64,000 nt of DNA from a virus. Positions within the stretch are counted from its first letter, which is position 1. Each line of letters begins with the position of its first letter. The notes beneath the pieces are model-generated. The model was not told where the DNA came from, did no database searches, and saw only the letters and a program-made list of their open reading frames with translations. Location: IMG/VR virus record IMGVR_UViG_3300044858_003017, one strand, 5' to 3'. The translations under genes were made by a program, and so were the position numbers. This document shows, one piece after another, positions 1-64,000 of this stretch.

Positions 1-74
1 TTTGATAATGGTGTAAAATGATATATATCGCCTACTTGTTTTGCATCATTCAATAAATCTCGTAATCGTATCAT
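1..74 (-). CDS. N-terminus of a gene running off the left edge (MIRLRDLLNDAKQVGDIYHFTPLS...); not in ORF track
   Basis: ATG at 74-72 with an open frame to base 1; same leader and upstream sequence as the 302..847 gene. Confidence 0.8.
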   Translation of the reverse strand, partial: MIRLRDLLNDAKQVGDIYHFTPLS

Positions 75-88
75 ATTAATAAATATCT
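52..88. repeat. 37-bp exact direct repeat, copy 1 (late-promoter motif + ATG + leader codons)
   Basis: aataaatctcgtaatcgtatcatattaataaatatct is identical at 825..861; extends to 43 bp with one mismatch. Confidence 0.95.
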
Positions 89-297
89 TTCAATGCAGTA
101 TTGCCCTTTTCATGTTGTGGTTCATACGGACAATGTTTACAACCATTTCCACAGCAAGTACCTCTTCTTTTGTGATATGATTCGGTCATTACTCGAAGAC
201 CACTTTCATTGTAGTAAAAGTCTGTAGGAAGGAGCTTGCTTCCAAACTCCTTCACAAACTGTTGTTGTATCCAATCTTTCGATGCTGATTGTATCAT
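76..297 (-). CDS. Small Cys-rich DUF5522-like protein
   Basis: YHxxRGxCCGNGCxHCPY motif. Confidence 0.75.
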   Translation of the reverse strand: MIQSASKDWIQQQFVKEFGSKLLPTDFYYNESGLRVMTESYHKRRGTCCGNGCKHCPYEPQHEKGNTALKDIY

Positions 298-301
298 AAT
301 A

Positions 302-847
302 TTACATGTTTGGGTTATTTGGTGTATCTATACCAGTAAAATCATATTTTGGTGCATTTGTAGATATATCATCTGGATTAAATCCTTCGTTTCTAGCACC
401 ATCTTTAAACCATTGCGGCAATTGTCCTATTTTTGATTTTATAAATGTTTTCCCATTATCAAACCAATCTGGAAAATTTGTATAGTACCCGCCAATTTTG
501 TTATATTCAAATTCGATTTGATTTTCATTTGTTATTTTAAGTGATTTTGATACGCCAGGAAATTGATTTGCCGTAAAATCTATACCATATCCGTTAATAA
601 TAGAAAAAATATGCGAATCACCATCTCCTGATTTCCCTGGATATTTTTTTATATCTATAGGAGGAGCTAATAATATTACATCTGGTTCGAATCCTTTATT
701 TGACTTAACCCATTTAACAAATTCATATGTTGATCTTTTACAATCATGTGATGTATTATATGATGTAGATTTCATAAATTCTTTAGCAAGATTATTTACA
801 TCTATGCTATTTTCAACTTCATTTAATAAATCTCGTAATCGTATCAT
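302..847 (-). CDS. Putative transglutaminase/papain-fold (Cys-His-Asp) enzyme with MIRLRDLLNE leader
   Basis: DCKRST ... SHIFSI ... IDFTANQF order fits a Cys-His-Asp triad. Confidence 0.5.
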   Translation of the reverse strand: MIRLRDLLNEVENSIDVNNLAKEFMKSTSYNTSHDCKRSTYEFVKWVKSNKGFEPDVILLAPPIDIKKYPGKSGDGDSHIFSIINGYGIDFTANQFPGVSKSLKITNENQIEFEYNKIGGYYTNFPDWFDNGKTFIKSKIGQLPQWFKDGARNEGFNPDDISTNAPKYDFTGIDTPNNPNM

Positions 848-861
848 ATTAATAAATATCT
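825..861. repeat. 37-bp exact direct repeat, copy 2
   Basis: identical to 52..88. Confidence 0.95.
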
Positions 862-866
862 AAATA

Positions 867-2723
867 TTATTTTATCTCACAAGCTCCGCCTGCACAAGCT
901 AATTCTCCTGATAAATCAGTGTTATCATCAAGTTCAATTACTTGTGTCAAGTCGATGTTTGTTAATGATTCTAACATTTCTTCATATTTTTCTTGCGTAA
1001 TATCTTCAAATGGAGCCTGTGTATATGTTCCGCCATCATATGGTAATACTGATAATCCGTTGTAGTGGTCTCTGTTTTCCCACATCCATTCTCCTGCCAA
1101 TTCCCATTCGTCTGCTTTCAAAGAAACCGTTGCAGATACATTGTGAGTATTGTTTCCGCTACGATGTCCTGGCTTCACCCATTCTAAATGAACCTTTTTA
1201 ATACGATCCAATAATTGGAATGGTGATTCTGTTCTCATAATAGCTCCTTCTGGTGCCTTTTGTGGAATTGAAATAACTGCAGTATCGTGTGGACGAAAAT
1301 ATTCATCTTCAACAAGTTCCGGATGATATTCTGCTAAATATGTGTAAATGGCTTCATTTTTTCCAACACGAATTCTTCTTACATAATAATCATTGTGCCA
1401 AGCATGAATACCAGATGATGTACCTAATGTTAATGATGTTGTTCCTGCTGGTTTAACTGTGGTTGTACGAGCCGATTTATTAATACCAATAAGTCCTGCT
1501 ACTCGTTCATTTTCTTGTTTAACAAGTTTAGCAGCTTCTTTCATGTTATAACCTAATACTGTACCAGAACCGATACCCGTCATTGATACGCCAATTAACG
1601 CATCTTTTTCAGTTGTGCGTTTCCATACTGCACGAAGATAATGAAAATCTGTATATCCTGCTTGTAATGTTCCAATGAATGCCGCGGCCTTTACTCGAGC
1701 ATTTAAATCTTCTTGTGATTCAATATCCGATGCATTTACTTCACATAGGTTACAAAATTGGAATGGTCGAAGTGCAATTTCGCAACATGGATTAGTTCCC
1801 CAATCTTTGTCATTGCTTAAATAAATTCCAGGTTCTCCTGCATTTGATAATTCAACACGTTTCCACAAATCCATAAAGAATTCTCGAGTAACTTTGTGAC
1901 GAATCAATACAGCCGAATTATTTGCTCGACCTCGTTGTGGATTTGTTTCCCACCAATTGCCTGATTTACATGCAATCATTTCTTCATCATCTGCACTAAA
2001 CAAAGAAATAAGAGCTGCTCTACGAATACCACCTGCTAATACTGCATCGGCAACGTGACATACCATATCATGTACTTCAATTGGAGAAAGTTTATCGCCA
2101 TCTTCTTTGGCATCCAAAATTCCTTGAAGTTTAATCAAACATTCTTTTAATGGTTGAGGTCCTGGAGCTTTTCCTCCTGATGTTACTAATCTTGCTCCTT
2201 TAGCTCTAATATCTGAAAAATCAAATGAATATGATGAGCCACCTTCAAAATAAGATTTAACTAATACTTTAACTGCATCTGCCCAACCTTCAATTGAATC
2301 TGCAATTAAATAACGACGTGTCTTTTTTGGATTTGGTTTGCGAATTTCTGGTAAAGCATCAACATGATGTTTCTGTACAGAATATCCAACGCCCGTTCCA
2401 CCTAGCAATAAAAACATTGCCTCAGCAAAAGCACGATAATCATCTATAGGAAGATATGCACAATTGTAAATTCGATTAGGAGAGATTTCAATTGGTTTGC
2501 CACCAAATTGCAAACTACGCATTGATGGTAATACTTTTTTGTCGTAAACAAATTGATATGCCGTTTCAATTTCTTCCCGCAATGCTGGATACTTTTTGAT
2601 GTGCATATTCATGTTTCTTGTAACTAATTCTTCCCAAGATTCTCTGCGATTGAGTTCGGGAAGATACTTGGCATACTTCATGTATACCGTAATTTCACTT
2701 AAGATTTGATTTGAAATCTCCAT
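867..2723 (-). CDS. nrdJ: Class II (adenosylcobalamin-dependent) ribonucleotide reductase
   Basis: IYNCA, GGIRRAALI, TNPCCEI, FCNLCEV, VKPAGTTS and C-terminal CAGGACEI; SD aaggag. Confidence 0.93.
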   Translation of the reverse strand: MEISNQILSEITVYMKYAKYLPELNRRESWEELVTRNMNMHIKKYPALREEIETAYQFVYDKKVLPSMRSLQFGGKPIEISPNRIYNCAYLPIDDYRAFAEAMFLLLGGTGVGYSVQKHHVDALPEIRKPNPKKTRRYLIADSIEGWADAVKVLVKSYFEGGSSYSFDFSDIRAKGARLVTSGGKAPGPQPLKECLIKLQGILDAKEDGDKLSPIEVHDMVCHVADAVLAGGIRRAALISLFSADDEEMIACKSGNWWETNPQRGRANNSAVLIRHKVTREFFMDLWKRVELSNAGEPGIYLSNDKDWGTNPCCEIALRPFQFCNLCEVNASDIESQEDLNARVKAAAFIGTLQAGYTDFHYLRAVWKRTTEKDALIGVSMTGIGSGTVLGYNMKEAAKLVKQENERVAGLIGINKSARTTTVKPAGTTSLTLGTSSGIHAWHNDYYVRRIRVGKNEAIYTYLAEYHPELVEDEYFRPHDTAVISIPQKAPEGAIMRTESPFQLLDRIKKVHLEWVKPGHRSGNNTHNVSATVSLKADEWELAGEWMWENRDHYNGLSVLPYDGGTYTQAPFEDITQEKYEEMLESLTNIDLTQVIELDDNTDLSGELACAGGACEIK

Positions 2724-2768
2724 TGTTGTAATCTCCTTAGATGTTTATTAACTTAAATTTTTTAGATG

Positions 2769-2793
2769 AAAAAAGGAAGGAGTTATCCTTCCC
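2769..2793 (-). terminator. Intrinsic terminator after the helicase
   Basis: GGGAAGGA-TAAC-TCCTTCCT followed by a T-run. Confidence 0.75.
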
Positions 2794-2817
2794 ATATTCT
2801 TTTATATAAATATCATT

Positions 2818-4173
2818 TTATCCCAAAGTTCCGCCCAGATCTTTAAACTTTTGTGCTAAATTTTTCTTAACTAAATTCTCACCTGTTTTCATGATTTGTG
2901 TGGTTTGTTTGCCTTGAGTTGTTTGTGGTTCAAAGAATTGAAATTGTCCATTATTAGTATTGATTTTACTTGGCAATGTAATACCATCTGGACCAAAACG
3001 ATTCTTAATAACATGTCCTCTACCAGTTCCTGACATTTTATCCTCTACCTTTCTTGACAAAGACATTAAAAAGTCAGCAACCATTACTTTTCCATATGAT
3101 GATGCAATTTTGTCTGCTTCAATAATATCTTCTTCTAATGCACTACGTCCCGCTTGCGATGCAGTCCATACTGGTATTTTATATTCTCCCGCCATACCAC
3201 GAAGTTCTTCATATAAATCTTCCAATGCTTCGTGTTTGTCTTTCTTTGTATTTACTTTAAGCAAGTCACCGTAATCCACAATGATTAAATCTGGTGTTTT
3301 GCTTTGCATAATAGTTTTTTCAATATGTGCCTTCAATGCCATTACTCCAACTGATTTGGTTGGAAAATACTTAACAATCAATTCACCACGTAAAGATTTC
3401 ATTTTTTCTTCAACTGTTTCTTGATGATGTTTAAGTGTCTGTGCATTGATTCCTGTTAATACTGAATCATATCGTTGACCTACATAATTTTCATTGAGCT
3501 CTAATGTATAATGAATAACAGTCTTTCCAGCTTTAACTGCATTGGCACCAATATTGATAAGCATCCAAGATTTACCAATACCTGCAGGAGCCATTACTAC
3601 TCCTAATTCTCCTGGAGCTAAACCGCCATCCATTAAATCATCAATAACATCCCACCCCGTAGTAATTGTATGCCGTGCAGCTTCATTGTATCGTGCAGCT
3701 ACATTATTAATATAGTCCAAACCAATATCAGTATCAGCACCAGCTTTCATGGCACTATCCATTTTAGATTTAATTTCATCATAGTTACCCATTTTGAGTA
3801 ACGAAACCGAATCCATTATAGCTCGTTTAATTTCCTGATTCTTGCAAAATTTAAGAATTTCATCTTTTACAAAAGAAAGGTCATCTGACTCCATGTATCG
3901 AAATACTTCTTTCAATTGTTCTAATACTGCAGTTTTTAAGATGTCATTTTCAATCTCTGTTATTTTGACTTTGAGTACATCTTTTGATGGCGGAGCTTTG
4001 TATTGTTTGAAATGTTCCAATACAACTTCTAATAGCCAACTGTTTGCATCAGATTCAAAATATTCTGCTTGTATTATATCTGCAATTTGCTGTAAAAATA
4101 TTCTGTCTGTGAATAATGCTGCTATAACTTTTACTTGAAAGCCATAACCATATTCGGAAAGTTTGTCGGTCAT
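2818..4173 (-). CDS. Replicative DnaB/gp41-like helicase
   Basis: Walker A APAGIGKS, IIVDY, WTASQ, KNRFG. Confidence 0.92.
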   Translation of the reverse strand: MTDKLSEYGYGFQVKVIAALFTDRIFLQQIADIIQAEYFESDANSWLLEVVLEHFKQYKAPPSKDVLKVKITEIENDILKTAVLEQLKEVFRYMESDDLSFVKDEILKFCKNQEIKRAIMDSVSLLKMGNYDEIKSKMDSAMKAGADTDIGLDYINNVAARYNEAARHTITTGWDVIDDLMDGGLAPGELGVVMAPAGIGKSWMLINIGANAVKAGKTVIHYTLELNENYVGQRYDSVLTGINAQTLKHHQETVEEKMKSLRGELIVKYFPTKSVGVMALKAHIEKTIMQSKTPDLIIVDYGDLLKVNTKKDKHEALEDLYEELRGMAGEYKIPVWTASQAGRSALEEDIIEADKIASSYGKVMVADFLMSLSRKVEDKMSGTGRGHVIKNRFGPDGITLPSKINTNNGQFQFFEPQTTQGKQTTQIMKTGENLVKKNLAQKFKDLGGTLG

Positions 4174-4179
4174 ATAACC

Positions 4180-4207
4180 AATATATAAAAAACTATGTTA
4201 AATTCAA
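4180..4207 (-). promoter_or_regulatory. Sigma70-like promoter TTGAAT-N16-TATATT, 6 nt before the helicase ATG
   Basis: one of six promoters with the same architecture in the window. Confidence 0.7.
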
Positions 4208-4208
4208 A

Positions 4209-5276
4209 TTATTTATGTGTCTGTTTTGCAAATGCATTTAAAGACAACCAAGTATTAGTTAACCAATCGGGTAAATTTTTCATGATAGACCACATCTTAT
4301 CTTGATAGAATAATCTTTGAAATTCGGCACGATTTAATTCTGGTATAGGTTGTTCCATAATACCTCGAATTTTACTAGCAGTCGATGCCGGTATATCAAG
4401 AAGCTTGATATTCATTAATTGATAATTTTGTTCAATGATGCGACTATTATCTAAAATCTTTTGATATGATTTAGATTCTTTAAGTGATGCCGAGCTTTTG
4501 TCAAACAATTGTTGCGTTGTATATGGCGTTGCATTGGCTAATTCTGGAACAAGTTTCAATATAGTCTTTGGACCGATTCCATTAACGCCCGGAATGTTAT
4601 CTGAAGCATCTCCCGTAAATGATCTATAAATAACCATATTAGCAGGATGCACTCCAAATTCTTCTTGCACTGTATCTACATTATACATTTTCTTTTTAAT
4701 TGGAGACCAAACCTGAATTCGATCATCAACCAATTGATAAAAGTCTCTATCCGTAGATACAATGGTAATCTTTTTGCATTCCGTTTCATACATCTGTGCA
4801 ATATATGCAATTGTATCATCGGCTTCAATTCCATCCATTGAAATAAAGGTTACAGGTAAATTGTCTAGATATGATATCAATCTTGAAAATTGATGTCGCA
4901 TTGACTCCTGTTCTTGTTCCAATGTAGATTCGTGATGATCGTGACGTCGCAATTTAGTTTTATTTGCCCTATTTGCTTTGTAATCACCATAGATTCGTTT
5001 TCTTCGAGCAGAACCCCCGCGGCCATCGAATACAATAATGCATCGAGTAGGTTTAAAATCGCGAACGGTTTTACCAACTGAATATAAAAATCCAGTAATG
5101 CCACCGATATGATCGCCATCTTCATTATATGCGGGAGTTGCGCCGAAGCTTCGAATGAAAGTGTTTAGCCCGTCAAACACCATGAGATGATCATTGACAC
5201 TCGACGGACTAGAACTCCTTTCTTGTTGTAACTCTTTGAATAATTGTTGATACTTATTCTTCATCATACGTTTCAT
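4209..5276 (-). CDS. 5'-3' exonuclease / T4 RNase H-like flap endonuclease (true start probably a few codons downstream)
   Basis: FDGLN, VFDG, YKANR, EADD, STDRD, GDASDNIPGVNGIGPKT. Confidence 0.9.
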   Translation of the reverse strand: MKRMMKNKYQQLFKELQQERSSSPSSVNDHLMVFDGLNTFIRSFGATPAYNEDGDHIGGITGFLYSVGKTVRDFKPTRCIIVFDGRGGSARRKRIYGDYKANRANKTKLRRHDHHESTLEQEQESMRHQFSRLISYLDNLPVTFISMDGIEADDTIAYIAQMYETECKKITIVSTDRDFYQLVDDRIQVWSPIKKKMYNVDTVQEEFGVHPANMVIYRSFTGDASDNIPGVNGIGPKTILKLVPELANATPYTTQQLFDKSSASLKESKSYQKILDNSRIIEQNYQLMNIKLLDIPASTASKIRGIMEQPIPELNRAEFQRLFYQDKMWSIMKNLPDWLTNTWLSLNAFAKQTHK

Positions 5277-6414
5277 CAGTAATGATTACGTCATCAATAC
5301 CACCGTCAATACCGGCCTGATATTTGAAAATATAAGCATCGCATATTCTTTGATATAACCTTTCCTTTGCTTCTGGGTTTGAAATAACCTTTTCCACAAA
5401 GTCTTTGCTTTGAAATTTAATTTCGCCATGTGCTTCACCAGTTTCTATATCTACGTCTTCCATAGTATACCATGCACCTGATTGTTTAACGATATCAAAA
5501 TTCTTCATGATGTTCAACCAACCACCAAAATTGTCAATTCCGGAATCATAATAGATTTCATAATTGACTTTGCGATGTGGTGGACCCATACGATTCTTTA
5601 CCACTTGTACTTCTGTTTTGCTACCCACAACTTGTTCAACGCCATTTACTTTGGCTTTAATCATTCCTGTGTTCTTTAAACGCAATCTAACCGAAGCATG
5701 AAATGGAATTGCCTTACCACCTGCAGTTGTCCATTGGTCACCAAAAGACACGCCCATTTTGGTACGAAGTTGATTGGTAAATATGAGACAAATTCGCTCT
5801 CTTGCAATCCAATTAGTAACTTTTCGCATTGCCTTTGATAAAATGATTGATTTGCTTGTTGCATAACCATCCTTATCATATTCAGCTGACATTTCAATTT
5901 TTGTAGATGCACCCATGATTGAATCCACTACAATCGTAACTAAACGATCTTTATCTGATTTTCGAACTCCTTCTACAATTGTTTCAATAGTTTCAAATAT
6001 TTCTTCAATTGTTTCTAATGGAACATATAGCATTGTTTTTAAATCAACACCAATAGCCGTCAAAAATTCAGAACTTGTAGCAGATTCCGTATCAATATAA
6101 ACAGCCAATCCACCTTTCTTTTGTGTTTCTGCTAATGTGTGTGCAGCTAACAATGATTTACCGGAGGCTTCTAATCCAGTAATTTCAGTGATTCGCCCAA
6201 CAGGAAATCCTCCATGGGCACGATTTGAAATTGCTAAATCGAGCATCGAGCAACCAGATGATACCCACTCTGATACATTGCTTGGAGAATCATCATCGCC
6301 ATCTAAAAAGAACGCAGTTTTAAGATTTTGTCCTTTGAATTGCTTGTTGATACTGTCTGCCAATGTAGATGCTAGAGCATCTTCTATTTCCAGTTTACTT
6401 TTACTCTTTGCCAT
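5254..6414 (-). CDS. uvsX: RecA/UvsX recombinase
   Basis: GRITEITGLEASGKS, IVVDS, FTNQLR, GGKAIPFHASVR, VVKNR. Confidence 0.92.
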   Translation of the reverse strand: MAKSKSKLEIEDALASTLADSINKQFKGQNLKTAFFLDGDDDSPSNVSEWVSSGCSMLDLAISNRAHGGFPVGRITEITGLEASGKSLLAAHTLAETQKKGGLAVYIDTESATSSEFLTAIGVDLKTMLYVPLETIEEIFETIETIVEGVRKSDKDRLVTIVVDSIMGASTKIEMSAEYDKDGYATSKSIILSKAMRKVTNWIARERICLIFTNQLRTKMGVSFGDQWTTAGGKAIPFHASVRLRLKNTGMIKAKVNGVEQVVGSKTEVQVVKNRMGPPHRKVNYEIYYDSGIDNFGGWLNIMKNFDIVKQSGAWYTMEDVDIETGEAHGEIKFQSKDFVEKVISNPEAKERLYQRICDAYIFKYQAGIDGGIDDVIITDETYDEE

Positions 6415-6427
6415 TAAAACTCCTTAA

Positions 6428-7195
6428 TTAATTGTTGAATAAGTCATCGAATGCAGATGCAACATTATCAACTTTTTTAGTAGCAGCCGGTTTAGAAGCT
6501 TTTGCTGGTGCTTCTTCTTCTTCATCTGAATCAACATCTGAATCTGCATTTTCTGGATTCATCCACTCTGCCAATGCCTTTTCTAGTTCTTGATAAGATG
6601 GCTCTGGAAATAAATCAGTAATCTCAGGTTGATTCATGATTTTTTGTGCTATTTCTTTGTCTTCTGTTGCTGGTTGCGTATTCGGTTTAACACGAATAGC
6701 TGTTTTAGGAAATGCTCCGCCTTCTGCTGGTGTAAATTCTACGTCAATATCACGTCCATTCATTAGATCTGTAATGTCACCATAATCGGCATCTGAAATG
6801 ATTGAAAGCAATTCCGTATAAATTGTTTTACCAAAGCCCCAAAATTTAACTCCTTCTGATTCTTTGCCGCGAATAATAACGGGAACATAAGTACGCATTT
6901 TAGGTTCAATTTTACGACCCATTAGCCAATCTTCTTTATCTCCTGTTTTCTTTAGCTTTTCGGCAAATTCAACGATTGGATCTTCATTACCAAATGTAAT
7001 TGGAGATAACATGGATTTCTTTCCGATGTCATAATGAAAATACAATTCTAGGAACGGATTCTCTTTGCGATGAACGTAAGGTACAATTCTTACTCGCGTT
7101 TTACCTGCTTCAGGTTTCCACAAATTTTGTTTTTTGTCATCAGATTTGTTTAACTGATTGAGTTTCGCTTTAATAGCGTCTAAATTCAAGGCCAT
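6428..7195 (-). CDS. Single-stranded DNA-binding protein (gp32-like)
   Basis: LWKP..GK..VRIVP, KFWGFGKTIY, DITD...GRD, acidic tail ending FDDLFNN. Confidence 0.85.
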   Translation of the reverse strand: MALNLDAIKAKLNQLNKSDDKKQNLWKPEAGKTRVRIVPYVHRKENPFLELYFHYDIGKKSMLSPITFGNEDPIVEFAEKLKKTGDKEDWLMGRKIEPKMRTYVPVIIRGKESEGVKFWGFGKTIYTELLSIISDADYGDITDLMNGRDIDVEFTPAEGGAFPKTAIRVKPNTQPATEDKEIAQKIMNQPEITDLFPEPSYQELEKALAEWMNPENADSDVDSDEEEEAPAKASKPAATKKVDNVASAFDDLFNN

Positions 7196-7244
7196 TGTTT
7201 AATTCCTTTTCTTTAAGTGGTTAATAAATAAAAATATTAATTAA

Positions 7245-7272
7245 ATTATAATTAATTAATGTGTTAATTCAA
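7245..7272 (-). promoter_or_regulatory. Sigma70-like promoter TTGAAT-N16-TATAAT upstream of the SSB gene
   Basis: consensus -10; a late-type motif also lies at 7300..7307. Confidence 0.7.
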
Positions 7273-7306
7273 AGTAAATCGTTAAAATTCTTTATATAAA
7301 TAAATA

Positions 7307-7693
7307 TCAGTTCCAAGAAAATTTCTTGTAAAAAATCAAATCAATAACACGATATCCTTCATCATCTGTAAGTATGAATGCGTTTTGATATTTGCTCCAA
7401 TCTAATCGATATGTTTTGTCTAAAACACCGTTATTCACTGCTTTGATAACTTCATTAAGTGCGTTAACTGTATATAAGGTATTGGTTTCTTTTTTGCGAT
7501 GAATGCTTATCGTGTTCTGTCCGCGCTGCGTGCCGGCGTCTGCATTGTATGTGCAATATAAATTGTCTGTTGCTTCAGCATTGGAAAATACGAATATTCT
7601 GCGTTCTGGTATCGTGTAACTTTGTTGTATGTATTCGGTTACTATGTTTAAATCTGATTTATGTGCAAATGTGCAAAGTAATTGTGTTTTCAC
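7307..7693 (-). CDS. Hypothetical protein
   Basis: 128-aa ORF in the operon; no recognised motif. Confidence 0.75.
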   Translation of the reverse strand: MKTQLLCTFAHKSDLNIVTEYIQQSYTIPERRIFVFSNAEATDNLYCTYNADAGTQRGQNTISIHRKKETNTLYTVNALNEVIKAVNNGVLDKTYRLDWSKYQNAFILTDDEGYRVIDLIFYKKFSWN

Positions 7694-7705
7694 TCGTCCT
7701 CATCC

Positions 7706-8962
7706 TTACGATTGTTGTTGTATAAATTCATATTTTGGATATACTGATTTTAAACCAAATACCCACATTCCTTGAGATAATCCTATAATACTCCAATCTG
7801 TTGCAACTGTTACAATTGGAACTCCTGGATTATTAACATCATATGCAATTAATCCTAATATTTCTTCAAAGAATTTATTTTTTGTAGTATTTAATAATTG
7901 GATCATAAAATTTGGATTTTTGATTAAATCATTATGTTTTAATTTATTAAACCAAATTGCTGCATTGTTTGTTTCATTACTAATTTGTTGTCCTATTTTA
8001 ATAGAAACTTCAGATTGGTCGCCAGATCCTTGTTGTATTTTTTCAAAATCTTCCGATGTTATCCAATATGATAATACTTGGTTTCCTGTTTTAATTGTTA
8101 ATCTAGTATCTCGTATATCAGTATCTAAATCAGATTTCCAAAGTATTTGGTGAATTAATTGAAATCCACTGTACATTTGTGACCATCCACTTTTATAACT
8201 TATTTCCGTGCTAGCTACATTATCCATTAACGGAACAAATATTTTTTCAAGTACTTGAATCAATTCATTTAATTGTCGCCAAGAATGTGGATCTACTAGA
8301 TCTTTTAATTCTTCAAATGAATCTCCCATTTCTGATAATGGTTTTACAATATCATTGAAAAAGTTTACGGTTTGTGTTAATAAGTCACCATCAACTGGCA
8401 TACCGGATTTTGCGGGACGAAATGTTTTTCCTTCTGGCGCCTTACCCATTTCTCCAGATTTGGTTGGTCTAGGCAATTTACCAATTTCTTTAACTTCCCA
8501 TTGGCCCACAGGCATAATGATATCATGAGATGCAGTACCACCTGGTTGCGAATCTTTTACTGCTAATAGTATTTGAATTTCACCTTTACCCATTCCTGCA
8601 GCAGATTTACCAATTGGTAAGATATCATAAAATTTAGTAAATGCCTTATAACCGCCGGCCATAAACGATTCAATCGTATGTTGACGATAGTTTTTATCAA
8701 ATTCTTGTTTTTCTTGTGGAGATAAATTTTCGTAACGATTTTGTATTTGTTGAGTTAAATCGTCTGATAAATTTAATTGCGAAAATTCTATTTGTTCTGT
8801 TATTATGCCCTGAGCTTTATCAACTACAATTCTAGCTTCCAATGGCGTTAAATCAGTCATTTCTAAAATAACATGATATAACAACTCATAATCTTTCGAT
8901 CTAGTTGGATAACCTTTTGGTAATCTATAACTCCATTCTGTAAGTATTGAATCGATTGTCAT
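7706..8962 (-). CDS. Hypothetical protein with a PD-(D/E)xK nuclease-like motif and ILTE leader
   Basis: MGKGEIQILL ... HDII ... WEVKE; late motif at 8986..8993. Confidence 0.5.
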   Translation of the reverse strand: MTIDSILTEWSYRLPKGYPTRSKDYELLYHVILEMTDLTPLEARIVVDKAQGIITEQIEFSQLNLSDDLTQQIQNRYENLSPQEKQEFDKNYRQHTIESFMAGGYKAFTKFYDILPIGKSAAGMGKGEIQILLAVKDSQPGGTASHDIIMPVGQWEVKEIGKLPRPTKSGEMGKAPEGKTFRPAKSGMPVDGDLLTQTVNFFNDIVKPLSEMGDSFEELKDLVDPHSWRQLNELIQVLEKIFVPLMDNVASTEISYKSGWSQMYSGFQLIHQILWKSDLDTDIRDTRLTIKTGNQVLSYWITSEDFEKIQQGSGDQSEVSIKIGQQISNETNNAAIWFNKLKHNDLIKNPNFMIQLLNTTKNKFFEEILGLIAYDVNNPGVPIVTVATDWSIIGLSQGMWVFGLKSVYPKYEFIQQQS

Positions 8963-10281
8963 AATGAGATAGTTTTCATTTTATCATAAATATCGCCGAC
9001 TTTACATTTTACCGGCAAATTTCCTTGTTCTAACATGTTTTTGAGCTGAGGCAAAAGATCCTTAGCTTCTGTATAATCTACATCAAATAAAATTGAGTCA
9101 TATGTATATAGAATTATACAACTATTATAATTTTGTAATAACGTTTGTACTTGCTGCAATTTTCTTACGGATACTTCGGTTTCAATGGCCTGCAAATAAT
9201 AATTAAACAATTTGAATGCGGTCATGTTTTGCACTGCATCTTTGCATATACTTCGTTTTGTTATTGGAGTTTGTATGCATCCATTCCGTTTCCATTTATC
9301 CCATAACGTGTATACAAAATCATTGACTCGTTTAAAAAATGGAATTGTCAAAAATTCAGCATCAATACCTCCATATAACAATCGAAATGTTATGGCTTTG
9401 CTTTCTGCACGTTGTTCTTCAGTTAATTCTGCGGTATCAAAATAAAATCGTCCCAAATAATCATGTATGGATGACTCTGGTAATTCATATCCAATAGCCG
9501 TAGCAATCAATCTAACGTGATATGAATCAAAGTCCATTTCAACTAATGCACCTCGTTCAAACCGACTACAAAATGCAGTTCTGGTGCCATCTTCTTTATT
9601 CATTGCCGCAAAATTGAATCCTCCAAATGCATTACTAGGTCGACCGGTCGTTGTATGATAATTGTATTGTGAATATACGCGGTCCACATGAATCAATTCT
9701 GGCATACGAAACTCTTCGGTAACTGCTAATCCTACGGATTCTATTTGCGCAAATACCTCCGGATATGTTGCATTGAATTGCAAATACGATTCTGTTAATT
9801 CTGCATTTACGCACATTGGCCATGCATAGTGACGAATCTTTTGACACATTGCCAAATGTTGCTGTAACGGAACAATGCTATTTACTGCCGGTAATGATTT
9901 ATGTCGACGCCAATAAAATTGATGTGCAGTGGTTGGATAATGCGATTCATCATATGCTTCTGAATATGTATACCACCACAACGTCTTAACATCCCATACG
10001 GCAGCATTTCCTCCCGTTTGTAGCCATTGCTTCTTGTCATGAACAAAGATATTCTCTAATGCCAAAAACTTCGGGACATGTTCAGTAAAGCCCCTTAGTT
10101 GTTCAGAATGCCGAAAAGGAATTATTCTTTCTAGATCATCTTCCGTATAAATGTATACAGCACATAACGTATTTGCTGCAACATGAATTGTAGGACTACA
10201 GAATATTGGCACTAACAACGTTTTGCGTCCTTGTATGTAACGCAATGTGCTTAGTACATCTTCTTCAGTATCCACAATCAT
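8959..10281 (-). CDS. Compact family A DNA polymerase
   Basis: TTTGRPS, motif A MDFDSYHVRL, motif B RAESKAITFRLLYG, NYYLQA, motif C YTYDSILF. Confidence 0.85.
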   Translation of the reverse strand: MIVDTEEDVLSTLRYIQGRKTLLVPIFCSPTIHVAANTLCAVYIYTEDDLERIIPFRHSEQLRGFTEHVPKFLALENIFVHDKKQWLQTGGNAAVWDVKTLWWYTYSEAYDESHYPTTAHQFYWRRHKSLPAVNSIVPLQQHLAMCQKIRHYAWPMCVNAELTESYLQFNATYPEVFAQIESVGLAVTEEFRMPELIHVDRVYSQYNYHTTTGRPSNAFGGFNFAAMNKEDGTRTAFCSRFERGALVEMDFDSYHVRLIATAIGYELPESSIHDYLGRFYFDTAELTEEQRAESKAITFRLLYGGIDAEFLTIPFFKRVNDFVYTLWDKWKRNGCIQTPITKRSICKDAVQNMTAFKLFNYYLQAIETEVSVRKLQQVQTLLQNYNSCIILYTYDSILFDVDYTEAKDLLPQLKNMLEQGNLPVKCKVGDIYDKMKTISL

Positions 10282-10287
10282 ATATGA

Positions 10288-10315
10288 ATAATAAGAAAAA
10301 AATTTAAGAATTCAA
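10288..10315 (-). promoter_or_regulatory. Sigma70-like promoter TTGAAT-N16-TATTAT, 6 nt before the polymerase ATG
   Basis: same architecture as the helicase promoter. Confidence 0.7.
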
Positions 10316-10930
10316 ACCGTTGATGTCTACTGGTACAACATAATCAGTATCTACATATAATTCTGCAGGATTTGAAAATTTCGATGATATATTAGGTATA
10401 ACATTACTAGCATTTTGTATTTGCTGTAAATTTTTTGATATAACTCCCAATGTTTTAACATTGCCATCATTAATGTCAGTTAATGTTCCAGAAACAAACC
10501 ATTTAACTGCGACAAACCGATATAAAATTGCTTCAAATCCATCTGTTACCAATTGATTATACAATGTTTGATTGATTTCTATTATCCATGTTTCATTGAT
10601 TTTTTGCACAAAATATCGATTGATATAACCTATTTTTAAGTCTGCAGGCGTTACAATTGGAATATGAGATGCAATTCGTATATTGGATAATATTTTTATA
10701 TCAGGACGAAGCTGTGAATACGCAAATGCATCTTCTTCAATTGGTTGAAATGGAATCAATGGTTTTGATAGCACGGAATTATACGTTGACTGCGTATATA
10801 CTTCTCCGGTTAAATATTTGTGATATGCTCCTTTATATTCTTGTTTAGAATCAGTTAGCATCCATTCGTTACCAAAGGTATACAAATATTCTTCAACTTC
10901 ATCTGGCTGATAATATACTTTAAGTCGCAT
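10304..10930 (-). CDS. Hypothetical protein, probably baseplate-associated
   Basis: last gene of the tail/baseplate operon, coupled to the upstream gene. Confidence 0.6.
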   Translation of the reverse strand: MRLKVYYQPDEVEEYLYTFGNEWMLTDSKQEYKGAYHKYLTGEVYTQSTYNSVLSKPLIPFQPIEEDAFAYSQLRPDIKILSNIRIASHIPIVTPADLKIGYINRYFVQKINETWIIEINQTLYNQLVTDGFEAILYRFVAVKWFVSGTLTDINDGNVKTLGVISKNLQQIQNASNVIPNISSKFSNPAELYVDTDYVVPVDINGLNS

Positions 10931-13089
10931 TACTTATCCAATTTAGGTCGCATGATGCATTTAATTTCCGTCGTCCATTGTCCGTCTTGAGCTACATTAT
11001 GCGTAATACTTATAATACTAAATACCGTATTGGCAGTATATTTTTTTGGCAATACATCAAATGTTAATACATCGCCATAACGAAATCCATTAACGCCTTC
11101 AATGGTAAATGAAACATCCCATGGGAATATAGGTGCAATTGCTGCTTGTGCTCGATCAAACTTTTTATATGGATATTGAAGATATTTTACCATAGCTTCT
11201 TTTAATTTAGCTTGTAACGTTCTATCGGTAATACTTTTTCCGTATTCTGCTTTTTGCGTTTCAAATTCTTGTAAACGTTTTGTATGAGTTTGTGCATACA
11301 ATGCTTCTGCTGCAGATAATTTTGCCGGATCATTAAATTGATACATTGCATTCATATATGGTGCAATATCATCTTCTGATACTTTATCAGGAGCTTGATT
11401 TAAAACATATGACAATGTCGCAGCACTATCTGGCAACTTTGCTGACATTTTAAAATCTTGTACGATACTACCATATGATTCTTCTTCATTTACTTTTACT
11501 TTAGCATGCATCGGAACATGATATGGTTTAACCACTGATAATGATTCTGGTTGTCCTAAGTATTTTTCATCATAAAACAATAATACCGAATCGAGCCTTG
11601 GATGCGATATTAGTTTCATTTTTATAGCTCCAGCAGTAGCATCTTCAATACTTGTACTAATTTCTTTTAATAAATCAGATATTGGATAACTTTTACTTGA
11701 GTTTTTTTCTAAGTTTTCAATAATTGTTTTAATCATTGACAAGTTTAAAAATATGCGAGGTGGAAATGCTCGATCGCTGCTTAAAAATCCAGGCCAATTG
11801 CCAAAATTAGTAGATTCAAAAAATACTTTTGTTCCATATGCTTCAGTAGACCGTTTGCGACCATTTGACGGTAATAATAAAACATCCCATGGGTTTACGG
11901 ATACTATATTTGCATAATATGAGCTATTACAAATTTCACTATCACAAACAATTTCTGGTACTGCAACTGTGTTTTTTAATTTAGATACAACGTAACGATT
12001 AATAAATTTAATTAAACGATTCAATGTTATATATCGCTGATAAGTTTTTTGGTCATTTTTTGATTCAACTCCAGTAGTTGCAAAAGCATTACCAAATAAA
12101 ATCCAATCATCTTGTTCTCCAGTAAGTACCGTAACATCGGAAGTTAATCTAGATTTGCCTTTAGCTAATGTTTCTGCTTCGCTAAACAATAAATCATAAA
12201 ATGATTTGATTCCTGAACCTGTTGGAATTAAAACAGAATTTGCATACTCATCTGGATTAGTAATTGGATTAACAGTTGCCGTGCCATCTGAATTTTCTTT
12301 TACCGTGTCTGGATCAGTTAATGCAGTCACATCTGCTAAAACATTGCTCGTTCCGCGCATCGTTAAAGTTACCGTTGCAGAATAATCAGAATTATATGAT
12401 AAATCAAATGATGTAATTAAACCTTCAAATGAAACTCGATTCATTTTGCTAATTTCTTGTAATTTTGCGGCAATGTCAATTTTAGTTCCATACAATGATT
12501 TTAATTTTTCTTCGGTAGGTAAAACATTTTCTGATAATGTAAGGCCTGTAATTACAGAATTAAGTGGATATTCAATATCAACTTTTACTTTGCGACCAGG
12601 TCGCATATATATCTCTTCAATTAAATCAATATCTCTACTAACATTTGGTACTTCTATAGTTACAGTAGCCGTATTTAATAATCCCATACTATGATCGCCT
12701 ACTGAAATATCTGCTGCTGATATATATGGTGGCCATCGATTATTATTACTAACTGCAGTCGTATCTCGTAATACTGGTGCAGGTACTTTACCAGTACCGC
12801 CTTCAAGAACCCAAGCTAATTCAGTTTTACTAATATTAAATGGCGATAAATAACCATATGGTCCAGTTGGCAAAAATTGATCATTTGTTGTATTTTCGCC
12901 AATAGAATGTTTTAAATCTGCTGCATATACATCTTTGCTATTAAATTCATATGCCGTTATTCGCACATTTGCAACTTTTGATAGCATATAATTTAAATCA
13001 GCCGTTGTTCGGCGGTGTCCGGCTAAGGCACGCGCGTTTAATTCTTGTTGCAAATTTGAATCTACCTGTGAATAAAATATTTCGCTCAT
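10930..13089 (-). CDS. Putative baseplate hub protein
   Basis: follows the LysM gene; FEGLITSFDLS and ISITHNV..GQWTTEI resemble hub OB-fold segments. Confidence 0.55.
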   Translation of the reverse strand: MSEIFYSQVDSNLQQELNARALAGHRRTTADLNYMLSKVANVRITAYEFNSKDVYAADLKHSIGENTTNDQFLPTGPYGYLSPFNISKTELAWVLEGGTGKVPAPVLRDTTAVSNNNRWPPYISAADISVGDHSMGLLNTATVTIEVPNVSRDIDLIEEIYMRPGRKVKVDIEYPLNSVITGLTLSENVLPTEEKLKSLYGTKIDIAAKLQEISKMNRVSFEGLITSFDLSYNSDYSATVTLTMRGTSNVLADVTALTDPDTVKENSDGTATVNPITNPDEYANSVLIPTGSGIKSFYDLLFSEAETLAKGKSRLTSDVTVLTGEQDDWILFGNAFATTGVESKNDQKTYQRYITLNRLIKFINRYVVSKLKNTVAVPEIVCDSEICNSSYYANIVSVNPWDVLLLPSNGRKRSTEAYGTKVFFESTNFGNWPGFLSSDRAFPPRIFLNLSMIKTIIENLEKNSSKSYPISDLLKEISTSIEDATAGAIKMKLISHPRLDSVLLFYDEKYLGQPESLSVVKPYHVPMHAKVKVNEEESYGSIVQDFKMSAKLPDSAATLSYVLNQAPDKVSEDDIAPYMNAMYQFNDPAKLSAAEALYAQTHTKRLQEFETQKAEYGKSITDRTLQAKLKEAMVKYLQYPYKKFDRAQAAIAPIFPWDVSFTIEGVNGFRYGDVLTFDVLPKKYTANTVFSIISITHNVAQDGQWTTEIKCIMRPKLDK

Positions 13090-13388
13090 CGTATATTATT
13101 TATTTGTATAGCTAATTCTTGAATGTTATCTGCAGATGGAATTCGCAATTTAGTATTTTCTGGAACCATTAATGAACCTTTACCTAAACCATTTACTGCA
13201 GCAATAAGCCACCACAGCTGCGGATCCGCATAAAAGTCATTAGCAATATTATCTAATCGATCTGATGTAGTTGTTTGAATGAATGTATCATTGTTATTAG
13301 TTTCGGGAACTGCATAAATCCATGTTTGTGCTCTACGTATGTTGCGCACATCTCGTATTTGTTTGGTTGATTGATATCTACTACTCAT
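13086..13388 (-). CDS. LysM / tail protein X-like baseplate protein
   Basis: DRLDNIANDFY.DPQLWWLIAAVN ... LRIP. Confidence 0.85.
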   Translation of the reverse strand: MSSRYQSTKQIRDVRNIRRAQTWIYAVPETNNNDTFIQTTTSDRLDNIANDFYADPQLWWLIAAVNGLGKGSLMVPENTKLRIPSADNIQELAIQINNIR

Positions 13389-15280
13389 TATAATTCCTGT
13401 TGTTGATTTGTTGCTCCTGGCGCTGCGTTACCTGTTCTTATGGGACCTTTTTTTCGGAAATCATTTAACCAACCACCCTTAGATGTTGAAGAAGCTGCAC
13501 CATTAATGTCAATATCATTTGTTGGCGCAAAGGTATAAAATGCGCCACCTTTTTGCGGCAAGTAATCAGTAATCATAGTCAATCCCATGCTAACATCAAT
13601 TTTATGTGTTACTTGCTTCATTTCCGGATCTTCTTCTATGTTAATTTCCCATGTTGTATCACTATCAACAAATGTATATGATAAACTTTCAATAACAGCT
13701 GGCTGCGAAATAAAATAATCTCCAATAGTTACTCGGATCCATGGCCCTTTTAATGCAAATGAATCTGTGGTATATTCGGGGGCAGTATATCCAGCAAGTC
13801 CATTTAATTTTCGATAAATATACTTTAATTCATCACGATCTGTTGCATATACTGTAAATCCAAGATCAACTGTACGAGAATAACCGCCGTAATGATAATT
13901 TGAATCTGCTCTACCTAATATATTTACTGGACTCCAACTTGGAGAAAATTGATCGCTTAAACTTGATAAAATTGCTCGAAATACAATTACATCATCTGGA
14001 CTATTTTGAGCGCCAGCATGTAATGATGGTCCTGTAAAAAAGAATTTTACAAAATCTTTAGTAGTTCCATACGGATTAACTCCTAAAATATCTGCAGTTT
14101 TGGCTGCAAAATTACCAAAATCTCCTGCAGTTTCTCCCGGTAACCATCTATAAATATCTTTCCATGTACGTTGTCCAAAATCAATTACTGTTACTCGGTC
14201 TCCACGAAACGGTGTAATTTTTTCAATAACATTTTTTGTTTGTGTAAGTACGCGACCAAGTTTTGCTTTACCAGTACCTAATGTTGTTAGTTTGGCTTGT
14301 GCTCGTAATTCTTTAAAGTCCCAAGTAGATGCAACATTTGAACGCATAGTAAAATCATTTCGCATTGCTGTAGGCGAATCGTGAGACCCCCATCCATAAG
14401 TTGCATCTAAATTAAATACATTATATGGTCCTATAGTAGCTGCAAGTGCTGCATATGCACCAGCAGTTGCTGTTTCAGATCGTGTTTGTGCAGAAAAACC
14501 ATCGATACGCCTGTCTAAAAGGGCTGCAGTTGTCTCACCAAACGATTTTCCTGTCAATGAAAATTTTCTAGTTCGAAAGTCAGGATATGGTACTGCAATG
14601 CCTTGTCCTCCGATTCCTATTTTATTATTTAATAAATTAAATGGAGCAGTGGCATATGTAGCATCAACAAGACCGGCTTGATTTAACAATGCATTGCTAA
14701 TTGGAGAAACTGCAGAAATTCCACTTACGCCAATTGCAGCATTTACGCCCGATCTAATTCCCGTACCAAATCCAATTTGTTTGTTTGTGTTTTGCGTTCC
14801 CGCCATTGTTTTTGAATTAACATTTGCATTTATTTCTGGAGCTTGTTGTGTACTATTTAATGGAATTAAATACCCATCGGTACCAGCAGGAGTGTATGCA
14901 TATGCTTCATATTCGGGTATTCGTGTAGGATCGGCAGAAAATTTTTGACCATATGTGCTAAATTGTGATACAATGTCGTCACTATATCCTGTTAATTTTC
15001 CTGCAGTATCATATACCGGGGCTGATTTTGATCTTCTAGTTGCATTTAACGTTGGATTTTTTCCAGTTATTAACGTTTCTTGCTCAGTGGCAATATCAAA
15101 ACTAGAATATCCATTTCCCCAAGAGTATGATGGCGTAAATTGTGCATTTGAAGTTAATGTTGGGTTTTTTCCGGCAATTAATGTTTCTTGTTCTGTAGCA
15201 ATATCAAAACTAGAAAAGCCGCCTCCCCATGCGTATGAAGGAGTAAATTGTGATTCATTACCAATGGTTGGATTAGGCAT
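13388..15280 (-). CDS. Tail tube-initiator-like baseplate protein
   Basis: FRA.LSSLSDQF.PSW...GR ... VIESLSY...TWEI; lies between TMP and the LysM gene. Confidence 0.6.
   Translation of the reverse strand: MPNPTIGNESQFTPSYAWGGGFSSFDIATEQETLIAGKNPTLTSNAQFTPSYSWGNGYSSFDIATEQETLITGKNPTLNATRRSKSAPVYDTAGKLTGYSDDIVSQFSTYGQKFSADPTRIPEYEAYAYTPAGTDGYLIPLNSTQQAPEINANVNSKTMAGTQNTNKQIGFGTGIRSGVNAAIGVSGISAVSPISNALLNQAGLVDATYATAPFNLLNNKIGIGGQGIAVPYPDFRTRKFSLTGKSFGETTAALLDRRIDGFSAQTRSETATAGAYAALAATIGPYNVFNLDATYGWGSHDSPTAMRNDFTMRSNVASTWDFKELRAQAKLTTLGTGKAKLGRVLTQTKNVIEKITPFRGDRVTVIDFGQRTWKDIYRWLPGETAGDFGNFAAKTADILGVNPYGTTKDFVKFFFTGPSLHAGAQNSPDDVIVFRAILSSLSDQFSPSWSPVNILGRADSNYHYGGYSRTVDLGFTVYATDRDELKYIYRKLNGLAGYTAPEYTTDSFALKGPWIRVTIGDYFISQPAVIESLSYTFVDSDTTWEINIEEDPEMKQVTHKIDVSMGLTMITDYLPQKGGAFYTFAPTNDIDINGAASSTSKGGWLNDFRKKGPIRTGNAAPGATNQQQEL
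15047..15274 (-). repeat. Two tandem 36-aa (108-nt) coding repeats
   Basis: NPT....x QFTPSYxWGxGxSSFDIATEQETLIxGK twice; NPT at residues 3, 39 and 75. Confidence 0.9.
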
Positions 15281-17255
15281 ATCGTCCTTTGTTCATTGAA
15301 TTACCAGAAAATGTTCTGTCGACATCAACTTTTATGTTAGCAGATTCTACTGCTTGTTTCATTTGAGCAGCCATATTAGATATTAAACGAGTCATAGTTT
15401 GTTCAAACCGAGAATCTCGTTTTTCCATCTGTGCAGCAAAACGATCAATGCCTCCAACATTGGTACCAGCTACGGTCATACCATCATTGACTTTAGTAAA
15501 TTTATCACGCGGATTAAATGTAACAAATCCATCATTTACCATAACTGCATCATTAGCACCGCCGCCGCCGGTTACGGTTACTGCACTTGAATTAACCGTC
15601 ATATTTTCAATTGGAGTGCCAGTAAATTTATCTGCAAATGATTTAATTGCATCAGCCGCAGCCGTAAATTTACCTCCGATGATTGGTATAGCTCCACCTA
15701 ACGTAGTTAATTCTGCAGCAACGCTGGTAACCGATTTATTAAGTATTGCAGCGGACCCAACTACGTTATCTACTTGATTTTGAAAATTAAAAAATGTATC
15801 TGCACCTGATTTTAATCCTTCTTTTGTTGCACCAATTGCAACTTTATAATCACTTAATGCAGTTTTAATACCGGCTATTGAATCAGTATACATTGATTTA
15901 AATGCACCTTTATCATATCCAGAAATGTTCATTTCTGCATCTTTAGTTGCAAATCTTGCAAGAATGCCTTTGGTTTCAATGTTACGAAGTGATTCGGCCA
16001 TTTTATCTTGTGTGGTACGAGTATCATCTGCTTCCATGATTTCTGCCATATCATCTCGACTAGCACCCAGATCTTGTAATTCTTTTTCTAAAGCTTCTCC
16101 AGTTAAATCGAATAATTTTTCAGCCCCCATCGATTTTAACAATTTGCGTTTTTGCACCATTTTTGCCATGGTACCTTCTTCAACGCCTAACGTTGTAGCC
16201 AATTGTTTACGTGCTAACATGTTATTTTCTAAAACATCACCTTGTGAATCCATGATTTGTTTCATGATGTCGGCTTGTTTATTCATGTCGCCTTGAATAG
16301 TAGCTTGTCTATATAAATTAGTTAAACTTTCACCTTGATTGTTGACTAAACGCTTTCCTGATAATAATTGATATTCTAATTCATTTCCTACACTTGATTC
16401 GATATTTAATAACTCATCGCCCGTTTTAGCCATTTGTTCCATGGATAAACCTAATGCTTTGGATTTCATTACTGCTAATCCTAAAGTTTTTGGCATTCTG
16501 CTATATTGCAATGAAGTTTCAGAACCAGCAGCTGCAATTTCTGCATCAATTGTACGTTGAACTCCTTTAAGTCCGGTTATTTGTTCGATAGCTTTAGCTT
16601 CATTTGCACGTAAAACTAATTGTTTTTCTAATTGTTCTGCAGTAACTTTACCAGTACTGGCAACGTCTCGGGATGCAATTCCGGCGTTCATATCCATGAT
16701 TGCTTCTGCAGCTTCTTCTGATACCCCAACAATATCCGTTAAATAACGTTGTTGTTTAATTAGTGATTGATTAAATTGGTTACCGCCTTTATCAGATACA
16801 ATAAATCCGTTAGTTAAATTTCCTAGTTGTTTAATATATTTTTCTGTTTCTTCGCGACCGAAATTCAAATCGATTGATAATGTATCAATTGCAAATCCCA
16901 TATCTTGGGCAGCATCTTCAGTAATTCCATAAGATTTAATTAATTCATTATTTCTCGCAAAAACTTTAGTAATTTGTTCTACATTATCTAAAAATCCTTT
17001 ATTTAAACCTTGTAACGTTCCAGTTAATTTATTAATACCGGTTGCTAAATTAGCAGAATCCGTTTGCATTGATAACATTGCTTGGGACTGCAGTTTAAAT
17101 ATATCAGTTATACTACCAACTTGAGATTCTAAATTTGAATATGCGCTAGATAAATCAGTTGTAAGTTGACCTGCAGCTTCGCTTATTTTTTTAGGCATAC
17201 CTAAACGAGGCTGTTGTTTAAGACGTTTAATTGTATGTAAGTAAGAGTTATGCAT
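15273..17255 (-). CDS. Tape measure protein
   Basis: long Ala/Gln-rich helical protein downstream of tube and chaperone genes; LLNIESSV..ELE.QLLSGK. Confidence 0.75.
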   Translation of the reverse strand: MHNSYLHTIKRLKQQPRLGMPKKISEAAGQLTTDLSSAYSNLESQVGSITDIFKLQSQAMLSMQTDSANLATGINKLTGTLQGLNKGFLDNVEQITKVFARNNELIKSYGITEDAAQDMGFAIDTLSIDLNFGREETEKYIKQLGNLTNGFIVSDKGGNQFNQSLIKQQRYLTDIVGVSEEAAEAIMDMNAGIASRDVASTGKVTAEQLEKQLVLRANEAKAIEQITGLKGVQRTIDAEIAAAGSETSLQYSRMPKTLGLAVMKSKALGLSMEQMAKTGDELLNIESSVGNELEYQLLSGKRLVNNQGESLTNLYRQATIQGDMNKQADIMKQIMDSQGDVLENNMLARKQLATTLGVEEGTMAKMVQKRKLLKSMGAEKLFDLTGEALEKELQDLGASRDDMAEIMEADDTRTTQDKMAESLRNIETKGILARFATKDAEMNISGYDKGAFKSMYTDSIAGIKTALSDYKVAIGATKEGLKSGADTFFNFQNQVDNVVGSAAILNKSVTSVAAELTTLGGAIPIIGGKFTAAADAIKSFADKFTGTPIENMTVNSSAVTVTGGGGANDAVMVNDGFVTFNPRDKFTKVNDGMTVAGTNVGGIDRFAAQMEKRDSRFEQTMTRLISNMAAQMKQAVESANIKVDVDRTFSGNSMNKGRYA

Positions 17256-17275
17256 ATATCAATAAATATCGTTAA

Positions 17276-17536
17276 TTACTTTTTTGAAGTCACAGGCCCG
17301 CGAGATACGTTACTTGTCGGTTTCGGATCTGGTTGCAATTTTTCATTGACTTTATTGATCCAAAATTTTCTTAAAAATATTGGCATTGTATAAACAGTAT
17401 TCCAATCCCATCGGCCTTCGCCTGCCCAAATTAAATCAAACAATATGTTATGTAATGCTTTTCGATCGGATGCATTAAAACCAAAAAAAGTTTGATCCAA
17501 TTTGAAATTTAGATTTGAAGGTGCCTCCCTGTTCAC
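17276..17536 (-). CDS. Tail chaperone C-terminal frame (gp51/GT-like), probably reached by frameshifting
   Basis: overlaps the upstream gene by 62 nt in the +1 frame; only a GTG start; WxWxxVYxMPIxLRxFW motif. Confidence 0.6.
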   Translation of the reverse strand: MNREAPSNLNFKLDQTFFGFNASDRKALHNILFDLIWAGEGRWDWNTVYTMPIFLRKFWINKVNEKLQPDPKPTSNVSRGPVTSKK

Positions 17537-18239
17537 CTTCGAATTCCAATTCTAAATTTACTCCCGGTGTATTTGCTTGAACGAATTCTCGAAAACGTTT
17601 TGCATCTCGTGCTAAAAATTCATAGCGAATAAAATTTTCAATATCCGTTGCTGATCGTGATGCATTAATTTGTTTGATTAAACCTTGTAATGCACTAGAA
17701 ATAGTTCGGTCATCGGTAATTTTTTTTGATTCTCGATTAGTTAAAAATGAAAATTTAAGTGTAAACTTATCATTTACTTGATAATCAAATTCTCCATTTT
17801 GATCGGCTTGTAATTCAAATGGCAAAAAGGTTAATTTAGTTAAATCAGCAGTCCGCTCATATGTTTTGCCAGTTTCTGGATCTGTTACTTGTACAGGATA
17901 TTCCGGACCATATGATAAAATACGAGCTTGAATAATTAATGCATCTTTATCTGCTTGTGCAATCGTGTCTGCATCAATTCCTGGCGTAATAATCAAACTT
18001 TCAATCAATTTATCTAAAACAATGCCTTCTCGTATATATGATAAATTAGTTAAAATATCTTCATCATATGCTGTCATGTATCGCATTTCAAGTTGTCCGT
18101 TTCGTAACGGGTGCGATTCGGGATAAATTTTACCTGCCGATGGCAATGAAATTATTTCTGTTGGAATTGTATTGCGCTTGGTTTGTTCGTATTGTTGCTT
18201 AGCAAGTGCAATGATGTCTTGATTTGTTACTGATTTCAT
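17475..18239 (-). CDS. Baseplate hub assembly / tail assembly chaperone (gp26-like)
   Basis: LPSAGKIYP, MRYMTAYDEDIL, ARILSYG, C-terminal FFWF; between tube and TMP. Confidence 0.75.
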   Translation of the reverse strand: MKSVTNQDIIALAKQQYEQTKRNTIPTEIISLPSAGKIYPESHPLRNGQLEMRYMTAYDEDILTNLSYIREGIVLDKLIESLIITPGIDADTIAQADKDALIIQARILSYGPEYPVQVTDPETGKTYERTADLTKLTFLPFELQADQNGEFDYQVNDKFTLKFSFLTNRESKKITDDRTISSALQGLIKQINASRSATDIENFIRYEFLARDAKRFREFVQANTPGVNLELEFEGEQGGTFKSKFQIGSNFFWF

Positions 18240-18280
18240 TAATATCCTTTATAACTTTATTATAAATATGTATGAACAAG

Positions 18281-18304
18281 AAAAATGGGGCTGTTATGCC
18301 CCAT
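18281..18304 (-). terminator. Intrinsic terminator after the tail tube gene
   Basis: ATGGGGC-ATAACA-GCCCCAT then TTTT. Confidence 0.75.
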
Positions 18305-18316
18305 AAATCATTAATA

Positions 18317-18847
18317 TTAGAAACTTAAGAATGCCCAATCGTAACGAAGAGTTAATTCAATAGTAACTACATCTTCCGTTGACCAATCCAATGATCCAAA
18401 GTTTGCATCAACAATATATGTTCCGTTTAAGATCCATTCTTCAATTACTTCACCTAATGGAGAAAGTTGTTTCAATCTTACTTCTTTTTTATAAAATGAA
18501 GAATACCCATCGCGGCCTGTTGCTGATTCATGATGTAAACGAATCCATTCCATTACTGCCTGTGCACCTGATGGAACAATTGCATCATAAAGTGATACCG
18601 AAATTGTATTCCAAACAGATTTACCTTTAACATAACGCTGTACGTTAATATGATCTAAAGTAATTTCTCCGTTTGCAATACTAGGTTTTGCTGATGCTTT
18701 AATTAAATATGCAGGAACATCGCCAATTGACATGATAAATTGATGTTGTTTTTTTGGTTCCCATGAAAATGCATTACTATAAAATCCTGCCGGGTTTTCT
18801 CCAGCATAATCCGTTAAGTTGCCATTTACTTGATCTTGTAGTGCCAT
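18317..18847 (-). CDS. Tail tube protein (gp19-like)
   Basis: EPKKQHQF, LYDAI...VMEW, WILNG, LTLRYD; directly after the sheath. Confidence 0.9.
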   Translation of the reverse strand: MALQDQVNGNLTDYAGENPAGFYSNAFSWEPKKQHQFIMSIGDVPAYLIKASAKPSIANGEITLDHINVQRYVKGKSVWNTISVSLYDAIVPSGAQAVMEWIRLHHESATGRDGYSSFYKKEVRLKQLSPLGEVIEEWILNGTYIVDANFGSLDWSTEDVVTIELTLRYDWAFLSF

Positions 18848-18883
18848 GTTTTATCCTATTGTATTTTCTTATAAATATAAGTA

Positions 18884-18917
18884 CAGTAAAAAAGGTAGAA
18901 CTTTCATCCTACCTTTT
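18884..18917 (-). terminator. Intrinsic terminator after the sheath gene
   Basis: AAAAGGTAGGAT-GAAA-GTTCTACCTTTTTT-ACTG. Confidence 0.8.
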
Positions 18918-18930
18918 AAACTATTTTTTA

Positions 18931-21429
18931 CTACTGCGTAAATGTCGCACCTGTTGATTGAATATTGAAATCTAAAACAATAAATTCTGCAGTTCTGGTT
19001 GGTTGCAAAAATAATTGTCCGTATAAAATATTTCTATCAATTAAATCTGGTGTATTATTTGAAGCATCCATTACTACACGGAAAACTGACAATCCTTGTT
19101 GTGCTCTTACTTGTTCTAAATAAGGATTAACAATTGCCAAGAATCTGTCTCGTGTCTGCGATGTATTTTGTTCAAATACCAAATAACGAGTTGATGATGC
19201 AATAAATTTCTTGATTGTAATCAATAATCGACGTACATTTACTCGGTCTAATGCACTTGGAAGAGACTGTAGTGTCTTTTGACCCCAAATCACTATACCT
19301 TCGTTAGGGAAGTTCGCAATAGGATTAACGCGAGCTTCATACAATGTATCTCGATCTGCTTGTGCTAAAGATTGATATGTATCAATTACAGAATTTAAAC
19401 TACCACGATTCAAACCAGCTGGTGCATACCATGGAGCTGCAACTGCATCATTGAATGCCAATGCGCCTGGAACAACAACTGAAGGTGGTACCCAAATTGG
19501 AACATTCTTGCTAGGATTAACAATTCGCACCCATGGCCAATATGTTGCAGTATAATTATCATCAATATTTTGTACTTGTGATGTTACGGTTGATATTGAA
19601 TCAGTTAATGCATTTGAATCCATTACATAGAATGTATCTTGACGAGTTGTAGCCAAATCTCTAGCTGCAGTTGTCACCGCAGAATGCAAACTATCAATAA
19701 CACCTGGGGTAAGCAACATATTAACATCATAATAATCTGTATTGCTTAACAATGTAAATGCTTTATTATAAGCTTTCGTACCCGTACTAGTTGAAGTTGA
19801 ACAATCAAATCCAAATGTATTTGTAGAAGCAATATTGATTCCAGAATATTTAGGTAAATTTGGACGAGTACCATCAAATCCGCCTTGGAATGGCATAATG
19901 AATTTTCTAGTAGTTAAAGCAACATTAGTTGTAAATGTAGACCCCGTCAATGCTGCTTGCAATGAACCACTATATGCAGCGGTTAATGAAGGAAATCCTG
20001 CTTGTCCATCTTGATTTACATCACCTAAATAAAAATCTGAATTGCTACCAGTATTTGAACCTGATGTTGGAATTGGAGCTAAATAATTAATATTGTTTTG
20101 TGCGGTAAAATCAAATCCTAAATAATTCTTTGAACTATATTCAGATGCAACAACTTGCGATGTTTTATATGTTGCTGCAGATAAATTCAATGTACCAGAT
20201 ACCATCGGTATTGGTGAATTAACAGCACGGAATCCAAATGGTACCAATGTTTTATCAATAGTTGAATTTGAAACTGCATCTGCTACTTCAACTCGAATAT
20301 ATTGTGAATTATTTGAATAATCGCCATTTACAAAAAGTTGTCCATTGTCATTTACTGTTTGATATCGATCTCCAATTATTCTTGCAATATATCTAGATGA
20401 ATTTGGATTCAAATTGACATTAGTAAATGTTTCTACAACATCAGGAACTTTGTCGGTATCTTGAGATGAATATGGAGAATTTGGAATACCTGGTGTAGGT
20501 GATAATGAATTTACTCTACGAATTTCTACTGTAAAGGCTCCATATCCTGCAGGATCGCCTGTTTCGGTTGATAATCTAACATCTCGGATACCAATCTTTG
20601 TTTCATAATTTACTGATGTGCCATGTGACAATGTATGAAACTTAAATAAATTTTTAGTAAGCGAACCAATTTTTTGCGATGTTACCCACGGCGTTGATGC
20701 TACATTGTAATCTTGTAAAAATTCATAATTTGAAATTTTTTCTAATGATATTGTAACATTGGCTAAATTTGCAAACAATGATGATGCAGCAAGATTTTCA
20801 TATTGCACGTATACTGGATAATCTGTTGATTTAGGAGATGTTCCAAATACTTTTGAAATATAATTGTTTGCTGTAGATACAATTGATGCTGATATTGGAG
20901 TTGTTTCACTTACTAAGAATGAACCACCAAATCCAATTGCACTTGCGTCATTACCAGTTGCGACTGCATATGAACCAGAAACTGTAATTGCAAATGACCC
21001 CGAAGTACTAGATGCTATTACTGAATCTTCGAATAGATTGGTTGCACCCGTTGTAGTTACTGCTTGAACTGGATGTAATATGTGTGTTACAACTTTTGTT
21101 GAACCTGATTGTGCAACAACTGCCAATCCACCATTAGTTAATTTATATCCATCTTCATACAATAAACGTGTTACGGTAATTACGTTACCATTACGTAAAT
21201 AATCTTGAACTACATATGGAACGTATGAATCATCCGTAAATGATCCAAATTGTGCCGTAAACTGTCCAAATGATGTGATTTGTGTAGGAACTAAAGCAGG
21301 CCCTTTTGTTGTTGGTCCTACAATTGCTGCTCCTATTTGCGCAATAGCTCCAGGTAAAAACGATTGATCAATTTCATTCGTAAATACACCAGGAGAAACT
21401 ATTCCAGCGCCTATTTGTCTTTCTGCCAT
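18931..21429 (-). CDS. Tail sheath protein (gp18-like)
   Basis: SPGVFTNEID, GPTTKGP, YWPW, PWYAPAG, WGQKTL, RVNVRRL, FEQN, AEFI. Confidence 0.95.
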   Translation of the reverse strand: MAERQIGAGIVSPGVFTNEIDQSFLPGAIAQIGAAIVGPTTKGPALVPTQITSFGQFTAQFGSFTDDSYVPYVVQDYLRNGNVITVTRLLYEDGYKLTNGGLAVVAQSGSTKVVTHILHPVQAVTTTGATNLFEDSVIASSTSGSFAITVSGSYAVATGNDASAIGFGGSFLVSETTPISASIVSTANNYISKVFGTSPKSTDYPVYVQYENLAASSLFANLANVTISLEKISNYEFLQDYNVASTPWVTSQKIGSLTKNLFKFHTLSHGTSVNYETKIGIRDVRLSTETGDPAGYGAFTVEIRRVNSLSPTPGIPNSPYSSQDTDKVPDVVETFTNVNLNPNSSRYIARIIGDRYQTVNDNGQLFVNGDYSNNSQYIRVEVADAVSNSTIDKTLVPFGFRAVNSPIPMVSGTLNLSAATYKTSQVVASEYSSKNYLGFDFTAQNNINYLAPIPTSGSNTGSNSDFYLGDVNQDGQAGFPSLTAAYSGSLQAALTGSTFTTNVALTTRKFIMPFQGGFDGTRPNLPKYSGINIASTNTFGFDCSTSTSTGTKAYNKAFTLLSNTDYYDVNMLLTPGVIDSLHSAVTTAARDLATTRQDTFYVMDSNALTDSISTVTSQVQNIDDNYTATYWPWVRIVNPSKNVPIWVPPSVVVPGALAFNDAVAAPWYAPAGLNRGSLNSVIDTYQSLAQADRDTLYEARVNPIANFPNEGIVIWGQKTLQSLPSALDRVNVRRLLITIKKFIASSTRYLVFEQNTSQTRDRFLAIVNPYLEQVRAQQGLSVFRVVMDASNNTPDLIDRNILYGQLFLQPTRTAEFIVLDFNIQSTGATFTQ

Positions 21430-21451
21430 TTATACTCCTATGATTTTTTTT

Positions 21452-21459
21452 ATAAATAT
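21452..21459 (-). promoter_or_regulatory. Representative late-promoter motif ATATTTAT (upstream of the sheath); 22 similarly placed copies
   Basis: plus-strand ATAAATAT starts at 79, 852, 2806, 7300, 8986, 17262, 18262, 18871, 21452, 25186, 27522, 28565, 31912, 32890, 35930, 39434, 41310, 45154, 47230, 49995, 57017, 58922, each just upstream of a minus-strand start. Confidence 0.8.
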
Positions 21460-21478
21460 GAATCCGCGAACTCAAACC

Positions 21479-21748
21479 TTATGCGGTTGGAGTAAATGTT
21501 CCAGATTGAATATTGATTTCGCCTTCGCCGTAACGTTCGCGCATTTTGTCTAATAATTCTGATTCTTGTTTACGCAAATTATAAAATGTATTCATGCAAC
21601 GAGTTTGTTCGTTTTGTAACATTTCTAATCGTTGTTGCGTTATGGTAATTTCAATTGCTAAGTTTCCTAATTCTAAAGCATTGCTATTATAAGAATTTCG
21701 CAACTCCATAATTTCATCTAAATGCTCTTTATCTAGTTTTCGAGTCAT
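21479..21748 (-). CDS. Small coiled-coil protein
   Basis: heptad helix ending RYGEGEINIQSGTF; own promoter and SD. Confidence 0.75.
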   Translation of the reverse strand: MTRKLDKEHLDEIMELRNSYNSNALELGNLAIEITITQQRLEMLQNEQTRCMNTFYNLRKQESELLDKMRERYGEGEINIQSGTFTPTA

Positions 21749-21765
21749 GGTAACCTTTTCTTGAT

Positions 21766-21794
21766 ATTATAATGAAAATGTTTCATTTATCCAA
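21766..21794 (-). promoter_or_regulatory. Sigma70-like promoter TTGGAT-N17-TATAAT
   Basis: near-consensus spacing and -10. Confidence 0.7.
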
Positions 21795-22029
21795 GCATTT
21801 CAGTTTTAGATATATCAATTGAAATTGCATCTACGGAAAGTATGTCTCCTTCTATAGTAAAATCTTCTCGTTTAGTAAGTGAAGTACCGCCAGGTACATT
21901 GGATACATCAATGTTTAATCCATAACATGCATCATCAACATACACGTTAATGATTAAATCAAATCCATCAACCGTGTCAATGGCAGTTATTCGTTTACCG
22001 AATATAAATTGTTTTAGTGTTAGTTTCAT
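21787..22029 (-). CDS. Hypothetical protein (possible fibre accessory)
   Basis: 80-aa ORF following the beta-propeller gene. Confidence 0.6.
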   Translation of the reverse strand: MKLTLKQFIFGKRITAIDTVDGFDLIINVYVDDACYGLNIDVSNVPGGTSLTKREDFTIEGDILSVDAISIDISKTEMLG

Positions 22030-22035
22030 GGGGTT

Positions 22036-24336
22036 TTATGTTATTAAGTTTATAATTGAAGATACAGCGGCATTAAATCCTGTACCTGTTCCATTAAATA
22101 CAACAGATCCTTGATTGAATGTGCTATCATATGCTGCCAATTGGTTCATTTTTACAATATTTCCAACTGCGTTACCATTGTATGTTGTACTTTGATTTCC
22201 AACATATATGTTATTGTTTTTATCCGTACTCAATGCTTGGACATATGCTGGACTTAATGGGTTTAGGTTAAATCCGGTAGTGGGTGCAAATGTTGTATCT
22301 TTTGTTCCGTTAGGAGTTAGTTTTATAATGCGCGGAGATGCAGATCCTGAATAAGTAGTAAATGATCCATATGCTATAATAGAATCATCTGCTAAAACTT
22401 TCAATGCTACGATACCATTTGCACCGAATCCCGTTCCAATGTTAAATGTAGTGTCCTTAGTGCCGTCAGTGTTTATTCGAACTATGTAGTTATTCGTTGA
22501 GCCTGAGTATATGCTGAAATTTCCGCCAACAATAATTTTTCCTGTGGATTGTATTCCAATTGCAAATACGGAGGTAGTGTTAAAGCCGCTTCCCATATTA
22601 AATGTGATGTCCTTAGTTCCATCAGTGTTTATTCTAACAATGCCGGCGTTTGAACTACCTGAATATGCTGTGGTCGCTCCTATTGCTATGATTTTTCCAT
22701 CGGATTGGAGAGCTAGTTGATAGATGTTTCCAGTACTTCCTAGACCTACATTAAATGTAGTGTCTTTAGTACCGTTAGTGTTGATGCGCACAATGCCACT
22801 ATTTGTTGAACCCGAATATGTTGTAAATGTACCTGCAGCAATAATTTTTCCATCGGGTTGAACTTTCATATCATATGCAGACCCATTAAGCCCCGTACCA
22901 GAAATAAATGTAGTATCTCTAGTACCATTGGTGTTTATTCTAGCAATTCGCACACTGCTAGAGCCGCTATATGATGTAAATGAAGGACCTGAAATAAGAA
23001 GTTTTCCATCAGATTGCGTTACCATGGAAGTAACATTATTGCCAGGTCCGATACCCACGTTAAACGTAGTATCTACAGCACCGGTATTGTCTAATTTTAC
23101 AAGATAGTTAATTGGTGGAGCTTGATATGTTGTATAATCTCCACCCATGTAGATATTGCTACCAGATATTAATACAGCTCGTACGGTTCCATTAAACCCT
23201 GCACTAGACTGTCCATTAAATGCAATGCTTCCGGAAATAAACGTACTGTCTATGGCTCCGCTAGGTGTTGTTTTTATAAAACGATTAACTGTAGATCCAC
23301 TATATGTTGTAAAGGTACCTCCGAGATAAACATTTCCTGAGTTGTCTAAAGAAAATACATTTAAGACGCCAGCTGATGTACTACTAATTCCATTGCCTAC
23401 AACATATGACGTATCGACTTGCCCGTTAGATAATACTCGAGCAAGACTAACTCTAGTACTACCACTTACTGATGTAAATGCACCATTTATTAGAATTTTT
23501 TGATCGGGTTGTATTTTTACAGCATATACCAAGCTGTTAATTGTTCCAGGATTAAATGTAGTATCTACGCTACCATTATCGTTTAATCTCGTAAGTCGTG
23601 TTACTGTGGACCCACTATATGTTGTTGCTCCATGTCCTACAACTATTTTACCATCCGATTGAATATCTATTGAATATACTGTAAAGTTAGTAAGAAATCC
23701 AGCACCGGTATTGTATGTAGTATCTCGAGTTCCGTCAGTATTAATACGCAAACTACCCGTTCCTATTAACGAACCCGAGTATTGTGTTATTGTTGTACCC
23801 CCTACTAGTATTTTACCGTCACTTTGAATAGCTACGCAATTTGCAGTATTATTAAGTCCCGTACCTATATTAAATGTAGTATCATATGTTCCATCGGTGT
23901 TTAGTCGAACTATTCTATTTCTAATTGATCCAGAGTAAGTTGTAAAGGCTCCAACTGCTATGATTTTTCCATCAGATTGTACTCTCATATCATTTACTGC
24001 TGCGCCAAATCCAACTCCCGTATTAAATGTAGTATCTCGCGTACCGTTGGTGTTTACTCTAACCATGTTACCTACGGTTGATCCGCTGTATGAACTAAAA
24101 CTCCCACCGAGTAATAGTTTACCATCGGATTGGGTAACCATGCAGTTTACAGTGGAGGAAGGTCCGGTGCCCATATTAAATGTAGTATCAATAGAACCAG
24201 ATAAATCGGTTCGAATAAGTCGACTGTAAATTGGTTGACGATATGTTGTAAAATTACCGGCTACATATAGGTAATCCAACAGAGCCGGTGTGATTCCAGG
24301 TATAAATTGTTGTATAAATGCAAAAGGTGTAAACAT
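22036..24336 (-). CDS. Delta-60-repeat beta-propeller protein (about 14 blades), putative adhesin/receptor-binding protein
   Basis: repeated QSDGKI..GxFTTYSGS...RINTDGTxDTTF units. Confidence 0.85.
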   Translation of the reverse strand: MFTPFAFIQQFIPGITPALLDYLYVAGNFTTYRQPIYSRLIRTDLSGSIDTTFNMGTGPSSTVNCMVTQSDGKLLLGGSFSSYSGSTVGNMVRVNTNGTRDTTFNTGVGFGAAVNDMRVQSDGKIIAVGAFTTYSGSIRNRIVRLNTDGTYDTTFNIGTGLNNTANCVAIQSDGKILVGGTTITQYSGSLIGTGSLRINTDGTRDTTYNTGAGFLTNFTVYSIDIQSDGKIVVGHGATTYSGSTVTRLTRLNDNGSVDTTFNPGTINSLVYAVKIQPDQKILINGAFTSVSGSTRVSLARVLSNGQVDTSYVVGNGISSTSAGVLNVFSLDNSGNVYLGGTFTTYSGSTVNRFIKTTPSGAIDSTFISGSIAFNGQSSAGFNGTVRAVLISGSNIYMGGDYTTYQAPPINYLVKLDNTGAVDTTFNVGIGPGNNVTSMVTQSDGKLLISGPSFTSYSGSSSVRIARINTNGTRDTTFISGTGLNGSAYDMKVQPDGKIIAAGTFTTYSGSTNSGIVRINTNGTKDTTFNVGLGSTGNIYQLALQSDGKIIAIGATTAYSGSSNAGIVRINTDGTKDITFNMGSGFNTTSVFAIGIQSTGKIIVGGNFSIYSGSTNNYIVRINTDGTKDTTFNIGTGFGANGIVALKVLADDSIIAYGSFTTYSGSASPRIIKLTPNGTKDTTFAPTTGFNLNPLSPAYVQALSTDKNNNIYVGNQSTTYNGNAVGNIVKMNQLAAYDSTFNQGSVVFNGTGTGFNAAVSSIINLIT

Positions 24337-24339
24337 AAC

Positions 24340-25173
24340 TTATATCATATTTCTTACGGAACTTACATAAACATTGGTTGAATCAAATGCAATCATTGTT
24401 ACTATGTCAATGGCATTTGCTGCAGCCGTACCTGTATATAAAGAACCAGATGGTTGTTTTACTAAAGAAGGAAATGTAACTGTTCCTGTACCTAAAGATC
24501 CTTGTGTTACTAATATGTTAACGGTTTGACCCGGGTTTATGTTTGTTGGATTAATATTTGTTCCCGTACCATTCGCTAATGTTAGTGTGAAAAAATTGTT
24601 TGTCGATAAATTAACAGATGCAGTATTTCCAGAAATGGATAATGGTAAAACTTGTCCTCGCAATGACCCGGTAATCTCAGTAGCACTATTAATTGATACT
24701 ATGGTACCGGTATCTGTAATATTAGAGCTAGTTATATGTTCTCCTAAATCTCCACTAGAACCTTTAGTTATTCGATTTGTCTCAATAGTAATTTCATTGC
24801 CAATGTTGTTAAATGTTTGCGGTCCCATTATCAAAACGGAACTAGTTGTGGGACCGCCGTTGGTTTCGTGCACAAATATCCATTGATTGTTTTGCGAATC
24901 AAAAAGCAATGATCCTGATCTAAATGGAGTTGATCCAGAATCAACTACCTCAATACCACCATATCGTAATGGGGTGGTTGTATTAAGTTTAATAACATTG
25001 GTACTAACATTGAATTGTGATGATGTTATGTATTGTATAGATGAGGTAACGGCATTTAAACTAGTTACATTTAATGTTCCATTAATGGTAAGATCTTGTG
25101 TAAGTGTTGGACCTACATATGATGCAGTTGCAGCTGTAAGTTTTAAACCATTTATTTGACTTATATTTGCCAT
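24340..25173 (-). CDS. Fibre/adaptor protein
   Basis: Ser/Thr/Gly-rich; GGIEVVDSGS...LLFDS...W; C-terminal beta-sandwich-like segment. Confidence 0.65.
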   Translation of the reverse strand: MANISQINGLKLTAATASYVGPTLTQDLTINGTLNVTSLNAVTSSIQYITSSQFNVSTNVIKLNTTTPLRYGGIEVVDSGSTPFRSGSLLFDSQNNQWIFVHETNGGPTTSSVLIMGPQTFNNIGNEITIETNRITKGSSGDLGEHITSSNITDTGTIVSINSATEITGSLRGQVLPLSISGNTASVNLSTNNFFTLTLANGTGTNINPTNINPGQTVNILVTQGSLGTGTVTFPSLVKQPSGSLYTGTAAANAIDIVTMIAFDSTNVYVSSVRNMI

Positions 25174-25200
25174 AGGATCTTTTTAATAAATATAAACCGT

Positions 25201-27438
25201 TTATATTACGTACCATTCATTAGATGGTCTAAATTTCATTACCCAATATTCAGGAGTACCTGTGTTTTGATAATAAGCATGGCCTAAAATTCTAACATAT
25301 TGTCCGGCAGTTGTAGGTACATTTGTTGACATTGTATTTCCTGCACTTTCTCTAATATATATTGGTAATCCATGGTCGATAAGTTGAACCGAAGGTGTAT
25401 CAGTATACGTACCATCATTTACTGTAATCGATCCTTCTAATATTATTCTAGCTCCGCCGCCCGTCGAGGCACATATACCTAAAAGTTTAGAACAGTCTGC
25501 AGTTGCTTGGGTAACAGGATGCCATTTTCCGTCTGTTTCCAAATATACTAAATCAAATAGAGCCGCTGCCCCATCTAACTGTCCTGTTATTACTTCTCCT
25601 TCATAGTTAAATGTCGTTGCAGGTACATCTGAAAATGATTCTTGGGTGTTTGACCCAATAGATTTTCTTAGATACGTAGAAGCGTCTATTTTGTAGTTAT
25701 TAGTAATAGCATCCCAACTTAAAACATCAAATCCACTTTGATCAGCTAATAACCTACTACTCCAATCAATTGAATAATTAGTACCACTTGTATCATATGC
25801 TAGTCTATTTGCCCAGTCTATACTTTGAACTGATGTAGCGTCATATAATAACCTACTACCCCAAGCAATTGAATTAGCGGTACCTGTTGCATCAAATAAA
25901 GTCCTTCCACTCCAATTGACAGCAAATATACCCATATCATCAAATAACGTTCTACCATCAGCATCAAAGCTGCTAGTACCCATTACATCGTATATAGCTC
26001 TAGAAAAATTACCTATAGATATGGCATTAACATAATTTAATCCATCAAATGTTTGAGTTGTAAATGAACCAGTTACTCCCAATGAACCTGAAATTTGCGC
26101 ATCACCATTGTATGGGAATGCAGGTGTACTTGGAGCATATGAAGCACTTAAAGCATTAGTTGCATAAGAAGCAGTTCCAAGTAAGCTTCCCGTAAATGAA
26201 GTTGAATTTATTGATGTTAATCCCGTTAATGATGTTGCAGTGTCGCCTAAATCTATATTAGTCGATCCAATTGTGATGCTACTATTTGCTAACTGTGCAT
26301 TTAATATACCTGCAGTTGCTGATAAATTAGATGTTGTTAATCCGGTAATAGTTCCGCCTAATACGATTGTGCCTGCACCGGTAATCGGGCCGCCCGTTAA
26401 AGTAATTCCAGATACAGAACCTGACGTATCTACTGATGTTACTGTTCCTCCGCCGGCTGCTAAATTGGTTGAAGCGCCGCCGCCACCTGTTGATATATCT
26501 AAATAAAATCCTCGAGCAGTACCCCCTTGTTCAAAAAATCTAAGTCTATTTTGAAATACATCAACTGTTACACCACTACCTGTAAGAGATGTGTTAGTAG
26601 CAGCTTTTCCTAATAGAATTTCTCCACCCTCATCACCGACACCATAAAGTACGCTTAATGTTTGACCATTAAATGTTAAATTACCTTCGCCATTTAGTGT
26701 TCCGTTGCCATTAGCAGTTATTACTTGAGTATCTACGTCATTTGCAATAGCAGGTGCTATGTTTGCAGCTGTTGATGCAAATGATGAGCTTATTACATTT
26801 TGTATTGAAGATGTTGCAATTGGAATTGCTACGCCATTACTATTTCCAACCCAAGTAAAGCCTTGTTGTATGTTTGGAACTTCATTGTAATATGCTGGAC
26901 CGTTAATTACACCTGATCCGTTCGATGCATGAGACTTTTCAACATTGCCTAATTTTTGTATTAATACTCCAGATCCAGTTGGTCGAACATTTGTATATCC
27001 TCCACCTCCTGCAACATATATTGAATCGCCTGCTGCAAATGCAGATGTATTAACGTTGCCGATATATCCATTAATGAGACCAACACCTTCTGCGCCAGCT
27101 ATTAATGTTTCTCCTGCAATTACACCTGCCGGCATTCGAGTTGGATCTGCAGCATCTGCTGGCCAAACTCCTGCAAGATTTCCAGATGTACCTGATCCCG
27201 TAATATAGCATGGGGTTCCTTTTGCAATAGTTATGCCAGAAACGTTTTTTATTACTATTGCAGTATTTTCTACAGGAGCAAATGAAAGATTACCAGCTCC
27301 ATCTGTTATAATTACTTGACCTACAGTGCCATCTATATCAGGATAGTTTAGTCCGCTAGCGGTAAAATTAGAAGTTACATTTAATGAATTTAACGCAGCA
27401 TCAGAGCCAGACGTTATGACTTTTTTCCATGAGGGCAT
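25201..27438 (-). CDS. Fibre protein with two decoration (DUF2190-like) segments and WxxRxLxD repeats
   Basis: MPSWKKVITSGS start; KGTPCYI...GDSIYV...QKLG; about seven 17-18-aa repeats. Confidence 0.65.
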   Translation of the reverse strand: MPSWKKVITSGSDAALNSLNVTSNFTASGLNYPDIDGTVGQVIITDGAGNLSFAPVENTAIVIKNVSGITIAKGTPCYITGSGTSGNLAGVWPADAADPTRMPAGVIAGETLIAGAEGVGLINGYIGNVNTSAFAAGDSIYVAGGGGYTNVRPTGSGVLIQKLGNVEKSHASNGSGVINGPAYYNEVPNIQQGFTWVGNSNGVAIPIATSSIQNVISSSFASTAANIAPAIANDVDTQVITANGNGTLNGEGNLTFNGQTLSVLYGVGDEGGEILLGKAATNTSLTGSGVTVDVFQNRLRFFEQGGTARGFYLDISTGGGGASTNLAAGGGTVTSVDTSGSVSGITLTGGPITGAGTIVLGGTITGLTTSNLSATAGILNAQLANSSITIGSTNIDLGDTATSLTGLTSINSTSFTGSLLGTASYATNALSASYAPSTPAFPYNGDAQISGSLGVTGSFTTQTFDGLNYVNAISIGNFSRAIYDVMGTSSFDADGRTLFDDMGIFAVNWSGRTLFDATGTANSIAWGSRLLYDATSVQSIDWANRLAYDTSGTNYSIDWSSRLLADQSGFDVLSWDAITNNYKIDASTYLRKSIGSNTQESFSDVPATTFNYEGEVITGQLDGAAALFDLVYLETDGKWHPVTQATADCSKLLGICASTGGGARIILEGSITVNDGTYTDTPSVQLIDHGLPIYIRESAGNTMSTNVPTTAGQYVRILGHAYYQNTGTPEYWVMKFRPSNEWYVI

Positions 27439-27453
27439 AGTATATTCCTTTCG

Positions 27454-27515
27454 TGTTGCGGTTGGTTACATACACTTATGCCGTGCGTGTGCCCACTTCC
27501 TTGCGGCCTACAACA
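27454..27515 (-). ncRNA. Candidate structured cis-regulatory RNA (three-way junction) in the fibre-gene 5' UTR
   Basis: GC-rich island; P1 UGUUGU(A)GG/CCGCAACA, P2 CC-GCAA-GG, P3 GG..CAC/GUG..CC; between the late motif and SD AAAGGA. Confidence 0.55.
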
Positions 27516-27528
27516 TTTATAATAAATA

Positions 27529-27705
27529 TCACTGTTTTAGATATTGCTCTTGTAGTTTCAATATGATGTTATAAAATGTTTCTACATGTTCTCCGCGGAT
27601 GGAAACATCTTTAAGTATTGTTAATAAAAATTCAATTTCTTGTTTTGTTAATTGAACGGTTGTTTCGGGGGCGGATTGTGATTTTAATTTGTCTAATATG
27701 CTCAT
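27529..27705 (-). CDS. 58-aa protein not in ORF track (MSILDKLKSQ...KLQEQYLKQ); possible fibre chaperone
   Basis: ATG at 27705, TGA at 27531-27529; fills the gap between two fibre genes. Confidence 0.75.
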   Translation of the reverse strand: MSILDKLKSQSAPETTVQLTKQEIEFLLTILKDVSIRGEHVETFYNIILKLQEQYLKQ

Positions 27706-27718
27706 AACTTATTTAATT

Positions 27719-28546
27719 TTATACGTAAATGAAAATGTCTCCGGTGTTTGTATCAACGTGTATCGTTCCTTGACCTGCACCAGATCCTCCATAGATTGGT
27801 GCTGCACTAGGAGCAACTGCACTAGTTTCTACCGCTCCAGCATATACTGCGGGAACAAAAGAATTACCTGTTGAATTAAATGATGAAGTAAACCCCCAAC
27901 GTGTTGTGCCACTATCATAACCATACAATTCGCCAATGTTTTGCGTACCTTGTTGTACTACAATACCACCATCGCCCGTTGTATTAGACCCCGATGCAAA
28001 CAATACAAAACGGTCGCCTACTAATAAATTTTGCGTGTTTTGAAATGATGCTGTACCTAATACAACTAAATTACCCGTTAATGTTAATCCAACAAATGTA
28101 GGAGAGTCTCCCGTTTCTAAACCTAAATCTATAGTTGATCCAGCAACGCCGTTATTTGTAAGAAGTGCTTGACCTTGTCCAGGACTTGATAATACAGATG
28201 ATGAAATTACCGTGCTACCCGCTAATATTTGTGCTTGTGTTACGGTACCACCTAACGCTGTTGCATTTCCAGCAATCGTTATGCTAGAATTGGTTAAACT
28301 TGCATTAGGAATTCCACCTAATGTAAACGTAATAGAATCAGCACCTGCATTACCTACAATGTTTAAACCTGCACCTGATGATGATGCAAATGTAAGCGTA
28401 TCTGCGGAGCTATCTGCTAATACGTCAATTCCATTAATTGACATCGTTGCGAACGATCGAACCGATGATGGTGTTAAATATCCAGCATCATTATTTAATT
28501 GTGATATGTTACTACCCGATACTACTACTTTTTTCCAAGTTGCCAT
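27719..28546 (-). CDS. Fibre protein
   Basis: MATWKKVVVSGS start paralogous to 25201..27438; ISQLNNDAGY; GGIVVQ. Confidence 0.65.
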   Translation of the reverse strand: MATWKKVVVSGSNISQLNNDAGYLTPSSVRSFATMSINGIDVLADSSADTLTFASSSGAGLNIVGNAGADSITFTLGGIPNASLTNSSITIAGNATALGGTVTQAQILAGSTVISSSVLSSPGQGQALLTNNGVAGSTIDLGLETGDSPTFVGLTLTGNLVVLGTASFQNTQNLLVGDRFVLFASGSNTTGDGGIVVQQGTQNIGELYGYDSGTTRWGFTSSFNSTGNSFVPAVYAGAVETSAVAPSAAPIYGGSGAGQGTIHVDTNTGDIFIYV

Positions 28547-28577
28547 TTATTTTCCTATTTTATTATAAATATATGCA

Positions 28578-28919
28578 TCAATCTAAACCTACAAAAAATG
28601 ATCCAGACGTAAAATATATTCCGCCATTTGGTGCTGTGCCTGTTAGTTCTGCACTTTGTGTTGCTACTACGACGACACCACTTTGTGATACTGTTAATAC
28701 GGGTTGATTGTTAAAATTTTTTATTAAAAATATATTGTTTACGTCACTTTTAATTTCCAATGATCCAGTTATAACTGCACTACCGGAAAATGGAAACGTG
28801 CCTCCGCCGCCGCCGCCGTTTAAAGCAAATGATGCAGTTAATGCATAACTAGAAGAAATATTAAATAAAGATCCGGTTTGTAATTGTCCGGGCTTAAACT
28901 GCCTTGCCATTATGCCCAT
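28578..28919 (-). CDS. Short fibre/neck-associated protein
   Basis: SSSYALTASFA, FPFSGSAVITGSL motifs shared with neighbouring fibres. Confidence 0.6.
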   Translation of the reverse strand: MGIMARQFKPGQLQTGSLFNISSSYALTASFALNGGGGGGTFPFSGSAVITGSLEIKSDVNNIFLIKNFNNQPVLTVSQSGVVVVATQSAELTGTAPNGGIYFTSGSFFVGLD

Positions 28920-30133
28920 CTCCCTTTAACTACAATGACATCAGTTGCACTAAGTGTATATCCTAATTCTGTAGTATCAAAAACAATTGTTTGTGATGTA
29001 ATGTCACTAGGCGTCCATGTATATACTATTTTATCAATATACTGACCATTGATAAATACATCAAATTCATTTTTAGATGCAACTGCAAAGGTAACCGGAT
29101 TAACTGCTGCTAATGCCGGAATAGTTATCGTAGTTGCATTTGAATATGTTGCAATCTCTTCAGTTAATTCGGTTAAGTATGACATTACTTGTGCATTAAT
29201 TGTTATAGCTCCAGATGGAGTATTAGCAACAACCTGTCCTCCAGAAAATATATTAGCTTGTTGTTGTAATATTGCAGTTGGTAATGCAATCGATTCAAAT
29301 ATATTTTGTTCAACATCGACTACTATATCAAACGTAACTCGTTTTACGGAATACATTTTTTTCAACGTTGATATTCTAGCTTCTTGACCAGAAAGTAAAG
29401 TTGCTTGCACCGTTAACGGTAATGTTGCACGAACCAAACGATCTTCGCCAACGGTATTTACGGTTTCGAATGATATTGATCCAATTGTTGTTGCAAATTT
29501 ATTTGATTCATTTCCCCAAGCAAATCGGCTGTATGTAAATATTTGATCTACTAATTCATTAAGTTGTGTAGTAAAATCACACCAAACTAACATTTCATAT
29601 TCAACAGTTACATATTTTGGGATATCAACAATCATTACTTGTTGTGATGATTGTGGTTGTTGAAGTGGTATTGGAAATAATTCATCTTCATAACGATTTT
29701 TTTCATTATATCTTTGTCGATATACAATTTGATTTCCAGCTTGTGGCCAATTGACATCCAATGTTTTAAATGAATCTCGTTCTGCTACCGAACTTCTTTT
29801 TAACATAATTAATGGTGACTGTAACATGCCTTTTTCATCGCGTAAATATCCTAGGCGCTGTACATTGTCCCACTTTTCACCATTTGCATAAATTACTGGT
29901 ACTGATATAATAGTTTGTTGTGCTTTAATTTGCGGTTGAATTTCATTTTCAACATACCATTTAATGGCATAATCTACATCATATAATGTTCTTTTTGGCG
30001 AACGAATTACGTCATCATCTCGTCGTGTTTGCATAGATCGATCTAAAACACGATCGCCTCGTATACTTTCTACAATATCCAAACTTGGTTTGTTTGTTTT
30101 GCGATCGATATTTTTTTTATTCAGTCTAGGCAT
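28910..30133 (-). CDS. Tail completion / sheath stabiliser (gp15-like)
   Basis: VPVIYANGEKW, PLIMLKR, PKYVTVEYE; follows the neck genes. Confidence 0.7.
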   Translation of the reverse strand: MPRLNKKNIDRKTNKPSLDIVESIRGDRVLDRSMQTRRDDDVIRSPKRTLYDVDYAIKWYVENEIQPQIKAQQTIISVPVIYANGEKWDNVQRLGYLRDEKGMLQSPLIMLKRSSVAERDSFKTLDVNWPQAGNQIVYRQRYNEKNRYEDELFPIPLQQPQSSQQVMIVDIPKYVTVEYEMLVWCDFTTQLNELVDQIFTYSRFAWGNESNKFATTIGSISFETVNTVGEDRLVRATLPLTVQATLLSGQEARISTLKKMYSVKRVTFDIVVDVEQNIFESIALPTAILQQQANIFSGGQVVANTPSGAITINAQVMSYLTELTEEIATYSNATTITIPALAAVNPVTFAVASKNEFDVFINGQYIDKIVYTWTPSDITSQTIVFDTTELGYTLSATDVIVVKGRWA

Positions 30134-30657
30134 TAGATTCCTTTCCTAAATGCGGGAGATTGATTACTACCCCCTCGACGTATATCGGTAATATTTTGTG
30201 GTGTTTGACGAGTTGTATGTGCATCACATAATACTGAAACACTATATCCATATGTATTTCCATTTGGCCATGTATCTGGATTCTTACCTACAAAATATTG
30301 ATTTGATTCTACATTATCAATTTCATAATATTCATTGTCCCAAAATATAATATCACCAACTTCGGGATACAATGTAACGGTTTCTAATAAATCTCGAGAC
30401 AATGCAAATTGTGCCGTTCTAGTATATGAATGTCCATAATCATCCATTGTTGCTGATTTATTTTCTTTAGTTATAATGCAAGGCATTAAAATAGAATTGT
30501 AAAAGCTTTTTTGTTCAGATTCGCCATAAATATTTGAATCGCTTTGTTCTACAATTAATTTGTAATAAAGAATCTCAGTATCAATGATTGCATTAATTAA
30601 TTCTGAATTAATTGCTGCTAAAAATTTTGCATCTCGTTGACTGCCAAAAAGTGCCAT
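30133..30657 (-). CDS. Neck / head-closure protein (gp14-like)
   Basis: NIYGES, PEVGDII.W..EYYEI. Confidence 0.75.
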   Translation of the reverse strand: MALFGSQRDAKFLAAINSELINAIIDTEILYYKLIVEQSDSNIYGESEQKSFYNSILMPCIITKENKSATMDDYGHSYTRTAQFALSRDLLETVTLYPEVGDIIFWDNEYYEIDNVESNQYFVGKNPDTWPNGNTYGYSVSVLCDAHTTRQTPQNITDIRRGGSNQSPAFRKGI

Positions 30658-30668
30658 GTAATTCCCCC

Positions 30669-31895
30669 TTATCCAACATAAATTTTTAATGGAACTTTTG
30701 CTAACATCTCATGCATTTGAGTCGATTCAGCATTTTGACGAGTCATCATGTTTTCTTTAGTTAATTTATCTAAAAATTCTCGCAATTGCGTTATAAGCGT
30801 TTCTTTTTCAGATTGACCTTGTGATGTTAAATCACCTCCATTAAGTGTTACTTCACCATTTGGAATGGGAACACTACTGTATTTACCCCGTACAAATCCT
30901 AACATTTCTTTTGCAAGCGCCGTACCGTATTTAAAAATCCACGCACGCCCCATATCATTAATGTTACTGTATGTTTGATATGTATATGGTATATTTGATG
31001 CGTCACTTACAACATCGTTTAAAAGTGCTGTATTGCCAAATAATACGCTTTGATTGTCTTTATCTTCTGTAACTATAAAATCTACATATACATTTTTAAA
31101 GTATGGTGTTGCTGAGCTTGATCCGGTTGGGGCAACTGGAACTGGCCAAAATTTAATATCATCTCCATGTAGCTCAAATGAATAGCTAGATTTTCTTACA
31201 GTATCATTAAATTCAATTGCTTGCAATCTAAATAAATCTGCATTAATTGGCATCATCATAAATGATACTGACGGAGAAAATCCTCCAAAATCAAATGCAT
31301 CGAGTAATTGTTGAGAACCTAAACCTGTTCCTACAAACGGGTCAAAGTATCTTACAATGGCAGGGGGTGGATTATGAAGTACTCGTTTTACTTCAATTGA
31401 CCCTGATGATAATACTAATCCTAAAGATTTTGATATTGCGGTTATTAAATTATATGTTTGTTGTCCTGGCTCAACATCAATTCTTGCAGTTTTCCAAGAT
31501 AATGTTCCTCCAGAATCTGCTTCAGTGCCATATGCTTTTGAAAGCTTAGTTATATATCCAAATGAATTTCCAACTAATGCGCCGGTAAAACTTTCATCTG
31601 TTAAAAATGCAGATTCTGTTTTTATACCTAAAGTGTTAACTAAATTATTAACAATATTAACTTGATTAACTTGATTTGAATACTCAACAATTGCTGCTTC
31701 AAATGCCGTATAAAAATTAATATCTTGCAATTCTACATCCATGATTGGATATCCCAATGTTTGGGCAGCTAATTTGGCAAATTTGTCAGCATGTTGTTGA
31801 AACACAGCATCATTATCAAAAAATCCAAAAGGAGTATCACCGGGCTGAAATGAACTAGACCCGGGCCATATTGGTTTTTGAACGCTGTAATCCAT
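30669..31895 (-). CDS. Neck / head-tail adaptor protein (gp13-like)
   Basis: LGYP..DVEL, AKEMLG.VRGKY..VP.P.GEVTLNG. Confidence 0.8.
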   Translation of the reverse strand: MDYSVQKPIWPGSSSFQPGDTPFGFFDNDAVFQQHADKFAKLAAQTLGYPIMDVELQDINFYTAFEAAIVEYSNQVNQVNIVNNLVNTLGIKTESAFLTDESFTGALVGNSFGYITKLSKAYGTEADSGGTLSWKTARIDVEPGQQTYNLITAISKSLGLVLSSGSIEVKRVLHNPPPAIVRYFDPFVGTGLGSQQLLDAFDFGGFSPSVSFMMMPINADLFRLQAIEFNDTVRKSSYSFELHGDDIKFWPVPVAPTGSSSATPYFKNVYVDFIVTEDKDNQSVLFGNTALLNDVVSDASNIPYTYQTYSNINDMGRAWIFKYGTALAKEMLGFVRGKYSSVPIPNGEVTLNGGDLTSQGQSEKETLITQLREFLDKLTKENMMTRQNAESTQMHEMLAKVPLKIYVG

Positions 31896-31918
31896 TATGC
31901 TCCTTTTTTATATAAATA

Positions 31919-32584
31919 TCAATACGTTTCATTTAGAAGTTTTAAAATTTCATTTAATGATTCGTGACGATGATTATCTAATAATATAATTTCATTTACA
32001 TATTGTGATTTTGTCAATTTAGGTACTTCGTGCACTGCTGAATCATTTGCAAACTTTAAATCTATTTGATATCTATCACCCGTAAGTATCATGATACTAT
32101 CTTTACCCAATCTAGAAACAACCATTTGAAGTTGTTGTTTAGTTAAGTTTTGAAATTCGTCTACGATACAAACTGCATGATCAAATGTACGCCCTCGGAA
32201 GTGTGCTAATGAAACTAATTCAATATTTTCTTCTTTTTCCATTTTGTCTAATATTTCTGGTTTATTATAAACCTTACGCATATTGCTACGCAATGGAACT
32301 AACCATGGATCCATTTTTTCTGCTAATGAACCAGGAAGAAATCCATTATCTTCATTTGATACGGTAGGACGTGTTATGATAATTTTATTAATTTGTCGTT
32401 TAAAAAACATATCTAATGCAACTTGAACTGCTAACAATGTTTTACCAGATCCAGCTTTGCCTAATATAAAATTAAATGGAGTTTCTATAATTTTTGATTT
32501 TGCTTGTTTTTGTTCTTCTGATAATGTTATTGAAAATTTAATATCAGTTTTAGGTGGAGTTTTTTCCCGATTTTGTGTAGCCAT
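31919..32584 (-). CDS. phoH: PhoH family ATPase
   Basis: GKAGSGKT, ITRP, GFLPG..EKMDPW, RGRTF, DEFQN, RLG, GDxxQID. Confidence 0.92.
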   Translation of the reverse strand: MATQNREKTPPKTDIKFSITLSEEQKQAKSKIIETPFNFILGKAGSGKTLLAVQVALDMFFKRQINKIIITRPTVSNEDNGFLPGSLAEKMDPWLVPLRSNMRKVYNKPEILDKMEKEENIELVSLAHFRGRTFDHAVCIVDEFQNLTKQQLQMVVSRLGKDSIMILTGDRYQIDLKFANDSAVHEVPKLTKSQYVNEIILLDNHRHESLNEILKLLNETY

Positions 32585-32599
32585 AACTAACCTTTTTAA

Positions 32600-32875
32600 T
32601 TAAAATAATTTTGTAAGCGTCGATTGTTGCAATGTCATATCCTTCAATGTTTCAATTTTACCTAAACACATTTTTCGTATAGCAAAAAATGTTTCTTTCG
32701 GCGGATATGGAGTCATAACTTTTATTTTAATTAATTCTTTATCCGGACCTAAGTCTCGTTCTATATGTACCATTAAAACTAATCGTATAGCTCGAATCCG
32801 ATCTAATACATCAATAAGACGACCTGCATATCGTATTTCTGCAAACATTTCGTATTTGTGTCTTTCTACTGCCAT
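32600..32875 (-). CDS. Hypothetical protein
   Basis: 91-aa ORF preceded by the late motif at 32890..32897. Confidence 0.7.
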   Translation of the reverse strand: MAVERHKYEMFAEIRYAGRLIDVLDRIRAIRLVLMVHIERDLGPDKELIKIKVMTPYPPKETFFAIRKMCLGKIETLKDMTLQQSTLTKLF

Positions 32876-32902
32876 ATTATCATTTTAATATAAATATACA
32901 AC

Positions 32903-32933
32903 CAGTAAAAAAGGGTGACCGAAGCCACCCTTT
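32903..32933 (-). terminator. Intrinsic terminator after the major capsid gene
   Basis: AAAGGGTGGC-TTCG-GTCACCCTTTTTT-ACTG (cUUCGg loop). Confidence 0.88.
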
Positions 32934-32984
32934 CTCTTTTAATTAGTTAATTCGTTAAATATAAAAGCTAATCGAAGTTAACTA

Positions 32985-34655
32985 TTAAAGCGTGTTAAGA
33001 CCGTGAACGTATACTTTTCCGTAGAATTCAGGACGAACTACTTTCTTCGCGTAACGTGTCATAACACCTTTACGTGGAGTGAAGTTCACTGGATCGTATA
33101 CAAGCGGAGTCATAATCAACGGAATATATGGGCTAAATACAGCACCTGTTTCAAGGAACTGTGCACCACGGAATCCCATAAGGATTACATTCTCTAACAT
33201 GTATGGGTTTTTGTATACTGTATAACGGTTGTTAATTGAACCAATTTTTTGAACACCAGCAGCAAATTCCATTTTAGTTCCATCTGTATCTGCAGCAAAT
33301 CCTGGGATAGACTCAAGGATAGTTGCAACTGCAGGAGAAGTTACTAAGAAGTTAGCACCACCACGTAATGTTTTTTGGTGAATTTTATTAGATACTTTTT
33401 GAAGTTTGGTACCTAAAGTTTGGAACCAACCACCTTGAGTGTTATAGAAACCATCACCAGCTAAACCAGGTGTTCCTGCGCCTACTTGAGTGAATCCAGT
33501 TCCATTCCAGATGTTGTTGTTTAATGCTGACCAATACTCAGTTGTTGGAGCTGCTGAAATCAACATATCAAGGATTTCAAGATCGATTTCCATTGATACA
33601 TATTCAGACAACATTGAAGTCAATTCAGCTTCGGCATCAATTGAGTGGTATGCATTTAAATCTTGAGCAAATTCAGGTGTCCAAACTGCTTTCAACTTAC
33701 GTGTTTTAGCAACGATTGGTTCTGATTGCATTTCAAGGTTAATTTCTGGGATATCGATATCCGTACCATCATCAATACCTGTATTAGTTCCAGATCCTTT
33801 GAATGGATTTTTATCTTCAAAATCACCACGTGTAATATCGGTAGGTTGTTTGCTATAGTTCAAGCTAAAGTTAGATGCACTAATTGCAAGTTGAATAGCA
33901 GTAGCTTGAGTGGTTGTTACAACAAATGATGCAGTGTAATTACTGTCAATTGTTGAAAATGCTTGAATTGGGATAATTTCAGTACCAGTTGAACCAGAAG
34001 CAAATGTCCATGAACGTACTGCATATAAATCAGCATCAGTTGGAACATTAACGCTAACTAATTTATAGCTAGATAACGCAGTGGTAAAATTACCGTCAAA
34101 ATTTACAGATCCAGAACCTGGAGCAGATCCTGTTGCCGCATTAGCACTTGACGCTACGGTAGTATAAGGAATTGAATATCCAAAACGACCTGCACCATAA
34201 AGACCGCCAGCTGCATCACTACCAGTTGTAGTAACACCAAACATTGAATCTAATGCGTTAGGATTTCCAAATGGATCACCTGTTCTGTTATTATTATCAT
34301 CATTAAATCCTGGAACTGATGTACCATATTTGAAATCAAGATAGAAAATAAGACCTGATGGCAAATTCATTGGTTGAACTGAAACGAATTCTTTTGCTGC
34401 AAATTCAGCAAAAATACGACGTACCAATGGAAGTGCTACACCTGCCCACTCTTCTGAACCAGCTTGTGTACCTGTTCCAGATGATTCTTTTACTAATTGA
34501 CGTGCTTGGTTTTCAAGCAATTGTGCCATTCCGGCTCTTTCGGTCTCACCACGAAGACCTTCTAATAGACCTGTTCTTTCCCACTTTGCAGATAAAGCTT
34601 TTGCATTGTTTCTTTGAACAAAGTCATTTGTTTGAAGTAAGTTTGAAATACTCAT
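32985..34655 (-). CDS. Major capsid protein (gp23-like); start corrected to MSISNLLQ
   Basis: LLENQ, LPLVRR, VSVQPM..PSGLIF, KTRKLKAVWTPEFAQDL, PYIPL, GVMTRY; SD aagga before ATG 34655. Confidence 0.95.
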   Translation of the reverse strand: MSISNLLQTNDFVQRNNAKALSAKWERTGLLEGLRGETERAGMAQLLENQARQLVKESSGTGTQAGSEEWAGVALPLVRRIFAEFAAKEFVSVQPMNLPSGLIFYLDFKYGTSVPGFNDDNNNRTGDPFGNPNALDSMFGVTTTGSDAAGGLYGAGRFGYSIPYTTVASSANAATGSAPGSGSVNFDGNFTTALSSYKLVSVNVPTDADLYAVRSWTFASGSTGTEIIPIQAFSTIDSNYTASFVVTTTQATAIQLAISASNFSLNYSKQPTDITRGDFEDKNPFKGSGTNTGIDDGTDIDIPEINLEMQSEPIVAKTRKLKAVWTPEFAQDLNAYHSIDAEAELTSMLSEYVSMEIDLEILDMLISAAPTTEYWSALNNNIWNGTGFTQVGAGTPGLAGDGFYNTQGGWFQTLGTKLQKVSNKIHQKTLRGGANFLVTSPAVATILESIPGFAADTDGTKMEFAAGVQKIGSINNRYTVYKNPYMLENVILMGFRGAQFLETGAVFSPYIPLIMTPLVYDPVNFTPRKGVMTRYAKKVVRPEFYGKVYVHGLNTL

Positions 34656-34687
34656 CGTTTTTCCTTTGTTTTTGTTTTTTTTTTGTT

Positions 34688-35821
34688 TTACAATAATCCT
34701 GCTAATTTTTTCCATCTGTTAGCTAATTCGAAGCCTTCAGATAAAACTTGTGTTGTTTCCACTCTAGGAGCGGTTGTTGTTGTCGGTCTTGAAGCATAAG
34801 ATTCTTTAACCACTCGTTTTTTGGTAGGACGTTTAAAACTTTCAGCCAATGTAGCAAAAACTAATTTTGCTTCACGTGTATTTGCTGCCCTATCAAAATT
34901 TTCGATAACTTTCATTTTTTGCGGTTCTGATAACTCAAAATTACGGAACAATTTGTTTGTGTAAAGAAGTTTTGCATTAAGTAAATTTACTTCATTGATA
35001 ACTGATTGAAGATGTTTAACTGTGCGATATGCTTCTTTAAGTTCGTCTTCTTTAGCTGTCAATTCATCTTCCATTGCTTCCATCATTTCATCTTTGTCTT
35101 CTTCAGACATAGTGTTTGGATTCATTTTCATTGATGTGTCTGCATCTTCTTCTTCACGCAAAATTGCTTCAATAATTTCTTCTAATGCTGCATCAGACAT
35201 TTCGTCGCCTTCGGTTGCCATTTCGTCTGAATCGCCCATCATGTCGTCTTCAGTCAATTTTCTTGAACCTTTGCCAATTTTTGAAGAAGTTAATTTTTTA
35301 TACCCTTCCATAGGCATTCCCATATCATCTTCTTCTTCATCATAGCCTTCCATAGCCATTTCGTCTGATTCTAGATCGCCTTCTAACTCACGTAAGATTG
35401 ATTCAATATTTAAATCATCGCCTTCGTTGTATTCAGCAGTCATTTCTTCATCAGATACTGGTTGTTCTTCAGCTGGCATTTCTTCTCCACCCATTTCATC
35501 ACCTGCCATTCCTACTTGAAAAGAATAATCATTACCACCAACTGATGCTGATAATGTATCATCTGTCCAAGTAAAATCATCATCACCCTCTACTTCTGCA
35601 CCTGCTTCCGCACCCATTGCGTCTGTTTCTGGACCAGCTACAGCACCTGCGTCTGTTGCTACTTCTTCGCCATCAATTTCGTTTTGCAATTCTTTTGCTA
35701 ACATTGCTTCTACTCTTGGACGAAATGCTTCTTGTAAAGCAATTTTTGCGTTTGCTAAAGCAGTTTCTTTAACAGCTTTTGCATCAGCGATTGCCTCTTT
35801 TAGCAAATCTGATTTTGCCAT
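34688..35821 (-). CDS. Prohead scaffold/core protein (gp22-like role)
   Basis: very acidic, many [LI]xE sites, EVNLLNAKLLY; directly upstream of MCP; SD aaggag. Confidence 0.75.
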   Translation of the reverse strand: MAKSDLLKEAIADAKAVKETALANAKIALQEAFRPRVEAMLAKELQNEIDGEEVATDAGAVAGPETDAMGAEAGAEVEGDDDFTWTDDTLSASVGGNDYSFQVGMAGDEMGGEEMPAEEQPVSDEEMTAEYNEGDDLNIESILRELEGDLESDEMAMEGYDEEEDDMGMPMEGYKKLTSSKIGKGSRKLTEDDMMGDSDEMATEGDEMSDAALEEIIEAILREEEDADTSMKMNPNTMSEEDKDEMMEAMEDELTAKEDELKEAYRTVKHLQSVINEVNLLNAKLLYTNKLFRNFELSEPQKMKVIENFDRAANTREAKLVFATLAESFKRPTKKRVVKESYASRPTTTTAPRVETTQVLSEGFELANRWKKLAGLL

Positions 35822-35854
35822 GTTTTCTCCTTAAATTTGTTTTTTTTTTGGAAA

Positions 35855-35920
35855 TAAGATTATTTGAAATCTTAATAGAATATTTTATTTAATATAAACG
35901 CTATATAGAACGGATAGCGT
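35855..35920 (-). promoter_or_regulatory. Two-hairpin leader of the scaffold-capsid operon
   Basis: ACGCTAT-N9-ATAGCGT and TAAGATT-N6-AATCTTA downstream of the late motif at 35930..35937. Confidence 0.5.
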
Positions 35921-35954
35921 ATTCATACAATAAATATAGGTATGTTTGAAAAAA

Positions 35955-35989
35955 CAGTAAAAAAGTCCCAACTTTTATGTTAGGACTTT
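35955..35989 (-). terminator. Intrinsic terminator after the bS21 gene
   Basis: AAAGTCCTAAC-ATAAAA-GTTGGGACTTTTTT-ACTG. Confidence 0.85.
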
Positions 35990-36006
35990 AAATTTTCTTA
36001 AATTAA

Positions 36007-36246
36007 TTAAAATTTGTTTTGCAAATCTTGCATTTTTTGACTATACTTAGCCTTCGATATCATGTCTCTACGTTTAACACTAGGTTTAGTAAAAGTACGA
36101 TTATCTTTAACGTATTCTAATACGCCAGCATCTTTTACTTTACGTTTCCATGTTCTTAATGCAAAACTTAAATCTCGATTTACTACATTTATTGCAGTTG
36201 CATTGCCTGGTACAATGCTTTGGTGTTGTTTTTGTTTTTTGTTCAT
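36007..36246 (-). CDS. rpsU: Phage-encoded 30S ribosomal protein bS21
   Basis: INV...ALRTWKRKVKDAGVL...R.FTKPSVKRR matches the bS21 pattern. Confidence 0.88.
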   Translation of the reverse strand: MNKKQKQHQSIVPGNATAINVVNRDLSFALRTWKRKVKDAGVLEYVKDNRTFTKPSVKRRDMISKAKYSQKMQDLQNKF

Positions 36247-36255
36247 ATATAACTA

Positions 36256-36840
36256 TTAAATTTTTCTTTGTGGTTGTTTTGAAGCTTGTTGTTTAACATT
36301 AAATCTAAAATGTTTTAGTTCTGGTTTTTGTGCTAAATATCCTTGAAGCTTTTGTGATTCTAATGCTGGATCTTGTCCTAATCGAAAATAAAAATATCCT
36401 ATTTTGCCTGATGCAGAAATTGTTTTTTTAATTACGGTAAATCCTTTACGTTCAGCCCATTCTTGAATTTCTTTCGCAGTTTGCTGCGCAGTTGCTGGAT
36501 CGCGAAGTACATATTCAATGCCGCCTCGATAATCTGTTAAATTGTTAACTAGTTGTGCCTCATCTATATCTATTTCTTGAATAGCTTTTTTGCGTGCCAT
36601 TCTTCGATTTTTTAAATATCGATCTGATTTGGTATTTTGTTTTCCATCATTATCAATATCTGCATCTTCATGTCCAACTGCATCTAAATCTTCAGTAGTC
36701 ATACCAGGTTTAACTAGTTTAACATTCATCCCTTTTTTTGCCATGGTTTCAGCTTGAGCAGGATCATCGGTTTCGATTTTACCAGTTGCTTCAGTTAACC
36801 CAAAAAAATCGCGATACAATTTTTTAAATTTATTCATCAT
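36256..36840 (-). CDS. Head-module hypothetical protein with an EF-hand-like DxDxDG motif
   Basis: DAVGHEDADIDNDG...SDRYLKNRR; LTE/IQE/IDE possible processing sites. Confidence 0.65.
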   Translation of the reverse strand: MMNKFKKLYRDFFGLTEATGKIETDDPAQAETMAKKGMNVKLVKPGMTTEDLDAVGHEDADIDNDGKQNTKSDRYLKNRRMARKKAIQEIDIDEAQLVNNLTDYRGGIEYVLRDPATAQQTAKEIQEWAERKGFTVIKKTISASGKIGYFYFRLGQDPALESQKLQGYLAQKPELKHFRFNVKQQASKQPQRKI

Positions 36841-36848
36841 GCACCTAT

Positions 36849-36877
36849 ATTATATTAAATTTTTTTATACTATCCAA
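36849..36877 (-). promoter_or_regulatory. Sigma70-like promoter TTGGAT-N17-TATAAT upstream of the 36840 gene and rpsU
   Basis: consensus -10, 17-nt spacer, 8 nt before ATG. Confidence 0.7.
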
Positions 36878-36878
36878 A

Positions 36879-37256
36879 TTATCCAACTTTAAAATAACGA
36901 TTTAAACCTTGGCCAATATTTTCATATGCCATGCTTAAACGTTCTTGCAAACGAGCCATTTCCTTTGCAGTGTCTTCAAACATTCTATAATCTTCTTCAA
37001 GTCGTTTAAAGTTTTTCTTGTGTGCAATTTCATTAAACCAATCAGCATCTTCTGTAACTATGCGTTGTGCTTTTTCTACAATGTCTCTTACTCGCTCAGA
37101 CAATTCATGTAAATCTGCCTTTCCATATACAGATTCTCCCATTGCTGTAAAATTTGCTACCGCTTCCGTAAATGCTTGTTTTTCTTCTTTCGATAACGGT
37201 TGTTGATGATCACCATTAATGGTTTCAATCAAATATTTAAGTGTGAATTGTTTCAT
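36879..37256 (-). CDS. Head-module hypothetical protein
   Basis: helical; leader LKYLIE; coupled to the protease gene. Confidence 0.7.
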   Translation of the reverse strand: MKQFTLKYLIETINGDHQQPLSKEEKQAFTEAVANFTAMGESVYGKADLHELSERVRDIVEKAQRIVTEDADWFNEIAHKKNFKRLEEDYRMFEDTAKEMARLQERLSMAYENIGQGLNRYFKVG

Positions 37257-37888
37257 TATATTATCCTACATTTACCATCTTCACATAAAATTGAAGTAAT
37301 GATTTCGTTTGTTTTTACGTATTTATTTGTTGTTATATTTTTATTTACAGATTCATTCATGTGCGTAGGGCGCATAAAAGCCCCATGGGTTGAAGGATTA
37401 GATACGAAGTCCCAACATATCAATTCAAAATCTTCTTGAACTTCTACAGTGCCTTCACTTCGCAATTCTTTAACAGAACCCAATCCGCGCGATGAAATTC
37501 CCAAAGTAATTCCTGCTCTAAAAAGTTCTTTAAGAATCTTACCAGATGGTGTATCTAAAACTTGTACAGCTCCGTGCAAGTCATCGCCTTTCCACCAAAT
37601 TCTTAAAACATTGTGAGAAACATTGTTTAAGTTTACAACAGATGATTCTGGATGATCTAATTCCCCCAATGCTCTATGTTGATTAATATATTCGGTTTGA
37701 TAGCGTTGACATTCTCTTTCTAAAATATGTTTTGGATATATTCTACCATTTTGATTTTTAGAACCAGCTCGTTGCAAAACACCTTGTACAACAAATCCTC
37801 CTGGTATTCCATATGTTGCACCATTTGATTCAGTTAATGAACCAACAGGTTTAAATGGAATATATTCTACTATTAGTTGTTTTGACAT
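37256..37888 (-). CDS. Prohead core protease (gp21-like)
   Basis: NQNGRIYP, ALGELDHP, VSH, GISSRGLGS, WDFVSNPS. Confidence 0.95.
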   Translation of the reverse strand: MSKQLIVEYIPFKPVGSLTESNGATYGIPGGFVVQGVLQRAGSKNQNGRIYPKHILERECQRYQTEYINQHRALGELDHPESSVVNLNNVSHNVLRIWWKGDDLHGAVQVLDTPSGKILKELFRAGITLGISSRGLGSVKELRSEGTVEVQEDFELICWDFVSNPSTHGAFMRPTHMNESVNKNITTNKYVKTNEIITSILCEDGKCRII

Positions 37889-37889
37889 T

Positions 37890-38555
37890 TTATTCTCCTA
37901 ATGCTCTCACGCGCTCTGATATTTTAATTAATCTTTCTGAAATTTTTGATAATGCCGATTCTACTGCAGAACCATATCCGTTACGAGCAACTCCAGATTC
38001 TGTTTTTAATTTAGATGCATAATTTACAGTGCGCTCAATTTCTTGTAATTGTCGTGCTACTTCTTTTATTGTATGTTTTATTTTTTGTTCAGGTGTTGAT
38101 TTTGCATCTCCCGTTGAATATGCTCGATATGATTCAATAAGTTGTTCATACTTAGTATCCATCATTTCAAAAACAGATGTTTTATTATTAGATGTGCGAC
38201 GTGGTTTATTTGGCATATGTTTTGATGGATATTCATATGAATTATTATGCCAATCTTTATCATCATCACTAAATGGAAATTTATCATTCATTACTTCTTC
38301 TTCTGATTCCGGATGTTGATATGTATCATCTTTCCAACGAAATGAAGGCGGAGTATTTACAGATTCATATGTTTTATCTTTATTTTTCCACTTTCCTGGT
38401 TTAGCAAATGCAGCGGGTATATTATATCCAGCTACGCCACCAGTTGCAGATATTTCATCTAATTCTTCTTCATTAGTTACATCTTGTGCATCCAAATCGA
38501 TTGAATCATCTAATTCAATAAATTTTGATTCAATTTCTTTTAAAAATGATTTCAT
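37890..38555 (-). CDS. Head-module hypothetical protein
   Basis: FLKE, LDEISATGGVAGY.IP.AF, LIE; C-terminal coiled coil. Confidence 0.7.
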   Translation of the reverse strand: MKSFLKEIESKFIELDDSIDLDAQDVTNEEELDEISATGGVAGYNIPAAFAKPGKWKNKDKTYESVNTPPSFRWKDDTYQHPESEEEVMNDKFPFSDDDKDWHNNSYEYPSKHMPNKPRRTSNNKTSVFEMMDTKYEQLIESYRAYSTGDAKSTPEQKIKHTIKEVARQLQEIERTVNYASKLKTESGVARNGYGSAVESALSKISERLIKISERVRALGE

Positions 38556-39406
38556 TAATGAACTCCTTTTAATTCTTTAATTAAATCAAAATATCGCAAT
38601 AAAGAAAGTACATGTGATTCTTTAATTGATTTCATATTTTCTACAGTGCATAACATTTCAGAAAGTTTTTTAACTTTAATTTTTGTAGCTTTATCTGTAA
38701 TCAAATTTGATTGTTCAGCCAATTGTTTTTTAATTGACGGAATAATTTTTTCTATATATTCGCGCAACGCAACCGTATCATTTACATTGGTAATATACTT
38801 GTTTAAAAGTTGTTTTTGTGATTCATCTAATCCAGAATATTTTTCATTAAACTTATCAACAAGCAATTTATACGTTATTAATCGTACATCTTTTGGTTGT
38901 GATTCAAACTGTTCAATAATTGGATCTTTATATTCTTTTTTTCGTTCTGCAATTAAGGTATTATGTATAATAGCATTTTTGCATTCCATAATTTGTTTTG
39001 GATTATCGGTTTCATCATATTCAAACAACATGGAAACTGATGCTAATGTTTTATAATTAGAAATATGAATTTTTGCCATATTTTCAAAAACAAATTTGTC
39101 TGAAATTTCTTTTACTAAATTATATTTTTGTCGTTTTAATATGCTCTGATTTAATTTACTATGAGTATTTTTTATACTACGTATATAATCTAATGCTTGT
39201 GCTTCACTTTTAAACTGATGTTCTTTTAGTAATGCATTATATAATTGCAATTCTTTTGATAATTCCGTATTTTTACCAAAGTATTTTTTGATAATATCAA
39301 CAGTTATTGTTTTATCAGAAGACAATGTTTCAGAAGTCAATTTTCGAACCAAAATCTCAAAAAGAAGACCGGTATTTTTATATTTCGAATGTTTGAGCTT
39401 TTTCAT
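38555..39406 (-). CDS. Hypothetical protein downstream of the portal
   Basis: KHSKYKNTGLLFE start; late motif at 39434..39441. Confidence 0.75.
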   Translation of the reverse strand: MKKLKHSKYKNTGLLFEILVRKLTSETLSSDKTITVDIIKKYFGKNTELSKELQLYNALLKEHQFKSEAQALDYIRSIKNTHSKLNQSILKRQKYNLVKEISDKFVFENMAKIHISNYKTLASVSMLFEYDETDNPKQIMECKNAIIHNTLIAERKKEYKDPIIEQFESQPKDVRLITYKLLVDKFNEKYSGLDESQKQLLNKYITNVNDTVALREYIEKIIPSIKKQLAEQSNLITDKATKIKVKKLSEMLCTVENMKSIKESHVLSLLRYFDLIKELKGVH

Positions 39407-39449
39407 TAGTCCTTTTCAGTATTCGTTTTTTTAATAAATATGTTTAGTT

Positions 39450-41291
39450 TTATAAAATATTAGTTTCGTCCAACATAGTACCAGAATCTGAATTATCATC
39501 AATTGATTTAGATTTCAATGATTCTATTAATATTTTGGGTGATTTTGTTTTTAAATATTTTAAAATATCATGATTTTCTGCTGCAATGTTATTAACTGTT
39601 TTTGTTTTTACAAATGCCGGGTCTGGTTGGAATGCTGTTTTTTGATTTTCTGGACGAAATGCTTGATCTAATTCCTTTTTACCCGTAGGATCCCATCCAA
39701 ATTCATTTTTATGTTGTCCAAATTTGATTCCTTCTTTTGGACGACCTCCTTGATCTTTTTCTTCTACCTCATCAGATGACATATGAATTGATGCTAAATC
39801 GTGTGGCGTGCCAAATGATACACCCGTTACAGCTGGATCATTTCCTTCTTGTTCAATTTGATTTTGACGGAATCTCAATTTAAGATCTTCAATAACATTG
39901 GTTCTTTCTTGCAACCATTGATCTTCTGACATATTAAATATAAACTCATATATGTATTTATCTGAAACTAATTTTGAATCTTTCATTGCAGTTGCAAGTG
40001 TCATCTTTTCAGTCATTAACGCAACTTTTTGTTGATCGTAAATAATTGATGGTGCTGTTAATTCTAATTCAAACCCAACTAAATCTTCACCTTCAAAACC
40101 TTGTGTATATAAATGTACAATTGCAATTTTATATAATTCCGATGTTACTATTTTTTGAATACGTTCAATTGTTCTAGCAAAACGAATATCCATTGATGCT
40201 AATGTTGTTTTGCCTTCTACTGCTTCTGCATATCCTAAAAATGGTTTAGGAATTTTAAGTGCAGCCATCATCTTATCTTTAATATAAGTAATATCATCCA
40301 TTCCGGTAAAAGTCATACCAGGTAATGTATCAATTGCAGTAGTTGAATTGCCTCCGCGAACTGGTAAATAATAATCTTCTAACATGTTATTAAGATTAAA
40401 TTTTAAATTGTAATTTCCAGTTTGTGGATCTACGTGTGGAATTTTTTTCATCTTATTGATAATTTGTTCCATAAATGTATCTACTTCATTTGGCGGAATA
40501 TTACCAATATCAATTTTAAAAATACGTTTTTCTGGAGCTCTCATGATGCGATGAATTAACATTGCATCCTCCATCATCATAAGTTTTTGAAATTCTTTTC
40601 GTGCACCTTCTAACATAGATCTACCATATGGTAAAAAATTAGAATCCGATAACATACGAAAATGTGCTATTTCGTATACATCATATGTTGCTTGTTGATT
40701 TGCAACATGTTTAAATGAAATTTTATATTGGCCAGTTGCTTCATCATATTCTTCCCAACGTTCAATTTCATAACTAGAAAATGGTCTTGCATTGATAATT
40801 CCAATTTCATCAGCAATATCCAATTTCAAAAAGAAATCTCCATATTTTGTCATGTTACGAATCCAAGTCCATAGATTGAATTCAATATTCAAAATATCAT
40901 AAAATAAATTATAAAGAATTTTTTGTATTTTAGTATTGTTCGTTTTAATAGTTAAAATATCTCCAAATTGATCTGCTAATGTAGATTCATCTGAATATAT
41001 ATCTAATGCCGAACTAATTATCGGATCGCGATCCATCATTTCATAATCAGCATAAAGCTGCATACGATTTTGATGCATATAATAGTTAGAATCATATCCA
41101 CCCATACCTCCTACACGATGTTTGTTTGCACCATGCAATCTAGTATATCTATCAGCTACTTTAGTTTGATTTAAATTACCAACAGATTGCAATCTATTAG
41201 TATCTACTATCTTAAGTTTATCTTTACCGTATGCACGAACAATCACGTTCGTAGCAAAAAGATTTTGTAATCGTTTTCTTAATGTTGGCAT
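39450..41291 (-). CDS. Portal protein (gp20-like)
   Basis: EDAMLIHRIMRAPEKRIFKIDIGN, EDYYLP.RG, IDTLPG. Confidence 0.95.
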   Translation of the reverse strand: MPTLRKRLQNLFATNVIVRAYGKDKLKIVDTNRLQSVGNLNQTKVADRYTRLHGANKHRVGGMGGYDSNYYMHQNRMQLYADYEMMDRDPIISSALDIYSDESTLADQFGDILTIKTNNTKIQKILYNLFYDILNIEFNLWTWIRNMTKYGDFFLKLDIADEIGIINARPFSSYEIERWEEYDEATGQYKISFKHVANQQATYDVYEIAHFRMLSDSNFLPYGRSMLEGARKEFQKLMMMEDAMLIHRIMRAPEKRIFKIDIGNIPPNEVDTFMEQIINKMKKIPHVDPQTGNYNLKFNLNNMLEDYYLPVRGGNSTTAIDTLPGMTFTGMDDITYIKDKMMAALKIPKPFLGYAEAVEGKTTLASMDIRFARTIERIQKIVTSELYKIAIVHLYTQGFEGEDLVGFELELTAPSIIYDQQKVALMTEKMTLATAMKDSKLVSDKYIYEFIFNMSEDQWLQERTNVIEDLKLRFRQNQIEQEGNDPAVTGVSFGTPHDLASIHMSSDEVEEKDQGGRPKEGIKFGQHKNEFGWDPTGKKELDQAFRPENQKTAFQPDPAFVKTKTVNNIAAENHDILKYLKTKSPKILIESLKSKSIDDNSDSGTMLDETNIL

Positions 41292-41339
41292 ATTTTTAAC
41301 TATTTTAATATAAATATAACTAGTTGTAGAACTGCGATG

Positions 41340-42917
41340 TTAACGTATCAACCACGTTAAATCTTCATCATTGTGACCATTATTCCAAGTCCATCCATCA
41401 GCTGAATTTGAAGGTCGACCTGTATATATTTTAGTTTCTGTTTTTTGAAATTGTGAAAGTGCACGTTTATGCAATTCAATTCCTTGTTGTCGCAATTTAA
41501 GCGATGTATCTCGTAACCATAATCCAATACAAAATGCCATAACGAGGTCATCATTATATCCACCTTGTGATTGTGCTTTACCATTTAACCAAACAAATAC
41601 AAATAATTCTTGTATTAATCGTTTAGAACGAATTACCGGAGTTCGTTCTCGCATATACATTTCAAGTGCTGATATCATTAATGGACGTGTACGTGAGGTT
41701 GTAGATACGCCAGGGACCATTTGAGTCTTATCCTTCATATCATAACCTTTTTTAAGTTGTACATCTATATCAACATATCCATCATCTTTATATGTATAAA
41801 ATAAATTTTCATATCCTCGGTCTAACGCCGGTTGTATTGCTGCCCAACCAATATTGGCATTTTCAATTGCTAGTAATGCATTGTTCCATTCTGTTGCAAC
41901 TGACACAAGCATATTACCAAAATCCTTAGGTGGCATTTTTCCTTTGTATTCGGCAACTTGCGATACATTTTCTACATCGATAACATGAAAAGTAGACCAG
42001 TCAGCACCATCACCTCGAGCGACGTCAGCTACTACTATATAATTTTTTTCATAGTTTGGATATTCCCAAATCCAATAGCCGTTATCAAAGCCTCTACGTT
42101 CAATTGGTTCGCTACATTTATTTTCATAATCTAGCAGTATAGCCCCATCTATTACAGTATGACCAGATGAAATAAAGTCGCAATCACATTCTTGTGCTGC
42201 ACCTCGTTCTCCTAACAATTGAGTTTGTTCATCTCGCCATTGCTGATCGCGGTCTGGGTGTACGGTCCAATGTAGTTTAATTGTATGAAATCCATTAATT
42301 TCTTGCTCAGCTTCTGACCATACCGAATGAAACCAATTACCAACACCATTTGGTGTAGACAATACGATAGCACCACCACCCGTTGATAATGTTGCTTGCG
42401 ATGCTATCCAAATTTCTTCAATGTTTCGAATGAATGCGGCCTCATCTATAATTAGCAACGATAATGCTTCTGAACGTGCTCCTGTGGTTGCGGATGAAAC
42501 TGCTTTAATTTGTGAGCCATTTTTAAATTTTAAGGAAAGCTTATTATCTGCTTCAATATTTCCTTTTAACCAACTAGGTAAATTGTCATGCATTACCCGT
42601 ACTTTTGTTACTAAGTTTTTTGCTACTTCTTGAGTTGTTGCAATAACAAGTACGTTAAAATCTTCTTTGAATAACATGCTCCAAAGAGCAAAGCCAGCTG
42701 ATAATGTTGATATACCTAACTGACGAGACTTTAATATTACATTGTAACGATTATCTCGTAATTCAGTTAATGTATCTTCCTGGAAAGGATATAAATTAAA
42801 TTTAATCTTACCACGTTTAGGATGTTGTATATAACAATATTGTCGCATAAAAAAAACAGGATCTTTAGCACACATCGTGTACTGCTGTTGTATAATCTGT
42901 TTTATATTTTGTGACAT
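41340..42917 (-). CDS. Terminase large subunit (gp17-like)
   Basis: LKSRQLGIST, IIDEAAF, LSTPNG, ADVARG, NDDLVMA. Confidence 0.95.
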   Translation of the reverse strand: MSQNIKQIIQQQYTMCAKDPVFFMRQYCYIQHPKRGKIKFNLYPFQEDTLTELRDNRYNVILKSRQLGISTLSAGFALWSMLFKEDFNVLVIATTQEVAKNLVTKVRVMHDNLPSWLKGNIEADNKLSLKFKNGSQIKAVSSATTGARSEALSLLIIDEAAFIRNIEEIWIASQATLSTGGGAIVLSTPNGVGNWFHSVWSEAEQEINGFHTIKLHWTVHPDRDQQWRDEQTQLLGERGAAQECDCDFISSGHTVIDGAILLDYENKCSEPIERRGFDNGYWIWEYPNYEKNYIVVADVARGDGADWSTFHVIDVENVSQVAEYKGKMPPKDFGNMLVSVATEWNNALLAIENANIGWAAIQPALDRGYENLFYTYKDDGYVDIDVQLKKGYDMKDKTQMVPGVSTTSRTRPLMISALEMYMRERTPVIRSKRLIQELFVFVWLNGKAQSQGGYNDDLVMAFCIGLWLRDTSLKLRQQGIELHKRALSQFQKTETKIYTGRPSNSADGWTWNNGHNDEDLTWLIR

Positions 42918-42918
42918 A

Positions 42919-43299
42919 TTATTTTAAGATTTCATTGATTAATATTCCAGATCCTAATGTTGTAAGTATTCCTGCAGTAAACCATAATCCCTTTGCTTCA
43001 TACCATTTTGGTTTAAGATATCGTTCTCTACGAATATATATTTCTACGTTTTCTTGCAATAGAGCAATTTGTTGATCTTTGTAACGTAATTGCAATGAAT
43101 CTAATTTAATTAATTCGTCATGCTGTTTTGATAATGTAATATACTTATCAATCAATGCATTGTTAATTGAATCTAATGCATATAATGAATCTAATGTATA
43201 TGAAATATCAACAATTTCTTGTTGCGTAAAACACGTATCAGGTTTTGTTTGTGTTAATGCAAATACCGGGAATAACAATATAACTAATAACTGTTTCAT
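42919..43299 (-). CDS. Membrane protein (signal peptide, coiled coil, C-terminal TM); spanin-like
   Basis: MKQLLVILLFPVFA; KWYEAKGLWFTAGILTTLGSGILI. Confidence 0.5.
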   Translation of the reverse strand: MKQLLVILLFPVFALTQTKPDTCFTQQEIVDISYTLDSLYALDSINNALIDKYITLSKQHDELIKLDSLQLRYKDQQIALLQENVEIYIRRERYLKPKWYEAKGLWFTAGILTTLGSGILINEILK

Positions 43300-43300
43300 A

Positions 43301-43648
43301 TTATTTTCTTGATTTACGTCCCCGACGTGTTTTGTTTAAAATATTTTGTTTTGCTTCTTCTACAGGTTTTTCTTCTACTTGTAGTTCTTCTTTAGCTGTT
43401 TGCAATTCTTCAATTTCTGTTTTAGTTTCTTGAATTTCTTCTTTTATTTCAACACGCTGTTCTTCAATAACTTCAGTTTTGCCTTGAAGTTGATCAATTT
43501 GTTGATTATTATCATCAATTTTTTTATCTAATTTTGTAACTTTCTTTTTATTGAGTTTATCGCTTACAAAAATAGCAGCAATGATTGCTAAAATTACTCC
43601 GGCAATTATTGCCCAATATTTTTTAATTGTTTTCATCTGATTCTCCAT
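43301..43648 (-). CDS. N-terminal TM plus coiled-coil protein; i-spanin-like
   Basis: YWAIIAGVILAIIAAIFV followed by heptads. Confidence 0.5.
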   Translation of the reverse strand: MENQMKTIKKYWAIIAGVILAIIAAIFVSDKLNKKKVTKLDKKIDDNNQQIDQLQGKTEVIEEQRVEIKEEIQETKTEIEELQTAKEELQVEEKPVEEAKQNILNKTRRGRKSRK

Positions 43649-44258
43649 TTAATCGTTTTATAAAATTTTCTTTGAATTTATCCCATTCTTTTTGTATTGT
43701 ATTTTCAAATTCCTCAGGCGTCATTTTTGCTGACCAAGTTTCTGTAACGCCTTCACTATTACTTACAAATTTCATTGATTCGGTATATGCTTGTTTTAAG
43801 AGTTCAACATCTCGTTCTGCATCACGTAACCATGCTAATGCATTTTCATGAATTTTATTGCGTTCGTATTCTTCATATGTTCCGGTATTTTTTAATTCAT
43901 GTTCCATTTCAATTACACAATCAAAACACATACCATGAATCTTTCTCATTTGTTGATCTAAATGATGCGTACCAACACATGTGCATACGTCTTTTCTACA
44001 ATTAGGAAATGCACGTAATTCATCTCTTATAGATTGAAAAATATCTGAATTTTTTGTTTTACGAATTCGAAAACCTTCACGCTGTTCTACAACATATACG
44101 TTTCCACTTGCATCAGTTTCTTCCCAAACATCACCAACTTCTCGATGTTCTGATTTGTTTTTTGCATCAGAAAACCCTACAGTTTTTTTGGTTTGAAACT
44201 TATGAGTGCCGTCCAACATTTGTTGAACAGCTTTAATGTTTTGTAACTTTTTTGACAT
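43623..44258 (-). CDS. Hypothetical Zn-binding protein
   Basis: C....C.C ... H.MCFDC; REVGDVWEE. Confidence 0.7.
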   Translation of the reverse strand: MSKKLQNIKAVQQMLDGTHKFQTKKTVGFSDAKNKSEHREVGDVWEETDASGNVYVVEQREGFRIRKTKNSDIFQSIRDELRAFPNCRKDVCTCVGTHHLDQQMRKIHGMCFDCVIEMEHELKNTGTYEEYERNKIHENALAWLRDAERDVELLKQAYTESMKFVSNSEGVTETWSAKMTPEEFENTIQKEWDKFKENFIKRLNGESDENN

Positions 44259-44264
44259 GTAACT

Positions 44265-45134
44265 TTATTTTTTATTTGTATGTTCTTGACCAAACTTTGC
44301 TAATTTTTTTGTAGTTGCAATTTTTATCATTTTATAAGTATTTGTAATATCAGCTGGGTCTAAATCTTTTGTAGCTAAATTAAGAACTTTTAATATATCT
44401 TTAACTTTAGCTATATTTCCATCTCGTTTATTTAAATGTTTAACAAATCGATCAACATCTAATGCTTGTTTTGTTTCTGGAGAAATTTCTTTTTCTGCTT
44501 CTTTTTCTGCATCTGGCTTAGCGGCAGCATCAGGTGCTGTAGCTTCTGGCGCTGGTGGTGCCGGTGTTGGAGCAGGTGGAGGTGTAGCAGGAGCTCCTGC
44601 AGGAGCAGGTGCGTCAGGTGCTGGTGCGTCTGCAGGCGGAGCATTCGGTGCTGGTGCTTCTGGCGCTGGCGCTTCAGGTGCTGGTGCTTCAGGTGCATCA
44701 GCTGGAGCAGGTTCGCCTTGCTCTTTTATTATTTTTGCAATTTTTCTGCGAACATATTCTCTAACTAATCGTTCGTGTTGTTCGCGAGTCAAATTTTCAA
44801 TTTTATCTTGTAATACATCTGCTGTTTCTTTTTCTTCAGTATCTTGTCGTTTTTTTAATCGTTTAGCAGCAGTCTTTGGATCATAATCGCCATCTTCAAT
44901 ATCTTTATATAAACGATCATCATCATTATATGTTGGATACATTTTACCGTCATCTTGCATTTGTTTGTCTCGCTTACGCAAAACATTATGTTGCATATCT
45001 CCAGTAGTTTTAGGATTCATTCCGCCTTTTTTATCATCTGCGGTATAATCTTTAAGATCTTTTCTTAGTTTTGGTTTTTGAGACTTCTCAAAATCTTTCG
45101 GTGTTTTATACTTGCTTTTATGTCGTTCAGCCAT
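44265..45134 (-). CDS. Probable head protein with Pro/Ala-rich linker (start taken at MAERHK)
   Basis: LVRE...IIKE sites, APEAP repeats; late motif at 45154..45161. Confidence 0.65.
   Translation of the reverse strand: MAERHKSKYKTPKDFEKSQKPKLRKDLKDYTADDKKGGMNPKTTGDMQHNVLRKRDKQMQDDGKMYPTYNDDDRLYKDIEDGDYDPKTAAKRLKKRQDTEEKETADVLQDKIENLTREQHERLVREYVRRKIAKIIKEQGEPAPADAPEAPAPEAPAPEAPAPNAPPADAPAPDAPAPAGAPATPPPAPTPAPPAPEATAPDAAAKPDAEKEAEKEISPETKQALDVDRFVKHLNKRDGNIAKVKDILKVLNLATKDLDPADITNTYKMIKIATTKKLAKFGQEHTNKK
44515..44715 (-). repeat. GC-rich low-complexity coding repeat (PAPEA/PAPDA)
   Basis: imperfect 15-nt units such as ggtgctggtgcttca. Confidence 0.85.
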
Positions 45135-45162
45135 AATTCTTTCCAATTTTAATATAAATATA

Positions 45163-47214
45163 TCATCGTGCGTATTTCAATACTCCTAGTATCTGATTAA
45201 CAGGTGCAAATGCTCCGGTAAGCTTGTATGTATTTCCGCCATATGTAAATACAACACCCTCCGAAGGAACAATTTGATCAAATCCACCTAATCGTTCAAT
45301 GCGTTTAAGTTCTAATTCTAATTTTGCAACGGTTGATGGATTTGGATTGGTTTGCAATTCTCTAATAAGTTCAGCTAATTCTTGTTTAATTGTTTGTACT
45401 GTTTTTGATGGATTTGCTGCTAAGAAATTTTCTGCATTTTTTAATGCTACTGCTCCTAACCGTAAAAATAACGTTTCAAACGGTTCCATGTTTTGTTTGT
45501 AATATCGTTTGAATTCATTTTTGTCAAATTCTTGAACCCAATTTAAGAATTCTGGATTTGTAATTTGTTTTTTAAGTGTGGTTATACTTTCCGACTTATC
45601 AAAGAACGCCCAACGATTTATTAATGCATTTAACACATTTTCTGGAATTTCATATCCCATTTTATCAGCTTGTGTTTTAATAACATCTTGCCACCACGCT
45701 TTATGATACTCAGCTATTTGATCTGTTTCTTTTAAACCGAACTTAGATCTAAGTTGATCAATTTCATTAAAGAATGCAGCTTGTTGATCTTCAAAATTAG
45801 ATATTTTACCAATTTTAATTTTTTGAGGTGGAATAAATGAAAATGTTTTTTGCATATGTGCATTTGCATCTTGAATAATTTGTTGAACCATTGCACCACC
45901 GGTTAAATCTGTTTCGACTATATTGCCTTGTTCATCATATTCAACTAAATTATGAAATTGCAAATGTGCTTTATCATATGATATAACATTTTTAGTTGCA
46001 GGATAAATAATTTCCATGTTTGCAAATACTCGACCATTTTTAAATATTTGTGCTAATCTATCTGCAGGTATACGTTGCAATGATTCTGTTAAATCTTCAG
46101 CACAAGCTTGATATGCATCTACTACTCGTTGATAATTTACTCCCGCTTCAGCTCCTTTTTCTGCTATAGCTTTTTGTTGTTTGCGTTGGAAATCAGCAAT
46201 TAATTCTGCAGGAGTCATTGGATTAATAATAGTTCCTTTGCCGCGAGCAAATCCGGGTTGACCATTTTTCCAAGTAACTTGAATGTTTTGACCATCGGTT
46301 TTTTCTGTAACTGCAGCTTCAATATCTAAACGCCCTTCTAATGCACGAGATACTATTTCTTTCATATCATTAAAAGTTAATCCATGATCATCCCATGGGT
46401 GTGCCATATGTCCAGCTGCGCCACCTTCCATTAATTTTGCACCATATACAGTTTTTGGAAATTTATCAAAATCATATACAAATGATCTATCATCTTGTTT
46501 ATCTAAAAATTTGTTTAATTTATTGATCTTATTTTTATGTCGACGTGTTTCTGCATTGTTCATTGTAGCAGCAAACATTTCATCAACTTCTTCTTGTAAT
46601 TGTTTTGCCCACCATTCTTTTGAAAACAATGCTTCTTGTAATCCCGTTGCAATTTGCCATGCATTTTTTACAACTGCATCTTTAAATTGAGGATATGATG
46701 CACGAAATGTTTCATAATCTCGATCTGCAATTGATTGTCGTACCGTAGTTGCTGATATCGGCATTCCGTTTGCATATGTTTCTGGATCTACATCAATACT
46801 TAATTCTGTTGCATCAATTCCCATTGGAATTTTACGTCCTTTTTTGTCACCAATCGTTGCATATTTATCTACATTGGGTACAAAAGCTTTTGCTCTAACA
46901 TAATCATCTCCTTTGGTAGATGCTGCCATTGCATAACGTCCTTTTGCATCAGATGGCAAATCAAACAAATATTCGTATGCTGCAACAATTGGTGAATTGT
47001 GTTGTGTAGGTTGAATAATGATATCAGGATTATCATTAAGTAAATTAAACATTTCAATGCTTTGTTCTCTAGTAATACCGTCTCTAGAATTTGGTCCAAT
47101 TAATATTATTACTCGACCTACTTGCGGAGATTCTGCATATCGTTGTGCTAATGCTAAATGAGCTCCTGTTAATGGTTTAAATCCACCGGGAAATAAAACT
47201 GTTATTTTATTCAT
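45163..47214 (-). CDS. Fusion of a cytidylyltransferase/NMNAT-like domain and an RNA-ligase-like nucleotidyltransferase domain (start taken at MNKITVL)
   Basis: PGGFKPLTGAH ... ISATTVR; GGAAGHMAHP, TEKTDGQN, EGVVF, YKLTG.F; late motif at 47230..47237. Confidence 0.7.
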   Translation of the reverse strand: MNKITVLFPGGFKPLTGAHLALAQRYAESPQVGRVIILIGPNSRDGITREQSIEMFNLLNDNPDIIIQPTQHNSPIVAAYEYLFDLPSDAKGRYAMAASTKGDDYVRAKAFVPNVDKYATIGDKKGRKIPMGIDATELSIDVDPETYANGMPISATTVRQSIADRDYETFRASYPQFKDAVVKNAWQIATGLQEALFSKEWWAKQLQEEVDEMFAATMNNAETRRHKNKINKLNKFLDKQDDRSFVYDFDKFPKTVYGAKLMEGGAAGHMAHPWDDHGLTFNDMKEIVSRALEGRLDIEAAVTEKTDGQNIQVTWKNGQPGFARGKGTIINPMTPAELIADFQRKQQKAIAEKGAEAGVNYQRVVDAYQACAEDLTESLQRIPADRLAQIFKNGRVFANMEIIYPATKNVISYDKAHLQFHNLVEYDEQGNIVETDLTGGAMVQQIIQDANAHMQKTFSFIPPQKIKIGKISNFEDQQAAFFNEIDQLRSKFGLKETDQIAEYHKAWWQDVIKTQADKMGYEIPENVLNALINRWAFFDKSESITTLKKQITNPEFLNWVQEFDKNEFKRYYKQNMEPFETLFLRLGAVALKNAENFLAANPSKTVQTIKQELAELIRELQTNPNPSTVAKLELELKRIERLGGFDQIVPSEGVVFTYGGNTYKLTGAFAPVNQILGVLKYAR

Positions 47215-47236
47215 TATGTTCCGTTTTATATAAATA

Positions 47237-49975
47237 TTATGATACCGGATTCGTTGGTGCAATTATACTTCCGCCTACCGTTCTACTTGTTCTAAATACA
47301 AAGTTTTTTAATTTTAACGTGCCACTTAATGCTGCAGTTCCACCGGAGTATACTATAGATGTATGTACTAATACATAATATCCTTGACGATTAGTTAATG
47401 TTAAGTCTGATATACTGCCGTACAATCCAGTAACAGCTCCCGATCTTTGTGAATTTTCTGGTACCGTTGTTCCTGCTAAATTAATAGGTGATGTAAATGT
47501 GGATCCGCTATTAAAAATACCGTATGATGTAAGTCCCGTATAACTACCAGTTACTGCATTCATTACAGTTGCGTATACATTAAATGATTTATTAGGTAAT
47601 CCAATATTATCCGTACGGTCAATTTGCCATGTACATGACATTTGCATTCTCGTTTCGCCCGGCAATATGAATACATGAAATGACGGTCCAGATAAAACGG
47701 ACCCGGTTGTAAATGTCGGTAAAGGAGAACTACCAGATATGTTAGCTAAGTTAAATGTATATTCAGATTGATCGAAATATACAACTCGTCCTATATTCAA
47801 TCCATCTACAAATTCATTGTTAGAATCAAATAAAACTTCGCCATTTTGCACTGCAAGAAATGATGATGCCGTTACATTTCCTTGTGCTGTTAAGTGGAAA
47901 CCACTTGCAGAAATTTCAACATTTCCATTAGCACCGCTAATAAAAGTTGATGCAGGATTTCCAAAAAAGAATCTATTCGTACGAACATCTATTTCTGAAT
48001 TAGCAGTTGCATATCTAAAATAACTTGAAGTATTTGCATAAAGTTCTAATCCAACGCCGCTATATGCTGCGCCGCCTTTTGTTCCTGCACTATTTGGCAG
48101 AGCCGAACCAGACCACAGTAAAAATCCAGGAAATCCTGCAGCAAATCCTTCATATCCTAATGATCTAATAAAACCAGAATTAGGATATCCACTAATTGCA
48201 ACGCCACTATTTAATGAATCAGCAACATATAAAGAACCAGTAAGCATTGAATAATCACCATCAATATATCGATTGCCGCCTTGCCAATTTTTATCATAAA
48301 CATATGATATTTGTTTGCTTTTTACTCCGGCTACATTGTAATATTCTGTTTTAAATGAAATTTGATTGTCAATTTTATGTGTAGTTTGAATTGGCGTTTT
48401 AATTCTTGTATAATTAGGAGAATATCCGGCATCATTATCTGTGGTAACGTGTATATCTGAAACTTGCCATTCTCCTGATTCTACTACTAATAATAATACA
48501 CCAGTACCATCAAAGTCTGCTTCAAAACTAAATATTTGATCATCAAATCTTTGATTTCCATATGATGTTAATTCGCCAATTCGTTTACCAAATTTTACAG
48601 GAAATGATTGATTAAAATAATCGGTAGGATCTTGATAAAAGCTGCTACCAGATAAATATATTGATAATTTTGCAGTAGCTGCAGAAATTGTTGTACCTAA
48701 TGCATCTAAAGAAATTTTATATGAAGAATCTTTTAAAAAAATTCCTTGATATGATGAACTTATTTGTGCAACCTGTACGGAGTTAGGAGCCGCAATATTA
48801 ATTGAACTAGAAATTAACATTGCATTTGATAATGACGATGTAATCCATTGCAATGTAGTTGGAGTTATTTCAGACCCATTTTGATATGTATGAGGTTGCC
48901 AATATGTATTGATAACGCTTTGAGATGTAAATATTCCAATTGATTGATCTGGAAACAGTGATGATGTACTAGAAATAAAAATTTCCGTATCTTCTAATTC
49001 AAAATCATTAACTAATTCCCAAGTACCAACTGTACCTTTATTGTTTGTAAAAACTTTAATGCGTGCAATATCTCCAGTTGCTGGTTGTAAATTTTCAATT
49101 TGTATGAGTGCAAATGATTGTGAATTTTCTGTTGGAACGTAAGTTGGCGTTGCTTCATATTTTATAGAAAATGTAGATGCATCAAATGAATCATATGTGT
49201 GAATATATACGCTTTGGCTGCTAAATGCTGTATACTCTGTTTCTAATAATGCCAATGATGGCGATAGTACCTTTGATATCTTAGAAACATACGCCGTTGT
49301 AGATATAGGATATGTAGCCGTAGGACGAGGATTAATTGGATTTGAAACTGTAATAGTACCGCCAGTCATATCTGCATCAAATTGTCCGCCGGTTATAGAA
49401 ATTGCTGGTTGTTCATTATACGAAAAATATGTAATCGTGCCGGTACTATAAGTTGGAAATTGTGTGTTATTTGGATATATTCGATCTAATTGTACTCCAA
49501 TTTGTTCTGAAACTAATACAGTTGGTAATGATTCAAAAATAATTTCAGATTCATTTGCTGTTACTGGATTAACCGGACATGATCGAGTCCACCGTACGTT
49601 AGTTCTATTTTGCCAATCTGCAGTAACTTGTTGTCCTTCAATATTTACTGCTTCACCTGTAATAATTACAGTACAATCACCCGGAGATGTTGTATCATAA
49701 ACATATATTGCTATTACGCGAGATTTGTCTTGATCTAGATAATCTACTACTTCATGATAAATTGGATCGCCATTATAATCTAATATTTCAATTCCTAGTA
49801 AACTTCCAACTTTTAAATTTGTTGGATTTCCTTGAAACTTAAATAAATTTTTTCCTGCAGTTAAGCGTACTGGAAATTCTGTTATTTGAAAATAGTCAGG
49901 CGAAGTTGGTGATGTGTCTTCAAATAAAACAGGAATTAAATCTAATCCAGAATATATTGCTTCTTTGCGTTTCAT
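47237..49975 (-). CDS. Large virion structural protein (baseplate/tail)
   Basis: Ser/Thr-rich beta protein with many SGS/TGS; late motif at 49995..50002. Confidence 0.6.
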   Translation of the reverse strand: MKRKEAIYSGLDLIPVLFEDTSPTSPDYFQITEFPVRLTAGKNLFKFQGNPTNLKVGSLLGIEILDYNGDPIYHEVVDYLDQDKSRVIAIYVYDTTSPGDCTVIITGEAVNIEGQQVTADWQNRTNVRWTRSCPVNPVTANESEIIFESLPTVLVSEQIGVQLDRIYPNNTQFPTYSTGTITYFSYNEQPAISITGGQFDADMTGGTITVSNPINPRPTATYPISTTAYVSKISKVLSPSLALLETEYTAFSSQSVYIHTYDSFDASTFSIKYEATPTYVPTENSQSFALIQIENLQPATGDIARIKVFTNNKGTVGTWELVNDFELEDTEIFISSTSSLFPDQSIGIFTSQSVINTYWQPHTYQNGSEITPTTLQWITSSLSNAMLISSSINIAAPNSVQVAQISSSYQGIFLKDSSYKISLDALGTTISAATAKLSIYLSGSSFYQDPTDYFNQSFPVKFGKRIGELTSYGNQRFDDQIFSFEADFDGTGVLLLVVESGEWQVSDIHVTTDNDAGYSPNYTRIKTPIQTTHKIDNQISFKTEYYNVAGVKSKQISYVYDKNWQGGNRYIDGDYSMLTGSLYVADSLNSGVAISGYPNSGFIRSLGYEGFAAGFPGFLLWSGSALPNSAGTKGGAAYSGVGLELYANTSSYFRYATANSEIDVRTNRFFFGNPASTFISGANGNVEISASGFHLTAQGNVTASSFLAVQNGEVLFDSNNEFVDGLNIGRVVYFDQSEYTFNLANISGSSPLPTFTTGSVLSGPSFHVFILPGETRMQMSCTWQIDRTDNIGLPNKSFNVYATVMNAVTGSYTGLTSYGIFNSGSTFTSPINLAGTTVPENSQRSGAVTGLYGSISDLTLTNRQGYYVLVHTSIVYSGGTAALSGTLKLKNFVFRTSRTVGGSIIAPTNPVS

Positions 49976-50001
49976 CGTGTGAAATATCTTTTATATAAAT
50001 A

Positions 50002-53000
50002 TTACACATGATTAATCTTGCTAAATCCGTTTGTTTTATTTACTTCAATTAAGTTATCAACCATATCGCGCATAGAATCAACATGCGAAATAATAATTGA
50101 GAAATCAAACTTAGTTCGGAAATAATCAAACAAATTTACAACTGATGAAATATGTTCTGCATCTAATGAACCCCAACCTTCGTCGATTGCAATAAAATTA
50201 GGACGAGGCAATGCCGAAACATTGATAAGTGCTATTCGAATTGCTAATGACGAAATAAAACGTTCCATACCAGACGTTAATTCCAACGGCCAATAGTTAT
50301 CTTCATCATAAATGATATATCCGTTAATATTTTTGCCATCAGTATTTAATACCATGTTAAAATCAACAATCTGATTAAGTACATTGTTTATTTCAGATTC
50401 AATTTTAGGAACAGCTTTTGAAATTAATTCATATGGAATGCCATCTCGCTTAACTGATTCTAAATAATATCCATATGCTTTGTATTCAGTTTCTAATTGA
50501 CGATAACGTTCTAATTGTTCTATTGCAGCACCTTTATTTGTTTTTGCAACTTCAATTGCACCAAAGAGTGATTTGATTTGTTCTTGTATGTTTTTTATTT
50601 GATCTGTACATGTTGCAATTTGTTGTTTACATTCATTGATTTGCGTATCAACATGTTGATTGTGTGTAATTGCTGTTTCATTTTTACGAAATGATTCTTG
50701 TCGTTCTACGGTAGTTTCTAATTCAGATTCTCGAGTTTGTAAATCGCTTTCTAATATTTGTAACTGCAATTCATTTCGTTCTAATGTAATTTTTTTAGTT
50801 GCAATAGTATTTTTAAGTTTATTATACTGAGTTTCTAATTCAAATACTGGTTTTAATGATTGTAATTCTGTATTGAGATCTTCAATGCGTTGTTGCAAAT
50901 CATTTAATATTGTTCTATCCGTTTCAATTGTATTTTGTGCTTCGATTGCATTTTGAACGAAAACGTTAGATGTACAGTATTTGCAGTTTGGATCATATTC
51001 GTGAGACTCAAGATGTTTAATTTTTTCTTGTTTTCCATTTACGATTTCCTTTTGTTGTCGATATTTTTGTAAAAGTGTGTTAACTGAATGTTCTATTTTT
51101 GCGTATTGTGTTGTTTTTGATGTAATATCATTAACATCGAATTGAGTCAATTGTTCTTCTTGAGTTTCAATTTCTGCAGTTAATGTTTCTAGGTCTTGTT
51201 CTGCCGTTTCAATGTCTTGTTGAATTGATTCAATTGTAGCAATTAAATCTCGTTCTTGTCGTTGCAATTCATTGATATTTGGACCATCATATGTAGTTGG
51301 AAGTTTTGTTTCAATCAACGAAACAATTTGTTCTTGTAGATTGTTTCTAGTTTCTTGTTGAGCATCTTCTTGTTGTTCTAATGAAATAATATTGTCTTGG
51401 TTTTCTGAAATAACTGAATCAGCTTGCACAATAATTTCAGCAAAATCTGTTTTCTTATAATCCTTTAAACGTCCTGATGTTTCTTTAATTTCATCTGCCG
51501 CTAACTGATAAAGTTGTTCAAATACTGTAATATCTAAAAATTGTGATAATAAGTCTTTGCGTTCTTTTTGTGATTTTTCAATAAAATTGTTGTTGTCAGC
51601 TTGAAGTGAAAATGCAGTTAAAATAAAATCATCATATGTGCCTAAATATCTACGAATATTTTTATTTGTTTCACTGCGTTCTTCTCCGTTTAAATTTTCT
51701 GAATCGGTATAAAATTCTACATCAACTTTAACGTGTGTCTCTTTCTTTTTATTTTGAGTACCTCGTCGTTCTATGGTATACATGACACCATTCATTTCAA
51801 AACGAAATACACCACGGAACCATGTTTTTTTGTTATTTAAAACTTCATTTGCTTTGCTTGTTTTGCTACATTTATCAAATATAGTATAAGTAATTGCATC
51901 AAGCAAACTAGATTTTCCAGATGTATTTGCAGCAAATAAACCACATACATCAGATAAGTTTTCAAAATTTAAAACATTGCCTTCGCCATATGAAAACATG
52001 TTGTCAAATTCAAATGATACGGGATGCCATGTTGTATGACGTATTGATTCTACTGCAGGTAATTTTGAATTAATTGTGCGGTTGATATGTCGAATAGCAT
52101 CGACTTCTTCTGCAGTTGCTTGTGGAAAATTTGAATCAATATAATCTGCCAATAAGGTGTTTTGATATTCAACGTCGCGTACGTTTCCAATAGCTAAACT
52201 AGATGACGTTGCGATTGCAGCACTACCAATTGTTCTTTGAATTGTAATGTCTTCTACATCATATTTTTTACGAATTGCAGCAATAAGTTTTTTCATATCT
52301 GCTGCACTCGTTTCATTAAATTTAATACGAACTCGAGGACGTTGTGGCATCCGAGCTGGTGCATTAATGATTGCAGCTCCTTGAGTTTCTATAGTTACAT
52401 AACCATATTCATTGTGTATTTCGTGAAACTCTGCACTGCGTTGTTCCACGTCCCAAACCAATATTCCATGGATTAATGCTTCGCCATGATTTTGTTGAAT
52501 CAATGAACCAGGATATGCAACTGTCTTCGCAGCATCTAAGAATTGTGCCGGCTTATGTATATCACCTAATAACGTAATGTCATGTCCTTCAAACAAATCA
52601 ACACCTACATGTTCATTTGATATTTGATATCCAATATCAGTTTTAGCAGTATTAACAGCACCATGGTGTAATGCAATTTTGTATGAAGCGTCAAAATCTT
52701 TTGCTCGAATGTAATCAGCAGGTGTTTTATCAACTGCCATATGATTCCATGTTATGCCGCCGAATTCAAACAAACCATTATCTTTAATAAAATGAATGTT
52801 TGGATTTTTAATAACATCTAATACTGGAGATATTGCATCAATCCTGTGCATGTTATTTAGATTCATATCATGATTACCTAAAATAACAATTGTAGGAATT
52901 GTAAATCCGTTAAAGAAATCTACAAGCATTTGAACTAGTTCCGGAGACATATCTAATTTGCTATGCACAATATCACCGGTAACTACAGCAACGCTATTTC

Positions 53001-53148
53001 CTGTTGCATGCGTTTCAATATGATCAAATAATGTTTTAAATACTTGTCGGTATTCTCGATGCCGTTTCAATGTACGTATGTGTACATCGGAGATATGAAA
53101 AATTTTGTCAATTTTTTCTAAAGGAGAATCTATTCGTTTTATGTCCAT
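50002..53148 (-). CDS. Mre11-Rad50 (SbcD-SbcC, gp47-gp46) single-chain fusion
   Basis: SDVH, GD, GNHD, GDIH, YPGS then NTSGKSS, CKYC hook, TSGME, IDEG, ISH. Confidence 0.92.
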   Translation of the reverse strand: MDIKRIDSPLEKIDKIFHISDVHIRTLKRHREYRQVFKTLFDHIETHATGNSVAVVTGDIVHSKLDMSPELVQMLVDFFNGFTIPTIVILGNHDMNLNNMHRIDAISPVLDVIKNPNIHFIKDNGLFEFGGITWNHMAVDKTPADYIRAKDFDASYKIALHHGAVNTAKTDIGYQISNEHVGVDLFEGHDITLLGDIHKPAQFLDAAKTVAYPGSLIQQNHGEALIHGILVWDVEQRSAEFHEIHNEYGYVTIETQGAAIINAPARMPQRPRVRIKFNETSAADMKKLIAAIRKKYDVEDITIQRTIGSAAIATSSSLAIGNVRDVEYQNTLLADYIDSNFPQATAEEVDAIRHINRTINSKLPAVESIRHTTWHPVSFEFDNMFSYGEGNVLNFENLSDVCGLFAANTSGKSSLLDAITYTIFDKCSKTSKANEVLNNKKTWFRGVFRFEMNGVMYTIERRGTQNKKKETHVKVDVEFYTDSENLNGEERSETNKNIRRYLGTYDDFILTAFSLQADNNNFIEKSQKERKDLLSQFLDITVFEQLYQLAADEIKETSGRLKDYKKTDFAEIIVQADSVISENQDNIISLEQQEDAQQETRNNLQEQIVSLIETKLPTTYDGPNINELQRQERDLIATIESIQQDIETAEQDLETLTAEIETQEEQLTQFDVNDITSKTTQYAKIEHSVNTLLQKYRQQKEIVNGKQEKIKHLESHEYDPNCKYCTSNVFVQNAIEAQNTIETDRTILNDLQQRIEDLNTELQSLKPVFELETQYNKLKNTIATKKITLERNELQLQILESDLQTRESELETTVERQESFRKNETAITHNQHVDTQINECKQQIATCTDQIKNIQEQIKSLFGAIEVAKTNKGAAIEQLERYRQLETEYKAYGYYLESVKRDGIPYELISKAVPKIESEINNVLNQIVDFNMVLNTDGKNINGYIIYDEDNYWPLELTSGMERFISSLAIRIALINVSALPRPNFIAIDEGWGSLDAEHISSVVNLFDYFRTKFDFSIIISHVDSMRDMVDNLIEVNKTNGFSKINHV

Positions 53149-54080
53149 AACATGTCCATTTTAAGTGCCATGATGCGCTCAAAAGTTAATATATCAGTAT
53201 TGTTGATAATTTCTGTAATTTGTTCAAAACCTAATTCCGATGCATCTGCATCTTCTAGTCGTATAAAATAAACATTTAAGCCTTCTGCCATGAAACGTTC
53301 TGCAATTTGTATTGCATTTCGAAGTGCATCAGCATCCAAACAAATATAGATATCACGTACTCGTTTTTCAATGATTTTCTTTTGCAATGCTGGTTGAATG
53401 ATTTTACCAAACAATGGAATTGCATTGCGTTTAATTGCAATTGCATCAAATGAACCTTCACAAAGAATAATTGGCTGTGACCAATTTATTGTTAAATCAA
53501 ATCCAATAATGTCTTTTGAAATTTTAGGATTCTTATGTTTTTGTTTATCTGCTCGATAATACGCTCTTGATACAAAATAATTCAATTGTCCCGCATCATC
53601 ATAACTAGGAATAATTATTTTGCCAGAATATTCACCTTGTTCACAATACCCAATTCGATACTTTAAAATATCCAACATAGTTACTCCACGTTGTTTTAAA
53701 TAATGAATTGCATTTCTATAATCAGGTGTTGTTTTTGCAATCCATAATGGAGCATAATGTTCTGGCAATGCGATTGCAGTAACTGTTTTTGTTTCAGTGG
53801 TATTGCGATATCGAGATGATTCGATTATTTTTGCTAGCTGTTCAAACCGTTCTTTAGGCAATCCCATTTGTTTAAACAAACTAGATATAGTGCGGCCTTT
53901 TTTATCAGATATCCAACAATGCCATGGATTTTCTCCGGCGTGGTTAGTATTGATATCAATTTCTAATTTAGGCTTGTAATGTGAAGTAAACGGAGAAAAG
54001 AATGCAATATTATTACCTGAAGTAGATTTACCTTTACCTAAAACAGATTCTAATAATTGTAACAGTTTAAGATTCTTCAC
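53139..54080 (-). CDS. DNA primase (DnaG/TOPRIM)
   Basis: YLKQRG, IIIP, CEGSFDAI, LDADA; GTG start. Confidence 0.88.
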   Translation of the reverse strand: MKNLKLLQLLESVLGKGKSTSGNNIAFFSPFTSHYKPKLEIDINTNHAGENPWHCWISDKKGRTISSLFKQMGLPKERFEQLAKIIESSRYRNTTETKTVTAIALPEHYAPLWIAKTTPDYRNAIHYLKQRGVTMLDILKYRIGYCEQGEYSGKIIIPSYDDAGQLNYFVSRAYYRADKQKHKNPKISKDIIGFDLTINWSQPIILCEGSFDAIAIKRNAIPLFGKIIQPALQKKIIEKRVRDIYICLDADALRNAIQIAERFMAEGLNVYFIRLEDADASELGFEQITEIINNTDILTFERIMALKMDMLWT

Positions 54081-54086
54081 AATTAT

Positions 54087-54115
54087 AATATAAAGAAATT
54101 CTGTAAGGAATCCAA
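54087..54115 (-). promoter_or_regulatory. Sigma70-like promoter TTGGAT-N17-TATATT, 6 nt before the primase GTG
   Basis: same architecture as the helicase and polymerase promoters. Confidence 0.7.
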
Positions 54116-54260
54116 TTAATTATTAATTAATAATATATTAGTTAAGCACATACATTTCATTACTGGCTTAACGATTGAATCAATAAATTCTTCAATCTAT
54201 TAATAAAATAAATTTCATTAATTTTCATGAATATATTATTTTTTTTTCAAAAAACAAACC

Positions 54261-54743
54261 TTATTTAAAGAAACGTTTAACATCGACCGCTTCTTCGCCT
54301 CGTTTTATGCATTCTGCCATCCATTCTGCAGGAATTTCTTTTTTCGCAACATACACAATTCCTAACTTACGAGCATATGCTTCATATGTAGTTGGAGATG
54401 TTTTTGACAATTTTTGATTCGGATTTTGAAACACCATTCTTATATCAATTCCAGGATTTGACTGCAATACATGTTTCATTTTAGTACGATCTGCAGTAGT
54501 CCAACGTCCTTTTGTTTCAATATACATGGTTGCGCCATTGCGTTTTATAAACACAAAATCAGGCGTATATTTTGCTTTGCGTTCTGGAACTACGTAATTT
54601 AATGTTTCAGTTTCATAACGCAATTCATACTCTGTTTGTTTAATTTGTTCTGATATAGTTAATTCTAATCCCGATTTATAACCATGTTTAAGAGCGTTTG
54701 CTCGTTTAGAATTTCCAGAACTATGAAAATGATTTCGTCTCAT
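54261..54743 (-). CDS. T7 endonuclease I-like Holliday junction resolvase
   Basis: GYKSGLE, YTPDF, IETKGRW...DR.K, DIRMVF. Confidence 0.88.
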   Translation of the reverse strand: MRRNHFHSSGNSKRANALKHGYKSGLELTISEQIKQTEYELRYETETLNYVVPERKAKYTPDFVFIKRNGATMYIETKGRWTTADRTKMKHVLQSNPGIDIRMVFQNPNQKLSKTSPTTYEAYARKLGIVYVAKKEIPAEWMAECIKRGEEAVDVKRFFK

Positions 54744-54765
54744 ATTATAACTTTTTTATTTTAAT

Positions 54766-55302
54766 TTACCAATCAACCATAACCATTTTATCGTTCCATA
54801 ACATAATATTATCTGATCGAAAATCTAGATCTAGATCAAATTCTTTTATATTTAATTTTTCAACATCCGATTGTAATGCAGTTAAAAAATTATCCATTAA
54901 TGGATCTATAGTATCCGTTTCTTGAATAAAATCAAAGATAGAAACTTCTCCGCCTTTTTCTCTAGCAAACGAATAAAAATCATCCATGAACATATCAATT
55001 ACTTTACGTAAACGATCCGGCAATTCAGATGCATTTGCCATTATATACATATTTTTTCCATCAACATAATATACCGGAATAAACGTTGTAAATTCAGTAT
55101 ATCGATTTACGATAATATTTGCAACTTTATATTCATCCTGTTCTTGCGTAATTTTAAAAGTTTTATCTTCGCCATCAATTTCATAAACACGACCATTATC
55201 ACCAGCACCAATTAATCGAAATTGTTTGTTTTGTATCTTATCTAAACAACGTTGAATATCAGATTGCGATAATTCTTTAAGTAAATTTTTTAAACGTATC
55301 AT
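54766..55302 (-). CDS. Minimal protein-kinase-like enzyme with MIRLKNLLKE leader
   Basis: IGAGDNGRVY, FKIT...E, DFRSDN, terminal MVDW. Confidence 0.75.
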   Translation of the reverse strand: MIRLKNLLKELSQSDIQRCLDKIQNKQFRLIGAGDNGRVYEIDGEDKTFKITQEQDEYKVANIIVNRYTEFTTFIPVYYVDGKNMYIMANASELPDRLRKVIDMFMDDFYSFAREKGGEVSIFDFIQETDTIDPLMDNFLTALQSDVEKLNIKEFDLDLDFRSDNIMLWNDKMVMVDW

Positions 55303-56990
55303 TTTGCAAATCCTGGATTAGAAAATAAAATATTTCGATCTAAATCTAAACGTATTAAAAAATTTAAATCTACATCATCTCGTTTTTTTATTGGTTGTGC
55401 TAATTTTCCAATAGCTAATAATTGACCATTAGCATTATACAATCCAATTGTAGTAATATAAGGTGTAAAATTGCTACCTGTTACGAAACTTTGATATGTA
55501 TAATTATCATCTTTAGTTAGTGTAACATTTGTAGACAAATTAAATTCTCCCGCGTCTATTCTAACTAATGCACTTAGTTCGTGAATTGTTTTGGTACTTT
55601 TATATGATGCAGTAAAGGACGCATTTAATAAATTTTGAAAACGATAATCGGGACTAGAAAATACAACTAAACCCTGAGCAGGCATCACGGTACCAACATT
55701 TCTAGTTTGTAACATAGTACCACCTTCCGATCTATCAGCTAAATAACCAATTTCTGTACTTGTCAATGCTTTATTAAAAATTCGTATTTCATCTAGTTTT
55801 CCAATGTAATTAGAATCATGCAACAAATTCTTTATATCGGTAGGATACCCTGCATTAAATATTTGGCTTCCTGAAATTGAAAATCCGCCTATCTTTAACG
55901 GATCATTATTATCAATTCGAATCGATGCAGATAACGGATTAGTTGTTGGTTGTAATAATGTACTAGATTGTGATGCTACTAATGTTCCGTTAGTATAAAG
56001 TTGAATAGCACTACCAGATTTTTGAAAAAGTATATGAGTCCAACTATTAGAAATAGATGCAGTAACACGTAAAGTTGGGTAGCCCAATTGTAAGTTAACA
56101 CCCGGAATGTCAGGATAAATAACGTCACGATTCCCACCAACTGTACATACAATACTTGGACTAGTTCCTACAGCAACAATCTCAAATGGCCATTGTTTTT
56201 GATGTATAGATGTTCGTTTACTAAGTAAAATTTGCGGTTTAAAAACATTGGTATCTGATGCACTAACAAAAAATGATATTGCATAATCATGATCTCGATC
56301 ATATAATCCATCTAATATACGATCAATTGACCCCGATCCGTTAAAATTTGCAGCATACCCAATACTTCGTTGTTGTCCCGTAGTAGTAGGTATTCCCGAA
56401 ACATATGTAACTCCTGACGTATTATACGGCGTACGTGATATATCAAAATATTCATTAAATCCTTCATAAAATACAGAACCTGATACGATTGCTGCCGTAT
56501 TAAAACTTGTATCATAAATATTTTCATATGAATCTGAAGCAAATGATCCAGATACTGAAGAAGTAAACGTAAATGATGTAGATTTTATTCGTTCGCCAAT
56601 TTTAACTTGTGGAATTGATAAAACTGAAGCTGATTGAAATAATGCTTTTTTTGTTTTTGTTATATTAGGCGGACCATATGTAATAAACGGTTCATTTTTA
56701 TATCGATAAAATAAATGATTGAGTGAATAATAAATAACTGTTTGCAAACTTCCGTCAATATTAGCAGCATCATTATATGTTAATTCAGTATCTAGTATTG
56801 GCAACGTGTCTGTATAAATTGCAGTTAATGGTAATGCACTAGAAGTAACACTTCCTGATGTAATAGTCCAATTTTTATATACTTGAAATGAATTCATAGC
56901 TATATCCGTAGGATCAACTTTTTTTAAAGTTGTCGGATATAATCCATCGTACGTAAAAAAATTATCTATGCCTATTCTTGTTTGTTCCAT
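55299..56990 (-). CDS. LamG/concanavalin-domain tail/baseplate protein
   Basis: WTHI...LYTNG, GKLDEIRIFNKALT; C-terminal YITTIGLYN...LLAIGKL. Confidence 0.75.
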   Translation of the reverse strand: MEQTRIGIDNFFTYDGLYPTTLKKVDPTDIAMNSFQVYKNWTITSGSVTSSALPLTAIYTDTLPILDTELTYNDAANIDGSLQTVIYYSLNHLFYRYKNEPFITYGPPNITKTKKALFQSASVLSIPQVKIGERIKSTSFTFTSSVSGSFASDSYENIYDTSFNTAAIVSGSVFYEGFNEYFDISRTPYNTSGVTYVSGIPTTTGQQRSIGYAANFNGSGSIDRILDGLYDRDHDYAISFFVSASDTNVFKPQILLSKRTSIHQKQWPFEIVAVGTSPSIVCTVGGNRDVIYPDIPGVNLQLGYPTLRVTASISNSWTHILFQKSGSAIQLYTNGTLVASQSSTLLQPTTNPLSASIRIDNNDPLKIGGFSISGSQIFNAGYPTDIKNLLHDSNYIGKLDEIRIFNKALTSTEIGYLADRSEGGTMLQTRNVGTVMPAQGLVVFSSPDYRFQNLLNASFTASYKSTKTIHELSALVRIDAGEFNLSTNVTLTKDDNYTYQSFVTGSNFTPYITTIGLYNANGQLLAIGKLAQPIKKRDDVDLNFLIRLDLDRNILFSNPGFAK

Positions 56991-56991
56991 A

Positions 56992-57034
56992 CAGTAAAAA
57001 CCCTGCTACATTTAATATAAATATAACAGGGCTT
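56992..57034 (-). terminator. Terminator-like hairpin with the late motif (57017..57024) inside its 5' arm
   Basis: AAGCCCTGTTATATTTA-TAT-TAAATGTAGCAGGGTTT-TTACTG. Confidence 0.7.
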
Positions 57035-57048
57035 AAATCAGTGTTGAT

Positions 57049-58236
57049 TTAGAAATCTAATTTAACTCGTATAAGAGCTTCTCGCTGAAATGATTTTAAT
57101 AATGGTTTAGAAAGTTTTGCTACTGCTAACAATTCTTGATTATCATTATAAAGACCAATTGTAGTAATATATGTTTTAGGATCGCCAATAAATGTAGTTT
57201 GAGATAATTGTCCATTGGAACCACTAGTAAACGATGGATTATTTGAAAAATTATATTCACCGTTTTTAACTCTTACGAAATAATTTGTACTAGTTACATT
57301 TTCTGAATTTCGTGCTAAGAATCCATATGCATCTCCCGTGCTAGGATTAGTTAATACAGAACTGCCTGATATTGAATGAAACAATGCAAAATGATTATTT
57401 CCTTCTGAACTTGAACCTGTATTTGTTTGGAAATTCAATTGTTGATCTAACATCTTTCCATCTAATATCAATGTACCAAATGCTGGATATGCCAATCCGT
57501 AATATACTGGCGCTGATGGATTGTAAACACCATCGTTGATAGAACCTGATACAATATTGTAAACTTGTCCAGAATCTCCAACCGTTGGATTTGAAATTGA
57601 TGAATCATCGATTAATGTGATTACTCTAGACCCCGAAACATTTACACTACCCGTTGCATTAGTAGGTCTAGAACCAGAAATTGTACGTAATGGAATTTCA
57701 AAATTTCCAGCATCTAATCGTTCTCGTAAACGATTACGTTTAAAGTTAACAACATAGATATAATCAGTACTTCCAGAACCAGCTGTTGTAAATCTAGAAT
57801 CTGTAGGATTAAGTAATAATTGTCGGTATTGTGAATAAATTGCTTTTGATGGAGAATCTTCTAACTGTCCTTGAGAATCTGATCCACTACCTAAAGCATG
57901 ACCGAATGCTAAAGAAAATTGTGTTGCTGCGCCATCTGCGCTAGGAGTTTCTTGATAAACATCAACATAATATCTACGTTGTGCCGTAGTTTCTGCAGAT
58001 GATGTAAAAAACGTAGTCAAACTAGCAATATTATCACTCCATAATCCAGCTGTAACAGTTTCGGTTTGATTTCCAACGACATCATTTGCTGCATCAAATC
58101 TAGTAAATGTTCTACCTGTAATATTTTGTGCTGCTTGATTTAATTGTGCAAGTAATGCATTATTTCCCAAATTTGTAAATTCTTGATTTTGTCCTATTCT
58201 AGGTTGTTGTTTTAATCGTTTAATTAATTCTTTCAT
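57049..58236 (-). CDS. Tail/baseplate structural protein
   Basis: C-terminal YITTIGLYN...LLAVAKLSKP paralogous to 55299..56990. Confidence 0.7.
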   Translation of the reverse strand: MKELIKRLKQQPRIGQNQEFTNLGNNALLAQLNQAAQNITGRTFTRFDAANDVVGNQTETVTAGLWSDNIASLTTFFTSSAETTAQRRYYVDVYQETPSADGAATQFSLAFGHALGSGSDSQGQLEDSPSKAIYSQYRQLLLNPTDSRFTTAGSGSTDYIYVVNFKRNRLRERLDAGNFEIPLRTISGSRPTNATGSVNVSGSRVITLIDDSSISNPTVGDSGQVYNIVSGSINDGVYNPSAPVYYGLAYPAFGTLILDGKMLDQQLNFQTNTGSSSEGNNHFALFHSISGSSVLTNPSTGDAYGFLARNSENVTSTNYFVRVKNGEYNFSNNPSFTSGSNGQLSQTTFIGDPKTYITTIGLYNDNQELLAVAKLSKPLLKSFQREALIRVKLDF

Positions 58237-58258
58237 ATTAATATTTTCCTTTTATGCG

Positions 58259-58903
58259 TTAGTTAACTACTTTTTTAACGGTTAACTGAATAGTAACGCT
58301 ACCTCCTGTTTCATTACCAATAATAGTAATAGTCGCAGTTTTATCAGTAACAAATACTGATTTTGCAACTACTCTAAATTGGAATCCTACTGCAGACACA
58401 CTAGTTGCATCTGAATTATCACCAATAAATCCAGGAGCGGTAGGAGCTGCTGTTGCATTAGCCAATGGTGTAGATACTTGTAAATCTGCAATTGAATTGT
58501 CTGATAATATTGCCGTATATCCCAATGTACTATTGCCACTGATAATATTAGCAGTATTAGGTGCAATAACTGAAGATGCGCCTGGTGTTTGTAATATTAT
58601 CGTAGTATTTCCTACATTAATTTTAGGTAAGTATACAGTATTTTTAGGCAATGATATCAATCGATATTTCAATGCCTGCGTTTCATCCGGAATAGCTTCT
58701 GTAATTGGCATATTTTCAATAATAGTGCCATAATATGATGTACCAAGTGGATGATCTGGATTCCATAATGAATAATCAACTTCATCATCTCCAACTGCAA
58801 ATTGTGTAATGTTAAATGCATTTCCGCCCTGAGCTAAAAGTTCACGACCTTTTAAAGTTAAAATTGCATCAACTGTAATTGTAGAATTATCTAAATATCC
58901 CAT
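58259..58903 (-). CDS. Tail-collar/baseplate protein
   Basis: ILTLKGRELLA...ITQFAVGD; late motif at 58922..58929. Confidence 0.7.
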   Translation of the reverse strand: MGYLDNSTITVDAILTLKGRELLAQGGNAFNITQFAVGDDEVDYSLWNPDHPLGTSYYGTIIENMPITEAIPDETQALKYRLISLPKNTVYLPKINVGNTTIILQTPGASSVIAPNTANIISGNSTLGYTAILSDNSIADLQVSTPLANATAAPTAPGFIGDNSDATSVSAVGFQFRVVAKSVFVTDKTATITIIGNETGGSVTIQLTVKKVVN

Positions 58904-58947
58904 AATATTTTTACCTTTATTATAAATATTACATATTAAAAAAATGG

Positions 58948-61900
58948 TTAATTTGTATTGCTACTTTTTCCTGTAGACTTTTTACCTGGATTTTTTTTGT
59001 TTGTTATAACTAAATTACCTTCTTGTCCTAGTTGTTGATATACCAATTGATTTGGATTTGATAAACTCCATTGTACAACCGGACCGCCGTCTACTGATTC
59101 GGTTGATGGGGCATTAAATCCTGGACCAGTAATCTTACATCCAGCATATCGATGATTTTCAATTCCGCGTGGTAAATAGTCTTGTACTTGTGCAAAACTC
59201 CCGGTAAATACTAAAGGAGACGTAATTGCATAACTGCTAGTACCATAAGATCCGGTACCATAATACCCTATAGGTCCAGAACTTGTTATAGCTAACACCG
59301 TACCCGATACAAATCTATATTCCGATGTTACACTCGATGTAATTGCTGGAAACGAAACTTCACTACGCCAATATGGAGTAGAACTAGTATAATATGTGCT
59401 ACCAGAGTATGTTAAATATTGATAACTATATGTCGTGCCATTATATTTCTGAGCAATTGATGCTGTTAAATATCCTTGTAGTTGATCATCATCAGTTCCA
59501 GATAATGTCATTATTTTACCATCAATTGATCCTGTATATTGAACATAATATGCAGACGCAGTTGGCAACGTACTAGCTAATTGTGCATTATATGTATCAT
59601 TTGTTTTTTGTAGGATTGGTAATATTGTATCTTTATTTCGTTCTAATATATTCGGTTGTACTAAAACACCTGTAATTTTTTCAACACGTGCTGGCAGTAA
59701 TTGTTCCAATTGTTTAAAGAATGATAAATCAAACAACGTAAACATTGAAATATACGAATTAAAATCATTTTTATCGGTATATTTTTTCCAATATTTTTGA
59801 GACTCAACAATTAATTCAGGATATCCATATGGATTCGTATTACCCGGATCTCCGATATAATCATCTAAATTAGTAAATCCTAATTGTGCAATGATATCTT
59901 CATCAATCATTGTTTGTGGAGAAAAGTATACTCCTATTTTTTTACTGTCTAATGGAGCTTTATCAAATTGACTTCGTTCTGCTCTACTCGTAGGACTCAA
60001 AGTTCCAACTAACTCATTATTTTCTAATCGTATTTTGTTATCATCAAGTGTACTACCACCTAATGAAATTGCGTCATAATAATATGTTTCTTCAATTGAA
60101 TCATATGGTGTTGCTAATGACCAACCAGAAAATGATGCGGATATGTTTGACGGTTTTGGTTCAACCCCAGTTAAACTACCCGTTAAATTATGATTTATAT
60201 TTTGTGTTAATGGCAATCTAAAAACTAATTCTGTGTATGAATCAATATTCCCATTATATGCAGCAGGAGCTTTAACGTGATTATTAAATGCTTCATCATT
60301 TAAACTAGATGACCACAATCTAAGTTCTTGTAATTGTCCAACTAATCTATTAGCACCAGTCGATGTTCCGCCCAATGTCAATGTGCCAGATCCTGCAAAT
60401 GAAGCTGTTGCCGATGCAGAAGCTGCTGCTACAATCGATCCATATTTAGATTTCTTAGTTACGATATCTAAATTAGTTCCATTCGTTCGTAAAACTAAAT
60501 TAAGCCAATTGCCATCAAACAATTCAATTTGATTTGAACTAGTTCCATTTATTCGTACAACACCCTTATTCCCACTAGTAAAATTTAAAGTTACTGTATT
60601 TGAACCTATTGTAAATAAATTCATAGTACTAGGTATCGTAGGATATTTTACAACATCGGCCGTTCTAAATCTAAGTTCTACAGCATTTATTGATTGCGAA
60701 TAATTAACTGTTACAGTACCTGCAGAACTACCACTTAAATCTAATGCATAATCAAAATTTAATTTTTCATATATTGGCGCTCGTTCTAAACGAGGACCGC
60801 CATATTCATTAATACTAATTAAAGATTGTGGAATACCATAACAAGATAACAATGCTTGAATACTTCTTTTAGTACCTTTAGATTTTAATAACAACGGCAA
60901 GTTATTGATAATTCTACGCCATACTGTATATGTTATATCCATTGCCGGAACAGAAGGATCGCCAACCGTATTTGACCCGGTCAATGGTGCACCAGCTTCT
61001 GATGTTCCTAGTACATATTGCCAAAGATTTTTATCCTGATTTCCATTAGTTAAATTCCAACCAAATTGTTTTGCTACTGAATATAACAATTCATTTGGCA
61101 TACCTAATTTAGGATTTTCTTCTCGTTTATTAATACGAGACATATGATTGATATATGTATATAATATATCATAATGATGTCCTAACATATTAACAAATGT
61201 AATCATATCAATGTTATTATCATCAATTCTTTGATATGATGGAATATTTCGATATAATGAATTTATGTTAAATCTATCGTATATATTTGCATATTCATAT
61301 GATGAACTATACCATGCAATAAATTGAGAACTAGTTGTTGGTGCATTAATATATGGATATGTTGAGTTTAATTTAGGCACTGGAGTTATGTAACTACCAG
61401 TTAATCTAGCAACTATTGGCTGTTCTAATGGAATATTAAATGTTGTTAATATTGACGACGATTGATTATACAAATATTGTTCAAATCCATCAAATCCTCC
61501 AATTAAACTAGTTATTTGATTTTGATATGAAGCAGCATCTGTTTGTGCAGCAATACCATTAGTTAAAGCTAACGATGCACTTTGTTGAGCATAATATTCT
61601 AGTAATTCTAATTTGTATTTAAAATTGTCTAATCTATCAGTTGCTGTACTATAAAAAACAAAGTTATTAAAATCTGAATAATCAATATTTAGTTTCATTC
61701 CCGACAAACTTCCGGAGAAATATGCATCGATAATTTGTTGAGATGTTGATAATGAAGATCCTAATAAATCGGTCCAAGTTTTGAATCCAGTTTCTGCAGA
61801 TGTATTATATGAATAATTTGCTTGCCAATTTGGTCCTGATAAAACATTTGTTGTAGGAAGTGCAACTGCTGGATTAATAACAACGTTGTCTACATATGGT

Positions 61901-62574
61901 TGTTTTTGTTCTTCAACAATCCAACATTTAAACCCTTCCTGAATATCTTCAGACAATGGTTCATATAATTTAATATATAATCCGCCTTTGGCTTCTACTG
62001 CATTGATAATAGTAGCAGTATTATTTCTGCTAAAATTTAACAACAATGTTTTATAAACAGGTCCAGTACGTAAACTAGTTAAATTTATAGTTTGTATAAA
62101 ATTAGTTATTTGTTGTAAATATCCAGAACTAGTTGGATCCGTTGGTTGCAGTCTAATCTCTGTTCGATCTGGAGAAATTTCTTGAATTTTTAAATACTGT
62201 AAATCGTAATTCCCAATTAAATTTTTAAAAAAGTTAACTACGAATCTAAACTGTCCAGCTGATATTTTTAATTGATTTTGTAATTGTGCATATAAATCAA
62301 TAGCTAATGGCTGAGTAGTAAATGATATAATATTATTACCATCATAATATTGTGGAATACTTCCTACAGCAGGAACATTGTGATTTGCCGTAATCCATGT
62401 TTGATCTAAATATACATGTAATTCAACCCGATCGGTATCATCTCGTTGTATGATATCAGTATTAAACGTTACGTTTGTTCGAAAATCGGAAACATCAGAT
62501 GCAGTATATCGTTCAGCTGATAAAGATTGGGATGCAATTAATATTTGTTCGATATTTTTATACTGCGTTAACAT
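58948..62574 (-). CDS. Large baseplate wedge-like protein with LamG domain
   Basis: LLKSKGTKRSIQALLSCYG (tail protein I-like), GQLQELRLW, QLLPAR. Confidence 0.7.
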   Translation of the reverse strand: MLTQYKNIEQILIASQSLSAERYTASDVSDFRTNVTFNTDIIQRDDTDRVELHVYLDQTWITANHNVPAVGSIPQYYDGNNIISFTTQPLAIDLYAQLQNQLKISAGQFRFVVNFFKNLIGNYDLQYLKIQEISPDRTEIRLQPTDPTSSGYLQQITNFIQTINLTSLRTGPVYKTLLLNFSRNNTATIINAVEAKGGLYIKLYEPLSEDIQEGFKCWIVEEQKQPYVDNVVINPAVALPTTNVLSGPNWQANYSYNTSAETGFKTWTDLLGSSLSTSQQIIDAYFSGSLSGMKLNIDYSDFNNFVFYSTATDRLDNFKYKLELLEYYAQQSASLALTNGIAAQTDAASYQNQITSLIGGFDGFEQYLYNQSSSILTTFNIPLEQPIVARLTGSYITPVPKLNSTYPYINAPTTSSQFIAWYSSSYEYANIYDRFNINSLYRNIPSYQRIDDNNIDMITFVNMLGHHYDILYTYINHMSRINKREENPKLGMPNELLYSVAKQFGWNLTNGNQDKNLWQYVLGTSEAGAPLTGSNTVGDPSVPAMDITYTVWRRIINNLPLLLKSKGTKRSIQALLSCYGIPQSLISINEYGGPRLERAPIYEKLNFDYALDLSGSSAGTVTVNYSQSINAVELRFRTADVVKYPTIPSTMNLFTIGSNTVTLNFTSGNKGVVRINGTSSNQIELFDGNWLNLVLRTNGTNLDIVTKKSKYGSIVAAASASATASFAGSGTLTLGGTSTGANRLVGQLQELRLWSSSLNDEAFNNHVKAPAAYNGNIDSYTELVFRLPLTQNINHNLTGSLTGVEPKPSNISASFSGWSLATPYDSIEETYYYDAISLGGSTLDDNKIRLENNELVGTLSPTSRAERSQFDKAPLDSKKIGVYFSPQTMIDEDIIAQLGFTNLDDYIGDPGNTNPYGYPELIVESQKYWKKYTDKNDFNSYISMFTLFDLSFFKQLEQLLPARVEKITGVLVQPNILERNKDTILPILQKTNDTYNAQLASTLPTASAYYVQYTGSIDGKIMTLSGTDDDQLQGYLTASIAQKYNGTTYSYQYLTYSGSTYYTSSTPYWRSEVSFPAITSSVTSEYRFVSGTVLAITSSGPIGYYGTGSYGTSSYAITSPLVFTGSFAQVQDYLPRGIENHRYAGCKITGPGFNAPSTESVDGGPVVQWSLSNPNQLVYQQLGQEGNLVITNKKNPGKKSTGKSSNTN

Positions 62575-62582
62575 ATTTTATA

Positions 62583-63800
62583 TTATCCTGCGTTTGACCC
62601 ACTTACTAATAAATTATTCCACTCATCTACAACTTTATCTGCATTTGTTACAGACCAATATGATGTATCAGCATTTATCGTATGAAATTTAAATTCTTCA
62701 TTTATATTACAAACTGCAGTTATACCAAAAACATCGCCTTGCGTAAATGATGAATTTGGAATAGTAACATCAATATATAAATCTTGAACACCATATTGTC
62801 CTATACGTCCCGGCGATGCTTGTTGTATTTGATCTAAATAATTATCTAATTGCGTTAATAATGTAGATCTTAAATTAGGTCGTAGTATATCAATTTGATT
62901 ATTAGTATTAATTAAATTAGATCTGCTTGCTGGTTCAAGTCCATTTAACGGATCATCTTGTAAAACATTTTTTAAACTATCAATAAATGTTGATGACAAT
63001 ATTATTGAATTAATGGGCGATGAACTATCAGAAATCAATATAAATGTTGCCTTAACTTCTGCATCGGATGCATTTGTTTGTCCTAACGTGCAATATTCGT
63101 TTGCATTTATTATGATATCGTTTATTAATTGTACAAATGCTTCTTGTTGCTGTGTATTTTCAAAATTTGAATTATAAAATGGGCCTAAATACGTACGGTT
63201 TGAACCATCTTGAGTTGTAGTTTTTCCAATATAAAAAAATGCAGTTCCAATATCAGCAGAATTTGGCGTATCAAAACGATGTTGCAATTTAATTCTAAAT
63301 CTAAGATTCGCACCAGAATTTTTTATTTCTTTGTTGATAAAATATCTATTTATTTTCTGAGTAGGATTTCCATCAACTAATTCATCCATTAATATACCAG
63401 AAGGAGTTGCAATTTGTATTCTTCTAGATTCCGTTGGTTTATATCTTGAATAAACGGGATCAATTAAAATATCATCTAAATTTATCGGAGCTGGTTCAAA
63501 ACTACCTGTAGCAAAAATGATTGCAGGGAAACTAAAATATTGAAATCTAGTTTGTACAGTGTTTAAAAAACTTTGTTTATTAATCTGCCTAGCGGTTGGT
63601 TCAATAATAAGTAACGGATTATCAATACTATTTTCAGTTATAATAATATTTCCTGCAGAGTCTCTTGGTATAATTGCAGTATTATTTGAAACTGCAGTTA
63701 AGCCATTTTGTAAATAAAATGATGCAGGTGACGCAACTACGAATTCTTCAGAATTTGGATCTTTACCTGGGCTACCTGCTAAATCTTGTTGTTTTGCCAT
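62583..63800 (-). CDS. Hypothetical structural protein
   Basis: 405-aa ORF within the baseplate operon. Confidence 0.65.
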   Translation of the reverse strand: MAKQQDLAGSPGKDPNSEEFVVASPASFYLQNGLTAVSNNTAIIPRDSAGNIIITENSIDNPLLIIEPTARQINKQSFLNTVQTRFQYFSFPAIIFATGSFEPAPINLDDILIDPVYSRYKPTESRRIQIATPSGILMDELVDGNPTQKINRYFINKEIKNSGANLRFRIKLQHRFDTPNSADIGTAFFYIGKTTTQDGSNRTYLGPFYNSNFENTQQQEAFVQLINDIIINANEYCTLGQTNASDAEVKATFILISDSSSPINSIILSSTFIDSLKNVLQDDPLNGLEPASRSNLINTNNQIDILRPNLRSTLLTQLDNYLDQIQQASPGRIGQYGVQDLYIDVTIPNSSFTQGDVFGITAVCNINEEFKFHTINADTSYWSVTNADKVVDEWNNLLVSGSNAG

Positions 63801-64000
63801 TATCTAACTACTTTAAAATAAATTTGGTCATCGATATACTGCTGTGTAAATCCATCTGTTATCATGAATTCTAAACGATAATATCGTTCTGGCATAAAAC
63901 CATTCATATCCATGTAAATGTAATTACTAGTATTATCGCAACTTACTTTATTATAAATATTATCAAACGGAATTATGTATTCGTCCGTTGCAGCATCTAA
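63800..64000 (-). CDS. C-terminus of a gene entering from the right edge (...MPERYYRLEF...IYFKVVR*)
   Basis: 67 open codons; TAA overlaps the next ATG. Confidence 0.8.
   Translation of the reverse strand, partial: LDAATDEYIIPFDNIYNKVSCDNTSNYIYMDMNGFMPERYYRLEFMITDGFTQQYIDDQIYFKVVR

Follow-up and report, generated by a model that had tools for sequence, protein, structure and literature searches.

The tape measure protein of a large group of uncultured, T4-like freshwater phages begins with the same short leader as a second, virion-type protein encoded 41 kb away, the common consensus of the two families being [LF]-I-x-[RK]-L-K-Q-Q-P-R-x-G; its Leu is located near residue 10–12. We give a probability of roughly one half to the reading that this leader is an uncleaved, tethered docking peptide, a replica of the tape-measure end nearest the head, so that both proteins would bind the same partner. 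In the window (the whole 64,000-nucleotide stretch of DNA that was analysed) the tape-measure-position protein of 660 residues, with the N-terminus MHNSYLHTIKRLKQQPRLGM, is encoded at 15273..17255 (open reading frame and translation; minus strand, as for all features below), and its motif, IKRLKQQPRLG, occupies residues 9–19 (17199..17231). The second protein, a conserved virion-type protein of 395 residues with a beta-rich body and the N-terminus MKELIKRLKQQPRIGQ, is encoded at 57049..58236. Its motif, IKRLKQQPRIG, occupies residues 5–15 (58192..58224) and is joined to the body by a short linker and a helix (residues 16–40, 58117..58191).

By direct reading the two motifs agree in 10 of 11 residues and differ in 6 of 11 codons, which bears out what the first-pass annotation had pointed out about identical residues written in different codons. 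At the DNA level about 24 of the 33 bases of the cores are alike, as expected for an AT-rich genome. The pattern [KR]LK..PR.G, a search for which had been suggested, occurs in all six frames of the window at two places only, the N-termini of these two proteins, and 75 of the 80 matches listed from IMG/VR for an exact pattern (below) fall in the same two families. When the first 30 residues of the 53 window proteins were ranked in pairs, the tape measure and the 395-residue protein scored 10/11 and the runners-up 7/11, while the best chance score in 60 shuffles was 6–7 of 11. The match is far beyond chance. The two proteins are otherwise unrelated, as had also been claimed: they have no family in common, and their folds or composition differ.

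The window genome is T4-like and AT-rich (33.5% GC), with all genes on the minus strand, and its complete relatives are ~160 kb long with terminal repeats. All relatives used in the comparison are metagenomic; related sequences number in the thousands, and phages of this group are common in metagenomes from fresh water. PHROG and Pfam searches identified the sheath (18931..21429), the tube (18317..18847) and, directly upstream of the tape measure, a gene for a gp26-like hub or chaperone (17475..18239; PF12322, 2.4e-08; phrog_150, 3.6e-12), the product of which is a candidate partner for the leader. The gene order is then sheath, tube, gp26-like hub, 660-residue protein, a 630-residue protein, a gp25-like wedge and larger proteins of baseplate size. 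It is because of this position and its size that the 660-residue protein is taken as the tape measure (540–690 residues in most relatives). It has no sequence match of its own in Pfam, PHROG or PDB; the profile of its family does match the much longer open reading frames at the tape-measure position of the phages immuto and Mel-JY01. A ATATTTAT element (17262..17269) lies 6 nt upstream of the Met1 ATG, and the same motif precedes the tape-measure starts in the relatives G002 and G016. Between the hub and tape-measure genes there is also a +1-frame extension (17276..17491; TFFGF...WAGEGRWDW...Y.MP.FLR.FW), which begins in a T7 run (17483..17489). The T6–7 run and the extension domain are kept in every relative examined, and frameshifting or slippage probably appends the extension to the gp26-like protein. 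No gp3-like tube terminator was identified within the window. Two open reading frames that follow the neck genes (113 and 275 residues) resemble fibre proteins. The 395-residue protein is encoded next to a 1208-residue LamG protein, a conserved 214-residue protein and a 563-residue LamG protein, with replication genes beyond.

The leader is a signature of the tape-measure family. When 1.84 billion representatives were scanned in full with HMMER, 815 relatives were returned, and among the best 150 of these there were 138 full-length sequences with mutual identity below 50%, in which the motif was counted with the pattern L[KR]..x[RK]xG. It is present in 98 of the 138, with the Leu at median residue 12 and the logo [LI]-I-x-[RK]-L-K-Q-Q-P-R-[HLQI]-G, so the expected conservation in orthologues was found here, as it was in the second family (below). 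Many of the tape measures outside the 98 carry degenerate versions of the motif. A minority begin with MGLIDDL or MPGxISxL and align from window residue 20 on (for example in the complete genome G002); since some tape measures thus start at the position of window Met20, the leader is a separable module. Does the window protein then itself start at Met20, which would place the motif outside the gene? The invariant Leu is written with five codons across the leaders, Arg with six and Gly with three, and in 43 of 49 distinct leaders the motif begins 9–13 codons past the first start codon, twelve leaders beginning with GTG or TTG. As the codons turn over and the residues stay, the leader is translated and a start at Met20 is excluded, in agreement with the original placement of the start at Met1. 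Where residues are exchanged, they are replaced by similar ones (K/R, P/A/S, R/K), and the final Gly of the motif is near-invariant (92–98%).

This conservation extends across tape measures that are just 25–35% identical to the window copy. Compared with the complete genomes G002 and G003, the whole window tape measure is 25–31% identical and most other genes 60–95%; the block of tape-measure and baseplate genes is unusually divergent (25–55%), which makes the near-invariance of the leader more striking. From the sequences, such divergence beside a near-invariant leader suggests that the partner is encoded outside the tape-measure/baseplate block.

In the second family the motif is conserved at the start of about 75 diverged orthologues in IMG/VR, which are all laid out as the motif, a variable stretch, a conserved helix (NEQVQQLAQQLANQ) and a highly conserved body. 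The leader is found in 124 of 164 long-form relatives, with the Leu at residue 10 and the logo [LF]-I-x-[RK]-L-K-Q-Q-P-R-[HLQI]-G, often followed by GVPR. The linker between the motif Gly and the helix is hypervariable, rich in A, T, P and N, and 13–47 residues long in these relatives; the window copy is unusually short, at the low end of the range. The family as a whole is very large (>7,800 relatives), and most members have ~335 residues and begin at the start of the body, without a leader; examples are those of Flavobacterium phage immuto and Microcystis phage Mel-JY01. Other lineages have alternative N-terminal extensions, such as MAQITGQAG... in ~280 kb phages, MPTLSEILNELNQQTSVGG..., and the Rhodothermus RM378 type. 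In a quick maximum-likelihood tree of the body the leader-bearing proteins form one clade (SH-aLRT support 99), which includes one member with the leader lost, and the MAQITGQ-type relatives form a separate clade. Judged by this tree, the leader arose within one clade of the 395-residue family. Since the motif spans a diverse tape-measure family but a single clade of the other, copying from the tape measure is the likely direction: the 395-residue protein probably took over the tape-measure leader, and not the reverse.

How widely is the leader used? An exact-pattern scan of IMG/VR with I-x-x-L-K-Q-Q-P-R-x-G gave at least 80 matches. The 80 listed matches were classified as 46 members of the 395-residue family, 29 tape measures, four sequences cut by contig ends and one spurious open reading frame of 38 residues. 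Among the matches listed the leader is therefore a two-family feature and not a general address tag. The proposal of a tail-assembly address stands in so far as the motif is real, conserved and functional-looking, but it does not hold as a general address, since only two families carry it among these matches. In the complete genome G003 the motif is on exactly two genes, the tape measure and the 395-residue orthologue, and in G002 it is on the 395-residue orthologue only, the tape measure having lost its leader; there is no third carrier in the window, G002 or G003. A looser DNA pattern, applied to five more genomes, gave only matches at the noise level of the control. The proteins at the tape-measure position of immuto (1006 residues), Mel-JY01 (1348 residues) and the 289-kb phage G007 (805 residues) are without the motif, and the 395-residue homologue has no N-terminal extension in immuto and Mel-JY01 and a different one in the 289-kb phage. 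A search of that phage for a common leader of its own gave at best a weak match of 9/15 residues to an 83-residue open reading frame (E = 2.2). The two leader copies are thus found together only in this group of ~150–170-kb phages. We also considered whether the two leaders co-vary within genomes: the residue before the final Gly is matched in type (hydrophobic or polar) in four pairs and this is broken in three, and the variable residues of both leaders show no co-variation within genomes over the seven pairs.

What is the 395-residue protein then? Its designation as a baseplate protein in the first-pass annotation has to be treated as an unproven assumption, as fold, PHROG and Pfam searches gave no named match. 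An AF2 model built with 80 diverse alignment rows reached pLDDT 86 (42 with a shallow alignment). It predicts a helix at residues 2–9, covering the motif, then disorder, a second helix at residues 22–40 and a beta-rich body at residues 41–395, in which the first strand pairs with the last; residues 14–19 and 37–40 have pLDDT below 50. With this model Foldseek found no match in the PDB at E ≤ 0.001, nor any below E = 0.05, and in VIA-align against 48,161 chains the best Z was 4.8, covering only ~70 residues of small phage tail/neck beta-sandwich domains. BFVD contained uncharacterised relatives only and ESM Atlas no named cluster. PHROGs gave nothing useful for any of the 80 alignment members, a Pfam and PDB profile search no name, and no virion proteome of Mel-JY01 or RM378 turned up in the literature. 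The LamG fibre-like protein encoded next to it has a second copy of its C-terminal ~100 residues, and from the gene neighbourhood a role in fibres or at the baseplate periphery is plausible. The idea that the protein is unusually conserved was rejected: its 68–70% identity to the G002 and G003 orthologues is typical for the genome.

The motif itself has a clear internal organisation. In the φ-φ-x-x-L pattern three hydrophobic residues share one face of a helix; after K-Q-Q the helix is capped by P-R-x-G. As far as sequence can tell, short linear docking motifs are built in this way. The leader would be an amphipathic helix of short length, some ten residues in from the N-terminus, with a Pro-Arg-x-Gly turn at its close. 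In the mechanism that we favour this docking peptide would mark the head-proximal, N-terminal end of the tape measure in this phage group, and the 395-residue family would later have acquired the same peptide, attached through a flexible tether at the N-terminus. The two proteins would then engage one binding site on a single conserved partner during tail or virion assembly, most likely a component of the proximal tube end (tube terminator or neck) or a tape-measure chaperone, and the leader would remain on both mature proteins. The hypervariable disordered spacer after the Gly favours a tether over a cleavage product. Against this mechanism, the leader is retained on the 395-residue protein of G002, where the tape measure has lost it, so that the partner persists there and does not need the tape-measure copy, and the variable residues of the two leaders do not co-vary (above). 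If the 395-residue protein is on the outside of the baseplate, it could not reach a site in the tube lumen, and a common partner would then have to act during assembly. Folding of the tape-measure leader (residues 1–45) with the gp26-like protein, the +1-frame domain and the 395-residue body gave a score of 0.00, which is uninformative either way.

The orientation assumed here follows T4, where the tape measure gp29 binds gp27 with its C-terminus and has its N-terminus in the uppermost part of the tube, close to gp3 and to the end of the DNA (PMC12929629). The gene position is the same in the window, the orientation of the tape measure is presumably the same, and the N-terminus is basic in both; the gp29 N-terminus (MKKPQEMQTMRRKV...) is without the leader motif. 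We know of no second T4 protein that copies it. Another T4 tail protein, gp48, has an N-terminal anchor loop (residues 7–32) which sits between gp53 and the sheath (10.64898/2026.03.06.709160). It is similar in that a tail protein uses its N-terminal peptide to dock into a different component of the tail, as would be the case here, but it is not a shared motif and has no sequence likeness to the leader. A more specific version of the docking mechanism, which we regard as tentative and rather improbable, would make the 395-residue protein a tethered mimic of the tape-measure N-terminus on the same receptor, carried and released with the tape measure. The receptor could then be the sites left free by a trimeric tape measure in the six-fold ring of the proximal tube, or a loading machine.

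Several other explanations have to be weighed against docking. Extracellular contractile injection systems (eCIS) carry cargo proteins in the tube lumen by means of system-specific, disordered N-terminal loading sequences (10.64898/2026.05.27.728243; PMC11495950), and the leader could be a phage counterpart, sending both the tape measure and the 395-residue protein into the lumen, the latter to be ejected into the host. As in AlgoCIS Cgo1/Cgo2 and PVC Pdp1/Pnf, there is a short N-terminal leader, specific to the system or lineage and followed by disorder, in a contractile tail-like machine, and in both cases it has some connection with tube and tape measure. However, the leader here is also on the tape measure itself and is a sharply defined 12-residue motif, as against a disordered region of roughly 50 residues. 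Instead of diverse, swappable effectors there is only one other carrier family among the matches listed (75 of the 80 fall in the two families), and it is conserved, beta-rich and structural-looking. No loading ATPase is evident beside the tail genes, where nothing like Pvc15/Alg15 lies; each of three related genomes has three open reading frames of the AAA family (PF00004), all far from the tail genes. The leaderless short-form relatives retain the same fibre-like gene neighbourhood, and the recurrence of the C-terminal domain in the LamG protein likewise fits a lumen cargo poorly. We consider lumen loading unlikely. Binding by charge alone, in which the basic leader (net charge about +4) would hold the DNA end or an acidic tube wall without a specific protein partner, appears very unlikely. 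It would agree with the modelled location of the T4 tape-measure N-terminus at the junction with DNA (PMC12929629) and with the basic, if motif-free, N-terminus of gp29; it would not account for the near-invariance of Leu, Pro and Gly or for the hydrophobic residues kept at −4/−3, and it gives no reason for a leader on the 395-residue protein.

Cleavage was the other possibility raised at the outset, with one protease cutting behind the conserved Gly and so freeing both proteins of the leader. Cleaved leaders common to several proteins are known in phages: the T4 CTS, about ten N-terminal residues on the internal proteins IPI–III and Alt, directs them into the core of the prohead, where the head protease cleaves behind [LI]xE, and the L27-like Prp leader of Staphylococcus phage 80alpha, on capsid and scaffold, is cleaved by a host protease of Firmicutes. 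A near-invariant Gly after Pro-Arg-x could in principle be such a site. We nevertheless found no support for a propeptide and think it quite improbable: beyond the Gly no residue is conserved in both families, the hypervariable linker of 13–47 residues would be an odd mature N-terminus for the 395-residue family, and no dedicated protease, the co-occurrence of which had been suggested as a check, was seen beside either gene. The likeness to the T4 CTS lies in some ten N-terminal residues common to otherwise unrelated virion proteins of a T4-like phage. The difference is that the leader ends in PRxG, with no Glu conserved at or after the motif in either family, so it is distinct from the [LI]xE head-protease signal, as had been noted from the start, and that one carrier is a tail protein (at the tape-measure position in the block of tube, hub and baseplate genes) and not head-internal. 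The analogy drawn to Prp processing, which holds for one leader on two different structural proteins, fails on both sequence and kind of carrier: there is no likeness by eye to that leader, the carriers are neither capsid nor scaffold (those genes are located elsewhere), and the leader is cleaved there, with no indication of cleavage here. Nor does the motif resemble bacteriocin-type double-glycine leaders, which have Gly-Gly at the cleavage site and hydrophobic residues at −4, −7 and −12: a second Gly is found in just 35% of the 395-residue family and is rare in the tape measures, and position −4 is Pro or Arg. Finally, the shared stretch might have no function at the protein level, having come from recent gene conversion, or serving two late genes as an element of RNA or of translation initiation. 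The fairly similar core DNA (~24/33 bases) would fit, but the residues are kept through extensive synonymous change, across tape measures only distantly related to that of the window, and the logo and codon turnover appear largely to refute this, leaving it barely credible.

In tail-like machines, N-terminal peptides common to several proteins are in general a known kind of docking or targeting signal. A leader common to the tape measure and a second virion-type protein looks like a kind of tail signal not described before; we found no tail leader of this type in the papers and family libraries searched, which accords with the first-pass annotation. Even for T4 it is unclear by what means the free end of a tape measure, the one nearest the head, is recognised; recognition could stop tube growth, recruit the terminator or hold the DNA end. 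A near-invariant 12-residue peptide at this end of a tape measure that otherwise diverges freely gives a concrete handle on this step, and it is short enough to be synthesised, mutated or used as bait. If the leader proves to be a docking code, cargo might be fixed to phage tails with it. Should the 395-residue protein indeed mimic the tape-measure N-terminus from its tether, no loading or docking code would have been described earlier for the inside of the tail in a true phage, and foreign proteins could be attached to phage tails by means of it.

The gp26-like gene directly upstream of the tape measure gene (17475..18239, minus strand) encodes a product ending in ...NFFWF*, and this end lies within a T6-7 run (T7 in the window, 17483..17489). 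From this run onward, the +1 frame codes for a strongly conserved domain, TFFGF..LH..LF.LIWAGEGRWDW.T.Y.MP.FLR.FW (within 17276..17536, minus strand), which is present in all relatives examined (48 distinct sequences). The T-run followed by the conserved +1 frame resembles a site of programmed +1 frameshifting or of slippage during transcription, and either event would yield a gp26-extension fusion product, much as the tail chaperones G and GT of lambda form a pair.

Non-ATG starts occur among the 49 distinct leaders, the 12-residue N-terminal peptides common to the tape measure and the 395-aa protein, with GTG used in 10 and TTG in two. The tape measure of the relative G016 (locus L239) begins at a GTG codon 16 nt downstream of an ATATTTAT motif, and its leader is intact.

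Other N-termini are also shared. Several fibre-like proteins of the window (27719..28546 and 25201..27438, both minus strand) and of the complete relatives G002 and G003 have in common a MATWKK/MPSWKK..SGSN.SQLNNDAGY start (7/11), an N-terminal module that recurs in the fibres encoded after the neck genes. Within the window, the proteins at 302..847 and 54766..55302 (minus strand) likewise have 7 of 11 N-terminal residues in common. The 289-kb phage G007, of another lineage, contains a small Cys-rich ORF of 83 aa (G007:C1:216395, plus strand) starting with MAQILGQGGNQLPQE, which matches the MAQITGQAGVNLTSE start of its 395-aa homologue at 9 of 15 residues (E = 2.2), a likeness that may be due to chance.

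The C-terminal domain of the 395-aa family recurs nearby. Just downstream in G014-G016, the C-terminal ~100 residues of a 537-555-aa ORF match the profile of this domain (E 1e-17 to 4e-19 in the three relatives). The counterpart of this ORF in the window is a 563-aa LamG protein (55299..56990, minus strand), and in cultured relatives this position is held by a full paralogue.

Each of three related genomes has three AAA-family ORFs. A small ORF containing ...YMNNVQLYAMSKKVLKKPSKRGKHQVVLHNDTHN..., found on the minus strand in G003 (C1 ~14244) and G002 (C1 ~104786), loci L092 and L105, recalls by eye the Clp adaptor ClpS, a putative likeness.

Replication and head genes of the window are 85-96% identical to those of G002 and G003, and the tape-measure, hub and baseplate block (10304..17255) is 25-55% identical, a divergence that may reflect modular exchange or fast evolution of this block.
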